A stretch of DNA of 64,000 bases from positions 1,674,001 through 1,738,000 of the forward strand of contig NW_026250403.1 of the NCBI RefSeq assembly GCF_024521635.1, given 5' to 3'. Shown piece by piece: positions 1-64,000 of this stretch. The translations under genes and the position numbers were made by a program. Source of the stretch: Tricharina praecox. Lineage: Eukaryota. Every line of letters starts with the position of its first letter. Position 1 is the first letter of the stretch. The notes below the pieces were generated by a model. The model was not told the origin of the DNA. It was given only the letters and a program-made list of their open reading frames with translations, and ran no database searches.

Positions 1-761
1 TTGGAACCCCCACGTCCACGTCTGCAACGATGCAAACAGCCCCCGCGACACTGATACGCTTCAGACGGGCAGGATTTAGGCAACGAAAGCTCGAAGGTGA
101 GTGGTGCAGTTGGCTGGTGCCCTCTTCCTTCTCCTGCCTATGGGCCCTGGTACCCGTATGTAGCAATCTTCTGGCGGACCGCTATGGGTATTGACCTAGG
201 AAGGTCTTTGCAGCAGTAGGTATCCAACAATCCATTCGCATTCCTTTTTTTCTCTTCGCTCCCCCCACCCCTCCTACTATATCCCGCTATATCCGTTAAC
301 CACAACGTAGAAAGAAAACACATCGGCGTTCCACCCAGCGTTTTCACCGACGATCAAGCTGCAACTACAAGGCAGATTTCGATAGTCGAGGCCACGGAGG
401 GTACCTATCACCGGCATTCCATACGCGCTTCGAACTTAGCATCACTTGATCAAGCCGTTTGCTCGTAACTCGGCCGTTCATGCCAACAGTGCAGTGATGG
501 CTCGTGGACCTTCCTCCAGCCAGCCAGCCAGCCAGCCAGCAAGCAAGCATTGTTGGATAGGTAGACGAGAGGACGGCTAGGTACTGGCAGATCAGTCTCG
601 ATTCCTCGACCTAGAGAAGGATAAAGTCCTCTTGACAGCTGGTTCAACACTGCAGGCTTCCCACCAGGTGTTCTCGTGGGCCGTTCTATCTCAGAGGCCG
701 CTGGGCTCAGGTGGGAGAGCACGTAGAGTAAGTGCCTCCATTCCACTCCACTGACACATAT

Positions 762-897
762 CGACAGTCGACTTCGCAGTTGTCGAGGCTGGACACGAAG
801 GGGAACATGCGCATCGATCAGCCTACCGACAGTCGACTCCGCAGTTGTAACTTCTTAAGACACGAAGGAGAACATGCGCATCGATGAGCCCTACCTA
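762..897. repeat. Imperfect tandem duplication of about 65 bp (2 copies)
   Basis: CGACAGTCGACTYCGCAGTTGT...GACACGAAGGRGAACATGCGCATCGATSAGCC occurs at about 762 and again at about 827. Confidence 0.85.
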
Positions 898-3377
898 CCG
901 TCCATTCAAACCTCCTCGGTGTTGCCGTGAAGCCTGTTGACGGTTGCACAACTCCGCTTTCGCCGTCGAGTACGCCTTACCTACATGTCGGATTCGATCA
1001 CGACGTCCGACTCGGCGTTCATACCGAACGGCAGTGCATAAGCTAGCCTTCCCTTCGCCGCCCTTTCCACGAAGATGTGATGTTTATTCCTCTACTCCTC
1101 TAGACGTGCTTCGTGCATTCAAGAAGAATGTCGTGTCCGAGGCAAGGCGTTATCTGGAATCAGGTTACATAGTTATCCCGAAGATCACAATACCGTAGTT
1201 ATCGCCGTATAACGGTATGTACGGGCCGTACGGCTGAAGCCCGAGGGTCCAATAGAAACCTGCCATGTTATGTTTTGCTTTTGGCGTTTTGTTTTTCCAT
1301 CGATTGCTTGCGACATATCTAGATCGTGGCAAAACATGCGCACGCCATTTCCGTGTCCGCTCTCAAACATGACCGAGGTCAAGCGGTCCAATATGGTCGT
1401 GACCTTTCCCAGAGATATGTACCTGTAGAGCGCATCAACGAAGTGAAGTTAGCAAAATAAACGTTCGCTCATCACTCCGCCTCGTCTTATGCCTCTCCAT
1501 CATGAGATGTCATGATGGAGGGTGCGGAGGAACATCCGGAGTGACCTTCGTTCCTCAACCTCATCACCCTCCTCCTCCTCTCCGCCTGTCTTCCCCCCCG
1601 CTCCCACAACTCCGACTCCAACGCCTCCTAGCTGCGTCTTCCCCAGCGGCCCTGGGAATCCGCCTACCCACAGCAAGCCCACAGCAGTGGTGGCCAGAAA
1701 GGCCAAGACAGGCGAAACGCCGATACGCCGAAGGGGGCTGAGCACAATGAGCGTCGAGTGAGACGCAGTGACCCATGTAATCTCGCAGTGTGCCTTGCGT
1801 GTGATGTATGTGATGCACAAGGTCCGAGAGGAATTTCGAACACGATAGGTATCAATGGAATCCGAACCAGAACTGTGGGAAGCCTCGCAGAATCGCAGTT
1901 TTGCGCCTTGCGGAAGTTTGTGTCTCGCTATACATTTGCGAAATTAAGATTGTCGCCCTGAATTGAAGATGTTCCAATCGCTGCGAGTATTCTTGGTTGC
2001 AGAGTAGAGTAGAGAAACTGGTAGATCAAAGTATCTGGCCGCAGCACCAGTCAGTCATGATTCATGATGGTTCTTGATTCTGACGGATCGGTTGCGACGG
2101 ACGTCCACGCTTCAACGTTCCTCCGACCGACGATAACGAACCCGGTACGGCACTTTCGGAACCGCTACTCTAGATATGACGGGCGCCGCAGTTCAGCCAC
2201 ATCATATCCTGGAGTCTAACCACCACCTTCCTCTTCGCTGGTGTATACTTACGCGTCTACTTCTAATAACCTCCCAGTTCATCTCTCTTTCTTGTCTGTA
2301 CAGCCTCACTCAACTCACTTCCCCTCCACCGTCGAATAGAAACCGGCCGCCGACACGGGATCGGAATCCCCGAACCTGTGTGACACAACATATTATAGCC
2401 GTTCCGGATGTGTCAGAGGCTGAGAGCACAGCTTTCTGTTTTCTTTCTTTCTTTTTTTTTTTTGGTGCGGTGAGTCCGAGACACTGGTTAGCGGGATAGG
2501 GTTGCTCCGAGGAGGGAAATCGTCTGGAAGCTCTGCTTTCTTCCACCCTGAATCTTCCGCGAGCAGCCACGTTTCAGCTAGTTCGAGGTCTCTTCTTCCC
2601 CATTATCTTGCGATGAGCTGTGAGATGGGCTTCCAATTGAGGTTCAAATGTGTTTCTCTCTCTCTTCTTATTTTTCTTTCGTCTTTTTTCTTTCTTTTTT
2701 TCTTCCAGTCGACTCATGATGGATTGTGACTTGCGGCCGATGAGTTGAAGTTCGGATTCAATTTTGGAAGCGGATTAGTAGAGGATGTAGAGTAGAGTCG
2801 AGGCGATGAAGTCATCGCCGTTTCGTGCAACTGAATTAGCCGATTCTTTGGTGATCGGCCTTCTGCGGCTTCCTGTCGCCCGCCAGAGTCAACGCTCGCT
2901 TCAGATATCTGGGCTTTCGGGGAAAAAAGGAAACTCTTCGTTTGTGCTGTGGTGAATCCGATGTTCTCTTTTTGGAATCTGATATGTTTCGGCTCATTGA
3001 CCGTCGTTCGCCGACGTTCCCCCAATCCAGACGGGCTCCGACTAGAGCAGCTGTGACTCTCGGGAGCTCCCCCAGCTTCCTTTCGCAGTACGGTACTACT
3101 AGTATATTGCCGCCAGCTACCGCGAACTGCATGCTCCGAGCCAAGATATGTATACCGGCAGGTTAGCACGGGAATCACGGAGCGGAGCTGGTGTACCAAC
3201 TTTACAGACCACACGCGCTACGCCGCAGCGGCTTTCGCTAATGCCCATGCCTCTTCCCGCATGTTACTTTCGGAGCCATGGGGGAGTCCGCGCAACGGTG
3301 TCAGGCACATGTAACTAATAATGAGCAGCACCTGTCATCTCACTGTACAAGGTTAGACAGCTCTATGTATCCATAGT

Positions 3378-3470
3378 GGGGGGACGGGGGAAGGGCGGAG
3401 GGAGGATGGAGGAGAGAGGGGGGAGGGGGGGGGGGGGGGGGGGGAGGGAGAGAGGGATGGAGGGGGGGGG
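3378..3470 (+). repeat. Polypurine / poly-G tract
   Basis: About 90 nt of almost only G and A, including long G runs. Confidence 0.9.
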
Positions 3471-4314
3471 CATGGATGATGTGTATGACCTGATTGGGGC
3501 TTGTTTTACCAGCTGCCGACAGACGGATGGAGAAGCACCAACGTTTACCACCACCAGTACCATCAGTACCACCACCACCTCCTCCACCTCTACCTCCGCC
3601 CGCTATACACTTAATACTCATCAGCAACACACACGCACTTCCGTAAACGTCGACCCGCCATGACTCAATGTTATCAGATCCATCCCAGGTCTGGCTGGCG
3701 CCTGCTCACACGCTTCCCAACATTGGGGTAGTGGTCGTAGTAGTCGTCGTTGCTGGCTGGCTGTACTGCGGGGCGGTGAGTGTCGGCGTCGTACCCCGCG
3801 TAGGTGGGCTCCTCCTCCCGTATACCGATCCGCCCTGCTTGGGTCCCTCGTGGCTTGCGAGGACCTGCATACCTTTTTTTGTGAGGGACCTCATTCCTGA
3901 TAAAAACCCCGGCTCCCGTCCCGATGGTTATGGGCTTCATTGACAAACATCACAACATACAGCGACATATACCACACACGCCTTCACTCACCCGTCTACC
4001 TTCAACAATCAAACAGTCCATCCTCAGCGATTGTCTTTGCCGCCTCCGGCCTCTTCTTCGTCTTCTTCTTCCTATTCATCCCCACCCTTGCGCACGTGCA
4101 CGCTCCTCCTTGAGCTCCTCCTCTCTTATATATACAAACAAACCCCCTCCGAGGCTTCAGCTGTCGCCATCGCACTACCGTCAGCCGGAATACCAAAGCA
4201 GATATCGATCTGCCAGCCAGCCACCTTAAGCGCAATACCCTAATTCACGCATCGATATCGATATCAATACTTCCGCCGGCACCACCACCCCACCACACAC
4301 AAACACACACGATC

Positions 4315-4524
4315 ATGCCTGCACCCGGAAACTCCCAAGACCCCGAAGTCATCCGCCAGTGGATGTCACAGAACTTGATGAACGTCTCTTCCGGCGCGCC
4401 AGCCAACCAGAACCCATACCCTCAGCTCGACCCGCGTCTCCTTGGAGGTTCCAACGCTGCTCCCGTCGGAGGTAACCATGGTGGACACCACGGACAACAC
4501 GGCAGTGGGTCCGGACGGAGATAG
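4315..4524 (+). CDS. Small Gly/Asn/His-rich hypothetical protein (69 aa)
   Basis: True ATG after a CA-rich leader, TATATATA box at about 4126 after a CT-rich tract, C-ending codon bias, and a T-rich downstream region resembling a 3' UTR. No family recognised. Confidence 0.45.
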   Translation: MPAPGNSQDPEVIRQWMSQNLMNVSSGAPANQNPYPQLDPRLLGGSNAAPVGGNHGGHHGQHGSGSGRR

Positions 4525-7397
4525 ACGGGTCCTTGAGTCCGAGTCAGGAACGCGCGAAAAATCAGGTATGCATGCTCGATCATAAACCCATGGATGATCC
4601 GCCAGATAGGGTGCTGACAGCCCGCGTTGCAGCAGCAATGAGTCATTTCGATATTCTCCTCTCATGCCACCACAAATACATAGCTGCCTGCATCTGCATC
4701 ATGATCGACGGCAGTCATGAATACACATACACCAATCACACCAATCACCACTCCGTCTCTTCTTCTTCTTTCTTTCTCTCTCTCCACTCAATAAATAGCT
4801 TTCTTCTTTGTCTGTTTGCTTTTTCATGTACACCAAAATATTCGCATTGTCCGGAGCGGGAGTGGGGGTTGCATGGGGATATATCCATTTCTATTTCAGG
4901 GTGTTCTTCTTCTTCTTTTTTTTTGTTTTCTGGGGGGCTTGTATTAGATTGTTTAGACGGCGTGCTTTGGGCGTTTCTGGATTTGCTTGTTTCTACGGTT
5001 ATTACTTGTTCCGTCGCGTTTGTGCTCTTTTGGGCCGTCTTCTTCTTCCCATATATAGGTCGCATTAGATTGTATGTTGTAATACTACTGTCAACCCCCC
5101 CGCTAAGCCTTCAAAGTAGGGCTTTCGGGTAATACCTAATGAGGAAATATTCTCGCTCCCTCGCCAGAACCTCAAAATGCGATGTCTATGAAGTGTGTAT
5201 GTAACTGTGTAATTGGCTGAACGTGATAACCATCATACACACAGCACACACAGGACTGAGCTAAGCCACACTGCACTGACTACATACATCAAACCCCATA
5301 CAGCGCCGCAGCGCAGCGCTTAAGCTGACGACGTCGGGAACGGCATAAAGTCCATCCGAGCTCGAGCCCCATGGGCGTCGAGGACGTCGCGGGCGGGCGA
5401 GAACTGCATCTTGTTTTTTTGCACGGGGTCGCTCACGGTCGGCGGGCTACGTACCGACGAAGTACCTAAAGCAAAGCAACGAGAGAGAGAGAGAGGAGAG
5501 GGTCTGCGAACTGGAACTGGAACTGGAACTAGAACCACCTCCGGTCTCCGGCGGGTTTTCGCGAATGACGCATAGTTACTTGCTTGGGTGCTTGGGTGCT
5601 TGGTACCTTAGCTAAGCGCGGTAGGGGGTGCGGTGGAAGGGTGGAAGGGGGATGCAACCCGTTAACTAAAGTTTCTTTTGCTTTTTTTGTTTTTGTTTAC
5701 GACAGTTTGGGGTACGCCATGAGACTACACGTAGTCTACCTGTGATATGATGGGGAAGTATGAAGTAGGGGAGTTTTGTATGGTGTAGTTGGTTGTGTAT
5801 TGGTTGTGTTCTGGTTGTGTATAAACAATGCAAATACCGTTTCGCGACGTGCATTCAGTCTTTACCGGTACGCCTCTCTAGGGTACGGTATATTACTGGG
5901 GACGTAACCGGTGCCGGAATTGCGGTCCCTCCCTCTCTCTCACTCTCACCCTCCCACACCCCCGCCCTCCCACCTTCACACCCATGACCATCCCCGAGGC
6001 GCGGTCGCGTCCTTCCCTACACACTCTACATACTCTACATACATCTTTTCCCACGAGACGAGACGAGACGAGACGAGACAAGGCAAGGCGAGGCGAGGCA
6101 TACTCTACTCTACTTACTCTACTCTGCGGATCCCATCCCATCCCATCCCATACCGTTGCTTGTCACTTGATCCACTAGGCCTCCCGGAGGACGGACATAG
6201 GAATGGGTTCGAAAGGAACCCACCCAGCCTCCCGGACTCTGACACGGAGACCAATTGCTTAGTCTAGTGATCCAGAGTTGAGGTTGACGTTGACGTGAGC
6301 CTCTCCGTAACTGGAGTATGTCGTGCCCCGCGCCTCCTCCGAACCAATACTACCCGTCCAATCGTCCAACCAGTCAACAAGCCAGCCTGCCGGCCAGGGC
6401 GTTCACACTCAGCGTCTGTACTTCCATGTGAGCATCGGTTTCGTACTCGGGTCGGACGGCCATGGGCCAGTGCCACAAACCGGTATGTACGTGTAGAGTA
6501 GTTGCAGGTACCGTAGCTATTTGCGGTACTACAGCAAGTCGAGTGATGGTTAATGCGGCACTCTTCCCTACGAACCCACGAATGTACGCATCTACGAATC
6601 TACGATAAGCCTGCGCGCGGGGGAGGGGGAAGGCGGAGGGGAGAGGGAGGGCAGGTGGTGGTACACACGCGCGTACATTATGTAGGTACTCTACGTTGCT
6701 TCAGGCTTCAGCTGTCGATGTACAATTTCGATATATGTTTTCGCGTCGAGTATCTACCTACATATTCTGGCGATGCACGCGGCACGTGTGGTAGACGCTA
6801 CCGTGACCCAGCCCGCGGTGACGACTGTCTCGTATTTGCATTTGTCCATGTGTGCCCATGTGTTGCGGGGGCTGCCGTTTGTATGCATGTACTCTACCTA
6901 TGTAGAATATGCAAGGCATCTATCGCTTGTCGCCGCGGGGAGCAGCCCGATATACTCTACATACTGTCGTCGTCGGCGGCGGCCTCCTCCAAGCCCGCGC
7001 CCGCGCGCGGGATCGTGCGGATGTTTCACGCGGCATGCTCAAATTTCCCGGCGCCCCTTCCGATCGCTAACTGCTGGTAGCGTACCCAGGTGGGGACGGG
7101 GGGGCCGGGGAGGGGGGCCGATATCGGGGCGCTGCCGAAGCGATGCCCTAGGGGAGATGAAGATAACGTTATTCACAAATTGGCATGATCCAACCCCTCC
7201 CTCCGCGTCCACGTTATGGAGAGTAAAGTACCTAGAGTAGAGTATGTATCGAAATGGCTAGTTCAGGAACCGGAACCGGGACCAGGACCAGGAGCGGGAC
7301 CGGGACGTAGCCCGAGTGCTCCCAACAGCTGAGACGTACCTATTTCATGTGGGAGGCTGAGTTCGAGGGCCCACGAATCATACTCTACAGACCTATT

Positions 7398-7423
7398 GGG
7401 GGGGGGGGGGGGGGGGGGGGGGG
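7398..7423 (+). repeat. G26 homopolymer
   Basis: 26 consecutive G. Confidence 0.95.
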
Positions 7424-7770
7424 TTGATCCTCCCGGATTGATCGGTCTCCGGGCCCGCGGCTGGCCGAGAGCTGGGCCCTGGCCCTGGCGTGACAGGCTG
7501 TGGGGTACATACCCTACATATGTACATGCCTACCTACATACAAACATACATAGCCCGAGAAAGATGAATCAAGGGCACTGGCTAATCTCGCCGTGATCGT
7601 TCCTTCGCGAAACATAGTTGCTTCCTTAGGACGTTACGTATACCTCAGAAACGGGAGATGGAGGATTGTGGCTGTGCTTTCGTCAAGTTTGGCGGGCAAG
7701 GGTTGGCTTACAAAGGACCCATGGTTTCGGGAGGGAGAGGTGGCTCGGTAGTAATAGAGTAGGGTAGAAG

Positions 7771-7830
7771 TAGAGTGCGGTAGAGTGCGGTAGAGTGCGG
7801 TAGAGTGCGGTAGAGTGCGGTGGAGTGCGG
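7771..7830. repeat. 10-bp minisatellite (TAGAGTGCGG)x6
   Basis: Five perfect copies and one variant copy. Confidence 0.95.
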
Positions 7831-10800
7831 TGGAGGTAGGTAAGTGCTTGGGTAGCTGAGTTCCCATGCAAGCGGGTAGGTTAGATAGGTACATGCCTAT
7901 GCGAAATCTGAAGGAGCGGCAGTGCAGACGATCCGCGTATGCATGCATGCATATTCACCGAGGACAGCGTGGGGTCTGGGAAATTCGAAGGCGGTGGTCC
8001 GCTAGTGTAAGCTATTCCTCTATGTAGAGTATGTACCTGCTCACTATCGCATCGAAAGGTGGTGGTGGTGGGGCGGGGAAGGGGATGAGGTGGGGGGGGA
8101 TTTGGAGGGGTCATCGTATTCGCAACGTACGTACCGTACCGCCGGAGTCCCGTGCTCGGCATACATATGCGCAACGTTTGCGCACTCGCTGCTCAACAAC
8201 CCAACCAACCAGCCCGCTTTGGCAAACGAGAGGAGAACTCAACGCTGCCCCAACGACACGAAAGAAACACGAAGCCTGGAGACGTAATTCGGAGGAATTC
8301 CGGAGGAATTCCCGGCGCGAGCGAGCATATGCGTGGACTGCGCGGCCAGCACTCGCAATCAATGTCGATGTCGATGTCGATGGTATCTATCCATCACCTT
8401 CTTCCTTCTTGCTTCCGTTCGTTCCATCGTTCCTTCATTCCTTCCAGGCAACAACGTTCGGCCACGGGAACAGCTTCGCGTGCGGCGAGCGGCGTACATA
8501 CCCCACCTGAAACTTCCGAGTTCCAAATAGCCATGTAAAGTAGAACTATGTATGTACATATTTACCGATACCTGGCTGAAACTCCGAGCATTTGTCACCA
8601 TCCTCTATTGGGACCCGACTCTTGACTCACGCCGTACACGCGCAAAGCGATTAAGTCCGAGGTTCTGACTGGGAGACCCGAAACTTGACGGGTTGGGAGC
8701 GCCCCACCCCGGATCGGCGCGTGCAGTACTCTAGAGCAGCTCGTTGCGGGTTGGTTGGTAGCGATGGAGTCATCGGTACGGTAACTGTACGGCATTTCGT
8801 TCCAAAGCGCTTTCGGGATGGCTGGCAGACTGACTGGCAGACTGACTGACTGACTGAGTGTTTGATCTTGAGAGGTGCCAGACGTCGACATGCATTGACT
8901 CCCTCGAGTTGTACATATCATACTTACTTGGGTATGTACTCTACATACATTGACTCTACGCGTTACAAAAATTGGTAAGCGAAAGCGTCTTGTGACACCA
9001 CCGTCTTGCGGAGCTCCGTGTCTTGTTTCCCCAATTACCAACGGTCAGGGCTTGCGTGCGTGTTTCGGAGGTGAAGACTCACAACTCGCTTGTTTGCCTG
9101 GTTGGGGGCGGAAGCGGGTTGGTAGGTAGGTTCAAGGTTGGTTGTTTGGGGAACGGCATGCCGGCAAAATCGGGATCGGGTGGGACCGGGCTGCCATGGG
9201 TTGCCTGGGGACTTACTCAGTCAACTATCGGATCACGCGCCCACCCGAATGACTCTGAGCTCGACCGGAGCCGGGAACTCTGATGGAATAGTTACATAGG
9301 ACCTCCGATGGTATCACAATTATAGAAGTACCTACTCACCTACCCCACTCTTCCTCTGCGGTGAGGCCGGACGAGAGTCGGATTCAATCCGACCGTGTTC
9401 AAATGAATTGCTAGAAAGTATGTGTGCAACGACATCCTTGCCCAGCATGCGATATCACTCATCTGTTGGGCTAGGGTTCTCTGGTGTCGGATCGGACGGT
9501 CGCCTTCTTTTGCCCGTCCGCTCCAGAACGATATTATCGCGTCGCGGGAACTATGTCCGTACACAAATCGTGCGGTCGTCATTATAGTATGTAAGCATTC
9601 GAAGGAGGTGCTGTTGAGCGGCGACCTCTGTTGTCCCTTTTGCTTCCGAGACCCCTAAGTACATGACACGATAGAGTAGCTGGGCTTCCTTGGATCTAGG
9701 TATCAACAGCGAGCCGAGTAGCCTGCGGATGCTAAAAGTCTGATCCAACAGCATATAATTACTTAGGTAAGCAGTACCTATATCAACAGCGGCCGAGTGT
9801 ACGAGTTGCCAGTGGAGGTTGGCCGCTGGATAGAACCGGTACTACCTAGTAGCTAACCGGCGGCAGATCATCAAAACATCAAGATCCACGGATCTGCGAG
9901 TATCCTAAGGAAACGTGTTGGTGGGGTAGGTAGTTTCGCTACCACCACTGAAAACATAACTCTCATATATACCGACAGGCGACCGGGATATTCCAAGATC
10001 CACCACTTCATAATCACGCAACCACACTCGGCCCAGGATGGCTGGATCCAACCCAGTGAACATCAATAAACCTCCTGACCATGTGCCAGGTTACCCGTCA
10101 TCCGTAAACGACAGTCCCATTCCCAGAACTACCGTAATCTCCATCCGTACTCCGGTTGAAAGAACGTCGATCCTTCTCGCGTCCATGAACAATACTCTTC
10201 GACTCCCTGCGGAGAAATATAGTAGGAGAGTGGGAGAGTAGCTCCGTCAGCAAGTCGTTCCTTTGATAGGCCGGATATAGAGCTCTACTATGTATACAAC
10301 TGGTGGATAAGCATATCTCGACACGATACAAGGGCTGCAGCCAGTGGAGCTTTGGATCGACGTCCCATGCCGAAATTCAAATGAAGTCAGCTCGGCTGGC
10401 AGAAGGCGGGGATGATGGCCGCTTTGTATGTATGTACATACAGCATACTAAGAATTTGCTCGGGAAATACAGACAGTGGTACTGAAAATTAGCTTCCCGA
10501 CCGGAATCCGGGTACGTTATTAGCAGCGCCGGCTCCTCCGAGTCCCGAGTTCGGATCGCCCACAAGTAGGCCTATACTGGATCTCGGGTTTGAACCAGAC
10601 GGTATTGGGTTTATTGCACTCGGGTCTAATGAGGGCAATCATGGAATCGACCACAGCAGACCAGGCCCCGCTAACAAACAGCTTACGGGTCCCACCGCCA
10701 GTCTCTCGGCACTCAATCACTACCGTACCGAGCTACCTATGATCCCGCGAGATTTACAGTGCGTCTAGGTATTCGTCGTATGTAGCTACAGCCGCTCCCG

Positions 10801-13800
10801 TCCCCTCCCCAGGAAGCGTGGCGGGTTGGCTATCTTGGACAGTCACTCGGGCGTTGCGCACGGTATCCGCCTGCACCTTTTACCTAGTAGTCCGTGAGGG
10901 CTGGGCAGAAACCTCAGCGAGTATGCATCGATGCGCGCATCCCCGGACTCATCCGGGCTACCTCCGAGGAGGTACCATATGCACACGCCATGAATCCGGA
11001 TATTCCAGTCAATCCGTGCGGTCGTTGTTTGGGGGTGTTTCCCCCAGTGCTGCTATGAGTTCGGAGATCCAATACTACCAGTGTGGCGACTGCGTTCGCC
11101 CTAGGTATTCTTTCCTTCTGTGCATCCTCCGTGGCTCCTCCATTCGAACTTCGGCCTGGCGGGGCACTTCAAGGGTGCGTGCGGGATGCCTCCCTCTGGA
11201 TGGATGGAGGATTACATGGTGTCATGGTGATACCAAGAGCCTTCTCTCGCCGACGTGTCTAGAATCTAGATGGCCGTAACTCGCTCTTATACATACTACA
11301 TAGCTTTAAGAATGAGGCGTGTGCGCTGAATGGTGGAAGTTTTTCCCATGTATCTCGGCCTGCCTGCAAACGGATGCCTTTCAGACCGACAGTAGGTATG
11401 GCTAACCCACCACCTCCAGCCGCACTGCTGTGTGCTGGCCTTCTCGAATCTCGATCATTGGTGGGTGCGTTGACCGCTGGCGGCCTTATGTACCAATGGC
11501 CTGGCGGCAAGAATCGCTATTCGTATTGACTAATTTGAACGCTTTGCTTTTGCTACCGTACCTTGTCCCCAGCTTGCTTCGGTGGTGTGATCCGCCTTGC
11601 TCTTGGAGTCTATCCTGCTCGTCGTTCAGCTCCCATAGGCTTTGGGGAGTTGGATTCGCCTAGGTACTTACTTGGTATGTACATGTTTTCCAGGTTCGCC
11701 TAATCATTTCTTTCTTGATAACTGGATTCTGAGTTCTGGGTTCTGGGTTCTGGGTTTTCTTGGTGACGAGTTCTGTTTTGCTAGGTCGGGTAGGCACACT
11801 GACTGAGTAGCCGTCGAGTGATGCTGTGAACAAATTACGTCCAACCATTGAAATCTCGCCACATACACATATCTGTGCGGTACACAGGTACATACTCGAA
11901 CTCGATCCAGCCTTGCCAATCACCGTCGGTATCGTAAATGTATCTTGATAACGCAGGATTGGCTTCCGATGGAGCAAGAAATGCCAAGCTCGGACTGAGA
12001 GTATTGTATCAGATTACGGCGTCCGGAGCACATGAAGGATCTCTCCTCATGTCCGCTGTAAGGCGCTGGCAATGATGAAGTTTCAAGGAGAACTGTTTGA
12101 AGGAGTCAAGGATTCGTTCATGCGAACTGTATTTGGAGGAGGAGATGTGTTCTGCTGTCTGGTCTCGCCGCCGGGTCTATCTCCCAATGGCAGACATGTT
12201 CTGCATATGTATAGAAGGGCACCGGGCCCGGAGAAGAAGAAGAAGAAAGCAAAAGAGCAGTTACATCTTCCTACCAATCCCCCTATCGAACTCAGTAGAT
12301 TTGATATATTGTCGCAGCCTTCGTGGTGGAAGTGAATGGGCTGATGATTTGCTGGCTGGCTGGTATGTAACTGGTGGTGATGCAGCATGCGGCCACACCG
12401 TCCTCCCGAGCATACCGTACCCTATATTAGAGATCGCCATCGCTTGAACTGCCCCTACTCCATGGGTTTCCCCGTAAACTCCCAGTTATTCGGAGAAGAT
12501 CAAGAAAGCTCCTTCCAAGCGCGACAAGCCCCGACTCGGCGTTTCCCTGATTATTCCAGTCCGCCTATTGCGTTCTTGGCGCGAGTCCGCAACCACCTTT
12601 TTTAGCTCAAAATGACACCTTTTGCACTACGGGGCGAAAGGCGCACCCAATTTTCCACATCATCCATCGTGTTCGGTTATGTAGCAGACTAGAGGAGTTA
12701 ACGGACCCTCGCCAAAAACGAAAACTCAAGCCTTTTCAAAAACCAGAGACGAGAGGATCCTGAATTGCCGATGACCGCTTGAAGCAAATTTTAGGTGTCT
12801 TGTGTTTCTTATGTATCATATTTTGCGGGGCGTATCAGGTAGGTACCGTACATCATACATACTCCAGATGCGTAGGATCTCCGATGGCAGGCTGGGTACT
12901 ATAAGTTTCTCCAATCACATGTAAGCTGCATATATATTTGCTGCACTAATATAGCGGACGCCTCCGCGGGGCTGAGGACTCGCCTTTCACAGTTACTCCC
13001 GTCCACCGGTGGGCGAAAGGAGCGAGTCTTATGAGGTATGTACCTGCGTTGCGCGAAACCAACTGGCTGGCCACGACCGCATGCGGGACACGGCGAGAGT
13101 AGTTACCAACCTCACCCAGCCAGCAACGCCCAGTCAAGGACGCTGCTAAGTTACCCAGGACGGCTAGTTAGAACCCAGGAGAAAAGCGCTCACGGATTCC
13201 AATCGAAGCCCCATTTCTCGCGGCAGTTGGACTTTCTTCTTTCCTTCCAGGCTCGAGAATTCGCATCTGATTGACCGACGGCGATGTCCGCCACACATGG
13301 TGGCCACGAGTATTTCGTATTTTGTCTCAAATCCCCCGCCACGTCAAAGCCCGGCCACATGGTTGTTGCTTGCTCCTTCAACTGCGTTGCCGGGAACGAA
13401 GGAAGGTCGGACAGGATGCCGGAGTTGAGGGAAAAACCGTGGACTAGAGTGTTCTTCTAGGTGGAAATGGATCGGCCATGTGCTCTAACCCAGGTCGGTG
13501 TTTCGGATCCAGTCCGTGAGAGTCCAACCACCAGTCGGAGCTCTCTTCGATGGAGAGAGATCCCGGGGGGAGGTTATACTATATATACTGACGCGGAAAA
13601 ATAGATGCTTTCGCCACCGTCGTTCGGACACGGAAAGCGGCTTCCCGACGGCAAAGAGTCGACATCCGAGCAATCGCCGAGGGGACCTTCCTGGGGTGAA
13701 CTCGTCGGCGTCGGCGATCAGGGTGTCGCTACTAGATGAGCACTACCAGGGTACCGGCAGATACCGGTATGGAGTAGGCCCTCCATCTATCTGAAAATCC

Positions 13801-14248
13801 AACTATCCGAAATCTGGGCATCAGGCGGTGCGTACCGAAGAAGAAGAAGATAGAGAAAAAGAAGAAGGACAAGGAAGGATGAGATGCACTGTGCAGCACC
13901 CACCGCAGGTAAAAGGGTTTGGAGCCTGTCTGCGGTCAAGCGCCGTTTGTATGGTGGGATTGAGCATGAGGCTGCGCTGGGATGCCCACCCTCCAGACAT
14001 GCTACGTATGATCGGCAATCAAGCACGGAACCTTTGGTCTCGCGCGAGCTTGCCACTAGAGTGCTCACTTTCTTTTGGATGGCAGACGGCTTTCAGTCCT
14101 CTGTTAATACCAGCCGGCCATCCCCAGAGAACGCTCTGCATCTTCACAGAGCCATCCCGCAACAGCAGCAGACGTCTGTCCCCGCCACAACACCAGCCGT
14201 ACCGAATCCTCCCATGTGGCGAATACGACGATACGCCCATCCCCAAAC

Positions 14249-16259
14249 ATGACGACGACCTTCATCCCTCCTACCGGATCCTTTACGTCGGACGTGGAAT
14301 CGGCGGAACGAGCGACGATGACGTCTTGGTTGACGGAGGAGAGGGTCCTGATGATGGTCAGTCCGGAGAAAAGAGCTGGGGGTTCGGGACTTCCAAGTCG
14401 GTGCTGATCGAGTCTCACACTCCCTACAGAACAATATGAGCGCTACGCTGGCTGGAATATCCGGGCTGTTCTGTTTGGTGGTGTTGGGCATCGTCGCGGT
14501 CCTCTACTCGAGACAAGAGACGCGAAAGGCATTGGATCGCCTGTCATTCAGATTGCTGGTGTACGCATTGGTTGCGGAGTGAGTGTCTTCCTTCTCAGTC
14601 TCAGTCTCCACTTCTGTCGTGTGGCGCGATGCATGGAAGGAGAAAAAAACTTCTGGAAGACAAGCTTACATCTGTGCGACTCTGCAGTGGTACGCTTTGC
14701 ACCCAAGCCAATCCCCAGAAAGAACATAACGGATCAAGAATCAATCGCTCACTTTTCCCCGGCTGTCGCTACAGTGATTTATAGCATCAGTTACATTATC
14801 TGTGTCAAAGTTTCGGGCGGGTTCTGGTGCGGTTGGTCTTCCTCAATCATCGCCCGTCGCTTTCGCTGTCGCTGACACCTGAAGTACAGTTGCTGGCCCA
14901 TGGTTGATCCAGTTCTGGCTCGGTGTCGCAAACTGGTTCATCCTGTGCATAGCCCTCAACCTGCAGCTCGTCCTCGTCCATTCGGTCGATGGCCTAATGC
15001 TCGAGAAATGGTTCGTGTCTTCCACCGACTAGGGCCTTCAAGATCGCTTGCTGACAAGGTTTATTCAAGGTATATCATCGTGCCAATTGCACTCAACCTC
15101 GCAATCAGCCTTCCACCATGTATGTTTCCTCCGTCCCTCCATCTTTCAACGACATTCACCGCCTAACAGGATCCGACCATAGTGATCAAGGGCAAATTCG
15201 GCTGGGATCCAGTCATTGGCGTATGCTGGTTGACCGACCACAGCGTGCACAACCGGCTGGTGTGGCAGATAGCAACACAGCTACTGTGGATCGTGCTGGC
15301 GGAGGTTATAACCATGCTATGTGCCGGCATCACAATTGCACATCTATATAAACACAAGGTATTTCCTCCGCTTCGTCCTCCGAGTGAACCATCCACTTAC
15401 AACCGCTACCGGGGGTGGACAGTTTACATCCCTCAAAGTCATCAAACGAGACTCTTCGCATCAGAGCTCTCACCTATCCAACAACTCCAACGGCAAAGGC
15501 AATGCCGACTTCCACGCCAACCTGGCCCGCAGAACCGCAAATAATCTGACCACGCAACGGGGCTTCCGCAACGTCATCGTGCGAATCTGTTCGTTCCCTC
15601 CCCTCCCCACCACTCTCTCCCACTAACCACCTCCAGCCCTCTACCCAATCGTAATGACAATCGTCAATATGATCATCACGATCGGGGACATCCGGATATC
15701 GACGGCGGGAATCCACACGAGCGAGGACTACTACCTATACGCGGTATACTACGGGCTGTACGGGGCGCGGGGGATCTTCTACGCGATCATGGCCGTTCTC
15801 GACCCGAGTTTCATGCGCGCAATCCGGATCTACCGCGGCGAAACCCTCGATAGCAGCCACCACTCGCAGTCGTGCACCGACACGGGCGCAGGCATCAGCG
15901 TGCACACCGAGACAAGGTTCGAGGAGGAGTTCGCCTCGCCGTCGCGCGGCGGCATCGATGTGGAAATGCAGCCTGTGGGACTCAGGACTAATGTTGTCGG
16001 TGGCAGCGGCGCCAATAACATTAATATTAACAATAATAACAACAACAGCGACGACGCGAGACATACCCATTGGGGAGCTGAGAGCGATGTCTCCGTCGAC
16101 TCGAGGATCAAGGAGTCCCCTGACGAGGAGGATACAAGCTCGATTGCGGACCTGACAAATGAGGCGCAGGGCGATAGGATACAGGAGATCCGCGGGCAGC
16201 AGAAGGAGCGCGCGAGGATGAGACATGAGGCCGAGAGAGAGTTTAAACGGCAGATTTAG
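14249..16259 (+). CDS. 7-TM GPCR-like membrane protein (cAMP-receptor/Git3-like), 9 exons
   Basis: Inferred exons: 14249-14356, 14430-14578, 14688-14689, 14775-14831, 14890-15010, 15070-15119, 15183-15358, 15423-15588, 15637-16259. All introns are GT-AG and the joined frame is open. It gives hydrophobic segments and motifs LDRLSFRLLVYAL, CIALNLQLVLVH, FGWDPVIGVCW, RISLYPIV, RGIFYA..DPSFMRA, then a polar C-terminal tail. Confidence 0.8.
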
Positions 16260-16570
16260 CCAGCGGGTCATGACTCTTTTTTTTCTTTTTAATATTTACT
16301 TGGTACATATCTCTTTGGCTTTTGGATTTTGGATTTTGGTTTGGTGTTTTTTGGGATAGACGGTTCGGGCAGGTTGGATTTCCTATTCATGGCAAGAAGC
16401 GTTTGTGTTGTGTTGTGTGTGTGAGCGGATTTCTGGCGGCATGGAATGTAGATATCATGGCGTGTTTTGAGCGTACGGATGTAGGTATGTGGATATCATG
16501 TATGTATGAGGTAGTAATGTAGTACGGTATGGGAACAAAACTCGGAGTGTCTTCGACAAGCTGGTAGCGG

Positions 16571-16615
16571 GAAGAAGAAGAAGAAGAAGAAGAAGAAGAA
16601 GAAGAAGAAGAAGAA
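16571..16615. repeat. (GAA)15 microsatellite
   Basis: Perfect trinucleotide run. Confidence 0.95.
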
Positions 16616-17371
16616 GACGATACCACAAATATCCACGAATCCAGCGGAAAGAAGGTTCAAGTGAGATCGGCAATGCGTTCCAACTTCGGCCAGTCTCCAC
16701 CGAATCAATCGTGCCCAAAGATGTGCACTATCTACTGTACTTGGTGGATCTTGGAGCCAGAGTGACTACTGGCGTGTCCCAGCGACCCGGTTCCGAGAAA
16801 GCCAAAGTGCTGATTTGCGTGGCAGCCTGGCAAGGAGGCCCGAGGGAGGGTTACTATAGATGTCGATCTCGTAGGTATGCACATACCTATTCTGCACTTG
16901 GTCGTGGGTCTGCTTTGACCGTGCACTCGCATGGCCAACCCGTACCACATCACAGAATATCACTCGCTCTTATCTTTGGAGCCAGTCAAAGTCAATGGAC
17001 CTGCCGAGTAGAAGCTGGCTGGAAAGGTCGGGAAGTTAGTGGTCGCCATAGTCTAGATAGGTAGGCTGCATGCGAAATAAACTGAAGATCTCTCTCTCTC
17101 CGAGTGGAAATATAGTATCAACTCATCTGGTTGAATCCCAATGACTGCGAAGAAAAAAAAGAAAGAAAAAAAAAGAACGATTCCCAGAACACCAAACAAA
17201 ACACCTCCCATCCCATCAATGGACCAGCTCCCACATCAATCAACATACCTAAGTAACGTAAGTCAAGAACGAGAGTTATTACTACTAATCTCTAATCTCT
17301 CAGCTGCAGCTCCGCTCCAACATCCCATACATCCCATATACCCAAACATCTCTACCTATCTAGGTAGTTAT

Positions 17372-19266
17372 TTAAATCTCCGAAGTATCACTAATAATAA
17401 CCATTCCAGCGACCGACGCACTAGTGAGCGTTGAGATAGCGCCAGAGAGCAGAGCGGAGATGGCAACACGACTGACGTCTCCGCCACGGCCGGGGGCCAC
17501 CTGCTGGAGCACTCCGATTTGCGTTCCGAGACTGCCAATGTTCGCGAAGCCGCAGAGCGCGTAGGTGGCGATCAGGCGGGAGCGCTGCGTCAGGTTCGCG
17601 TAGAGCGGGTTGCTTTGGAGCGCAATGTAGGCGACGAATTCGTTGGCTGGGGAATGTTAGTGAACTATTCTGTTGGAGGGAGGGTGATGAGGGGGAGCAT
17701 ACCGATGAGCTTGAGGCCGATGAGTTGGGCTACGCGGTAGATGTCGTCGCCGTGTCGGGAGACACCGAGGAGGAAGGAGACGGGGTACAGCAGGTAGCCG
17801 AGGATCATCTCGAGAGTGAGGCCGTCGGAGATGTTGAGGTAATACCCCCACCAGCTGAGAAGGGCGTCGATCAGCGCGATGAAGGCGATAATGCACATCT
17901 GCGTGCCCATGATCATGGCCGCGATCTTCAGACCTAGCCAGGTACCGTTGGCAAATGCATGCAGTCCGTTCGCAGCCTCGTCCGTGTCATCGTGGGGGAC
18001 CGAGACGTGGCCAGCGGTCAACGGCTCCTCGGTCTCGGGGTAGCGCAGCTTGGAGACGGCGAGGGATGCCGGGATCGACATGACGCAGGACGAGATGAGC
18101 GCCTGGGGGTCGATTCCCATCGCGAGGTAGGCGACGAGGACGGATCCGGCGATAGTTGCGAAACCGGAGCACATGACTTGGTGGAGCTCGGCCATGGTGA
18201 GGTGAGGAACGAAAGGCTTGATCAACATGGCAGATTCTCCCTGACCAATGAAGGGAGACGCAGCAGCCACAACGGCCTCCGCCCCGGAAACCTTCATGGA
18301 CCAGAAGAAGAACTTTGCGAACTTTCCGATGAACCAGTGCAGAATATGGTAGTAGTACAGCAGCTGGACCAGCGCGATGAAGAAGACGATTGCCGGCAGC
18401 ACCGAGAAGAAAAAGTATCCCAGGTTGGCAATCTCCTCGTTGGTCAGGAACGCGACACCGTCCTTCGCGAAGCCGAGAAGCGAGCGGGCGAGAGTCGATA
18501 CAAAGTTGAAGATGTCGTAGCCGACGCCGGTGCGCAGGACGAACAGTGCGATGATGAACTGCATCAGCATGCCGACGATGACGGTATGCCATTTGATGGC
18601 AGCCCTGTTGCGGGACGTCGCCCACAGGACGAAGATGAAGACCACCAGGCCCAGACAGGAGATGGCACGGTCAGCGCGAGTGTTCTGCTCGGTCTCCTTC
18701 GAGACGAACGATCCAACCAGATATGTCGCGACCACGATCGCTGCTGCGCCAGGGATGCGCCATTTCTCTGGGACCGCCTTCATGACTCGGACGCCGGTTT
18801 GCTTCCAGACGAATCGCAGGGGAACCATCACCAGGCGCGCCTGAACGTAGAAAGTGAGGACTCGGAGAGCCACGCAGAGCCACAGAAGAAATGGAACGAC
18901 CCAATTCTTGTCATTCCTGTGCAAGACCAAACTCGCGATCCACCAGCTATGGATTTCCCCTCATGTCAGCGATTGTTTGGGCTGTAGGCATTCGCGCCGA
19001 CGAGAGACCAACCCAGTAAACAAACACAGCCAGGAAGCTCTGAGAATGTGTTTCATGTGATATTTCTGGTACCACCCGTCTTTCTTCTCGACCTCGGGGA
19101 CATTCCTCTGGCCTTCGATATCCCTCCCCTCCTTCAGGCTGCTTCTCAACGAGCCGTCCGCCGTTGTTTCGGTCCGCTTCTCGTCGGGATACGCAGGAGC
19201 CATTGCGGCCGTAGGAGCCGAAGCGTAGCGATCCGCCGGATGCTGGTGGTCAATGTTGTCGGTCAT
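17372..19266 (-). CDS. CNT1: Concentrative H+/nucleoside cotransporter (CNT/SLC28 family)
   Basis: Exons 19266-19013, 18946-17703, 17646-17372. CNT motifs ASPFIGQGES, GFATIAGSVL, CVMSIPASLA, NEFVAY, YALCGFAN. Confidence 0.93.
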
Positions 19267-21386
19267 TCTTGGCTGGCGGATTCGCAGGTTATGCTTCGAG
19301 AAACGGCGGCGGGGAGGAAGAGGTGGAGCGGTGGAGCGGTGCGAAAGCCCAGCCTGCGAGAAAGTCTGATTGCAATAAGCAGTCGAGAACCTGCGCACGC
19401 GTACGTATGAGCACGAAAGGCAATAAGGATTGGACTGAACGGAACGCAGCTAACGAAAAGAAGAGAAAAAGATTGGCCGCGGGGGGAGACGTTCCGAGTA
19501 TTATAGTCTGGTGGCCGGCCAGTGTCCGGCCACCATATTCGGGCAGTCCTGGGTATGCCCCACGATAGATAGATTGCCGCTCTTCGGAGTTTCGTGCTAC
19601 CACGCTCGCGCACGCACACGACCAGCTTCCCTGGCTCTCCCCTGCCAGTTGCCACTAGCTGGGCAGGCACGGCACCGGCCGAAACCCTGGTGCGTGCGTT
19701 CGATAGGAAGGCGCGATATAGGCGCACACTCTACACACTCTTGATATCTACAGACTCCACATGGCCTTGAGGGATCAACCCCCCCACAACCCCCCGGCAG
19801 ATGGCCACTCTGAATCAGCTACTTGGGCTGCCTGCCTCGATCGATACGTGAGAGTTACCGTATCTACACCCGTACCGGCGTTGGAATCTCTTCATGCGAG
19901 GGTACTGATAGTTTATCGGACAGGCGACAAGCATCCGGAGCTTTGCCTGGCGGGTGAGGCGATGACCGTCGGCTCCCGCGCGGGGAGTAAGCTTCTGCAT
20001 GTTCGATCACATACACGAGGGGCCCGAGTAAGTATCCAGCATCCCCCCACTCGGGACGATGCCATCCCACTGATGCCCTGACATTCCAGCATCTCCCTAT
20101 CTCACAAGCTCTGCACGGTATGGTACCATGAGTGTCTCCACATCCAACTGCCCGACGGCACTGAATCTTTGCGGCGGCGGTCCGATCGGTGCTGCAAACA
20201 GATTACTCGCCTGACTCTCCGCATATCTGATAATAAGCGGGCAGGCAGCAGGCAGGTAGGCTTCTCTATCAGTCCGGTTCAACCTGCACATTCTCTCTGG
20301 CCACTGCTCGAACCTCATCCGCTCCGAAAAGCTGGAAGTCGATATTTGCCGTCGACGGCGATTTGATTGACGGTGGACCCTACGAGCCAATTAACTAGCA
20401 TTTTCACCGGTGTCTCTCTATCGCAGCTTTACCGCCTGCCGACTTCAGACAGGCGCTTCGATTGAACGGCGTCTTCACATGTCGTTCTGGCCGTTAGGCT
20501 GCAGCCACCCACCTTCCCGCTTGGGCTCGCCAACAGTTTATCTGCACTGCACAGAATCGACTGGTGGAGACACAAAACTGCTTATTTATTTGTGTCGATG
20601 GTTGCTCAAGTGCCCAGCCCGTGGCTGGTCTTCTGAGCACTCTATAACCCTTCAAATCACTCCCGTCTCAGGTCAGCGGAGATGATGATACCCTGAAGTA
20701 AGTAAGTGAGCGCCGATAGGAGGATGCCTGGAATGTGCTGGTATTTGAGCTTCCGTTTCTTTTGAGTACACAGAGAGGGGGATTCTCGATGTCTTCTCGC
20801 ACGAAGTGCAGAGTCGTTCAGTCGTTCAGTCGTTCAGTACCTAGTTCCGGAGGGCGCGGCGGGGTGACGTTATCGGGCATTTCTTTTTGCTTTTTAACGT
20901 TGTTGGGAGGCGTTCATTTCGCGCTTCTTCCAACGTCCCTTTTGCTTTTTTCCCCTCGGACGACCGACCGACGAAACTTGGTTCGATTCGGAGTGCCCGC
21001 TTCCCATGGGTTCTCATGATGTCGAACGAACGTATGTGCTCTACATATGCCCAGCTTTGTCGTGCTCTCTCACAGCCCTGGGACTCGCTCTCGCACCCGC
21101 ACCACATCTCTTCTCCGATACCGGTATCCAGACCACGGGTTAGTGGTAAATAGTTGGACTGTTCCTAGTTTCGCTAGCAACAAGCGTTGCAAGCCAACTT
21201 CGTGGCTCTCTCTCTAAAGTTTCTAGGCTCTTTCTCGGAACGACTCCGATCGACGGTTCTCATCCGTGTTCTCGAAGGGAAGTCGAAGAACATAATCGCC
21301 AATTCCCGTCTCTCCTCATTTTGCGGGGCCCAGTCCAGCCTGCCCTACGTTCACCGACTGCATGTCTCACCACCACCCCTTTGGCC

Positions 21387-21460
21387 ACACTGCAACACTG
21401 CAACACTGCAACACTGCAACACTGCAACACTGCAACACTGCAACACTGCAACACTGCAAC
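21387..21460. repeat. 8-bp tandem repeat (ACACTGCA)x9
   Basis: Nine perfect copies in the CNT/deaminase intergenic region. Confidence 0.95.
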
Positions 21461-23378
21461 TTTGAGGTAGAGTAGGTATCCTCCCGAAGAATGGGTTTCT
21501 CGCCACCCGATTCGTTGTAGCTTTGTAACTTCGGAACGGCCTACGGGGGATGCAGTTCTCCCTTACATACATGCCGTACATGGGGGAGGGAGAGAGGGAG
21601 GTTGGACGTTTGGAGGCCTACTGCTTGGGTCTAGAATCTAAAATATTGCTCTACTATGTGCAGTAGGTAGATATTTGGCTTCACTCTTAAAGGCCTGCGG
21701 TCAACACAACAAGGGGGGATGCATTCCAGTCCCATGAACCTCCCTTGGCCAGCCCGAACGTGAATACTACTCTACCGGTATGTAGGAACCGCCCTCCTAC
21801 CGTGGGTAAAGTACTTTCCTCGCATCCCATCACCCGGTGTTTCTTATTCCGAGCAGGACGATACGATATCCCACATACCGGTAGAGTACTGAGTAGAGTA
21901 TTGATCGTAGCGCAGGCGAGTTCCGCCTGACAGGGAGGGGAGGAGAGGAGCCAGAAAATGGGAACCTGGCGGAGTGGAGACAGGAACCTGGATAGGAAGG
22001 AGGAGGGAGGGAGAGAGAGAGAGCAAGCAAGCAAGCAGAAGGCGGGAATGGATTTGGAGTAGAGTAGGTATGTATGTGGGAGAGTGGCTGGCTCTGGTCG
22101 GGGCGTTTTGCAACTCCGTCCTACAAAGCAGCACGGGGATTAGTATAATAGGTACCGGTAGGTAACGCTCAGCATCAGGAAGTATCGCAAGCTGATGGAT
22201 TTCGATGCGTACATATGTACCAAACTTCACATCCCGATCTTCAGCTGCATGCCATGAAGATGTTTCGATGCCGTTGAAACTTCAGCCGCACTGCAAATCA
22301 GGTCCATTCCAACGTTGAACGGGTGCCACCCCCACAGCGTCACGCTCGCTTTGGCTGGTAGCCGCGTATGGACGTCGACAGTGGGCGTTGGCGCCTATAG
22401 CAGCGGATCTGAGGGGCTGAATGGCAGTGTCCTCTCACGTCGTTCTTCGCACAGTATGTACACCACATACTGCATCGGAGGAATTGGCTTCGACAACGCA
22501 TCAGCCTGCCAACGTTCAGGTAAACGGACAGGTCCCAGCTTCCCAAGTACATATCAGCCTCGGACGACCAAGTCCGTCCACGTCCACACCCACGTCCACA
22601 GCTCCCCACCGCCCAAGCGGATGCGGAAGCCTTCCAATCCCCATTCTCACGATGCACTTACGTACCGACTTCACTGGCCGCTAAAAAGCCAAAGCCATGC
22701 TGTCTGCATGACACAAACGGGCCCTTGCCCCTCGATCGTGATCTCGTGCTCCCCTCCAACCAATAATGTTCCGCCTCCGGGCCTCCCCACGTCTCTGTCC
22801 GGACGAGAGCTCTCAATCCACCCTTAAACGGAAGCCTCCCCTCGCTCAATTCCCATCCAGAAAAGAAAAATGCGGGGAACCTGGTGGCCGTGGAGTAGGT
22901 AGCGTGGCCATGACTCTGTGGGTTCCCAGCGGAATTCGCCGTTTGTATAGTAGATTGCCTGCCTGCCTGCGTACTGTGCTTAGTTACGCAGGGGAAGGTG
23001 AAAGAGAAAGAAAGAAAGAAAGAAAGAAAGGAAAAAAAAAGTTCAGAGTTTAATATAGAGTATAGGTGCACCCCTCTGGGCCTTTGTTCGATTGACTCAT
23101 GACGCCCGCGTTTCGTGAAGATCGTCGTTGCTGCTGCTGCTAGAGTAATCATTCCATTCGCATCGAAGGAAGAAGGAACTGGACGCGTTGAGCTGTCGAA
23201 CTATTGGACGGGACTGAGTCAAAGCCACTGCGGGTGGTGCCTGGCGAGGGTTTATTAGCTCCCCCAGGGCCTCCTTTTCACTGATCTCCCCTCCATTGCT
23301 TCCCCCACCACTCACTCACTCACTCACTCACTCACTCATCCACCCCGCTCCGCATATATATACGACACATAGAGTACG

Positions 23379-25166
23379 ATGGCAACCAACGGCATCGCCG
23401 CGAATAGCGTCCTGACGCTGCAGGAGGAAATTGCAGAGTACGAAGCTCAGCGTGCGGCTCTGGTCGAAAAGGAGAAGAGTCTGAGACATGGTACGTTCCT
23501 CCATCACTTCACCTTCTTCCCCTCCACCGCCCATCCCAGGGATGCGGAGAGCTAAGCGGGGCCATAGACTACGCCTTCCGCCAACGACTCTCCCCAACCG
23601 CGAAGAAGGCCGCGGCAATCGTCTCGAAGATCCGGAAATGGGAGGCCGAGAATGTGTGGAGAAAAGTCGAGGAGGATGAGGGAGACGTGTTCCCCGGCAT
23701 GTGCTTCACGCTGGCGAAGGGGAGGATGGAGAATTCGCTGCTCTGGAAGGTGGTCAAGAGGTTTCCCAAGGGTGCTCTGCTGCATGCCCATTTGGAAGCT
23801 ATGGTGGACAGTGGGTGTCCCCTTTTCCGCGCTCTTGAGGAGGTGTATGCTGACGGCGTTGAGTGAAGTGGACTGGCTCCTCGACCGTGCTCTGGAGACG
23901 GAGGGCGTTCATATCTACTCTGATATGCCATTGACGCAGGAGAACCTCTATGCTGCTATGTTCGAGTTCGAGTACTCGGCGGTTACGCAGACTAGCAGTG
24001 AGTCGATCTACAGCAGCGCCTACAAACCAGCAACGAAGATCCCCCTCGTCATCGCCGTCGACTCGTTCCCATGCGCCGCCACCACGACCCCGCGCGACGC
24101 CTTCCGCGCCTGGTTCAAGACGCGCACGACCATCACACCGGAGGAATCAATGAAGCACCACGAGGGGATCAACCTGATCTGGGCGAAGTTCCAAAGCGTA
24201 TTCCGCGTGATCCACGGCATAATCTACTACGAGCCAATCTTCCGTCGATTCGTCCGCGAGATCCTCGAGAACGTGCACGCCGACGGCTGCAAGTGGGCCG
24301 ACATCCGCCTCGCATTCCTGATGCAGCTGCGCGCCACGACCACGGGCGAGATCCTGCCGCGCCACGAGGTGGTCCGCATCTTCGGCGAGGTGGTCGCGGG
24401 CTACGTCGCCGAGATGAACGGCGAGTTCTGGGGCAGCCGGATTATCTGGACACAGGTGCGCGCGTTCGAGGCGGACGCGATCCTCGCCAGCATGCACGAG
24501 TGCATCGACGCCAAGAAGCGCCACCCGCACATCATCTCCGGCTTCGATCTGGTCGCGCAGGAAGACAAGGGCCGCAGCTTGCACTCGCATCTCCCGGAGC
24601 TCCTGCAGTTCCGCCGGCTGTGCGCAGACGCCGGCGTCGACATCCCGCTATACCTGCACGCGGGCGAGACCCTCGGCGACGGCACAGAGACGGACGATAA
24701 CCTCTTCGACGCCGTGCTGCTGGGCGCAAAGCGCATCGGCCATGGTTACTCAATGTATAAGCACCCGCACTTGATGCGGCTCAGCAGGGAACAGGGCATC
24801 TGCCTCGAGGTCTGCCCGATCTCTAACGAGATCCTGCGGCTCACCGCGAGCATCATGCAGCATCCGCTGCCTGCGGTCATGGCCCACGGTGTGCCCGTCA
24901 GCATCAACAACGATGACCCCGGAATCCTGGGACAGCTCAAGACGGGCAGCATGACGCACGACTTCTGGCAGGTGCTGCAGGCGTACGACAATGTGGGCCT
25001 CGAGGGACTGGGAGATCTTGCGGAAACGGGCGTTAGGTTCGCGGCTTTCGATGGTGTTCCGGTCGGTGTCGAGGAGGGAATCAGGAAGCAGAGATTGCAC
25101 TTGTGGAGGGACGAGTGGGAACGGTTCTGTGCGTGGGTCTGTGAGGAATTTCAAGAGTGGGCTTGA
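23379..25166 (+). CDS. Adenosine deaminase, ADGF/CECR1 (ADA2)-like
   Basis: Exons 23379-23490, 23568-23810, 23869-25166. Motifs PKGALLHAH, GFDLVAQED, HAGET, RIGHG, EVCPISN, NNDDP. Confidence 0.92.
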
Positions 25167-25392
25167 TTTTGTAGGCAGTAGTGAGTTGCATAGGCAGGTT
25201 AGAGTAGAGGGATACCCGGAGCATACATAGCATATGATGAATTAGAGCCACGCGCAGTACCTAGTAATGACTACAAACGTCCCGTTCGATTTTCAATACA
25301 ATACAGTGGAGCAGTATTTACCCGCAAACCAACCCAACCCAACCAACCCATCTTTTGCATTCCCCTTACGCACAAACGCACACACAAACAAA

Positions 25393-25847
25393 CTACAACT
25401 TCGCCGCGGGCTTCCTCGCACTCTTGAGCACGACCTCGGCCTTAGTCGCCTTCATAACATCGCCCTTAACCTTCAACTTGCCGGTCATGAACATGCGCTG
25501 GGCCTGAACCTTCCCATCAACCAGCTTCTGGAAGTCCTCGTCGGCCATGCTCATGGTGACATCGCTCTTTTCGGGCACGCCCTGCGCGACTGCCCCACTC
25601 TCTTTCAGGTCGATGTTCCAGCTCGCGGTCGCCCCGGACGAATTCTTGAGCGTGAACACGAATACTCCGTTTGCTGCCTTGATCGCCGAGGCGCGCGCAG
25701 AGGGGTTGGAAAGGGCTGCGGAGATCAGGTCGAATGTACCCGAGGAGGGGAAGGCGGCTGGAAGAGGGGCGGGCGTTAGCTAGAGCTCGATTGTAGTGGA
25801 TGGGAGGGGGAACGGGGAACGGGGGACAAACGGTCGGCGAGGGTCAT
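25393..25847 (-). CDS. SCP2 sterol carrier / fatty-acid-binding protein, probably peroxisomal
   Basis: Short exon 1 (MTLAD), then an intron with CTAAC...CAG, then FPSSGTFDLI...AQRMFMTGKLKVKGDVMKA. The C-terminal AKL is a PTS1-type signal. Confidence 0.9.
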
Positions 25848-27457
25848 GGTTGCTGCGGTTGTACTTTGGAGGTAGCTTGAGTAGGTGCTTCGTGTGGTTT
25901 TTGTGATTGTGCTTGAGCGTGGTGTCTATGTCGTGTATGGTTCTTGGTGCTGTGAGAGGGAGGGAGAGGGAAGGAGATGGTAGAGTGTTCTTATGTACTG
26001 GTACTAGGTATATCGATCCCGGAGCTCGGAGGTCGCGCGACCGATAGATACTATGTAGGTATGGTGCCTACTGCCGGGGGGTTTCGGTTCACATGTCAGG
26101 AGTTAGGACTGTTGGGCGTCACTCGCCGAGAAGCTATCGCCGAGAGAGAGGAAGAGGTGGAAATGGACATGTGGAGATAGGTGGATCACACATGATGAGA
26201 GAAGAACGTGTTTCTACATGCATATGCTCGGCGGTCAGATGAGACGATCCGGAGATGGAGAAAACATGACGTGATGCTACAGCTGTGCGTTCCCTGGCTC
26301 GTCATGTCGCTTACTAACCCATCTACTCTACTCGTCACTCGTGGACCTTCAACAACGTGCTGCAATTCAAAAGGTCAGACACCGCGAGAGTAAAAGCAAC
26401 AAAAAAAAATTACGGTACCAGGGATTCCCGCATGGTCACCCACTGCAGTACTAACCTGGCGATACCTTGTGGAGCGCGTCAACTACTGCAAGATACTTAG
26501 AATTGGGTGTAGGACCACAGTATGTACGCCAAACTTCACAGCCGTCACCGTTGCCAGCTCCCAGTCGTTGAGCCTTGGGCCAGTGCACACTACAAGATCC
26601 GTCACCTCGATATATCAATTCATTGTATTTCACTTCCAGACCAGCTAGTCAACCCAAAACCGGCGTCCTAATCAGCTCCCTATCAGCAGCCCGTGCCTTC
26701 TCTCCCAGTAACTTCGACTCAGCCAACAACCTCAGTCTTTTCCTCAACGGGCCTGATCCCCTCGGCCGTTTGGGCGGGGGATTGATGGGAATAGTATACC
26801 GCTGCGGCCGGCAGGTGGACACTATGTACCACGTCTCGTAGGTGGCATGGTGGCGGGCGTGGTTCGGGCGGAAGTAGGTCGTCTATCTGCGTGGAGGACG
26901 GGCGGGAGCCGTAGGGGTGGGGGAGAGGGGAGGCGAGAGTGAGAGCGGGTGCATGTTTCTTAATGAATGTAAGTTTCTCGGGGTGGATCATATGGGAGGG
27001 GTGGGGCGAGAGGATATGAGGGCCGGGTGTGCGAGTTGATGGGGATTCATCTTGGGCTGGCGATTGGATTAATACCAGATTCGGGAGCTCCTCCTTCGAT
27101 TCTATCACGGTGCGTACCGTACCTAGTATGTACAACGAAAGCAATACATATGCGTATAGACGTACACGGGCAACGGGATTCAAGCTGGCATCAATCGTGT
27201 CAAACAGCAATCATGCAAATCTCACGCCCCCAACCCATCCTCAACCCATCTCGGCCCAACCGAACCCAGCTGCGGTGATGCAGATACAAAAGGAAAACAA
27301 TGGAGATAGAAATAGGGAGAGGGAGTCCAGGCACAGCGTCATGGCGTGGAGAAAAACAAACCGTAAAGAAAACACAAAAAGAAAAGGGTAACGGCCAATA
27401 AAAAAACACACATTGCACAAAGACTTCTAGATACTGGATGCAAACTCATCTCCATTC

Positions 27458-30036
27458 TTACACACTCTTCTCTCCGCTAGTAGCAGTAGTAGGAGGGACA
27501 ATCGTTGGCTGCACCTCGCCAGTGTTGCCGGGGCCACCTTCGAGCGTAGGTCCCGAGTAGACACCGTCGGGTATCTTTATCGGCACCTTCTTGATCAGCT
27601 CCTTGCCAGGAAGCCTCTCGCCTCTGAGCACTTTCTGGATTTCATCGGCACTCAGCGTCTCGTATTCGATCAGAGCTTCGGCAATCATGTCCAATTCCTT
27701 GCGCTTTGACATGATGAGCTTCGTAGCGCGTCCTCGGGCATCGTTGATGAGCCTCTTCACCTCATTCTCGATCAAGGACTTGGTTTCTGACGACAATTCA
27801 CGGTCATCCGAGAGGTCGACGTCTCCAAGGACTTCCGACATGCCGAGGCGTGTCACCATCATCCGTGCGATCCGAGTTGCGGCACTGAGGTCCGACGCGC
27901 AGCCTCCAGTGACGTTGTCGGGTCCGTAAACGATCTCCTCGGCGATCTTGCCACCGAGCGCAGCATCGATTTGAGCCATGCACTGCTTTTTAGTGATGCT
28001 CAACTGGTCACCTTCGGGGAGATAGTGCGTGATGCCCAAAGCCTGTCCTCTCGGCAGGATTGTAACCTTGTAGACGGGAGTATGACCTTCGGTGAAGAGA
28101 CCGACCAGAGTGTGTCCACCCTCGTGATACGCAGTCATCTTTCTCTCCTTGGGCGGGATCACGGCAGAGCGCCTCTCAGCTCCCATCATGATCTTGTCCT
28201 TGGCCCAGTCGAAATGCTCCATGTTGACACCTTTAGCCTTCAATCTGCTAGCACGAACGGCGGCTTGATTGACCATATTCTCAAGGGCAGCGCCAGAAAA
28301 GCCGGGTGTTCCGCGTGCCAGAAGAGAGGGATCGACGGTATCGGAAGCCTGAATCTTCTTCATGTGGTGCTTGATGATTGCAATACGACCACGGACGTCG
28401 GGCAACGGAACAGTGACGCTCCGGTCAAATCGTCCCGGTCGAGTCAACGCCTTGTCCAACATCTGAGGGAAGTTGGTTGCGGCGAGGAAGATGACACCAC
28501 TGTTCTGCGAAAATCCATCGAGGTCGACCAAAAGCTGATTGAGGGTCTGTTTGACATAGGCAGCATCCCTTTCGTTCCTCTTTCCTCCTATAGCATCCAA
28601 TTCGTCGATGAACACGATAGCAGGTGCCTTTGCGCGGGCTTGAGCAAAGAGCTCACGGACACGCTTAGCACCAACGCCAACATAGACCTCGTCGAACTCA
28701 CTGCCAGACATGAAAAAGAAGGGAACACCAGCCTCTCCGGCCACGGCACGGGCGAGAAGCGTCTTTCCGGTACCGGGAGGCCCAACAAGGAGAACACCTT
28801 TGGGTAGTTTGCCACCAAGAGTCGAGAATTGCTTTGGATCCTTCAGGAAATCAACGAGTTCTTGAAGCTCTTCCTTTGCTTCATCGCAACCGTGTACGTC
28901 ACTGAATCGAGCAGTCTGCTGGGAAGCCGTCGCCTCGTTGTTCGCGGGACCGCGGGTACTCTTCAGGACACCAGTGAATTCGACAGCAAGGGATAGGAAG
29001 ACCAGAGCGATGTAGCCCACGAGCGAAAAGTAGAAGAGGAACTTGATCCACTTGAAGATTGACCCGCCAATGGACTCGTCAACCACAACGTAGATTGGAT
29101 CCTCCCTACCACCCGAGCCGCCGGTAGTCTTGCCATGGTTGATCGAAACGTTTCCGCCACGAGTGCGAGCGGCAACTGCCTGACCGATAGCTTGCGCTCG
29201 CTCGGCAGCTCCGACACCAGATCGTCCGGCAGCGTATGCAGCGGTTCCGTCCATCGTAAGTCCAGCATCTTCGGCTATTGAAAGTTTTTCTAGTGCTCGT
29301 CCGTATTTGTCATCACAACCTTTGTTTGTAGCGTATATTCCGCTTTGGTAGCGGTCAGCAACGACCTGAGGAAGACCGGCTCGAAGCAAGAGATCGTAGA
29401 AGCGTTCCTGGGCATAAGCGTTCTGTGGACTGCTGTTGGCAACCTGCTCGGCACGGTAAAGAGTAGCCTGCGAAGGAGCTCCGCCGAAAGACGTCATAGC
29501 ACGAATCCGAGACTGCTGAGGGTGCCGAGGGGCGGCATTGATACGATTGAACGGGCCCGGAGCCAACGACGAGAAATTCCGGGATACGAAGCTAGTAGCT
29601 GTCTTTCGGAGGATCGACGATGACACACATTCAGCGAAGGCGGGGCTGCCGTTGCTGAGATCACGGGGAGGACGGATTAACGAAGCATGACTCGGGGTAA
29701 GTTGTCCTGGCTATGTTCCGTCAGTTCCTAGTCACCGTAGCCGCAAGGCGTATCTCCATAGGTTTTTGCATACCTTCACCGATCCGCTGGAGGCAGCAAT
29801 CGAGAAACTACGTTGGGAGAAGGGTTGCTGCACCTTCTGGTGCTGCGAGGGTCGGAGGAAGACACATGGATTGGAGAGTAGATTAGCGAATGCCGGTAGG
29901 AGTTTTGAAGGTAATGTCTACGTGAGCAGATGATTGTTAGCATTGAAACACCTGTTTGCCACCTCTTGGATATCAGAGAGCTGGCGGGCGCATATACCGG
30001 AACTAAAGGCCTGGAAGCGAACAGTAATGAAGCCAT
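27458..30036 (-). CDS. YME1: Mitochondrial i-AAA metalloprotease Yme1 (FtsH family)
   Basis: Walker A GPPGTGKT, Walker [18 protein letters not shown], Zn motif HEGGH and one TM segment. Two small 5' exons from ATG 30036 give a presequence-like N-terminus; the 5' structure is less certain. Confidence 0.95.
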
Positions 30037-30567
30037 TATCCGTGCAGCTGGCACTCAACGCTGCCACGGTGTAAGAAAGAAAACCAGTCAAAAGAGCGCC
30101 GTCGAGTCCTCGGCCGGTGGTAGTTGTGTCGAAAAGGCGGGGGATGGGAGCCGCCACACAGAGGTGAAGTGCGAGTACGGATGATGCAGGGAGGCAAAGA
30201 AGCGACGAGAAAGAGGCAAGGCTGTCACGGTGATGACTAACTAAAAGCGATGACGCGTCTTGGCAATGCGAGTCACTTCATGTCACTCGCAAGATCCGAT
30301 TCGCTCCGATTCAGTGATGGCCCTTGAAAGTTGACGGTTCTAAACCTGGAGAACATCCGCGCAGAAAGTGGTTGATAATTATGGGGAGGCATACGAAAAT
30401 TTGCGGCTTTTCTATAAAATATAACTTCAAGAATCACACTTAATCATTCCTCCGATGTCTGGAATGCAGAGACCTCTTCGAATGAGTGCACACCGCTACT
30501 CACTTTGGTTCTAGCCCGCAAATAAAGCCCCATTTATCAGGTCTCTTTCTTTACGGAAGCGTCGACT

Positions 30568-31769
30568 TCAGATACAGCCTCCTCTTTCCCGCGTTCCCAC
30601 ACCTTCATCTCCCCGGTAGCTTCATCCCACCGATACACCGGCCCAGTCCCAACATTATACCTGACCTTAATCAGCAGCGCGCCTAACTCTAAGCCCTGAG
30701 GATCTCACCTGTAATAATTCTCCGTTCCCTTCCTCGTCTTGACAAACCTGAATGTAATATTGATCCTGGGCCCGGAATGCTTCCTCTTCGGCACGGAATG
30801 CAGCCACCTTGGCTGTGTGGTACCTTTCATCAGCACCAAATCGCCCGATGCCAGCGGAAGCGACAGCTTTTGGGAAGGTTCGGTCTTATGCTTCATGACG
30901 AAATCACGGGTTGAACCGAGAGTTAACGATGCGATGGTAGGGTTCTCGCCGAGGAAAGACTCGTCGTCGGAGTGAAATCTGCCAGTTGGTAAGTTGGCGA
31001 GCTTGGAGAAATTAAATCGGTGAAAATCGGGGCATACGCTATAGAGTCGGCACCGTTCGAGTAGTAGTTGATGAGGAGGAAATTGTAACTGCTGTTGGTG
31101 CGGGCTTCTGTGTACTATCATGACGTCTCAACCCCGTCCGACTCAAGTTTTTCGGGAGAATCCGTTTTCCTCCTACCTCAAGTAAAGGAAGTAAACACTG
31201 GGGTATCGGTCGCGGATTACAGCCAGGGTAGGCGTATTTGATAGGGAGCTTCTTTTCCGCGTCGAGCAGAGTTCCAGTCTCTGGGTGGAATATACACATT
31301 GCGTCGACGCCAAATAGCGATGTACTGTGATGTGGACTTCAGCTACAAAGAAGTGCGTGCCGGAAAGGAGACAAGCCACTCACTACCGTGGCGTATTCAC
31401 TACCGTATCCGTTCCGTCCCGTTTGATCGAATACGTAACTCGATAAAATGGTAGCTCGCGGCGAAGGAAGGTATATAGCTCTTGCGCTAGACTTCTGTGA
31501 AGGAAAGGCTGATAATGCAGCATGTCGAGGTCTGGCTTGCCGTTGAAAACAAGAGGAGCAATCTCGTCTGTTGCCGCAGTGTTGCTGGATGAACCGCCAT
31601 CGTTGACATCCGCTCCTTGCCGCGAGCTGAAAACAAGTGCTGGCGGCAGACAGGTGATGGGATGCGGGTAGTTTGGGTGCGTTGAGGGTGGTAGTTTGGA
31701 GGTTAAATCGAAACGCTGCTTTTTGCTTGCTACGGGAGCAAAGAAGGAGGTTATTTGACGTTTGGACAT
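30568..31769 (-). CDS. AlkB-family Fe(II)/2-oxoglutarate dioxygenase (ALKBH2/3-like)
   Basis: Five inferred exons giving MSKRQITSFF, NTPRYTSLFGVD, YNFLLINYY, FHSDDE (HxD), IASLTLG, WLHSVPK, RINITFR, NYYRYNVG. Confidence 0.9.
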
Positions 31770-32319
31770 GTTCGTAGAGGGCGCGTTCGTGGTGGAGAAG
31801 ATGTGGCCGTTCAGATGCACGTCGCTCGGCATGTCGTAGGCGGTCTGCACTTCTTAAGCCGTCACCATGGCTGTCTCCATGGCCAACGCAAGGGTTCACT
31901 ACGCCACCAGGTAATTGACGTATATAAGACGAAGGAAAGTATCTTCATGTAGCCATGTTATATTTGCTAAAAGAGGTGGCGAAACCCGATCAAGAATGAC
32001 GTATCAGTAAAGTATGGCTGGGTCCGAAGTCGATGGGACGCGGTCTACTACTCGAGTAGAAACCTCCCCTGTTAGCCATATGATCCTCTCATCTCGAGCT
32101 CGTCTGCTGCTCGAGTCTGCCGCGATCACTTCGTGATATCTATAACTAAGCGATCAGCTATCAAATATGACCAAGGCACCGCGTTGCGACGGAACACGGT
32201 CCAGGGTTCGACTTGACCCAATCGGATCTGCAGGGCTTGGCAATACGGACCCCACGTTATTTACCCCTCCATCATTTTTTCTTGCCTGTTCCTCAGCTCG
32301 TCTCAATCATACAATCAAC

Positions 32320-33929
32320 ATGTCTGCCTCAATCCAATCTGCCGTTTCAACTGTTCAGACCCTCCTGCGCACTGCGTCGCAGAAGGTCCTCCTTCTCGGA
32401 AGCGGTTTCGTTGCGAAGCCTTGTTTGGATTACCTTGCGAAGGAGGGAATCCAGATTACCGTTGGTATGCTACAAGCTGAGTGTGCTCGGTGGAGAAGAA
32501 TTGACCTTGCTGACTGGATTTTGTGCAGCCTGCCGTACTTTGGAGAGCGCAAAGAAACTCTCTGCGGGTGTCTCACTCGCCACCCCCATCTCTCTTGATG
32601 TCTCTGATGCGGCGGCCCTTGACGCCGAGGTCGCGAAGCACGACCTTGTCATTAGGTGCGATTCGACTGCGGTCTCAGCTGGAGGAGGACATACATTGAC
32701 AATTTTGCAGTTTGATCCCCTACACCCACCACGCCACTGTTATCAAGTCGGCCATCCGCTCCAAGAAGCACGTTGTCACCACTTCATACGTGTCGCCGGC
32801 AATGGAGGAGCTAGACGCCGAGGCCAAGGCTGCTGGAATCACTGTTCTCAACGAGATCGGTCTTGACCCCGGTATTGACCACTTGTACGCTGTCAAGATG
32901 ATCGACGAGGTTCACGCCAAGGGCGGAAAGTTGTTGTCTTTCCTGTCGTACTGCGGTGGTCTCCCCGCCCCTGAGAACTCCGGAAACCCTCTCGGATACA
33001 AGTTCTCGTGGTCTTCCCGTGGTGTCTTGCTCGCTCTGAGGAACTCCGCCAAGTACTGGAAGGACGGAAAGGTTTGTGCCGGGAGACCCCTTGATTAGAC
33101 AGGATTGCTTACAAAGTCGTTAGATCGAGGAGATTTCCGGCCCCGAGCTCATGGCTGCCGCTAAGCCCTACTACATCTACCCCGGCTTCGCGTTCGTCGC
33201 CTACCCCAACCGTGACTCGACCATCTACAAGGAGCGCTACGGCATTCCCGAGGCCCAGACTATCGTCCGTGGAACTCTGCGTTACCAAGGCTTCCCCGAG
33301 TTCGTGCATGCTCTTGTCGACATTGGCTTCCTTTCCGATGACGCTTCGGATGACTTTAAAACCGCTCTTCCCTGGAAGACGGCACTGGCCAAGCTCCTTG
33401 GCTCGAGCTCCGAGAAGGAGGAGGACCTGGTCTGGGCCATCTCTTCCAAAACCACTTTCTCCAGCACCGAGGAGAAGGATAAGATCATCGCTGGTATGAA
33501 GTGGCTCGGCCTCTTCAGCGAGACGCTCAACACCCCCCGTGGCAACCCTCTGGACACCCTCTGTGCCACTCTTGAGGAGAAGATGCAGTACGAGGAGGGC
33601 GAGCGTGATATGGTTATGCTGCAACACAGATTTGAGATCGAGCTTGCGGATGGAACCAGGGTATGTTCAACCTGACCCCACGTCTTCAGACAAATGCTGA
33701 CGGTATCCAGGAAACCCGCACTTCTACCCTGGTCGACTACGGTGTCCCTGGAGGATACACGTCGATGGCGAAGCTTGTCGGTGTTCCTTGCGCAGTGGCC
33801 ACCAAACTGGTGCTTAACGGAACCATCAGCGACAAGGGTGTCATCGCTCCCATGAACGCGAAGATCAACGACCCTCTGATCGAGGAACTGAAGAAGCTCC
33901 ACATCGAGTGCAAGGAGGAGCTCGTCTAA
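32320..33929 (+). CDS. LYS9: Saccharopine dehydrogenase (NADP+, L-glutamate-forming)
   Basis: Exons 32320-32464, 32529-32655, 32711-33071, 33124-33660, 33711-33929. Motifs VLLLGSGFVA, NEIGLDPGIDH, SYCGGLPAPE, YKFSWS, RGTLRYQGF. Confidence 0.96.
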
Positions 33930-34168
33930 ATTGTATCTTGATATCCTGGGATAAATGGGATAGAAGAATATTAACTTTTTTTTCGTGGGAGATTAGAAGA
34001 GAGTTTGGCCGTGTAGAAGACGTGACTGTGCTTCATAGATAACCTTGATTCCAACCTTGATATAGGTATCATTTCGTCTTGAACCACCATACTCAACTCG
34101 AGCCACGCCCACATCATCAAAACAGCGCCTGCTTCCCCCACCCCTCCCCAAACCCATCACCACCCATA

Positions 34169-34500
34169 ATGGCACTCCACACCAGCCAACTTATCTGCGC
34201 CTGTCATGTATATCGCTGCGCTGCTCGCTTCTCCGGCGCAAGGGTATGCCTCCCAAAGAAGGGATCATCCTACGGTGTCAACACTTTATCCACCGCGAGT
34301 GCTGCTTGAAATGGGCAGGCGCAATCAAGGTATCAAAGGAGATCGGACTTCCGTGTGGATGTGTGGGGGACTACGATTATTTTGAGCGGCAGCTGCTGGC
34401 GAGGGAGATGAGGATGCGGTTTGAGAAGAGTTACGATGAGTGGGCGGAGATCGAGAGAGGAATGAAGATAGTGAGAAGCAGAATGAAAAGTGAGAGGTGA
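34169..34500 (+). pseudogene. Small RING-H2-like gene, copy 1 (frameshifted or N-truncated)
   Basis: Paralogue of 35018-35293. The ATG 34169 frame matches copy 2 only up to CAC; two extra bases near 34205 then shift the homologous LLRRKG.PP.EGI.L.C.H.IH..CC.KW part into another frame (ORF from ATG 34246). Confidence 0.55.
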
Positions 34501-35017
34501 CGGATAGGCTCTGTGTGGTTGTTTTGGTTGCGGGTTTTGTTTAGGTATATAGGATATGTAGACCACATTAATTAAGCGCCTGTATGCGCGTGACCTCCAC
34601 ACGAGATCTCAATCGCGTCCTTCCAGTGTGCCCGCACGTGGAAGCAGTACGCCTTCTCGATAAAGACCACGAAATTGGCGTGTCTATGTGACTTCTGATA
34701 GCGGGTTTTCAGCCCTTCTTCCACAGCCCATCGGAGGATATGTCTTTTGAAGTTTTGGAAAGTCGGGAATTGCTGTCCCAGTCACAGCAGCAGATGTTGG
34801 TTGTTCTGGTGGCGGCAATGCTGCACTAAGTTGGCTCTTGACGGTAGAGAGTCTGGCCGTGTAGAAGACGGGACTGTGCTTCATGAACAATCTTCACTCC
34901 CACCTTGATATAAGTACCTATTATTCGTCTTGAACCATAACCTTCAGCTCGAGCCACGCCCACATCATTAAAACAGCGCCTTCTTCCCCCATCCCTCCCC
35001 ACAACCCACCACCCACA

Positions 35018-35293
35018 ATGTTACTCCCCACCACACGCCACACCTGCGCCTGTACACTATCGCGCCGCTGCAAGCTTCTCCGGCGCAAGGGTACGCCTCC
35101 CACAGAAGGCATCGTCCTAAAGTGTCGACACTACATCCACGCCAAGTGCTGCGTGAAGTGGGCACGGCATGTCCGGGAATCAAATGATATCGGACTTCCG
35201 TGCGAATGTGTCGGACAGTACGACTATCACGAGCGGGAGCTGCTGGCGTGGGAGGTGACGCGGCAGTTTGATATAGGTGAGGATGCGTCGTAG
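35018..35293 (+). CDS. Small Cys/His-rich RING-H2-like protein, copy 2 (91 aa)
   Basis: LKCRHYIHAKCCVKW...LPCEC resembles the C-x-H-x2-H-x2-C-x3-W core of RING-H2. TATAAG lies upstream and the Cys/His residues are conserved with copy 1. Confidence 0.55.
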   Translation: MLLPTTRHTCACTLSRRCKLLRRKGTPPTEGIVLKCRHYIHAKCCVKWARHVRESNDIGLPCECVGQYDYHERELLAWEVTRQFDIGEDAS

Positions 35294-36831
35294 GTGATGA
35301 GGAAGGGTTGAAAAGAGTACATAGGAAGCGGCGGGAGATGCATGGGCAGTAGGCTCAGTGTGATTTAGCCGCGTCCGAGATCTGTTGCGGTTCTCGCTCG
35401 ATAAGTCACATCGTGAAGCCACATCTTCACTCGTCGAAGCTTTTGCACATTGGTCATGTGATGTCGGTAATGTTTGCACGCCTCGAGAATCCTGTTTATT
35501 TTCATACTTGCTTCTGCTCCTGTTCGGTATGTCTGGATGGTCATCCGCTGTGTTTTGCGAATCAAATCGAAGACATAAGCTCAGAGAGAGAGAGAGATCT
35601 TCCTTTTTATTTCGGATGCAGCCCATCTAGACTATGGCGAACCAACGCACTCCTTCTCCTGCCTGCCCTGGCCAGTCGAGGTGAAAGTCCCGGTACCGAC
35701 CAGTCCGATGCGACGCCCCACTTCCCCTGCCCATCCGCCTCGGGCTGACACAAGCAAAAAGTAGATTGACAGTTAAGACCGGTATGGGCCTACATGCTCG
35801 CTCCCCCTGCTGCCCCCTCGCCTTTCTCCCGTCTTCCGCCTTTCCGCTCCAAGAAAATATTACCGCATATCCTCATCTCCTACTTCCTCGCACCGGCCGC
35901 AGACACAGTACCCTACTGGGCACTCTTGCTCTCCCCCGATGCGATGCTTGCCTCCTCCTCATCCTCCTCCTCCAGGTCTGGTGGAGCTTTCGTCCCAACA
36001 TCCGTCGTTCCTAGAAACTCTAGGATTGCCTCGCTGCATCACTGCATCGCTCGTCGGCGAACAGCTCCGCTATCGATCACCTCTCTTTCCTTCTGTTCGT
36101 CTCCTTCCCCACCTTTGTCCACAAGGCTTTCTGCTAGCTTTCCACCGTGAAGACATAAGCTCACAAATATTACTCGTACTTCAGGGTTGAAGACATGCAG
36201 TGAGAAATCATGAACCAACCACAACCCCCGCGATAAAACACTCGCTCTGTAGCATGCTTCTAGAATGCAAATCAAGATGTGGACTTTCGCGAGCTTCACG
36301 TTCCTACATGCAGAACTACCGAATCCTCTTTTGACAGAAATCATTTAGTCAACAGGATCAATCGTATCTACAATTGTCGCTACTTTAGGTGCATTCGGTA
36401 AATATGTAGAGTATCTATCAGAGGCGAGAGGGAGATCTGCCGCCCTCCCGCCGGTGGGGGGTAGGTTGGTGAAGATCCGAAACGCGCGTTAGAATGTACC
36501 AGGGCTGTGTGTGAAACGGGAGCAACGACCTCTAACGGCAAGGCGCACCCTTCCGACCTTCTCCTTACATATACATCTCAATTCTCGCGACGAGATGGAA
36601 GTTCTACATGACGAACTTGACTTGGGAGGGGATACAAAACCTTCGACGGGGTCCCGAGAACGGGATTGAAAGAGAAAATAGAAACTACATACTTTAGTCT
36701 GCATAAGCGGTCACTCGCGTGGCATCACAAAGTACTACCGTGAGATTCCAAAGCCGGCTTTTAATGCCACGGGACGGAGAAAACAGCACAACTCGCCTTT
36801 GAAAACAACGAGCGGTTCCCCTTCTTCTTCT

Positions 36832-37018
36832 ACCACCTGCTCATCCATCCTCCCCACCTTCCCTCACAATAACCTCCCTCAACCACCTGCTCATCACCCT
36901 CCACACCTTCCCTCACACCTTCCCTCACACCTTCCCTCCCTCAACCACCTGCTCATCACCCCCCACACCTTCCCTCCCTCAACCACCTGCTCATCACCCC
37001 CCACACCTTCCCTCACAA
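36832..37018 (+). repeat. Pyrimidine-rich tandem repeat with four ACCACCTGCTCATC cores, just upstream of the Ctr gene
   Basis: Cores at about 36832, 36882, 36944 and 36982, separated by CACACCTTCCCT subrepeats. Confidence 0.9.
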
Positions 37019-37088
37019 CAAACTTCTTGACTAATAACCACCTTCAATCAACAACTATTCCAACATAAACAACACCCCAACACAAGCT

Positions 37089-37816
37089 ATGCTCGCTCAC
37101 CACGATTTCCACGGCGACGGCGACATTCCCATGACCTTCGCCACGTCGGCCTTCGTCCCGATTCTCGCGGCTACCAGTGCTGGAGGCATCCCCGCCTCGG
37201 CCTCTGTCGTCCCTCACACCGGTCACCATGACCACAGCGCTCACAGCGGCCACGGTCCCCACAGCGCAAACGGTGACGTCCATGGCAGCGGCATGGCCCA
37301 CGGCCACGGCATGGCGATGACGTTCACGACCAAATATACGACTCCCCTGCTGTTTTCGCGCTTGGTTCCCACGACTCCCTCGCAGGCGGTCGGCTTCGGC
37401 ATCACGATCTTCGTCCTGGCGTTCACGTACCGCGCCCTGGTGTTCCTCCGCGCCTATCTCGAAGCCGTCTACTGGTCCCCCAAGCCTGCCTCGCCCGCTC
37501 CCACTTTCGGCGATGACGTTGGTGGTGAAAAGAGTCTGCGCCAGCGCGGCGTCGCTCAGGACTTCGACTGGATGAGGGAGACTGGAAGGATGCTGCTCAC
37601 CGCCCTCACCAGCATGATTGGTTACGTCATCATGTTGATCGTCATGAGCTTGGTCGTGGTAAATTCCCCTAGACCCCAGATTGACGAGTGATATATGCTG
37701 ACGGTGGTTGGTGGCGGGGATAGCCCTGGTTTTTCGCCGTTATTGCCGGTTTGGCAGTCGGTGAATTTTTCTTTTCCCGCCTGACGTCCGGAAGGAACGG
37801 TGGTGGTACTCATTAA
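37089..37816 (+). CDS. Ctr-family copper transporter
   Basis: Exons 37089-37658 and about 37723-37816. His-rich N-terminus, conserved M.MTF, three TM segments, MxxxM (MLIVM) and GxxxG (GLAVG). Confidence 0.9.
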
Positions 37817-38167
37817 ACATATTCTTGCTGGCAGCCCGCACGGATCTCGAGCGTAAATGGGATACCTAAATTGTGGTGATAATGGGCAGCTGGATGTCGA
37901 TTTCGTGAATTTTCGTACCTTTCCTTGCTGGCAGTGCGTTGAGAGGGCTGGCTTTCTTGTTTGACGGCTTTGTGTACGGCCGTATTTGTGTACAATAATT
38001 TGTCTTCTTTGATGATTGATGGTAGTCTTGTGGTCCATAAATGTAAAGTATTTTAGCGGCCATACATTGAACCCTCGGTGCCGAGTCCGCGGTGCCGAGT
38101 CCGCATGAGTGACCGTGAATTGTACCGATGGCTCGCGGACAAGAGGTCACTAATACAAGCATGAAGC

Positions 38168-38243
38168 GGCTTCATGGTATGTAGTCGGTTATCACATGTG
38201 TCTAACACACATAAGGTCCCCGGATCGAGCCTGGGTAAAGTCA
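38168..38243 (+). pseudogene. Degenerate tRNA-Val(AAC) copy
   Basis: Near-identical to the tRNA at 54756-54829, but with a 2-nt insertion in the D-stem/A box, a C:A mismatch in the acceptor stem, new G:U pairs and no adjacent oligo-T terminator. Confidence 0.8.
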
Positions 38244-38430
38244 GTTGTTCATTGCCCTCCAACATCAGCTAGGTGGGTAGTCAATAATCTTTTTATGATG
38301 ATTGTTCGGGATCTTGAACTTGGAGATGTAATTCAACGCCTAGAGACGGTATGCTACGCTATGGTATGAAGTAAGAGACCGACCTAGCCAGAACCAGAAG
38401 AGACCAAGTAAAGTAGAAAAGAGCAACCGG

Positions 38431-40113
38431 CTAGACGAGGATCCTGTCAGCCCTCTCGTACAGCAGTTCCCACCAGCGCTTCCCCTCCGGCGTCCGTTCC
38501 AACAGAGGATTTGCGGTCTGCCGCAACTCGAACAACGTATCCATGAAGTTGACGTGCCAGCTTCCCGGTCCCCTGGTGTCCTTCCTCTCCGCGGCAACCC
38601 TGGCAGCAGCGTTGTAAGCGCACACCGCAGCCACGACGGCAGTGAGTTTCCGCTCCTTGTTCACCACCATGCAAGCGGCAATGATGCTTCCGAGGGAGCA
38701 GCCGGTACCCGTTACTCGCGCCTGGTAGTGGCTGCCATCGGAGAGCTTAAAGATGCTGACACCATCGGTGACGATATCGACGACACCGGTCATGACGACG
38801 ATGTTGCGTTCCCTGAGCGCGAGCGCCTTCGCGATCCGGATTCTATCCAGCGGATCGGCGGCCTCGTTGTGGGCGCTGTCCACGCCGCGCTGCTGCACCG
38901 AGCTGTCGCCGTACACCGCGCGGATCTCGGATTCGTTGCCCTTGATCACGTCGCAGAAGCCCGAGGACACAATGAGGTGCGAGAACTGCAGGCGGGCGGG
39001 CGTGGCGCCCGCGCCAACCGGGTCGAAGACAACGGGGTTGCCACGCGCGTTGGCCGCCCTCATCGCGGCGAGGAAGAGCGGCTGCGCGTCTTTGCCCGCC
39101 GTGCCCATGTTGAGCACCAGCGCGCCACCGTGGTTCGCAAGATCGCCAACTTCCGATATCTCCTCCGACATGATGGGGGAAGCGCCGATCGCGAGCGTGA
39201 CGTTGGCGGAGAAGTTTTTGACCACGTTGTTGGTGATGTGATGGACCATCGGACGGGCAGTGACGACCTTGGCAAGGACAGAGATAAAGTTCTCGCTGAA
39301 GTCGACGCCCGTGATGAACTGGCCGTGCTGGCGCTCGGCGAACGGCGGAACCTCGTCGACGAGCTTCCGGAGGACCTTGCTACTCTCGCACGCGTCGCTG
39401 GCGGCCATGATGGCCGAGACTACCGCGACGCCGGCTAGATGTTTTCGCGCTGGTGACGCCGGCGACACGCTCTGGTGCATCACGTAGTAGATGTTGTTCA
39501 AATTGATGCCGCCAATGGCGACCGCAGGAACGTCGCGGCCCCAATTGCCGCTGGGGCCAGGAAGCGTGCAGATGTGCTCGAGCAGGGCGCGGGCGCCCGT
39601 GGTGCCGAGCGGGGGGTTGTGATCAGGCTTCGTGCCCGTGGCGTATATGGGACCGACGCCGATGTAGTCGCAGCCGGTCTCAGCAGCCAGGTTCGCCTGT
39701 TCGACGTTGGACACGGAAACACCGATGATTTTGCCAGTGCCCAACATCCGACGGGCGTCGGCATACGCTGTCACCAGAACTTTAGCAAATGGTGCCATCT
39801 ACAACAAGATGGACGGGATCGTACTGCAGTCGCTCCAGCCGATGTGTACTCCCTCGCAGCCGATGGCCAGCGCAACATCAACGCGGTCATTGATCAACAG
39901 TGGGATCCCAGCTGCCTTCGTGACCGTGTGAACCTTCCGGCCCAGCTCGATGAACGCGCGCGTGTTGAGCTTCTTCTCGCGCAACTGCACTATAGTCACC
40001 CCTCCGCGGATGGCATCCTTGACGTGCTCGACGAAGTCCTTTCCTTCCGGGACCAGGCCAGAATCGGTGACCAAGTAGAGGGCTAGGTCGGGCCTCAGAT
40101 GTTTTGTCGGCAT
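38431..40113 (-). CDS. THI6: Bifunctional thiamine-phosphate synthase / hydroxyethylthiazole kinase
   Basis: Exons 40113-39825 and 39767-38431. ThiE motifs LYLVTD, QLREK, INDRVD, T.TK, AIGGI. ThiM motifs HHITN.V, FDPVG.GAT..R, IKGN.SEI, TGTGC. Confidence 0.95.
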
Positions 40114-40288
40114 GATGCGAAAGTTGTGGTTGGATGATCCCAGGAGGAGGGGGGCGGAAGATCGGCGGAGACGGGGGTGGGGGCGGGGAACGAGGGGCTA
40201 AGGCTGTGGTTGGAGAGGGTGGTGGGGAGCGGTGACGGTGGATGTAGTGTTCGCGATTTTTGACTGGTGTTCGCCTCGTTCGTCATCT

Positions 40289-40388
40289 CGGCAACTTGCC
40301 GCCTCAGGCGGGGAACGTCGAGATCGCGATGGTGGGGTGCCATGCATGACGTCCTCGACGTAGAACGTGAGACTGACGGAACTTGCCG
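40289..40388. promoter_or_regulatory. Two candidate Zn2Cys6-type sites in the THI6/THI20 shared promoter
   Basis: CGGCAACTTGCCG (40289-40301, palindromic CGG-N7-CCG) and CGGAACTTGCCG (40377-40388, CGG-N6-CCG). Function is inferred only. Confidence 0.35.
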
Positions 40389-40588
40389 GGTCACTTTCCT
40401 TCTCCCCTGCATCTTCTTCTCGGGACTTCGGGAACCAGAGCGACCAAAAATTGCACTCGGGCAAACACCTCAGGCTGTGGTTCATCTTTCTCCCTTTGAT
40501 ATACATTGAAGTATTACCTACAAAAGCGGACCTTGTATCGCTTGTCTTGTCTGCAATCCTCGTTCCTTCCATCTCCAACCAAAGCACA

Positions 40589-42450
40589 ATGTCTGCAGCC
40601 AAACCACCCACGGTGCTCACGATAGCTGGCAGTGATCCCTCTGGTGGAGCGGGCATCGAAGGTTCTTGACCCCGCATGGAAATATTCCGAACCCGCCAAG
40701 CTAAAAATTGGATGCGTGCATATATAGCCGACCTCAAGGTCATTACTGCGCACGGTTGTTATGGCATGACCACGATCACCGGCTTGACAGCGCAGAATAC
40801 TCTCGGGGTTCGAGATATCTTCGTCATTCCGGCCGAGTTTGTCAAGAAATCTCTCGATGCGGTGTTTGAAGACATGCCGGTCGACGTCGTCAAGACGGGC
40901 ATGTTGACGTCGGCAGCCACTATCGAGGTTGTGGCCGACGCTATGAAGCAGTGGAAAGTGGAGAAGTTGGTCCTTGATCCAGTGAGTGCCAATACATGGA
41001 GTGAAGCTGGTTTTGTCCTTGCTGAGTGTAACCCCATTTCGCAGGTCCTGATATCAACATCTGGCGCCCATTTGGTTCCGAGCGACGCTCTGGAAATGCT
41101 GAGAGAGGTTTTGCTACCGATGGCATTCATCGTGACTCCGAACCTGGCAGAGGCGCAGGTCCTGGCAGGAATTACTGAGTTTCGGGAGGTTGTCACTGTC
41201 GCGGATCTCAAGTCACTTGCCTCGCTCATCGGAACGCTGGGGCCGAAATACGTGCTGGTTAAGGGCGGCCATTCTCCGCTGATGAAGGATGGAACGCTTC
41301 CGCCACCGGGGAAGACGCCAGAGATTGTCGTCGACGTCCTGTTCGATCCGAAGACACACAAGTTTGAGATATTCGAGAAGCCGTACGTAGATAGTACGAG
41401 CACTCACGGCACCGGATGTTCGCTGGCTGCGGCTATTGCGAGCAACCTGGCGAAGGGCCAAGGGATTTCCGATGCTATCAGAGAGGCGGGGCAGTATATC
41501 TCGTGGGCGATCGAAACTGCTCCAGGCTTTGGCAGCGGAAAGGGGCCGCTGAACCACCTGCACAGCAACTACATGGTTCCTTTCGCACCGTCAGTATTGT
41601 CCAGTACGAGTGGAGAAAAATCGGCGTACTGACTTTGATAGTGGTCATTTTCTGGATTACCTCAAGGGCCACCCCAAAGTCCAAAAGGTCTGGGAGGGAT
41701 ACACCAGGCATGAGTTCATCAAGCGACTGGGTGCTGGAACCTTGACTGAAGATCAGTTTGCCTACTACCTGAGACAAGACTATCTCTTTCTGGTAGGGGT
41801 TGAATCCGTTGTTGTCGTTGAAGTTATTTGAGCTCCTGCTAAATCCGCAGACCCAATTTGCCCGCGCCCATTCTCTCGCCGGCTCCAAGGCGAACCGCAT
41901 GGAAGACACCCTCGCGGCGGCCAAGATCGTGCAACACATTTACGAAGAGTCGCGTCTGCACATCAACTACTGCGAGGGCTTCGGCATCAGCAAGGAAGAC
42001 ATCGAGGCGACCGAAGAGGACATCGCGTGCACCGCCTACACGCGTTACGTGTGAGTACACACCTCCTCCCGGTATGCATCGAGCGGTGCTGAGCAGAACA
42101 TACCGCGCAGTCTCGACATCGGCAACTCGCACGACGTACTCGCCCTACACGTCGCATTGGCGCCGTGCCTATTCGGCTACCACGAGATCGGCGCATGGCT
42201 CCTCGCGGACGCCAACACGAAGCATCACGACAATCCGTACTACAAGTGGATCCTGGTCTATGGCCAGTCCGAGTCGTATCTCAACGCCGTGCGGGAGGGC
42301 AGAGCGTTCTTGGAGAGGAAGGCGCGCGCCGCCGGCCCAGATCGCCTCGAGGAGTTGGTCGATATCTTTGCCCATGCGACGAAGATGGAGAAGGGCTTCT
42401 GGACTATGGGGTTGGAGGGCCCGGCGAGAAGGTTGGGCACCTCCGAGTGA
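40589..42450 (+). CDS. THI20: HMP/HMP-P kinase fused to a TenA (thiaminase II) domain
   Basis: Six exons: 40589-40661, 40728-40981, 41045-41589, 41642-41792, 41851-42050, 42111-42450. ThiD motifs TIAGSDPSGGAGIEAD, LTAQNT, KTGML, TPNL.EA, HGTGC. TenA motifs YLRQDYLFL, APCLFGY, NPYYKWI, EKGFW. Confidence 0.94.
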
Positions 42451-45400
42451 ATTTGCGTGAGCTGGACGTTCTTATGCGCAAAACTTGGATGTCAATCCGT
42501 TCGCCTCATCCGTACATACATAGAGGAACCAAAGAATCGGTTGCGATCTTACATAGAACTGGACGGGTGTGGATACATAGAACACCATTGATTTGTGCCG
42601 CTCCATCCAGAATCGGTGAAAGCCGTGGACCCCGTACTCTAGTCGGCCTTTCCCGATATGTAGAGTATGTAGACGGTGCTGGAACACTGGTCTCCGTCGG
42701 ACTACAAGGGACGCCGTCGGAAATAATCATCGGCACTCCACTCACTCGGTCTCAACCGACGCACTTCCATCGTCCACCCATCCCACCATCCATTCATGCA
42801 TCGTCATCACCGGCGGACGTCCAGTCCCGTCCCCGGTAATATCATAGTTGGTCGGAGGCGACAAGGACCAGCCACGAAGATCTCTTGCCACAGTAGTCTC
42901 CGCATGCGCATGCATGCTTGCATTCAGTCTTTCCCCTCGATCCCGCCATCCCATCATCCCAGCTCAACCAGCCAACCATGAGGTAAGTACCCAGCATACC
43001 TATTACCGGTACATATGATTACTATGTAGAATACCGTAGTTAAGGCTGTCCGGTGTTCGATATCCGCTACATACCTAAGACCTTTTTTGGTGCGGCGATC
43101 CGCGGACCGCAGACCGCCTCCTTCCTGTATCCCACGAAGCCGGAAAACCGGCGGGCCCGGGGCACATTGTTCGCGATTGAGTTTGTGTTTGCTTTTATGT
43201 TTGCTTTTGATGGATTGGTGGGGGTTTGGTTTGCCGTACATACCGGACATACCGCCGCTTCCTGCCCGCCGCCGCCGCATGCGGCATGCAAGGCTTGGAC
43301 TGTGGAGACCGGACGGCGGAAACTACGGTACTATCATGACAGTAACGAGAAAGCCGGTGCCTAGATAGGTACTCAAAATACCAAGCTTTGAATGCTGGGG
43401 ATTTACAGATCATGCGAAGGCGTACCTACCGTACTCCGGTACTCGTAAAGTATGTAGAGTATTGTAGAGCAGAGTAGGTAACCGGGTGCCAGGTGGTAGT
43501 TACCGAAACCCCCATGACCGTGGGGTAACTTCATACCGGCATGGGCCGAGGCTGACGCTTCCAGCTCAAGCACAAGCACGAGCTCGAGCTCGAGCTCAAG
43601 CTTTTTTCTCTTTCATTTCGGTAGTTAGATGAGCTTGAAGCTTCACCCCCATATCCAAAAAATTCCTCGATATAAAACTTATAAAACTGAGGCGTACTGG
43701 CGGCGCCGCGGGGCACTGGATGCGCTCCCGTGGAGGCCGTGGCGTATGTACCTTATGTATGCGTATATAGTACCCGAAGTAGGTATCCCGTCGACTTTAG
43801 GCAGCCGATGATCCCTATGATCCATCATTACCGGTTCTTCCATGCCCCGCCTCGCCCTGATCTGGCCTGCCCTGACGATTCGGGCGACGTTGCATCTTGG
43901 CATGGGGCTTTGGAGTACTCTACTACTCGGTACAAAGTACCTATGCGGCCCGTAATAGATACGTACTCGGCAGACATGCATTCGTATTTCGCAGCGCTGG
44001 GATAGCCTGGAGAGTTGATATGCTGGTCAAGTGATTTTTATGTGCCTGGATGTACTCTAGATCTTGGGTGAAGAAAAGAAGGCTTGCAGTACGAAACCAG
44101 AAAGAAAAACCTACACTGACCCGGGCCGAATGCGCCGGATCATCGGGGCTCGGAACCACTGGTGTGCTTCCTCCGATTGGGTGTTGACATAACCAGCCGA
44201 GGGGAATCGGGTGCCGAGCTGGCGGACCGGCAGATGTAGAGTAGGTACAGCAGGTACGGTATCTCGACCTGTACCACCCAGTCCGCCGGTTAGTTTGGTG
44301 ATGCGTGGTGGTAGTTGGTTCTGACCGTTTGGAAGCGAGTAATGGCTGGCAGAGGTTATACTGGGTGGTCCGTGCAGGACCACGGAAGCGGGTATCACAA
44401 TTATCTCGCCCAGCTGCGGCAGGCGATCGATTACCCATCACACTGGGAGAAGGGCCCTTGAATGCTGTGATCCTGAGCGGGTATAGGTGGCCGAATTCGC
44501 GGAGAACCGGGGAACCGTAGATTTCCATGTGGCGTTGGTCGATGGGGGGAGGAAGATGAAGTCCAGTAGTTATGCAGCAGTGCCGGCACTCTAGCTCGCC
44601 AGTGGTTTGCCATCCCACCGTTCGGATGCTACGATCCACTGAAGTTCACTATCGTGACGTTCAAATTCTCTTGAACACTCGCATGCTGTCCATGGGAACA
44701 TCACTCGGGACTTCCGTTTCTGGCAGTCCAGCTTCGGGGGCCGCCGAGGCGCTAGTTAACGGTCGAAGTGGCCAATGGCCGCCTCGCAAGACGGAGCCCA
44801 TCGGGATCCTCGCTTTGGTTCCACATGCGACCGCTGGGCGTGCCAGCATTCGCGCCAGCTCGTCTTGTGGCGTCACCAAAGGTGGTGGTGTTTCGAGAGT
44901 GAATGGAGAGCTAGGGAATCGCCAAGGTCTCGGTGGAGCCGGCGTTGCGATTTCCTTGGAGTCGATGGTCCGTTTAGATACCCATAGTAGGTAGGTAGGG
45001 TAAGTATCTAAATACCGGTATAGGTACCTGGTGCATACCGACGCTCCGGCAGTGCGAACACACGAATTACTACGGTACCAGTCCACGAAGCCGCCGCCCA
45101 TCTCACCTCTAGTTACCGGCGGGCCAAATCTCGTTAGAGAACACAAAGCCCGTCCCTGAGAAAGGCGGTCGTATTTCCTGTTCGGCGAACGTTTCTCGAG
45201 TACCTATTTTCCTCACCCACGTACCTACCGCCTACGTAGCTTTGCGAGCCGGGATGTGAAGTCGCCCGGCCAATCAGAGTCTCCGCCCTGCATCCTCAGT
45301 TTAGGGCTGTGGTTACACGACACGCCTCGAACCCCTCACCCATGCAGCTTGCATGATGTGATGTCGCCCGCCCTAATTCTGGTACCCGAGCTTTACCTGC

Positions 45401-45755
45401 CTACCACACTCACCCCCCCCCCCCAAACCATGGCCGTGCGCCGATGAGACTCCTTTAAGAGCCCTCTCTTTCGTTTGGCTTCTTCTTTGAACACCCTCCC
45501 ACCGTATTTGCTCGCTCTCTCGAAATAAAATAAAAATATCTCCTGGTCTATGCATCTCATTGATCCCCTACCATTATTGTCACCGAAGACCACTCGTCCC
45601 TCTTCAACTCTACTCCTCCGGCCCACCGTCGACACCATCACCGACGATAAGCTCACTGTAAATGCCTTCCCCCCCTACCTTTTGTCGCCATAACCTCACA
45701 TAGACCCCGTTGAAAGACACAACTTTCTGCTTCTCACAGAGAATCCGCTTGCACA

Positions 45756-46403
45756 ATGTCCGCAATGGCAAACAAGTCGCGACCGATCCCCCGGCCTTCC
45801 ACTCCGCGGCCGTCGACTCCACGACAGAAACATCGCGTTATGAAGCCTGCAACCGTGCAGAAGAGTCTGCCCACTCCGCGGCCCTCGCAGTCTCCTTCCC
45901 CGCACGTCTCGCGGCCATCGACGCCGGCAAACACGGTCGCCCAGAACCGCCGTCGCACCGCACCCAAGAACGTAACGTATACAAGCACTTGCGCTTCCAA
46001 CGGCCCTCAACAGCAGTCTACGGTTAACTGGGACTGCGTCTCGTATGTTGTCTCGGACCAGAAGATCCATTCCGCATACGAGAAGCCGACCATGGAGCCC
46101 GGTACAAACACCGTCACATCCTATGGTCGCATCGTCACCACTACAACCACCACAACCGTCACCACCACCATCGCCACCACTGAGATCCTACATCCGGGTG
46201 AGACTGGGTACGAGGAGTCGTTGGCGCGACAACAGGCTTTGACACTGGCTGCGCCCGAAGAGCGCCAGATGCTCGAAAAGCGATTCCAGGAGAGCAGGTC
46301 TTGGTCGGCGGGTACGAATAAGGCCGGTCACGAGATGCTGCATCAGGATCACCACCGCAGTGCAGAGCCCACCAAGGCTATTTACGACAGCATAGATGCA
46401 TGA
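45756..46403 (+). CDS. Hypothetical Pro/Thr/Arg-rich protein (215 aa)
   Basis: ATG-initiated ORF after a CT-rich leader, with a repeated PRPSTP motif and a poly-Thr run. No family recognised and the 3' structure is uncertain. Confidence 0.35.
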   Translation: MSAMANKSRPIPRPSTPRPSTPRQKHRVMKPATVQKSLPTPRPSQSPSPHVSRPSTPANTVAQNRRRTAPKNVTYTSTCASNGPQQQSTVNWDCVSYVVSDQKIHSAYEKPTMEPGTNTVTSYGRIVTTTTTTTVTTTIATTEILHPGETGYEESLARQQALTLAAPEERQMLEKRFQESRSWSAGTNKAGHEMLHQDHHRSAEPTKAIYDSIDA

Positions 46404-49400
46404 TTCATGCACTCACTTCCTTGCCATCTGATTTTTTGTTTTGGACCACGAACATGTGGACTCCTCCCCCTTACCCCCCTCCCCTTCTCCCCCCACCCGG
46501 GGCGGGACACATGGCTTTCGAGGACTTGCAGGAGCCAGGTCAGTTTCTTTTTTTTTTGCCTTGTGTGATACCTACACCTGCCGTGTGTTCCCGCCCCGCT
46601 ACATCCTCCCGGAATATTGGACCAATACAACCTGGACCCTGGAACGTGCCTGCCCGCTTGGATTTAAGTCGAGCCATTGGAATCTCCCTGGATGAGCGAT
46701 CCGCCCTCAAATGCCTGGATTGGACTGGATTGTAATGAAGAAAGAAAAAAAAGGTTGGCCGGACCTGCCATCTGTGACCGGCCCGGTCAAGGAAACAGTA
46801 AACACACCCATGTGCCTCCCGCCCATTTGGAAAGCCTGGAATTGGAACCTCCCCCTCATTGGATTGGATGGCCACTGGAAGTCGCTGCCCCTGGACGTCG
46901 CTACCCTTGGACTGCCGGATCAGGATCTGCTGGAGGACGACGAGGACTTTGCGATGCGGGAAGGTTACATAACGGCCACAGAGCGAGGCGCTTGGTGTTG
47001 TGGTGTTGTTGGACTTGTGCTTGGGGCTTTATCCGGGGTTCTGTCTTCTTTTTATCCCTTTTTTCTACTCTTTTTCTATTGACCGTTGTTTTCGTTCCTT
47101 TCTGTTTGGACTGTACCACTTGGAGGGTTTATGGAGCGGGAGTTTTGTTTTTACCACCTTTTTCCTGTTTTTGTTTTTACTTTCTGTTGTTCTCGTTGGG
47201 GGTTTACTTTCTTATCTTTTGGATTCGTGCATTCGTGGGGGAGCTAATTCAGTGTGATATGACCGGCGGCGGGTTTCAAAGAGGAATAATTGAAGTGGAA
47301 TGGGGTCGGGATTGGATTGGAGTGTTTCTCATTTCGCTTGACTTACGAATGTCTACTGAAGTACTACTCTTACCGCCGGTGGTTTCCTTCAGCTGTTGGT
47401 TCTGGTGCTTGTTCTACCGATGGACTCGCATGGTTCTGCTTGCTCTCTCTCTCTGCTCTCTCTGCTCTTTCTAGTCTACTCTACTCTACTCTGATCTTTA
47501 CCAGTATGATACCTACTACCTACGGATCATGCAATGACATAACATGACGAAGTTCTGATTCTCCAGGTTCGTGGATAAACAAAATAGTCTTCACGATGAA
47601 ATACTACTAGGTAATGGAGACACTTATTCTCGGATGTACCACCCGCATGTGACTTGTGATTAGATTACCGGTAGGCTCACCGGTAGGCTCAGGAAAGTGA
47701 GACCGGCGAGGCGAGTCGCCGTCATACCTAAGCGTGATCATCCAAGATCCAGCTGATACCGTAGGGAGCGCAAGAACCCGCACCGCACAGCACCGCACTG
47801 CAATACTGGTATCTACTGTGCATACATGCCTGCGACTTACGAATAGGGAAAAAGTTCGTGAGAACTCTACTGGTCAGTACTGTTGGATACTGTTGAGTAC
47901 TGTTGAGTATTGTTGAAGGGCGGTGTGGAAGTAGCTGGCGTGTCCGTGTCCGTGTCCGTGTCTGCGGAGCAGCCAGCCCCGCTGCCCCGGCCCTGTCGGT
48001 GGCGATGCGCATGCACCGGACAGGGAACCGAAGTATGGAGTGCCTCCCTTTGGCCAGGGCCGGCCGGCTGGCTCGATTCGATCCAGCGAGCGCACACCCC
48101 CTAGCATCCAAGCTTATCCGCCAGGCTATCATCTACACACCACCTGTAAGTACTGTATACCACCTACCCGAATAGCCATATGTTTCATTCCTATAGTGGC
48201 GCAGGGCAGTCGGTCCATCGGTCAGTCAGAGTTGGCCCGATCGGCGCCGCGCGAACTCTTGGGGCTGATTGGTGCGGCTAGGTTTCGGAACGTGCACAGC
48301 CAGCCATATACACATACGTGAGTGGACTGTAACTAACGGGGAGGTCCCAGAGATAAAGCCTAAGGGCTTGGGGTTGCACCAACGGGCGTCTTGTAGGTAC
48401 CTACAAGTGTCTGACTGGACAATGGCAGAGGCACAAGGTATCACTCGCTCGGGATAGATATCGAGCCGAAGGGATGGGATGGGGTTAAAAGAAGGTTTCG
48501 CTTCATTGCCATGATCTACCCACCTAGGTCGTATGGAATCAATTATCCAAGCGGATAAATAAAGAATCTTCCACTCCAGCGCCCACCAGGCGAATGCGAT
48601 ATCTAATAAAACTCTGGGTCGTGGCTCGTGAGGTTTAACTTCTGCCTTAGGTACCCAGATTATCGTTCAATCGTCTGGATGAGTTCCCAGATATCTCGTT
48701 CCTTCCGTCGGGTCTATGGCTCGGACTCTCGGCAGGAGGATTATTGTCCAGACGGGGTTAAGGTTTGGTAGGTGCCTGAAGACTGAAATAGTGTCGGTCT
48801 CAATGTAGCCCGTATGTGTACCTTAACTTAACTTTCGGCACTTTAGTTCCATGGCCGTGGCTATTTTGTGGTGGCTTTGGCTGGAAGTCTGGGAAGCTTA
48901 GGGTGCAGATTCGGTACATAAGTCTAAGATGGACCGATCTCCCTTGGTACCATTGTAATTTCTATGAATTATGAGAGCGCACGTGCCGGAATGTCCAGAA
49001 GTAGGTGGGAATTGTCTGGTCGGTTGAGAGTGAGGTTGGGAACGGCTCGGTACAGGCAGGAGAGTGCTCCATAGGATGCAACGGGTTCGCCCGGCCATCC
49101 GTGGCATGATGGATCTGTAAGTAGGCTTTCTTATTCGGAAGATAATGGTATTTCTTATATCGTGACTTCGGATCCCATCGAAAGAGCACGGAGTCTGGCC
49201 AACCTCCACTCAGGGAATGAACGTCCCACTAATTTTGATCCACCGGCCATACCATGGTCCATATGTAGCATTCAACCATCCGGCAATATCTTAAACCTCT
49301 GGATATAGATACCTCAACGCCCCCTCTCTCTCTCACGGCCAGTACGTTAGAGGCCTCCTTTCCCGACTCCACCGGAACATGCCGCCTTATGATTGCTCAT

Positions 49401-49918
49401 TCAGTCACCTCTTTGTGGTGATACGTACAAGTGCCTAGCAGTATCACGTTCATCTTCATCGAAACCCACTCGGCCGCACGTGCTTGATCTTCATCGGAAC
49501 CCGCTCGGCCACACGAGTGACAGCTGCAGCATGCTACGACCTGAAAGCAAGATGAATGAAATCCTCTGGCGAGAGGCGGATAAGCCTGAACAGAAGAAGG
49601 TCCGACGAAATACTCGAATTTGCTGTCTTGAGCTGCATTTTGTACCATATTGTACTATATGGTTGAGCTGTGTGCGCTTCGACACGAGTTGGAACAGCTG
49701 CAGCTCGCCCGGAGTAGTAAACAAACTGTTCCCTTCCCTTCTCACCAACTCACCTCTCTTTCTTTCTCTTTCCACTACAATTACCACTCCCTCGCTCCCC
49801 CTCTTCGATTTGAAAATCTCGCCGATATCACCGCCATCCAACCCGTCAATCTGTTGTTTGATTTCGCCCGACAGATATGTGCCTGACTGCCCCCGCTGAC
49901 GAGCTGCAAGACCACAAT

Positions 49919-52900
49919 ATGTCTGCTTTGGCATCGCCGCACGACGAGTCGCCGGCTCATACGCCGCTTCCAGTTTCAGCATCCCCGCATGCCGACTCGC
50001 CCGCTCATACGAAGTACCCTGCGAGGACATCTTCGCGCACTGAATCGCACGCTCATACGGTGCATGCTGTTGCAGCATACTCGCCCGCTGAGTCGCCCGC
50101 TGAGTCGTCCTCTGAGTCGTCCTCTGAGTCGCCTGCTGAGTCGCCCGCTCATACTCCGCTCCCCAATCCAGCATCCCCGCTCGCTGAGTCGTCTGCTCAT
50201 ACGGCGCATCCTGTCTCGGCACACTCGCACGCTGAGTCGCCCTCTCATAAGCCCCACCCTACTTCGACATCGCCGCTCGCTAAGTCGCCTGGCCTTACCC
50301 CACTCCCCGCCTCGACACCAAACAAGTCGGCTGAACGACCATTCTCTACTCTTCCTCTTCCTGTCACAGTTGGCCCCTTTCATCCACCCCTTCTGCGTCG
50401 TCCCTCCACTACAACTTCGCTCACTCCCCTCACTACTCCATCTCTCTCCCACCCCGTGGTTACACATTCGAATACTCATCACCACAGTCGCACTCAGTCG
50501 CTCAGCTTTGCAAACGTCGCCGACTTTGTTTCGCAAAAGAAAAAGAGACTATCACTCAGCATGACTAAGATGAGCAACAAGCAGAAAAAGAAGAAGGAGG
50601 AGGACCCCAAGGCCGATACACCGGCGTTCACGATGCACCCGGGAACACCTGTTCGCTACGATCAGACGAAAGACAATGAAGATTCCCTCCTTGAGCAGGA
50701 TCCGAGGCTAAAGTCGATGACACCGTTTCAGAGATTGGCCGCCGGCGTTCTCCCAAAAGGATCTCCCGGCAGACCGGTGACTCCGCCAGACCCATTCGCT
50801 CCTTCCGCGAGTACCTCACCTCCCTCCTGCCCCACGAGACCTCCTCCTCCCCCTCCTGTTACGCCCACCAGAGCTCTGAGGAACATGCCGCACGCTCCGA
50901 CTGCGCCGTTCCGTCCGACTCCCGCCCCGAGGGTTGAACAAGAGAGTGAAGGTTCCAAAGGTACCGATGAATTGCCTCAGCAGAAGAGAGACCTGGCCGC
51001 CCAGCGCGGACCTATAGGCACTGGACATCGTCGGGCTCGAGCCCAGACAATCAACGAGTATCCGAGTACCGCTAGCCAGGTTGCTCCGAGAAGTAATTCG
51101 ACCAACCATATCGAGAATGCGACGAGTTCCCCCATGAAGATGCTTGGAAGAGTGTTTGGTGGACGCTCCACCACCCCCGCTGCACCTGCTCGCCCTCCGA
51201 AGCCGGAGACTCCAGACAGACCTCCCGTCAAGATTATCAGGTCCCCGATGAATGATGACTCGAGACGGGTGGCGCATTTCGGATATGCGGATATGATGGC
51301 GGCTGGTGGAGATGTTAGCAGCATCGCGGCGATCCCCAAGTTCCAGGAATCCAGCGGCCAACAGGCAAATGCCCGATATACGAAGATGATGGACGGCCTC
51401 AAGTCCGATAGCGAGAGGAAGGCTGAAGAGCTCGAGATTTTGAAGGCGGCATTCGCTAAGATTGCTACCGATCTCAAAGCGGATGCGGAGAGGAAGGACC
51501 AGGAGATCACGGCATTGAAGGCTGCTGTTGCCGCTTTGAGTGTCGGAAAGGTAATAACAGTCACCCGATGGTCTTATGGCAATCTATTAACTCAAAATCT
51601 AGGTCACCACAGTCGCGAAATCGACCTGGGAGATGCTCGAATCCAAAGGTCTGCTGAAGAACATCCTCGGAAGGGTGAGGATTTCTCTCTCGAAAGCTGC
51701 TATGGTGCACAACTAATACATGAGAGCAGCTGGCAAAGAAGGACCTGTGTAGCCTGACTAGGGTCTCGAAGTACATGAAGAGTGTGGCAGAGCCTGTCCT
51801 CTACAAGGAGCTCGACTTTTCGCCGAAGCTCCCCCACGAATTTTCGTATGCGTACCTCACGTTTAGACTCACGAAGCTTCTACGTGCTGGAAATGGCCCC
51901 AAGCTGGCGAAGTACACCACGTACTTCAGAGTCGGATCCGGTTGGCAGGAGAACGCCATAATTTACTTGGACTCATCCAATCCCAAAGAGCCGGCGCGGC
52001 CACTAACCAGCCCGAAGAATATCAAAGACGGAGAGCTTGAATGGTCCATGGAGAGACTCAAGGCGCTTTTGGACAATGAAGGAGTCCAGGGAGGAGATGG
52101 CGGGGCCAAAGAAGCCAAGGCTTACATGAATGCAGTTCTTAACTTTACGGAGGAAGTTGAGACTTTGATCTGGGACTCGCCGATCCCATTGAAGATCAAC
52201 AACAATGGTATTCCGTTCAAGCTGGTGGAACTGAAGACCTTGAAGATGAACCTCGGAACTCCCACTACGTTGCCTTCCAGGGAGCCAGGCAAGGAGGCGC
52301 CGAAGCTGTACTCGTACCGACCGAACATCAGTTTCCTGAGATTCTGCTGTTTGGTTACGTTGAATCTCTACAACATTGCGACCAGAGATAGTTGTTGGTG
52401 GTCGCACATCTACCTTTTCGTCAGCCGTATGGCTTCAAGCCTACGCCACCTCACGTTGGAGATGTGTCCGATAGAGGACATTACGGCGGTGCGTTTCCCT
52501 CAACTGTTCGTTCCAGGGCAAGACCTCGATGGTTTGAGGAACCCAGTCCACATTGGATGGGATAACCGGTTCAGCGTTGCTGGTGGAAAGGGTCTTCGCA
52601 TTGAGACCCTTCAACTCCGTGGCTTCATCGTCAGTGAAGACACATTCGACGATGTTCTGGATCCGGAGGTGCTGCGTACCGTCAAGTTGTTTGGCTGTAT
52701 GCGAATGAAGGAGTGGGAGATGAGCAATGCTCATGCTCGCCACATCAAGAATTTCGAGACTGATGGTTGGGGATTTCTCGGCTCCGCCCTGCGTATCGCC
52801 AAGCACGATCCCAAAGAGATCGTTTTCACGCCGACGGAGACCAGGCCCATGGAAGAAGCCCTGGGAGAACTCGTCAAGCGCAGCATGACGATCAGCAAGC

Positions 52901-53349
52901 TCAAGCTTTCCGCTGTCTGCTTCGTGGAGACCGATGCGATCAAGGTCTTCGTGGGTTCCGGAAACGGTGTTAGGCATCTCGAGATCGCCCTCAAGAGGGA
53001 GCAGTGGGACCACTTCGTCTGGAACCTGCACAACCTTCGCCACATCGTTCATGTGACGGTGTTTGTGGACGAGGGTGGCAAGAAGCCGACGAAGGGGCAC
53101 CGCAAGCGCTACCCCGCCGACGATGCCGAGGAGATGGTCACTACAATGGGCCCCAAGACCTTGCGCGAGGTGGGAGTCGGAGGTCACGTCTGGGCCATCA
53201 AGTGGGTCAACAAGGAGAAGTTCAAGCTGGTGAAGATCCAGTCTGTCCCGGCCAACCTCTCCCGCCAGGACTTGGCCGGCGCTACAAAGTTCCTAAATAG
53301 TGGAGCCAAGCTGGTTGACGTCCGGAGAAAGGTGAAGACCACCAAGTAA
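49919..53349 (+). CDS. Large F-box protein with a low-complexity repeat N-terminus and an LRR-like C-terminus
   Basis: Introns 51551-51602 and about 51674-51728 join the 626-aa and 524-aa ORFs in frame. The junction gives LLKNILGRLAKKDLCSLTRVSKYMKSVAEPVLYKEL (F-box-like), followed by L..L.L repeats. An alternative ATG is at 49877. Confidence 0.75.
49930..50310 (+). repeat. Coding tandem repeats (about 51-bp SP.AESPAHT units and 12-bp AESP/SESS units)
   Basis: GAGTCGCCCGCTCATAC-like units recur; 12-bp units lie at about 50080-50150. Confidence 0.85.
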
Positions 53350-54755
53350 ACGGTCCTTTAGACCCGAGGTGTGGGTTGCGTAGTTAAAATTTCCTGAGGC
53401 AATCTAATTTTGAGATTGCCAACTTTTGTTTTTTCTTCTTCAGTTTTTCAGTTTTTCATTTTTTCATTTTTTTGTTGTTCATGATACCATTTAGTAGAAG
53501 ACAGCGGTGTAGGGAAATATGTGTGCTCTTGTGGAAATAATGCGTGGCAGGTGGCAGCTTAGATTCAGGTATAGATGTTCTTCTGGAATCTGATGTCGTT
53601 TTACCCTAGGGAGGATGCCACAGACGGGGATTGATCTGGATATTAGAGTCCATGCATTCAATTCATACTGCTGAAAGACGTCCTTTTCTACAGAACAAAA
53701 CTGTGCTACTTCTTCATATGCACAATTGATCAGTGGACCATAGGTCGATCAAAACAAGCCCTCCCTCCCCCATGGTAGGTGCACTCAAACGGCCCACCGC
53801 ATGTTACGCCCCTCTCCACCACCCCTTCGCATCCCTTCCCAGCTCCACCGTACCGAACCCCAGCCTGGTACACACCCCGCCGCCTCACCACCTCACCTCC
53901 CTATCGACCCAATGATAGCCACTCGGCGCCCACTTATCGTTCTCGTTCTCGTTCTCCCCACGGCGGGCATCTTCGTTCCTCTTCAGCGCACGCAGAGCCC
54001 AGTACCCCACCATCTCCTTCTCGGCGACCATCTGCTCGGCGTGCCGCCCGAGTTGGACTTCGGCGGGATGGGGAGGCTGAAGAGCATCGTTAGGTTCGAG
54101 AGCGGGTGCGGTGTGGTGGGGTGGGAGTGGGGGGAATTGAGGGATTGGGGAAAATTCGGGAAGGACGACGATGGCGATGCCGGTGGGTACGGCCCCAAGG
54201 ACTCGCGCGAGGAGGGAGGGTGTGTAGGAAGAGAGGCCAATACGAGCGGAAGAGAAGAAGAAGAAGACGGAAGATATGCAAGATTTGCCCCCAGCAGTGG
54301 AAAGGCGTGTTCTGAACTACATACGTGGCCGAATGCTGTTGATACGACAAGACAGCAAAGTTTGGGTTTGTGAATGACGAAGGCGGGAGAGTTTGGATCC
54401 TCACGAAGAATGTATGCACGTCAAGTGCTTTAAGACTGACGGCGGGTCATAGAGCTAAACACGCCGTACTAACAATTTCATTCATGCTGAGCCGAAGCTG
54501 TTAACGTGGCGGTATGGTATATCAAGAATCGGGTCGTACATAGAGCTCTTGGAAGATTACCGTACGAGGCTTTACTCTATATGATCAGAATCCTCGCTCA
54601 TAATCTTTTGTCCCAGCGGAAGTGACAAAACGTCCGTCGATTCATCGCAGCTTGAGAACGGATGCTAGGTTATTTTGGTGGGACGGCTAGATACTGTATG
54701 GACTAAAACTTTAAACCATCCATCGACCTAGTGTGACCAAAAAAAAAACGACGAG

Positions 54756-54829
54756 TGACTTCACCCAGGCTCGATCTGGGGACCTTGTGTGTGTTAGACA
54801 CATGTGATAACCAACTACACCATGAAGCC
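54756..54829 (-). tRNA. tRNA-Val (AAC)
   Basis: 74-nt cloverleaf GGCTTCA TG GTGT AGTTGGTT ATCAC A TGTGT CTAACAC ACACA AGGTC CCCAG ATCGAGC CTGGG TGAAGTC A. Acceptor, anticodon and T stems pair fully. An oligo-T Pol III terminator lies about 7 nt downstream. Confidence 0.93.
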
Positions 54830-55714
54830 ATTGCGTGTCAGAGTTGGCTAGAACCAGATATGAAGACCACTCAATGTCTACAAGATACTCGAAATGGATA
54901 TTGCTCTCGCAGCACTGCGCGACATTGCGCGAGTGACACGTTGTGGATACGAGCACCCATCTGTTGTTGGGAACAGCAGCAAAGCAGCATAGTAAAAACT
55001 TCGTTTCCTCGCACAGCATCCAGGGAGATGATGTTTTTATTATAGAGGAAAACCCGAAGGTAAAAAACCTCTCCACGTAAGGGGCGGTATGTCAGTTCGC
55101 TCTGCTCTTGCCACGCTGTTGTGCTTGCTCTTGACTCTTAAATCTTGAATTTTGAAGGATTAAAAGCGGAGGTGGGGGGGTATAAAAGCGGAGGGAGGGA
55201 GGTATAAAATAGGAGGGAGGGAAGGAGAAGGAGTGGCTAAGGTAGGAGGGAAATCAGAGAGGAAGGACGGAGGAGGGGTATTTATCTGTGCGGGCTTGGA
55301 GGCTTGGAAGTTGATTTTCACTACTTGGTAGCAGATAGAATTTAGTTGGTCGAAGTTGAAGCACAAAGTGTAAGCTTGAAATGAGTGTGACTGTAAAACC
55401 CAATTACGTCTCAAGCCCGACGACCCCAGCAAAGATTCCCAGCTTCCCGGCACTGAAATTTGATCCTTCCGACATCACGACCGCCGTTACATACAACATG
55501 GCGTGAAGATGCGCCGAGTCCCTCGGGGAGTGAAGCTGGTACCGACTCCCTCGCTCGCAATAACATCCCGTGGGTTAGCAACCTCGGCAGGCTCGGCGGG
55601 ATCGAGTGTTTTACCAACCTTGATCTTCGTCGGTCGTACGATATTGCCATTGACGATATCTCACCATTAGCAAGCCCTAAAAGCAATTTTCCAAGTCCTG
55701 GACTAGAGAATATA

Positions 55715-56975
55715 CCATGTCGAGCCGTGTACTAAAGTCAAAAGCATTATGGCAGCCATCTATGAGGGCGCTTTTAACACGACACTCTTGACGAAAAAAT
55801 ACTAATATTAGTATTTTTCCCCCAAAATTCTCGTCGTAAAATAAGGCTTAGTCAGGGTTTTCAAATTCCCGCTCTTTTTGTTGAATATGGCTTCCACAAT
55901 CCTGAGTGCAGTGAAAATCAGTCCCGACTCGTAAGCCTTCTGCAACGCCTACTGGCCGGCCCGCCTTAGAATCTCATAAAGGTTCCATATGGGCTCTGTA
56001 GGGAATTTTGAAAAACAAGGATTAGTAAGGCTTATACGCTCATAAGTATTCCCTAATGACTTCTTCTGACAAGTCTCATCGCTTGCAATGCTTATCACTT
56101 ATCGATGCTCTTCATTTCAAGATGACTATCACTTGTTCCGTACCCTTATACACTTAAACTACTCTTCTTCCCCGCTTCCCAGTCCCCGGCCACCATTCCC
56201 ATACCGTCTCCCGCTCACTATAGTACTGTGTTCCCGTACCTCTCCTCGTCGTGGATAACTTGCTGGTATCGAGGGGAGGAAGTAGGAGAAGTGATGCAGG
56301 AGCTGTCAGCGAGACGATGAAGTGATGGAGGGCCTAGGAGGACATGTCAGCGAGAGGAGGAAGTGATAGGGGAGCTGTGGGCAAGAGGAGGAGCTGTCAG
56401 CGAGGCCATGAAGTTATGGAGGACCTATCTGGGACTGGACGGACGATTCCCAGGCCTGGTGATGGGGGAGCTGTGGGCGAGAGGAGGAGTTTGTTAGAAA
56501 GATGAAGAGGACGGGCCGTGGGCTCGAGAGTTTTAAACTGAAAAATAAGCTTCATCATATCTGTCTTCAGAAAACTCTGCGCCTAACCATACGCCGAGCG
56601 TGTGGCGCTCTAAGGATTTTCTGTCTCGAACTAATATATGCCATAATGCTTCAAAAAGCCTGCCAGTTTCACAGTCATTATTGTACGGCAGTGCTGTGTA
56701 TTTCAACAATAACAATATACGCCTGACGAAAGCTATGAGGCTTACAAAAGTGAGAAGGCCGATTTATGCGATGGTAGTTTTCGCTGCATAGGCATTATGT
56801 AGGAGTTACGACAATTTTAGGGAAATTGGAACATCAGCCTTATTTTGACATAGCCCTTACGGAGGCCTCACGAGTTCAACGTGCTTATAGCTGGCTTATA
56901 CGAGGACTGTTTTATTTCGTAAGCCTATTCAAGCCCTACATAAGGCTAACGACATTAGTACACGGCTCAATATGG
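55715..56975. mobile_element. Non-autonomous Tc1/mariner-like DNA transposon (about 1.26 kb)
   Basis: 25-bp TIRs CCATGTCGAGCCGTGTACTAAAGTC / GACATTAGTACACGGCTCAATATGG (22/25 match), flanked by TA on both sides. AT-rich subterminal regions and no transposase ORF. Confidence 0.8.
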
Positions 56976-57617
56976 TATGTATCTATTATGCTGCCCAAGG
57001 AGTTTCGGTAGGTTTTTGATCTGTAGCGAGGTATGGGCAGAAGCCTTGTCGGTGTTTGGTTGGCATGACTGCGGATTGGTGGGGTGAATCGATTCGCCGG
57101 AGTCTTGTTGTCTTGTTGCAGATCCGGGCTCATAACCTGTAGTTTGGGCGGTGCGGAAGTTCAGATCGTATGGACGGAAGGTTTGGTAGAGAGATAGAGG
57201 CGGAGAACAAGTGATTGAATTGACTGTTTTGCTTGGTAGAGATAGGAAAACGGCGGAAAACATGGGCGGTTTATATACAACAAAATGACAAGAGGTACAG
57301 TGCTATACAGAACGACACCTGTCTTCCAATCCTCGAGCTTTCTCTTCCCACATTGCGTATGCCCATTGCGAATAGCCATTGCGTGTCATATCTTCTCCCA
57401 CATTACGCGTCCTAGATTTTGAGTTTGCCAGGCTGTGGTGACGCACTTTTCTTCAGCAGTTTCGCAGCGGTCGGGCTGTCTGAGCGCCATGCGCGATAAC
57501 CACAGTCTGGTCTACTATCACCGCCGCACCGCCCATCGTGTGGAGTACCTAAGTAGGCATCGGTGTGTCTCGGGCAGGTTTCCACAGCGCGTATGCATAG
57601 CTCAGTGGAGATGAGTG

Positions 57618-58056
57618 CAATGTTCGACATAGTCCGGTCCGGGCTGAAGTCCGGACTGGACGGGCCGCCAAGATCTGGTCCCGTCCGGCCATTTGTACGG
57701 ACTGCTCAAAGGTAGTCCGTCCAGTCCAGTCCATAAATCTCGTGGACTGCAGTCGACTACAGTCCGATTTGCACTTGGTTCCACTTAAAAAAAAACACTT
57801 TTGGGTGCTGAAAATTGCCTATCACATGACATTCCAGCGCGTTCTTCTTCCATCGTGCCTTACTTTGGCGTGATTTTGCCAGTGCTAGAAGAAAAAAACT
57901 TGCTTCATCTCTTGGTTTTAGACTGCAGTTCGTCCTGGCCTCGATTTGTTTTGGACTAGGCAGTCCGTCCGAACACCGCTCCCGGACGGACTACCAAGAT
58001 ACAGTCCAGTCCCGTCCGAGGCTTAGGACGGACGGACTGGACTATGTCGAACACGG
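57618..58056. mobile_element. hAT-type MITE (439 bp)
   Basis: 24-bp TIRs CAATGTTCGACATAGTCCGGTCCG / CGGACTGGACTATGTCGAACACGG (21/24). Exact 8-bp TSD GATGAGTG at 57610-57617 and 58057-58064. Many subterminal GTCC/GGAC repeats. Confidence 0.92.
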
Positions 58057-61000
58057 GATGAGTGTTGATCGGACGGGGCGGTCGGTGGAAGGGAAGTCCA
58101 AATGCAGATGTTTCTGGCTTGTGCGTACATACCTCGTAGATACGTAGATTTCGGAATGGCATCCACTGTCAGATCACTACGGTACATATCTCGAGCTGTT
58201 CGACTTTGACAAGCGGCGAGAATCGAGGATATCTATTTAAAGTAGCATTGACTATTGGACTATTAAATCCAATCGGATGGGCCGGGCGACGGGCGTTCGT
58301 GCCGGTGTTGGTGTTAGATTTCGATGCGGCGACCGACAGCGCGGCTCGGGGCAAAGCCGGGGAATCGCTGGCTACAGAGAGAGACAGTGGTGATTAGCGA
58401 CCGGATCCACCTGGGGGAAGGAAGAGCTATCCCCGGTCCATGGCGAGGGCGCGAAGGAAGAGGCGGCTTGGCGTCATCGGTAAGCACCGGGGAGAGGAGA
58501 CCTTGTTGAGACCTGGTGGGTCCGATGTGTTATGCAGGTGGGACCCGATGCAGCCCGATGCGGTCGTTTGGACGTTGAATCCTTTCTGTTGTCACTATTC
58601 CTGTTCTTCCTGTTCTTCGGTTGGTCTCTTATCCTCATCGCCCTGTACATCATCATAATCATCATCAACGACCGAGAATTCTGCTTCAATTGATCACGCT
58701 TTTGTCCCTCACCTGCCATGGCCGGCTGACTGATCAAGCCTCCTCTTCCGAACGCGTCCGGTAACTACCGTACCTGCTCTACGCACTGCTGTTGTTTGAG
58801 GCACTCTGCAACTTCTCATGGCCGTCCTGGTCCGCAACGCAAACATCCTTTCGTTGTTTCCGTGTTCCACTCACCTCTAGACTCTACTATGATACCTAGT
58901 GCCCCTTTTTCTCCATGGAGTGCCAAGACGTGCATGTTGTCCCGTTCGAATGACTGATTCACTTTTCCAGAGCCAGCCGAAGGATTGTCGGTGGGGCGGA
59001 TAAATTGATCGATTGACCATTCGAAACAGAAGAAGCTAACGACCCTATTAGTGCGGCGCATGAAGTCCAACGGAGTCAGCATGGAGTCTGGACACCATCC
59101 GTATCATGTGTAACCACTCCACACACCACCCGGCGACATCTGTTGTTCTACATACATGCCCCCTTCCCCCACCGCTCGTCATTGCGTGGGCCCCCACTCG
59201 GAACAGGATAGGGATGAAGGGTGGAAGTGGAACATTGCACATTACACATTACAGCAGACAACTAACTAACTACACCGAGTCTCAGACATGTCATATCCTG
59301 TCCGGAATAGTCCCGTCTGGAAGGCTTGATTGGCCGGAACGCTTCGTCAAATACTTGGGCTGTCCCTGTGATCCTTCAGCATGAGCAGACGTTCGGAAGA
59401 TCCCTCTTCTTACCTGAAATGCATGGCTGTTGACTGTTGGAGGATTTGGCATTCGCACCATTCTCGGACTCGACCCGTCTCCTGCCCATGGGGTGGCTGG
59501 ACGTACATGGATACTGGTGGGGTCGGCCTCCCTTCGGTTCGGTTAAACTACTCGTTTCTCTTTACGATGTTTTTTTTTCTCCGACGCACTATCCGCGCTC
59601 GTTCCAGTACAGCTTTGGATGTTCTCGAAGTGTCTCCCATCCATCGGTCAGGACTGCAAGCCCCCCAGAAATGCGCAGGATGATCGAGCAGCCTTTCCTT
59701 TCCGCCGCGGCTTGCCTGCGAGAGGGTGCAGGTAACTGCGTGGTGCCGTGTACGGGTCGGCGAGTCATTTTGGCCGGCAACAGCAAAAAAATACGGTACA
59801 GCGGGACACCACGATTGAGCAATGAGAACTCGGTGACCCGTCTGCGCTAGGACCTCAGTGTCTCAACCGAACTGAACGCGCTCAACTCCGAGAAAGCCAG
59901 ATTTGGCGATCCCCATCACTGCTCGTAACGAATACGAATCGGCCGGAGCATCGAAACACTCGACTCCTCCATCCACGGCGGACTGAGGGAAAGTGCAACT
60001 TGCATGCTCTGGACCAGTGAAACCGTTGCTTCCCCAGATCTTGGCGGCGTCGATCCTGCCGACGCTATTCGACCGCATTCATCGGAGCGAGGGTGGGGGT
60101 GCCAACCTGCGAACCCTGGAATGCATATTTACATGCTTACTTGGTTACTAAGTAGCGTACATTAGTATCCTTCCCAGCCAACTGTCTCGGAGACGACACC
60201 GAGCTGATGTAGGGATTGCGCGGTAATCGTGTTAACAATTAGCGTCCTCTTTCTTCTTTTTCTTCCGCCGTGTACAGCAAACTCGTTCACGCCATTGTCT
60301 CGCTGCAGTACCTACCCCGTATCGATCCTGGTCTTTGATTCTCCTCCCATCCGGGGCCCCCGTGAGAATTGGGATCCATAACGAGCCCTTGTCCAATCCC
60401 CGCAACGACAAGTCAGATCCGCCAAGCGTCCGGGTTAGAGCGCTTTACTGGCAGGCTCGCTGGGGAGACCTATTACAATCGACTTTCTGTACTGGTCAAG
60501 TGTTTGCTCCTTTTTATGCCGCCGCACCTTTAAATACTGTCTTTCCACACCAGGCCCTGGGTGGCGTCAGGGAAATCCCCCGACTGGGAACTACCTAGAT
60601 TCCATTCGGTACGGTACTCTACTCTACCCAAGTACATACTTGGAAACTGGAATAGGAGACATCTGACACTCGGCGTCACCTAGGTAACTGCTCTACATAT
60701 CTACATGGTATTTTCTCTAGTCGGGATATTGCGTTCACGGCTCGCGGTCTTTCTTAGTTACTAGTTATAACTAGTATGTACTACCAGTACATACCTAGTG
60801 GACGTTGGCCGTCAGCACGTCACGGGAATTGGCGGACGGGTGAAACCACGGAGGGTTCGCCTTCTAGGGAGGCGAAAGACGCTAAAAGTCGGCAGTCGGC
60901 AGAGCGTACGGGTCCGTAGTGGAGATTCACCTGCTCGTCATGCGTAGATCGGAAAAGTTCAGGCGCCGAGCAGACATATACGAGGGGCCCGTGCCGAAAA

Positions 61001-62803
61001 TTGGGGAAGGGGGAGGGAAGGGGGACGATGGTGATTAGCAGTTGGCAGTTGGTCGACAGCGGGATGCCCTGGTATTTACAATCCATACCCCAACATTTCG
61101 CCCGTCTCGAACTTGCTGGTTTTCTCGAGGATTTCTCCGCTGCTCCATCTTGGTAGAGCACATGCGATGCAAGCTCCTTGAGTGGCGTCTGCAGATATTT
61201 GTGGCCAAGACATCGGATATCCAGTCCTTTCTCGGCAGTTTCCTTTTCACTCCTAAAGGGCTACATACGAAATGAAAAATCCTCTGCGCTCGTCGAAAAG
61301 GGAGGGCCATAGGCAAAACCACGACTGCATATGCGGGGCACAGACGACGGGGCTTACTCGGTAGACATAAACACTGTCACTGCTATGTACCCAAGTACCT
61401 ACTTCATCCAACGCTGTTTCCACGTCCTTTAGCTACCGAGTGCACGACGACCGACGGTTGAATGCACTCAAGCTGGGGGCCGATATCAGAGATATGTACA
61501 TGCCTGGGTTTCTGGGGCTGGACGGGTTCCGCAAAACCTTATCAGGACTTCATTTCGGGACCAACTAACTTCGGCCTGTGTCCGGCCGGCAGTCACCAGT
61601 GGCTTCTGGCCTCGGTGTGCACTCCTTTTGGGGCCGGTCGTGCTAGTTGCGGCGTGGTTGCGCGGACTGGAACTAACTAGCTGTCCCAAAGAGGTTTCCG
61701 TACCGATGATCTATGCGCTTTTGGGGTGTCCATCCCGATGTAAGTGTGATATCGGTACTCTTAGTAAGTACTTACCTAGATACATACCAAAGGATGCTCA
61801 TTGATGATTACCTAGATATGACACTTACTTTGCCATAGGGCGGGTTATGCCGAGCGGACTTGCCTATTCCTTCCCTCGTCAAAAATATTTCACGGCAACG
61901 AGGGGCGAGTGGGGGAGACTGGAGGTAGTCCGAATTTGGTTACCAGCAAGTAACAGCCCATCAGCCGGCTGAAGAAGGCTGGCTTATGGTGCGGGCATAG
62001 GTGGTGCGGCGGCGGCAAAGGATCCCTTAGTCGGCCGCACAGTCGCCTCACCATACCACTTGACATCAGCCCGACATCATAACCTACACACTAGTCGCCT
62101 CCACCCACCAATCTCCCCACCGCTGGTGTCGTAGCTCGGGGCCGTAGAAACAACTAAAGGGATGGGTGAACAGCGTAAACGAGTAGTCGAGCCACCTACT
62201 CTACATACCACTTAACGGTTGGACGCTGGAAAGAGATGGGGTATGTACTCTACAACATACGGTACCTTCCCAGGCCTCCCCAGCTGGCGGAACTTCGAAG
62301 TACTTTACATCACCACGACGTCCAAACACTGCTGAGCTGAGCGGAATGTCCCAAGCGAAGGTGGGAACCCGAAACCGAAGACATTAGCGTTTCTTCCGAT
62401 CCACCAACCGAATCACCAAGAAACCTTCCATCTGATCCTGATCCCCACTCTCCTGTATGCACTGACAGGCCTTGGGCTAGCTGCAGCCTGCAGCCTGCAG
62501 CCCATGGTTCCTGGGTTGTATCGGAGCCCATACCCCCCATCCCCTCCCCCCAGTCGGTGGTGATCACCCAGGGAAGGACGAGAAATTTCATGGGATCCCC
62601 GATCGCTGGCTCGATTTATGTACGGAGGGCTGTACCTTTTGGGCAGGATGAATAAATCTCGGAGCCTGCCCTCGCCCGTCAACCGATTTCCATAGCTACA
62701 TACTCGAGCTTCTACCCATACACACGCACATACATACCTACATACAACTACCGCAACCACCTTCACGACCAGTCATCCAGCCCTCCCCCCGAACGAATAC
62801 GTC

Positions 62804-64000
62804 ATGTCATTAAGTACGGAGAAAAGCGAATTCTTCCTTCAAAATACCCTCATACTCTACGCCATCGGAGCCGTGGCTGCGATCCTTCGAATCATCATTC
62901 GATGGCGTCTGATGCACCGACTCGGCGTCGAGGAATGGATCATGATATTCGGTCTCCTCTGCTGGACCGGCGACACGGCGTTAATCACAGTCACCGTGAA
63001 CAAGGGAACGAATCAAGTACCGAGCGACCATAGGTTGACAATGTCGCCACACCAGGTGCACGAGAGGGAAATCGGCTCCAAGTCCTTCATCACCGCATGG
63101 TTCCTCTACGTCACAGCGATCTGGGCGTGCAAGGCTGCCATCCTGATGTTCTACAAGCGCCTCACCGAGCGTGTCATGGAGCCAAAAATCAACATCGCCG
63201 CTGCAGGTACACTGGGATCCACCTATCTGGCCTGCATGCTCTCGCTTTGCTTCGTCTGTCGGCCGTTCTCTGGCAATTGGACCATATTCCCAGATCCCGG
63301 ACGTGAGTTGAACCTGCATTCAATCCCCCCACCACCACCCTGCTCGGTCAGTTTTTGATGCGGATTCTTTCCCCTCCATTAGCGGCTTGCACGGAAGGAT
63401 TACACTATGTGTGGATTGTCGGTGTCCTCAATATCATTACCGATCTGATGCTCCTCTGTATCCCGATCCCGCTCCTCATCCACCTTCAGGTGACTCTCAC
63501 ACGCAAGATCCTTCTGGGTGCTCTCTTCGGTCTCGGAATCTTTGTCGTTGTCGCCACTATTCTCCGCATCTATTTCACCGTGGTTGGTGGCAGCATCTCC
63601 AATATGACTTTCTGGTCCATGATCGGTATGTAACCCCTCCCCACTGGCACCTGAGCCGATCACGCATGACTGTATGCGCATAATTGTATAAATGTATTGT
63701 ACTGACTTGGTTTTCTCCTCGTCCTCTAGAAACCTCGACCCTATTCGTCGTTAGTAACGCCCCCGGAATCAAATCATTCTTCACCAGCAAGAAGAAGCAT
63801 AGCTCGAGCAACGGTAACTCGGGCAGCGGACTCTCCCGCTCGCACGAGATGAACAGCAGCATCGCGCACACACACTCCACCAATAACCACAACAAATCGC
63901 GAGTCCGCAATAGCATCACGGGCAACAACGGCAAGAGCACAAGCGATTCACAAGAATGGATTGTCGATCCCCAGAATCCCATGGTGATCCACCAGAGCAC
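62804..64000 (+). CDS. PTH11-like (fungal rhodopsin-domain) integral membrane protein, 3' end outside window
   Basis: Exons 62804-63302, 63383-63625, 63730 to beyond 64000. Motifs W.CK.AIL.FY.RL, CRPF..NW...P....C, NIITDL.LL.IPIP.L..L, LFGLG.FV..ATILR. No CFEM domain. Confidence 0.88.

What the first reader, a model, noticed from the sequence alone, without database searches (positions are those of the whole stretch)
14579..14775. 2-nucleotide micro-exon needed to keep the GPCR gene in frame
Seen: exon 2 ends in phase 2 (GCG GA|GTGAGT, 14578), while the next normal exon (14775) needs phase 1. Joining them directly gives GAT GAT TTA TAG, a stop. Between them lies TCTGCAG|TG|GTACGC: an acceptor and donor flanking only two bases (14688-14689), with branch-like CTTAC and GCTCAC in the two introns. 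Including TG gives ...YALVADVIYSISY..., a continuous TM2. Retaining the second intron also hits a stop. Inference: an extreme micro-exon that gene predictors would miss, and skipping it could switch the receptor off.
Basis: partly seen in the sequence, partly recalled or inferred. Interest (0 to 1): 0.7.

Follow-up and report, generated by a model that had tools for sequence, protein, structure and literature searches.

The report
Two-base exon in fungal receptor gene
A fungal membrane-receptor gene really does contain an exon only two bases long, seen in assembled transcripts and conserved in a related species, and the public gene model misses it and so lacks four amino acids.

Summary
The observation and its main inference both hold. 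The gene at 14249-16259 (+) matches the public Tricharina praecox record BZA05DRAFT_440447 (100% identity over the 70-aa query). It has eight GT..AG introns.

- **Transcript evidence.** Spliced transcript contigs from two studies match the window with 0 mismatches and join 14578 to 14774/5 with extra sequence.
- **Source of the TG.** The only AG|TG|GT in the 195-nt gap is at 14686-14691.
- **Conservation.** A related species (L001/L002, 76% exon identity) keeps CAG|TG|GTACGC in the same place, although its downstream exon begins differently. Its gene is open only if the TG is included.
- **Homology.** All 50 of 50 homologues covering the site have the four residues (VIYS here) that the TG restores.
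- **Public model.** It uses a TAG acceptor 10 nt downstream (intron 14579-14784) and lacks those residues.
- **Outgroup.** More distant orthologues (L003-L008) have one intron at this spot.
- **Protein.** An orthologue folds like a GPCR, but no Pfam domain reaches threshold.

The idea that skipping acts as an off switch is untested. One-nucleotide exons are already published, including in Fusarium, so this is a new member of a known kind.

The parts
14249..14356 (+). Exon 1 (ATG at 14249, 36 codons)
   Evidence: Joint 14355/6->14429/30 in X1 and X2 contigs. The model reproduces the N-terminus of P0001.
14357..14429 (+). Intron 1 (73 nt, GTCAGT..CTACAG). A 132-nt contig also shows it unspliced.
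   Evidence: tables 5 and 8.
14430..14578 (+). Exon 2 (149 nt), ends GCG GA in phase 2. Encodes TM1 and the first half of TM2.
14579..14687 (+). Intron a (109 nt): donor GTGAGT, branch-like CTTAC at 14665-14669 (A at 14668, 19 nt from the end), acceptor CTGCAG.
   Evidence: The position (phase 2 of the same codon) is shared with the single intron of L003-L008.
14688..14689 (+). Micro-exon TG. T is the third base of the Asp86 codon and G is the first base of the Val87 codon.
   Evidence: Contigs of X1 and X2 carry the extra letters (tables 5, 5c, 8). It is the only AGTGGT in the gap. It is conserved at L002:6248-6249.
14690..14774 (+). Intron b (85 nt): donor GTACGC (identical in L001/L002), branch-like CTCAC at 14748-14752 (A at 14751, 23 nt from the end), acceptor CTACAG.
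14775..14831 (+). Exon 4 (57 nt), begins TG ATT TAT AGC. Encodes the second half of TM2.
14782..14784 (+). Alternative acceptor TAG, formed by the Tyr-Ser codons. The public gene model uses it (intron 14579-14784). It is in frame but loses VIYS.
   Evidence: this model equals P0001 exactly. The contigs do not use it.
14890..15010 (+). Exon 5 (after intron 14832-14889)
15070..15119 (+). Exon 6 (after intron 15011-15069)
15183..15358 (+). Exon 7 (after intron 15120-15182)
15423..15588 (+). Exon 8 (after intron 15359-15422)
15637..16259 (+). Exon 9 (after intron 15589-15636), through the stop TAG at 16257-16259. The transcript contigs run on to at least 16400.

Best explanation
The gene at 14249-16259 encodes a 483-residue seven-helix, GPCR-fold membrane protein of a Tricharina-type fungus. 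Its mRNA is assembled from nine exons, and the third exon is just the dinucleotide TG at 14688-14689.

Two ordinary U2-type introns flank the TG: a (109 nt) and b (85 nt). Each has its own GT donor, CTNAC branch-like site and CAG acceptor. Both are removed, leaving TG between GCGGA and TGATTT. This restores the frame and encodes Asp-Val-Ile-Tyr-Ser in the middle of transmembrane helix 2.

What is shown:
- the mature RNA sequence;
- the canonical flanks of the TG;
- conservation of the arrangement in a second species;
- the need for these residues across the protein family.

What is inferred:
- A 2-nt exon leaves no room for a 3' splice-site complex and a U1 snRNP side by side. The two introns are therefore probably recognised by intron definition and removed one after the other, as proposed for the Arabidopsis 1-nt exon. 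The order is not known.
- The arrangement arose either when intron b was gained two bases downstream of an older intron, or when intron b was lost in the other lineage. More distant orthologues have only the older intron.
For: 1. **Transcripts.** Contigs of 1613 and 1633 letters from runs X1 and X2 (two studies) lie on the window with 0 other letters.
   - They skip all the introns.
   - At this site they join 14578 to 14774 with one letter T between. Since 14774 is G, the RNA reads GCGGA-TG-TGATTT.
2. **Source of the TG.** One AGTGGT lies in the 195-nt gap, where about 0.05 is expected.
3. **Protein homology.**
   - 60 homologue rows were aligned and 50 cover the site.
   - 50 of 50 have all four residues that the TG-less public model lacks.
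   - The nearest homologues read ..NCIYSIGYIIC and ..NCFYCIGYIIC.
4. **Second species.** L001/L002 are 99.7% alike to each other.
   - They have ..GA|GTATGT...CCGCAG|TG|GTACGC...GCTGCAG|TAATC.
   - With eight introns at homologous places the gene is a 464-codon open frame. Without the TG it shifts frame and stops at codon 181.
   - Exon identity to the window is 1110/1455 and intron identity is 333/594.
   - The 38 nt around the micro-exon are 31/38 identical. The remaining parts of introns a and b are 47/91 and 17/45.
5. **Splice signals.** Both introns have branch-like sites 19 and 23 nt from their acceptors, within the 10-24 nt range of the gene's other six introns.
Against: - The RNA evidence is from assembled contigs, not reads. 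The runs' nature as RNA is a guess in the record ('RNA?'). I infer it from the removal of the introns together with a contig that retains intron 1.
- No DNA run of the same strain was laid, so a 2-bp difference between the strains is excluded only indirectly, through L001/L002.
- The 2 letters cannot be placed by alignment. Their origin at 14688-14689 rests on the canonical flanks and on conservation.
- Only one further species shows the micro-exon: 2 of 8 loci, both from one taxon. The other 6 loci have a single intron.
- The donor GTACGC is not a strong consensus donor.
- A minor isoform using the TAG acceptor, as in the public model, cannot be excluded.
Confidence: 0.9

Rival explanations
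1. The public gene model is right. A single 206-nt intron (14579-14784) is removed using the TAG acceptor, giving a 479-residue protein without VIYS. The TG-containing RNA would then be a minor or aberrant form.
For: - This join is in frame and reproduces the deposited protein exactly.
- An equivalent in-frame acceptor 10 nt downstream exists in L002.
- Contigs drop rare variants, so such an isoform could exist unseen (notes).
Against: - Neither study's contig uses this acceptor.
- 50 of 50 homologues covering the site have the four residues it deletes from the middle of TM2.
- The downstream YAG is a by-product of the conserved Tyr-Ser codons (TAY AGC).
- It lies behind the first AG after the branch site.
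Confidence: 0.04
2. There is no micro-exon. The strain that gave the RNA has two more bases (a TG repeat) at the acceptor, CAG|TGTGATT. The window then carries a 2-bp deletion or an assembly error, and the gene here is a frameshifted allele.
For: - The exon starts with TG, so a TG/TGTG slippage difference would give the same RNA.
- No DNA reads of the RNA-source strain were examined.
Against: - The contigs show 0 other letters over about 1.6 kb of exons and UTR.
- In L001/L002 the exon begins TAATC, so slippage cannot supply the TG. Yet the frame needs it, and CAG|TG|GTACGC sits conserved in the intron.
- A chance AGTGGT in the gap is expected only about 0.05 times.
Confidence: 0.03
3. The two extra letters come from somewhere other than 14688-14689. 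Possible sources are non-canonical splice sites (for example a 1-nt T exon with a GT..CA intron, as the aligner drew it), editing, or an assembly artefact common to both runs.
For: The aligner reports the joint as 'GT..CA' with one letter between. Two letters cannot be mapped uniquely.
Against: - Only one decomposition gives GT..AG on both introns.
- The gene's six other introns are all GT..AG.
- The same hexamer and donor are conserved in a species with 56% intron identity.
- Two studies give the same sequence.
Confidence: 0.02

Closest known systems
One-nucleotide exon of Fusarium CYP621A P450 genes (PMC12940212, 2026; abstract, introduction and discussion read)
   Same: - An ultra-short exon in a filamentous ascomycete, flanked by canonical AG and GT.
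- Found because neighbouring exon phases do not fit.
- Needed to keep a conserved protein segment.
- Conserved in orthologues, supported by public RNA data, and missed by annotation pipelines.
   Different: - Two nucleotides, not one.
- A different order (Pezizales) and a different gene family (a 7TM receptor-like protein).
- Here an in-frame alternative acceptor let the predictor produce a plausible but shortened protein instead of a broken one.
- Here an outgroup shows the single-intron state.
One-nucleotide exons of plant APC11 and VPS55 (PMC4674806, passages; PMC8831610, passages)
   Same: - Constitutive exons below 3 nt, conserved and missing from reference annotations.
- Their omission alters a membrane protein's helices (VPS55).
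- Sequential, intron-defined removal of the two flanking introns is the proposed mechanism.
   Different: - Plants, not fungi.
- Those cases have RT-PCR and reporter evidence, whereas this one has transcript contigs only.
Recursive splicing at zero-nucleotide ratchet points (Drosophila; bioRxiv 10.1101/006163, abstract in the listing only)
   Same: An acceptor directly followed by a donor inside what looks like one long intron, implying removal in two steps.
   Different: - Two bases stay in the mRNA and are coding.
- The introns are short (109 and 85 nt), so stepwise removal is not needed for length reasons.
Spliceosomal twin introns (stwintrons) of Pezizomycotina (PMC5639578, PMC5587772 and others; listing and abstract starts only)
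   Same: Two closely apposed fungal introns that must be removed in consecutive reactions, linked to intron gain or shift.
   Different: In a stwintron the inner intron interrupts a splice signal of the outer one and nothing is left between them. Here each intron has its own complete donor, branch-like site and acceptor, and TG remains as an exon.

Membership tests
Ultra-short (<3 nt) internal spliceosomal micro-exon | Mature RNA contains letters that a direct join of the neighbouring exons lacks | tested here: met
   contigs of X1 and X2 read 14578 + T + 14774 onward, which is GCGGA-TG-TGATTT.
Ultra-short (<3 nt) internal spliceosomal micro-exon | Those letters occur in the intervening DNA, flanked by AG upstream and GT downstream | tested here: met
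   a single AGTGGT in 14579-14774, at 14686-14691.
Ultra-short (<3 nt) internal spliceosomal micro-exon | Each flanking intron has a plausible branch site and a size typical of the organism | tested here: met
   CTTAC at 19 nt and CTCAC at 23 nt from the acceptors. The introns are 109 and 85 nt, against 48-73 nt for the other six.
Ultra-short (<3 nt) internal spliceosomal micro-exon | Needed for the frame and for the conserved protein sequence | tested here: met
   skipping gives a stop at codon 89. 50 of 50 homologues covering the site have the four residues.
Ultra-short (<3 nt) internal spliceosomal micro-exon | Conserved in orthologues | tested here: met
   present in L001/L002 (one further species; 2 of 8 loci). 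Absent from L003-L008, which have one intron there.
Ultra-short (<3 nt) internal spliceosomal micro-exon | Junction reads or RT-PCR of the individual molecule | not testable with these tools
   Only Logan contigs were available, and the single read-laying run was used.
G-protein-coupled receptor (7TM receptor fold; fungal Dicty_CAR/Git3-like groups) | Seven transmembrane helices | tested here: met
   hydrophobic segments at about 43-61, 79-97, 110-135, 146-164, 196-214 and 272-290, with a weaker seventh; seven long helices in the orthologue model (pLDDT above 87 over residues 21-210).
G-protein-coupled receptor (7TM receptor fold; fungal Dicty_CAR/Git3-like groups) | Match to a Pfam GPCR family above its gathering score | tested here: not met
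   none for P0001. 7tm_1 is found in 2 of 18 and 3 of 34 homologues only; the two scores shown, 25.9 and 28.6 bits, fall below the 30.5-bit cut-off; no PDB sequence match at E up to 1.
G-protein-coupled receptor (7TM receptor fold; fungal Dicty_CAR/Git3-like groups) | Fold similar to solved GPCRs | tested here: met
   the model of orthologue P0005 (mean pLDDT 74.5) has only GPCRs among its best matches (Frizzled, Smoothened, adhesion, class A), with E 6e-7 to 7e-5 and TM by target 0.4-0.72; atlas leads to fungal GPR1/Git3/Dicty_CAR clusters (feature score 0.97).
G-protein-coupled receptor (7TM receptor fold; fungal Dicty_CAR/Git3-like groups) | Couples to a G protein / binds a ligand | not testable with these tools
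Zero-nucleotide recursive splice site | Acceptor and regenerated donor abut with no exonic base retained | tested here: not met
   two bases are retained in the RNA.
Stwintron | An internal intron interrupts the donor, branch or acceptor of an external intron | tested here: not met
   both introns have complete signals of their own.

The most novel reading that the evidence does not exclude
The TG micro-exon may be more than a frozen accident. It could be a regulated decision point in TM2 of a fungal receptor, with one pre-mRNA giving three outcomes:
- the full receptor, with TG included;
- a receptor with one helical turn less in TM2, using the YAG acceptor 10 nt downstream, which is present in both species;
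- a nonsense transcript, with TG skipped and a stop at codon 89.

The outcome would depend on the order or speed of removal of the two introns. The exactly conserved weak donor GTACGC and the 31/38 conserved block around it would serve that control. The locus would then also be a natural substrate for studying obligatory ordered (recursive-like) splicing under intron definition in fungi.
Probability: 0.12. Interest if true: 0.65.

Novelty: new member of a known kind. Interest (0 to 1): 0.45.

Why it matters
- **Size limit in fungi.** This is a transcript-backed 2-nt exon in a fungus. It lies between the published 1-nt exons and the 3-nt and larger micro-exons. It shows again that intron-defined splicing tolerates almost no exon at all.
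- **Annotation error.** The deposited protein lacks four residues in the middle of TM2. Because an in-frame neighbouring acceptor exists, nothing flags the error. This failure is harder to spot than a frameshift and may be common.
- **Evolution.** The single-intron state in related taxa gives a clean pair for asking how two introns come to lie two bases apart.
- **Limits.** The finding does not change what is known about how splicing works. The family's ligand and function remain unknown.

Tried and rejected
- **Whole genome.** None is held, so I could not survey paralogues or genome-wide splice-site statistics.
- **Names of homologues.** The homologues' source names are therefore unknown, apart from the four.
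- **RNA structure.**
  - A fold around the micro-exon has z 0.56 in the window and 0.01 in L002.
  - The consensus fold has 11 pairs, 1 of them compensatory, from only two sequences.
  - Its core pairs the branch-like GCTTAC with the donor GTACGC. That is expected from the likeness of branch sites to the U1 5' end (recalled), so I take it as no evidence of structure.
- **Introner-like origin.** Neither intron has another copy in the 64-kb window; the best off-target blastn hits are 10-18 nt at E above 2.
- **Tandem-duplication origin.** Introns a and b are no more alike than shuffles: local score 12 against a mean of 13.3, with 429 of 500 shuffles as good.
- **Loci search.** The 6-row A2 worked.
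- **Other runs.** X3 and X4 cover only 157-197 letters near 15993-16224 and say nothing about the junction.
- **Intron cover.** Contigs give no cover over 14639-14715. This shows nothing about intron retention.
- **Earlier notes.** None exist for this genome.
- **Literature on 2-nt exons.** The searches found 6 papers, 5 of them listed. None concerns a natural fungal 2-nt exon, judging by title and abstract start only. Of the 16 papers found for Tricharina praecox, the 10 listed show no splicing topic by title.

Full report
**What is there.** The stretch 14249-16259 (+) is a nine-exon fungal gene. A 70-residue piece of its last exon matches a public protein named 'hypothetical protein BZA05DRAFT_440447 [Tricharina praecox]' at 100% identity (P0001, 479 aa).
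- Exon 2 ends GCG GA at 14578, before GTGAGT.
- The next ordinary exon starts at 14775 and needs one base in front of it.
- Between them lies CAG|TG|GTACGC, with TG at 14688-14689.

A direct join gives a stop at codon 89. Retaining intron a gives a stop at codon 87, and retaining intron b gives a stop at codon 118.

Ten bases into the next exon, the Tyr-Ser codons form TAG at 14782-14784. Joining 14578 to 14785 is in frame and gives ..YALVAD-ISYIIC.., four residues shorter. This single-intron model (14579-14784) reproduces the public protein letter for letter. The real question was therefore which of two in-frame solutions the cell uses.

**RNA evidence.** One run search gave two holders from different studies, X1 and X2, each holding 0.69 of the sampled words. 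That share is about what a spliced transcript would hold. Laid on 14100-16400, their contigs of 1613 and 1633 letters show 0 other letters and skip every intron with GT..AG ends.

At the site in question the joint is reported as 14578 to 14774, 'GT..CA', with one letter T between (tables 5, 5c and 8). Base 14774 is the G of the CAG acceptor, so the RNA reads GCGGA-T-G-TGATTT. Neither contig uses the TAG acceptor.

Three caveats apply.
- These are assembled contigs, which drop rare isoforms.
- The runs are labelled 'RNA?' in the record. I take them as RNA because the introns are removed while a separate 132-letter contig still holds intron 1.
- The two letters cannot be placed by alignment.

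**Where the TG comes from.** Only one split of the RNA gives GT..AG on both sides, namely AG|TG|GT. AGTGGT occurs 32 times on both strands of the window, against a shuffled mean of 27.7. That makes about 0.05 expected in the 195-nt gap, and the one copy is at 14686-14691. Intron a (109 nt) has CTTAC 19 nt before its acceptor. Intron b (85 nt) has CTCAC 23 nt before its acceptor. The gene's other six introns have such sites at 10-24 nt.

**Protein homology.** A HMMER search with P0001 found 441 relatives at E up to 0.001. I aligned the micro-exon model, P0001 and 60 of the best-scoring homologues. These were ids P0005-P0069 of at least 290 residues; shorter ones were left out. Of the 60 rows, 50 cover the site, and 50 of 50 have all four residues where P0001 has a gap. 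The closest two read ..NCIYSIGYIIC and ..NCFYCIGYIIC, against ..DVIYSISYIIC here. The four residues sit in the middle of the second hydrophobic helix, residues 79-97.

**Conservation of the micro-exon.** One metagenome scan returned 8 orthologous loci.

L001 and L002 are 99.7% alike, so they represent one taxon. They have ..GCC GA|GTATGT...CCGCAG|TG|GTACGC...GCTGCAG|TA ATC TAC AGC.
- Mapping all eight window introns onto L002 gives GT..AG introns at homologous places and a 464-codon open frame reading ..ADVIYSVGY...
- Without the TG the frame shifts and stops at codon 181.
- The downstream exon there starts TAATC, not TG. A TG-slippage indel therefore cannot explain the need for the two letters, which removes the main rival for the window.
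- Exon identity to the window is 1110/1455 and intron identity is 333/594.
- The 38 nt from the branch-like site through the donor are 31/38 identical. The rest of intron a is 47/91 and the rest of intron b is 17/45.
- The donor GTACGC is identical in the two species, while the donor of intron a differs between them (GTGAGT against GTATGT).

L003-L008 represent about three related taxa, 89-99.6% alike among themselves. They have a single short intron, AA|GTAGGT...AAATAG|C TGC GTT TAC AGC, at the same phase-2 position as intron a, and nothing at the place of intron b. Intron b was therefore either gained in the Tricharina lineage or lost in the other one. With two lineages I cannot tell which.

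**How it most likely works.** The shown parts are the mature RNA, the canonical sites, the conservation and the coding need. The mechanism is inferred. Fungal short introns are recognised as units (intron definition, established knowledge). A 2-nt exon cannot hold the 3' splice-site complex of intron a and U1 on the donor of intron b at the same time. The introns are therefore probably removed one after the other. This is the model proposed for the Arabidopsis 1-nt exon (PMC4674806, discussion passages). Either order leaves a normal substrate for the second step. I found no sign of help from RNA structure (z 0.56 and 0.01), of an introner-like origin, or of origin by tandem duplication.

**The protein.** No Pfam family reaches its threshold for P0001 or its relatives. 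7tm_1 appears in 2 of 18 and in 3 of 34 homologues, and the two scores shown fall below the cut-off. A family profile finds no PDB sequence.

An AlphaFold model of the orthologue P0005 was built from a 34-row alignment (mean pLDDT 74.5, pTM 0.69). Its listed matches, ranks 1-50, are all GPCR entries: Frizzled, Smoothened, adhesion and class A receptors, with E from 6e-7. The protein atlas points to fungal GPR1/Git3/Dicty_CAR-type clusters, which is a lead only. So 'GPCR-fold 7TM protein' is supported, while membership of a named family and G-protein coupling are not shown.

**Comparison with what is known.**
- Published exons below 3 nt include the 1-nt exons of plant APC11 and VPS55 (PMC4674806 and PMC8831610, passages read).
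- In 2026 a 1-nt exon was reported in Fusarium CYP621A genes. [quoted passage not shown]
- My searches for a 2-nt exon in fungi and for Tricharina praecox listed nothing on this locus, judged from titles and abstract starts only.

This is therefore a new member of a known kind. It is not a zero-nucleotide recursive site, because two bases stay in the RNA. It is not a stwintron, because both introns have complete signals of their own.

**Verdict.** The micro-exon reading is supported at about 0.9. The public gene model is wrong by four residues in TM2. The suggestion that skipping regulates the receptor is untested, and no skipped or alternative form was seen, though contigs could not show one.

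Noticed in passing
L003:6344-6353 (also L004:3459-3468, L005/L006:6343-6352, L007:6521-6530, L008:6501-6510): The distant orthologues have a 10-nt micro-exon, TT(T/C)TGGTG(C/T)A. It codes Phe-Trp-Cys and lies between two GTGAGT..TAG introns. The window has one intron there (14832-14889). The database protein P0005 lacks these residues (..VSPG--VTAG..), so it is probably another mis-annotated micro-exon in this gene family.
   Followed up: partly
window 14327-14458: Both X1 and X2 hold a 132-letter contig that runs unspliced through intron 1 (14357-14429), beside the spliced joint. Depths are about 22 against 52. Intron 1 seems to be partly retained. Retention would put a stop in frame shortly after exon 1 (frame read).
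   Followed up: no
proteins P0004, P0007: Some database 'proteins' of this family are read-through ORFs that translate introns, for example ..LYKHKV....QFTS... They were evidently called by a prokaryotic gene finder on fungal metagenome contigs. They inflate and distort alignments of the family.
   Followed up: no
window 16009-16047: The C-terminal tail has an Asn-rich low-complexity run (..NNININNNNNN..). It is absent from the L002 orthologue.
   Followed up: no
window 13838-13875 and 16567-16601: Purine-rich (GAA)n-type microsatellites flank the gene on both sides. The downstream run continues past 16600.
   Followed up: no
window 14664-14669 and 14690-14695: The branch-like GCTTAC of intron a is complementary to the donor GTACGC of intron b, and both are conserved in L002. 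This is probably a trivial consequence of branch sites resembling the U1 5' end. It could also matter for ordering the two splicing steps.
   Followed up: partly
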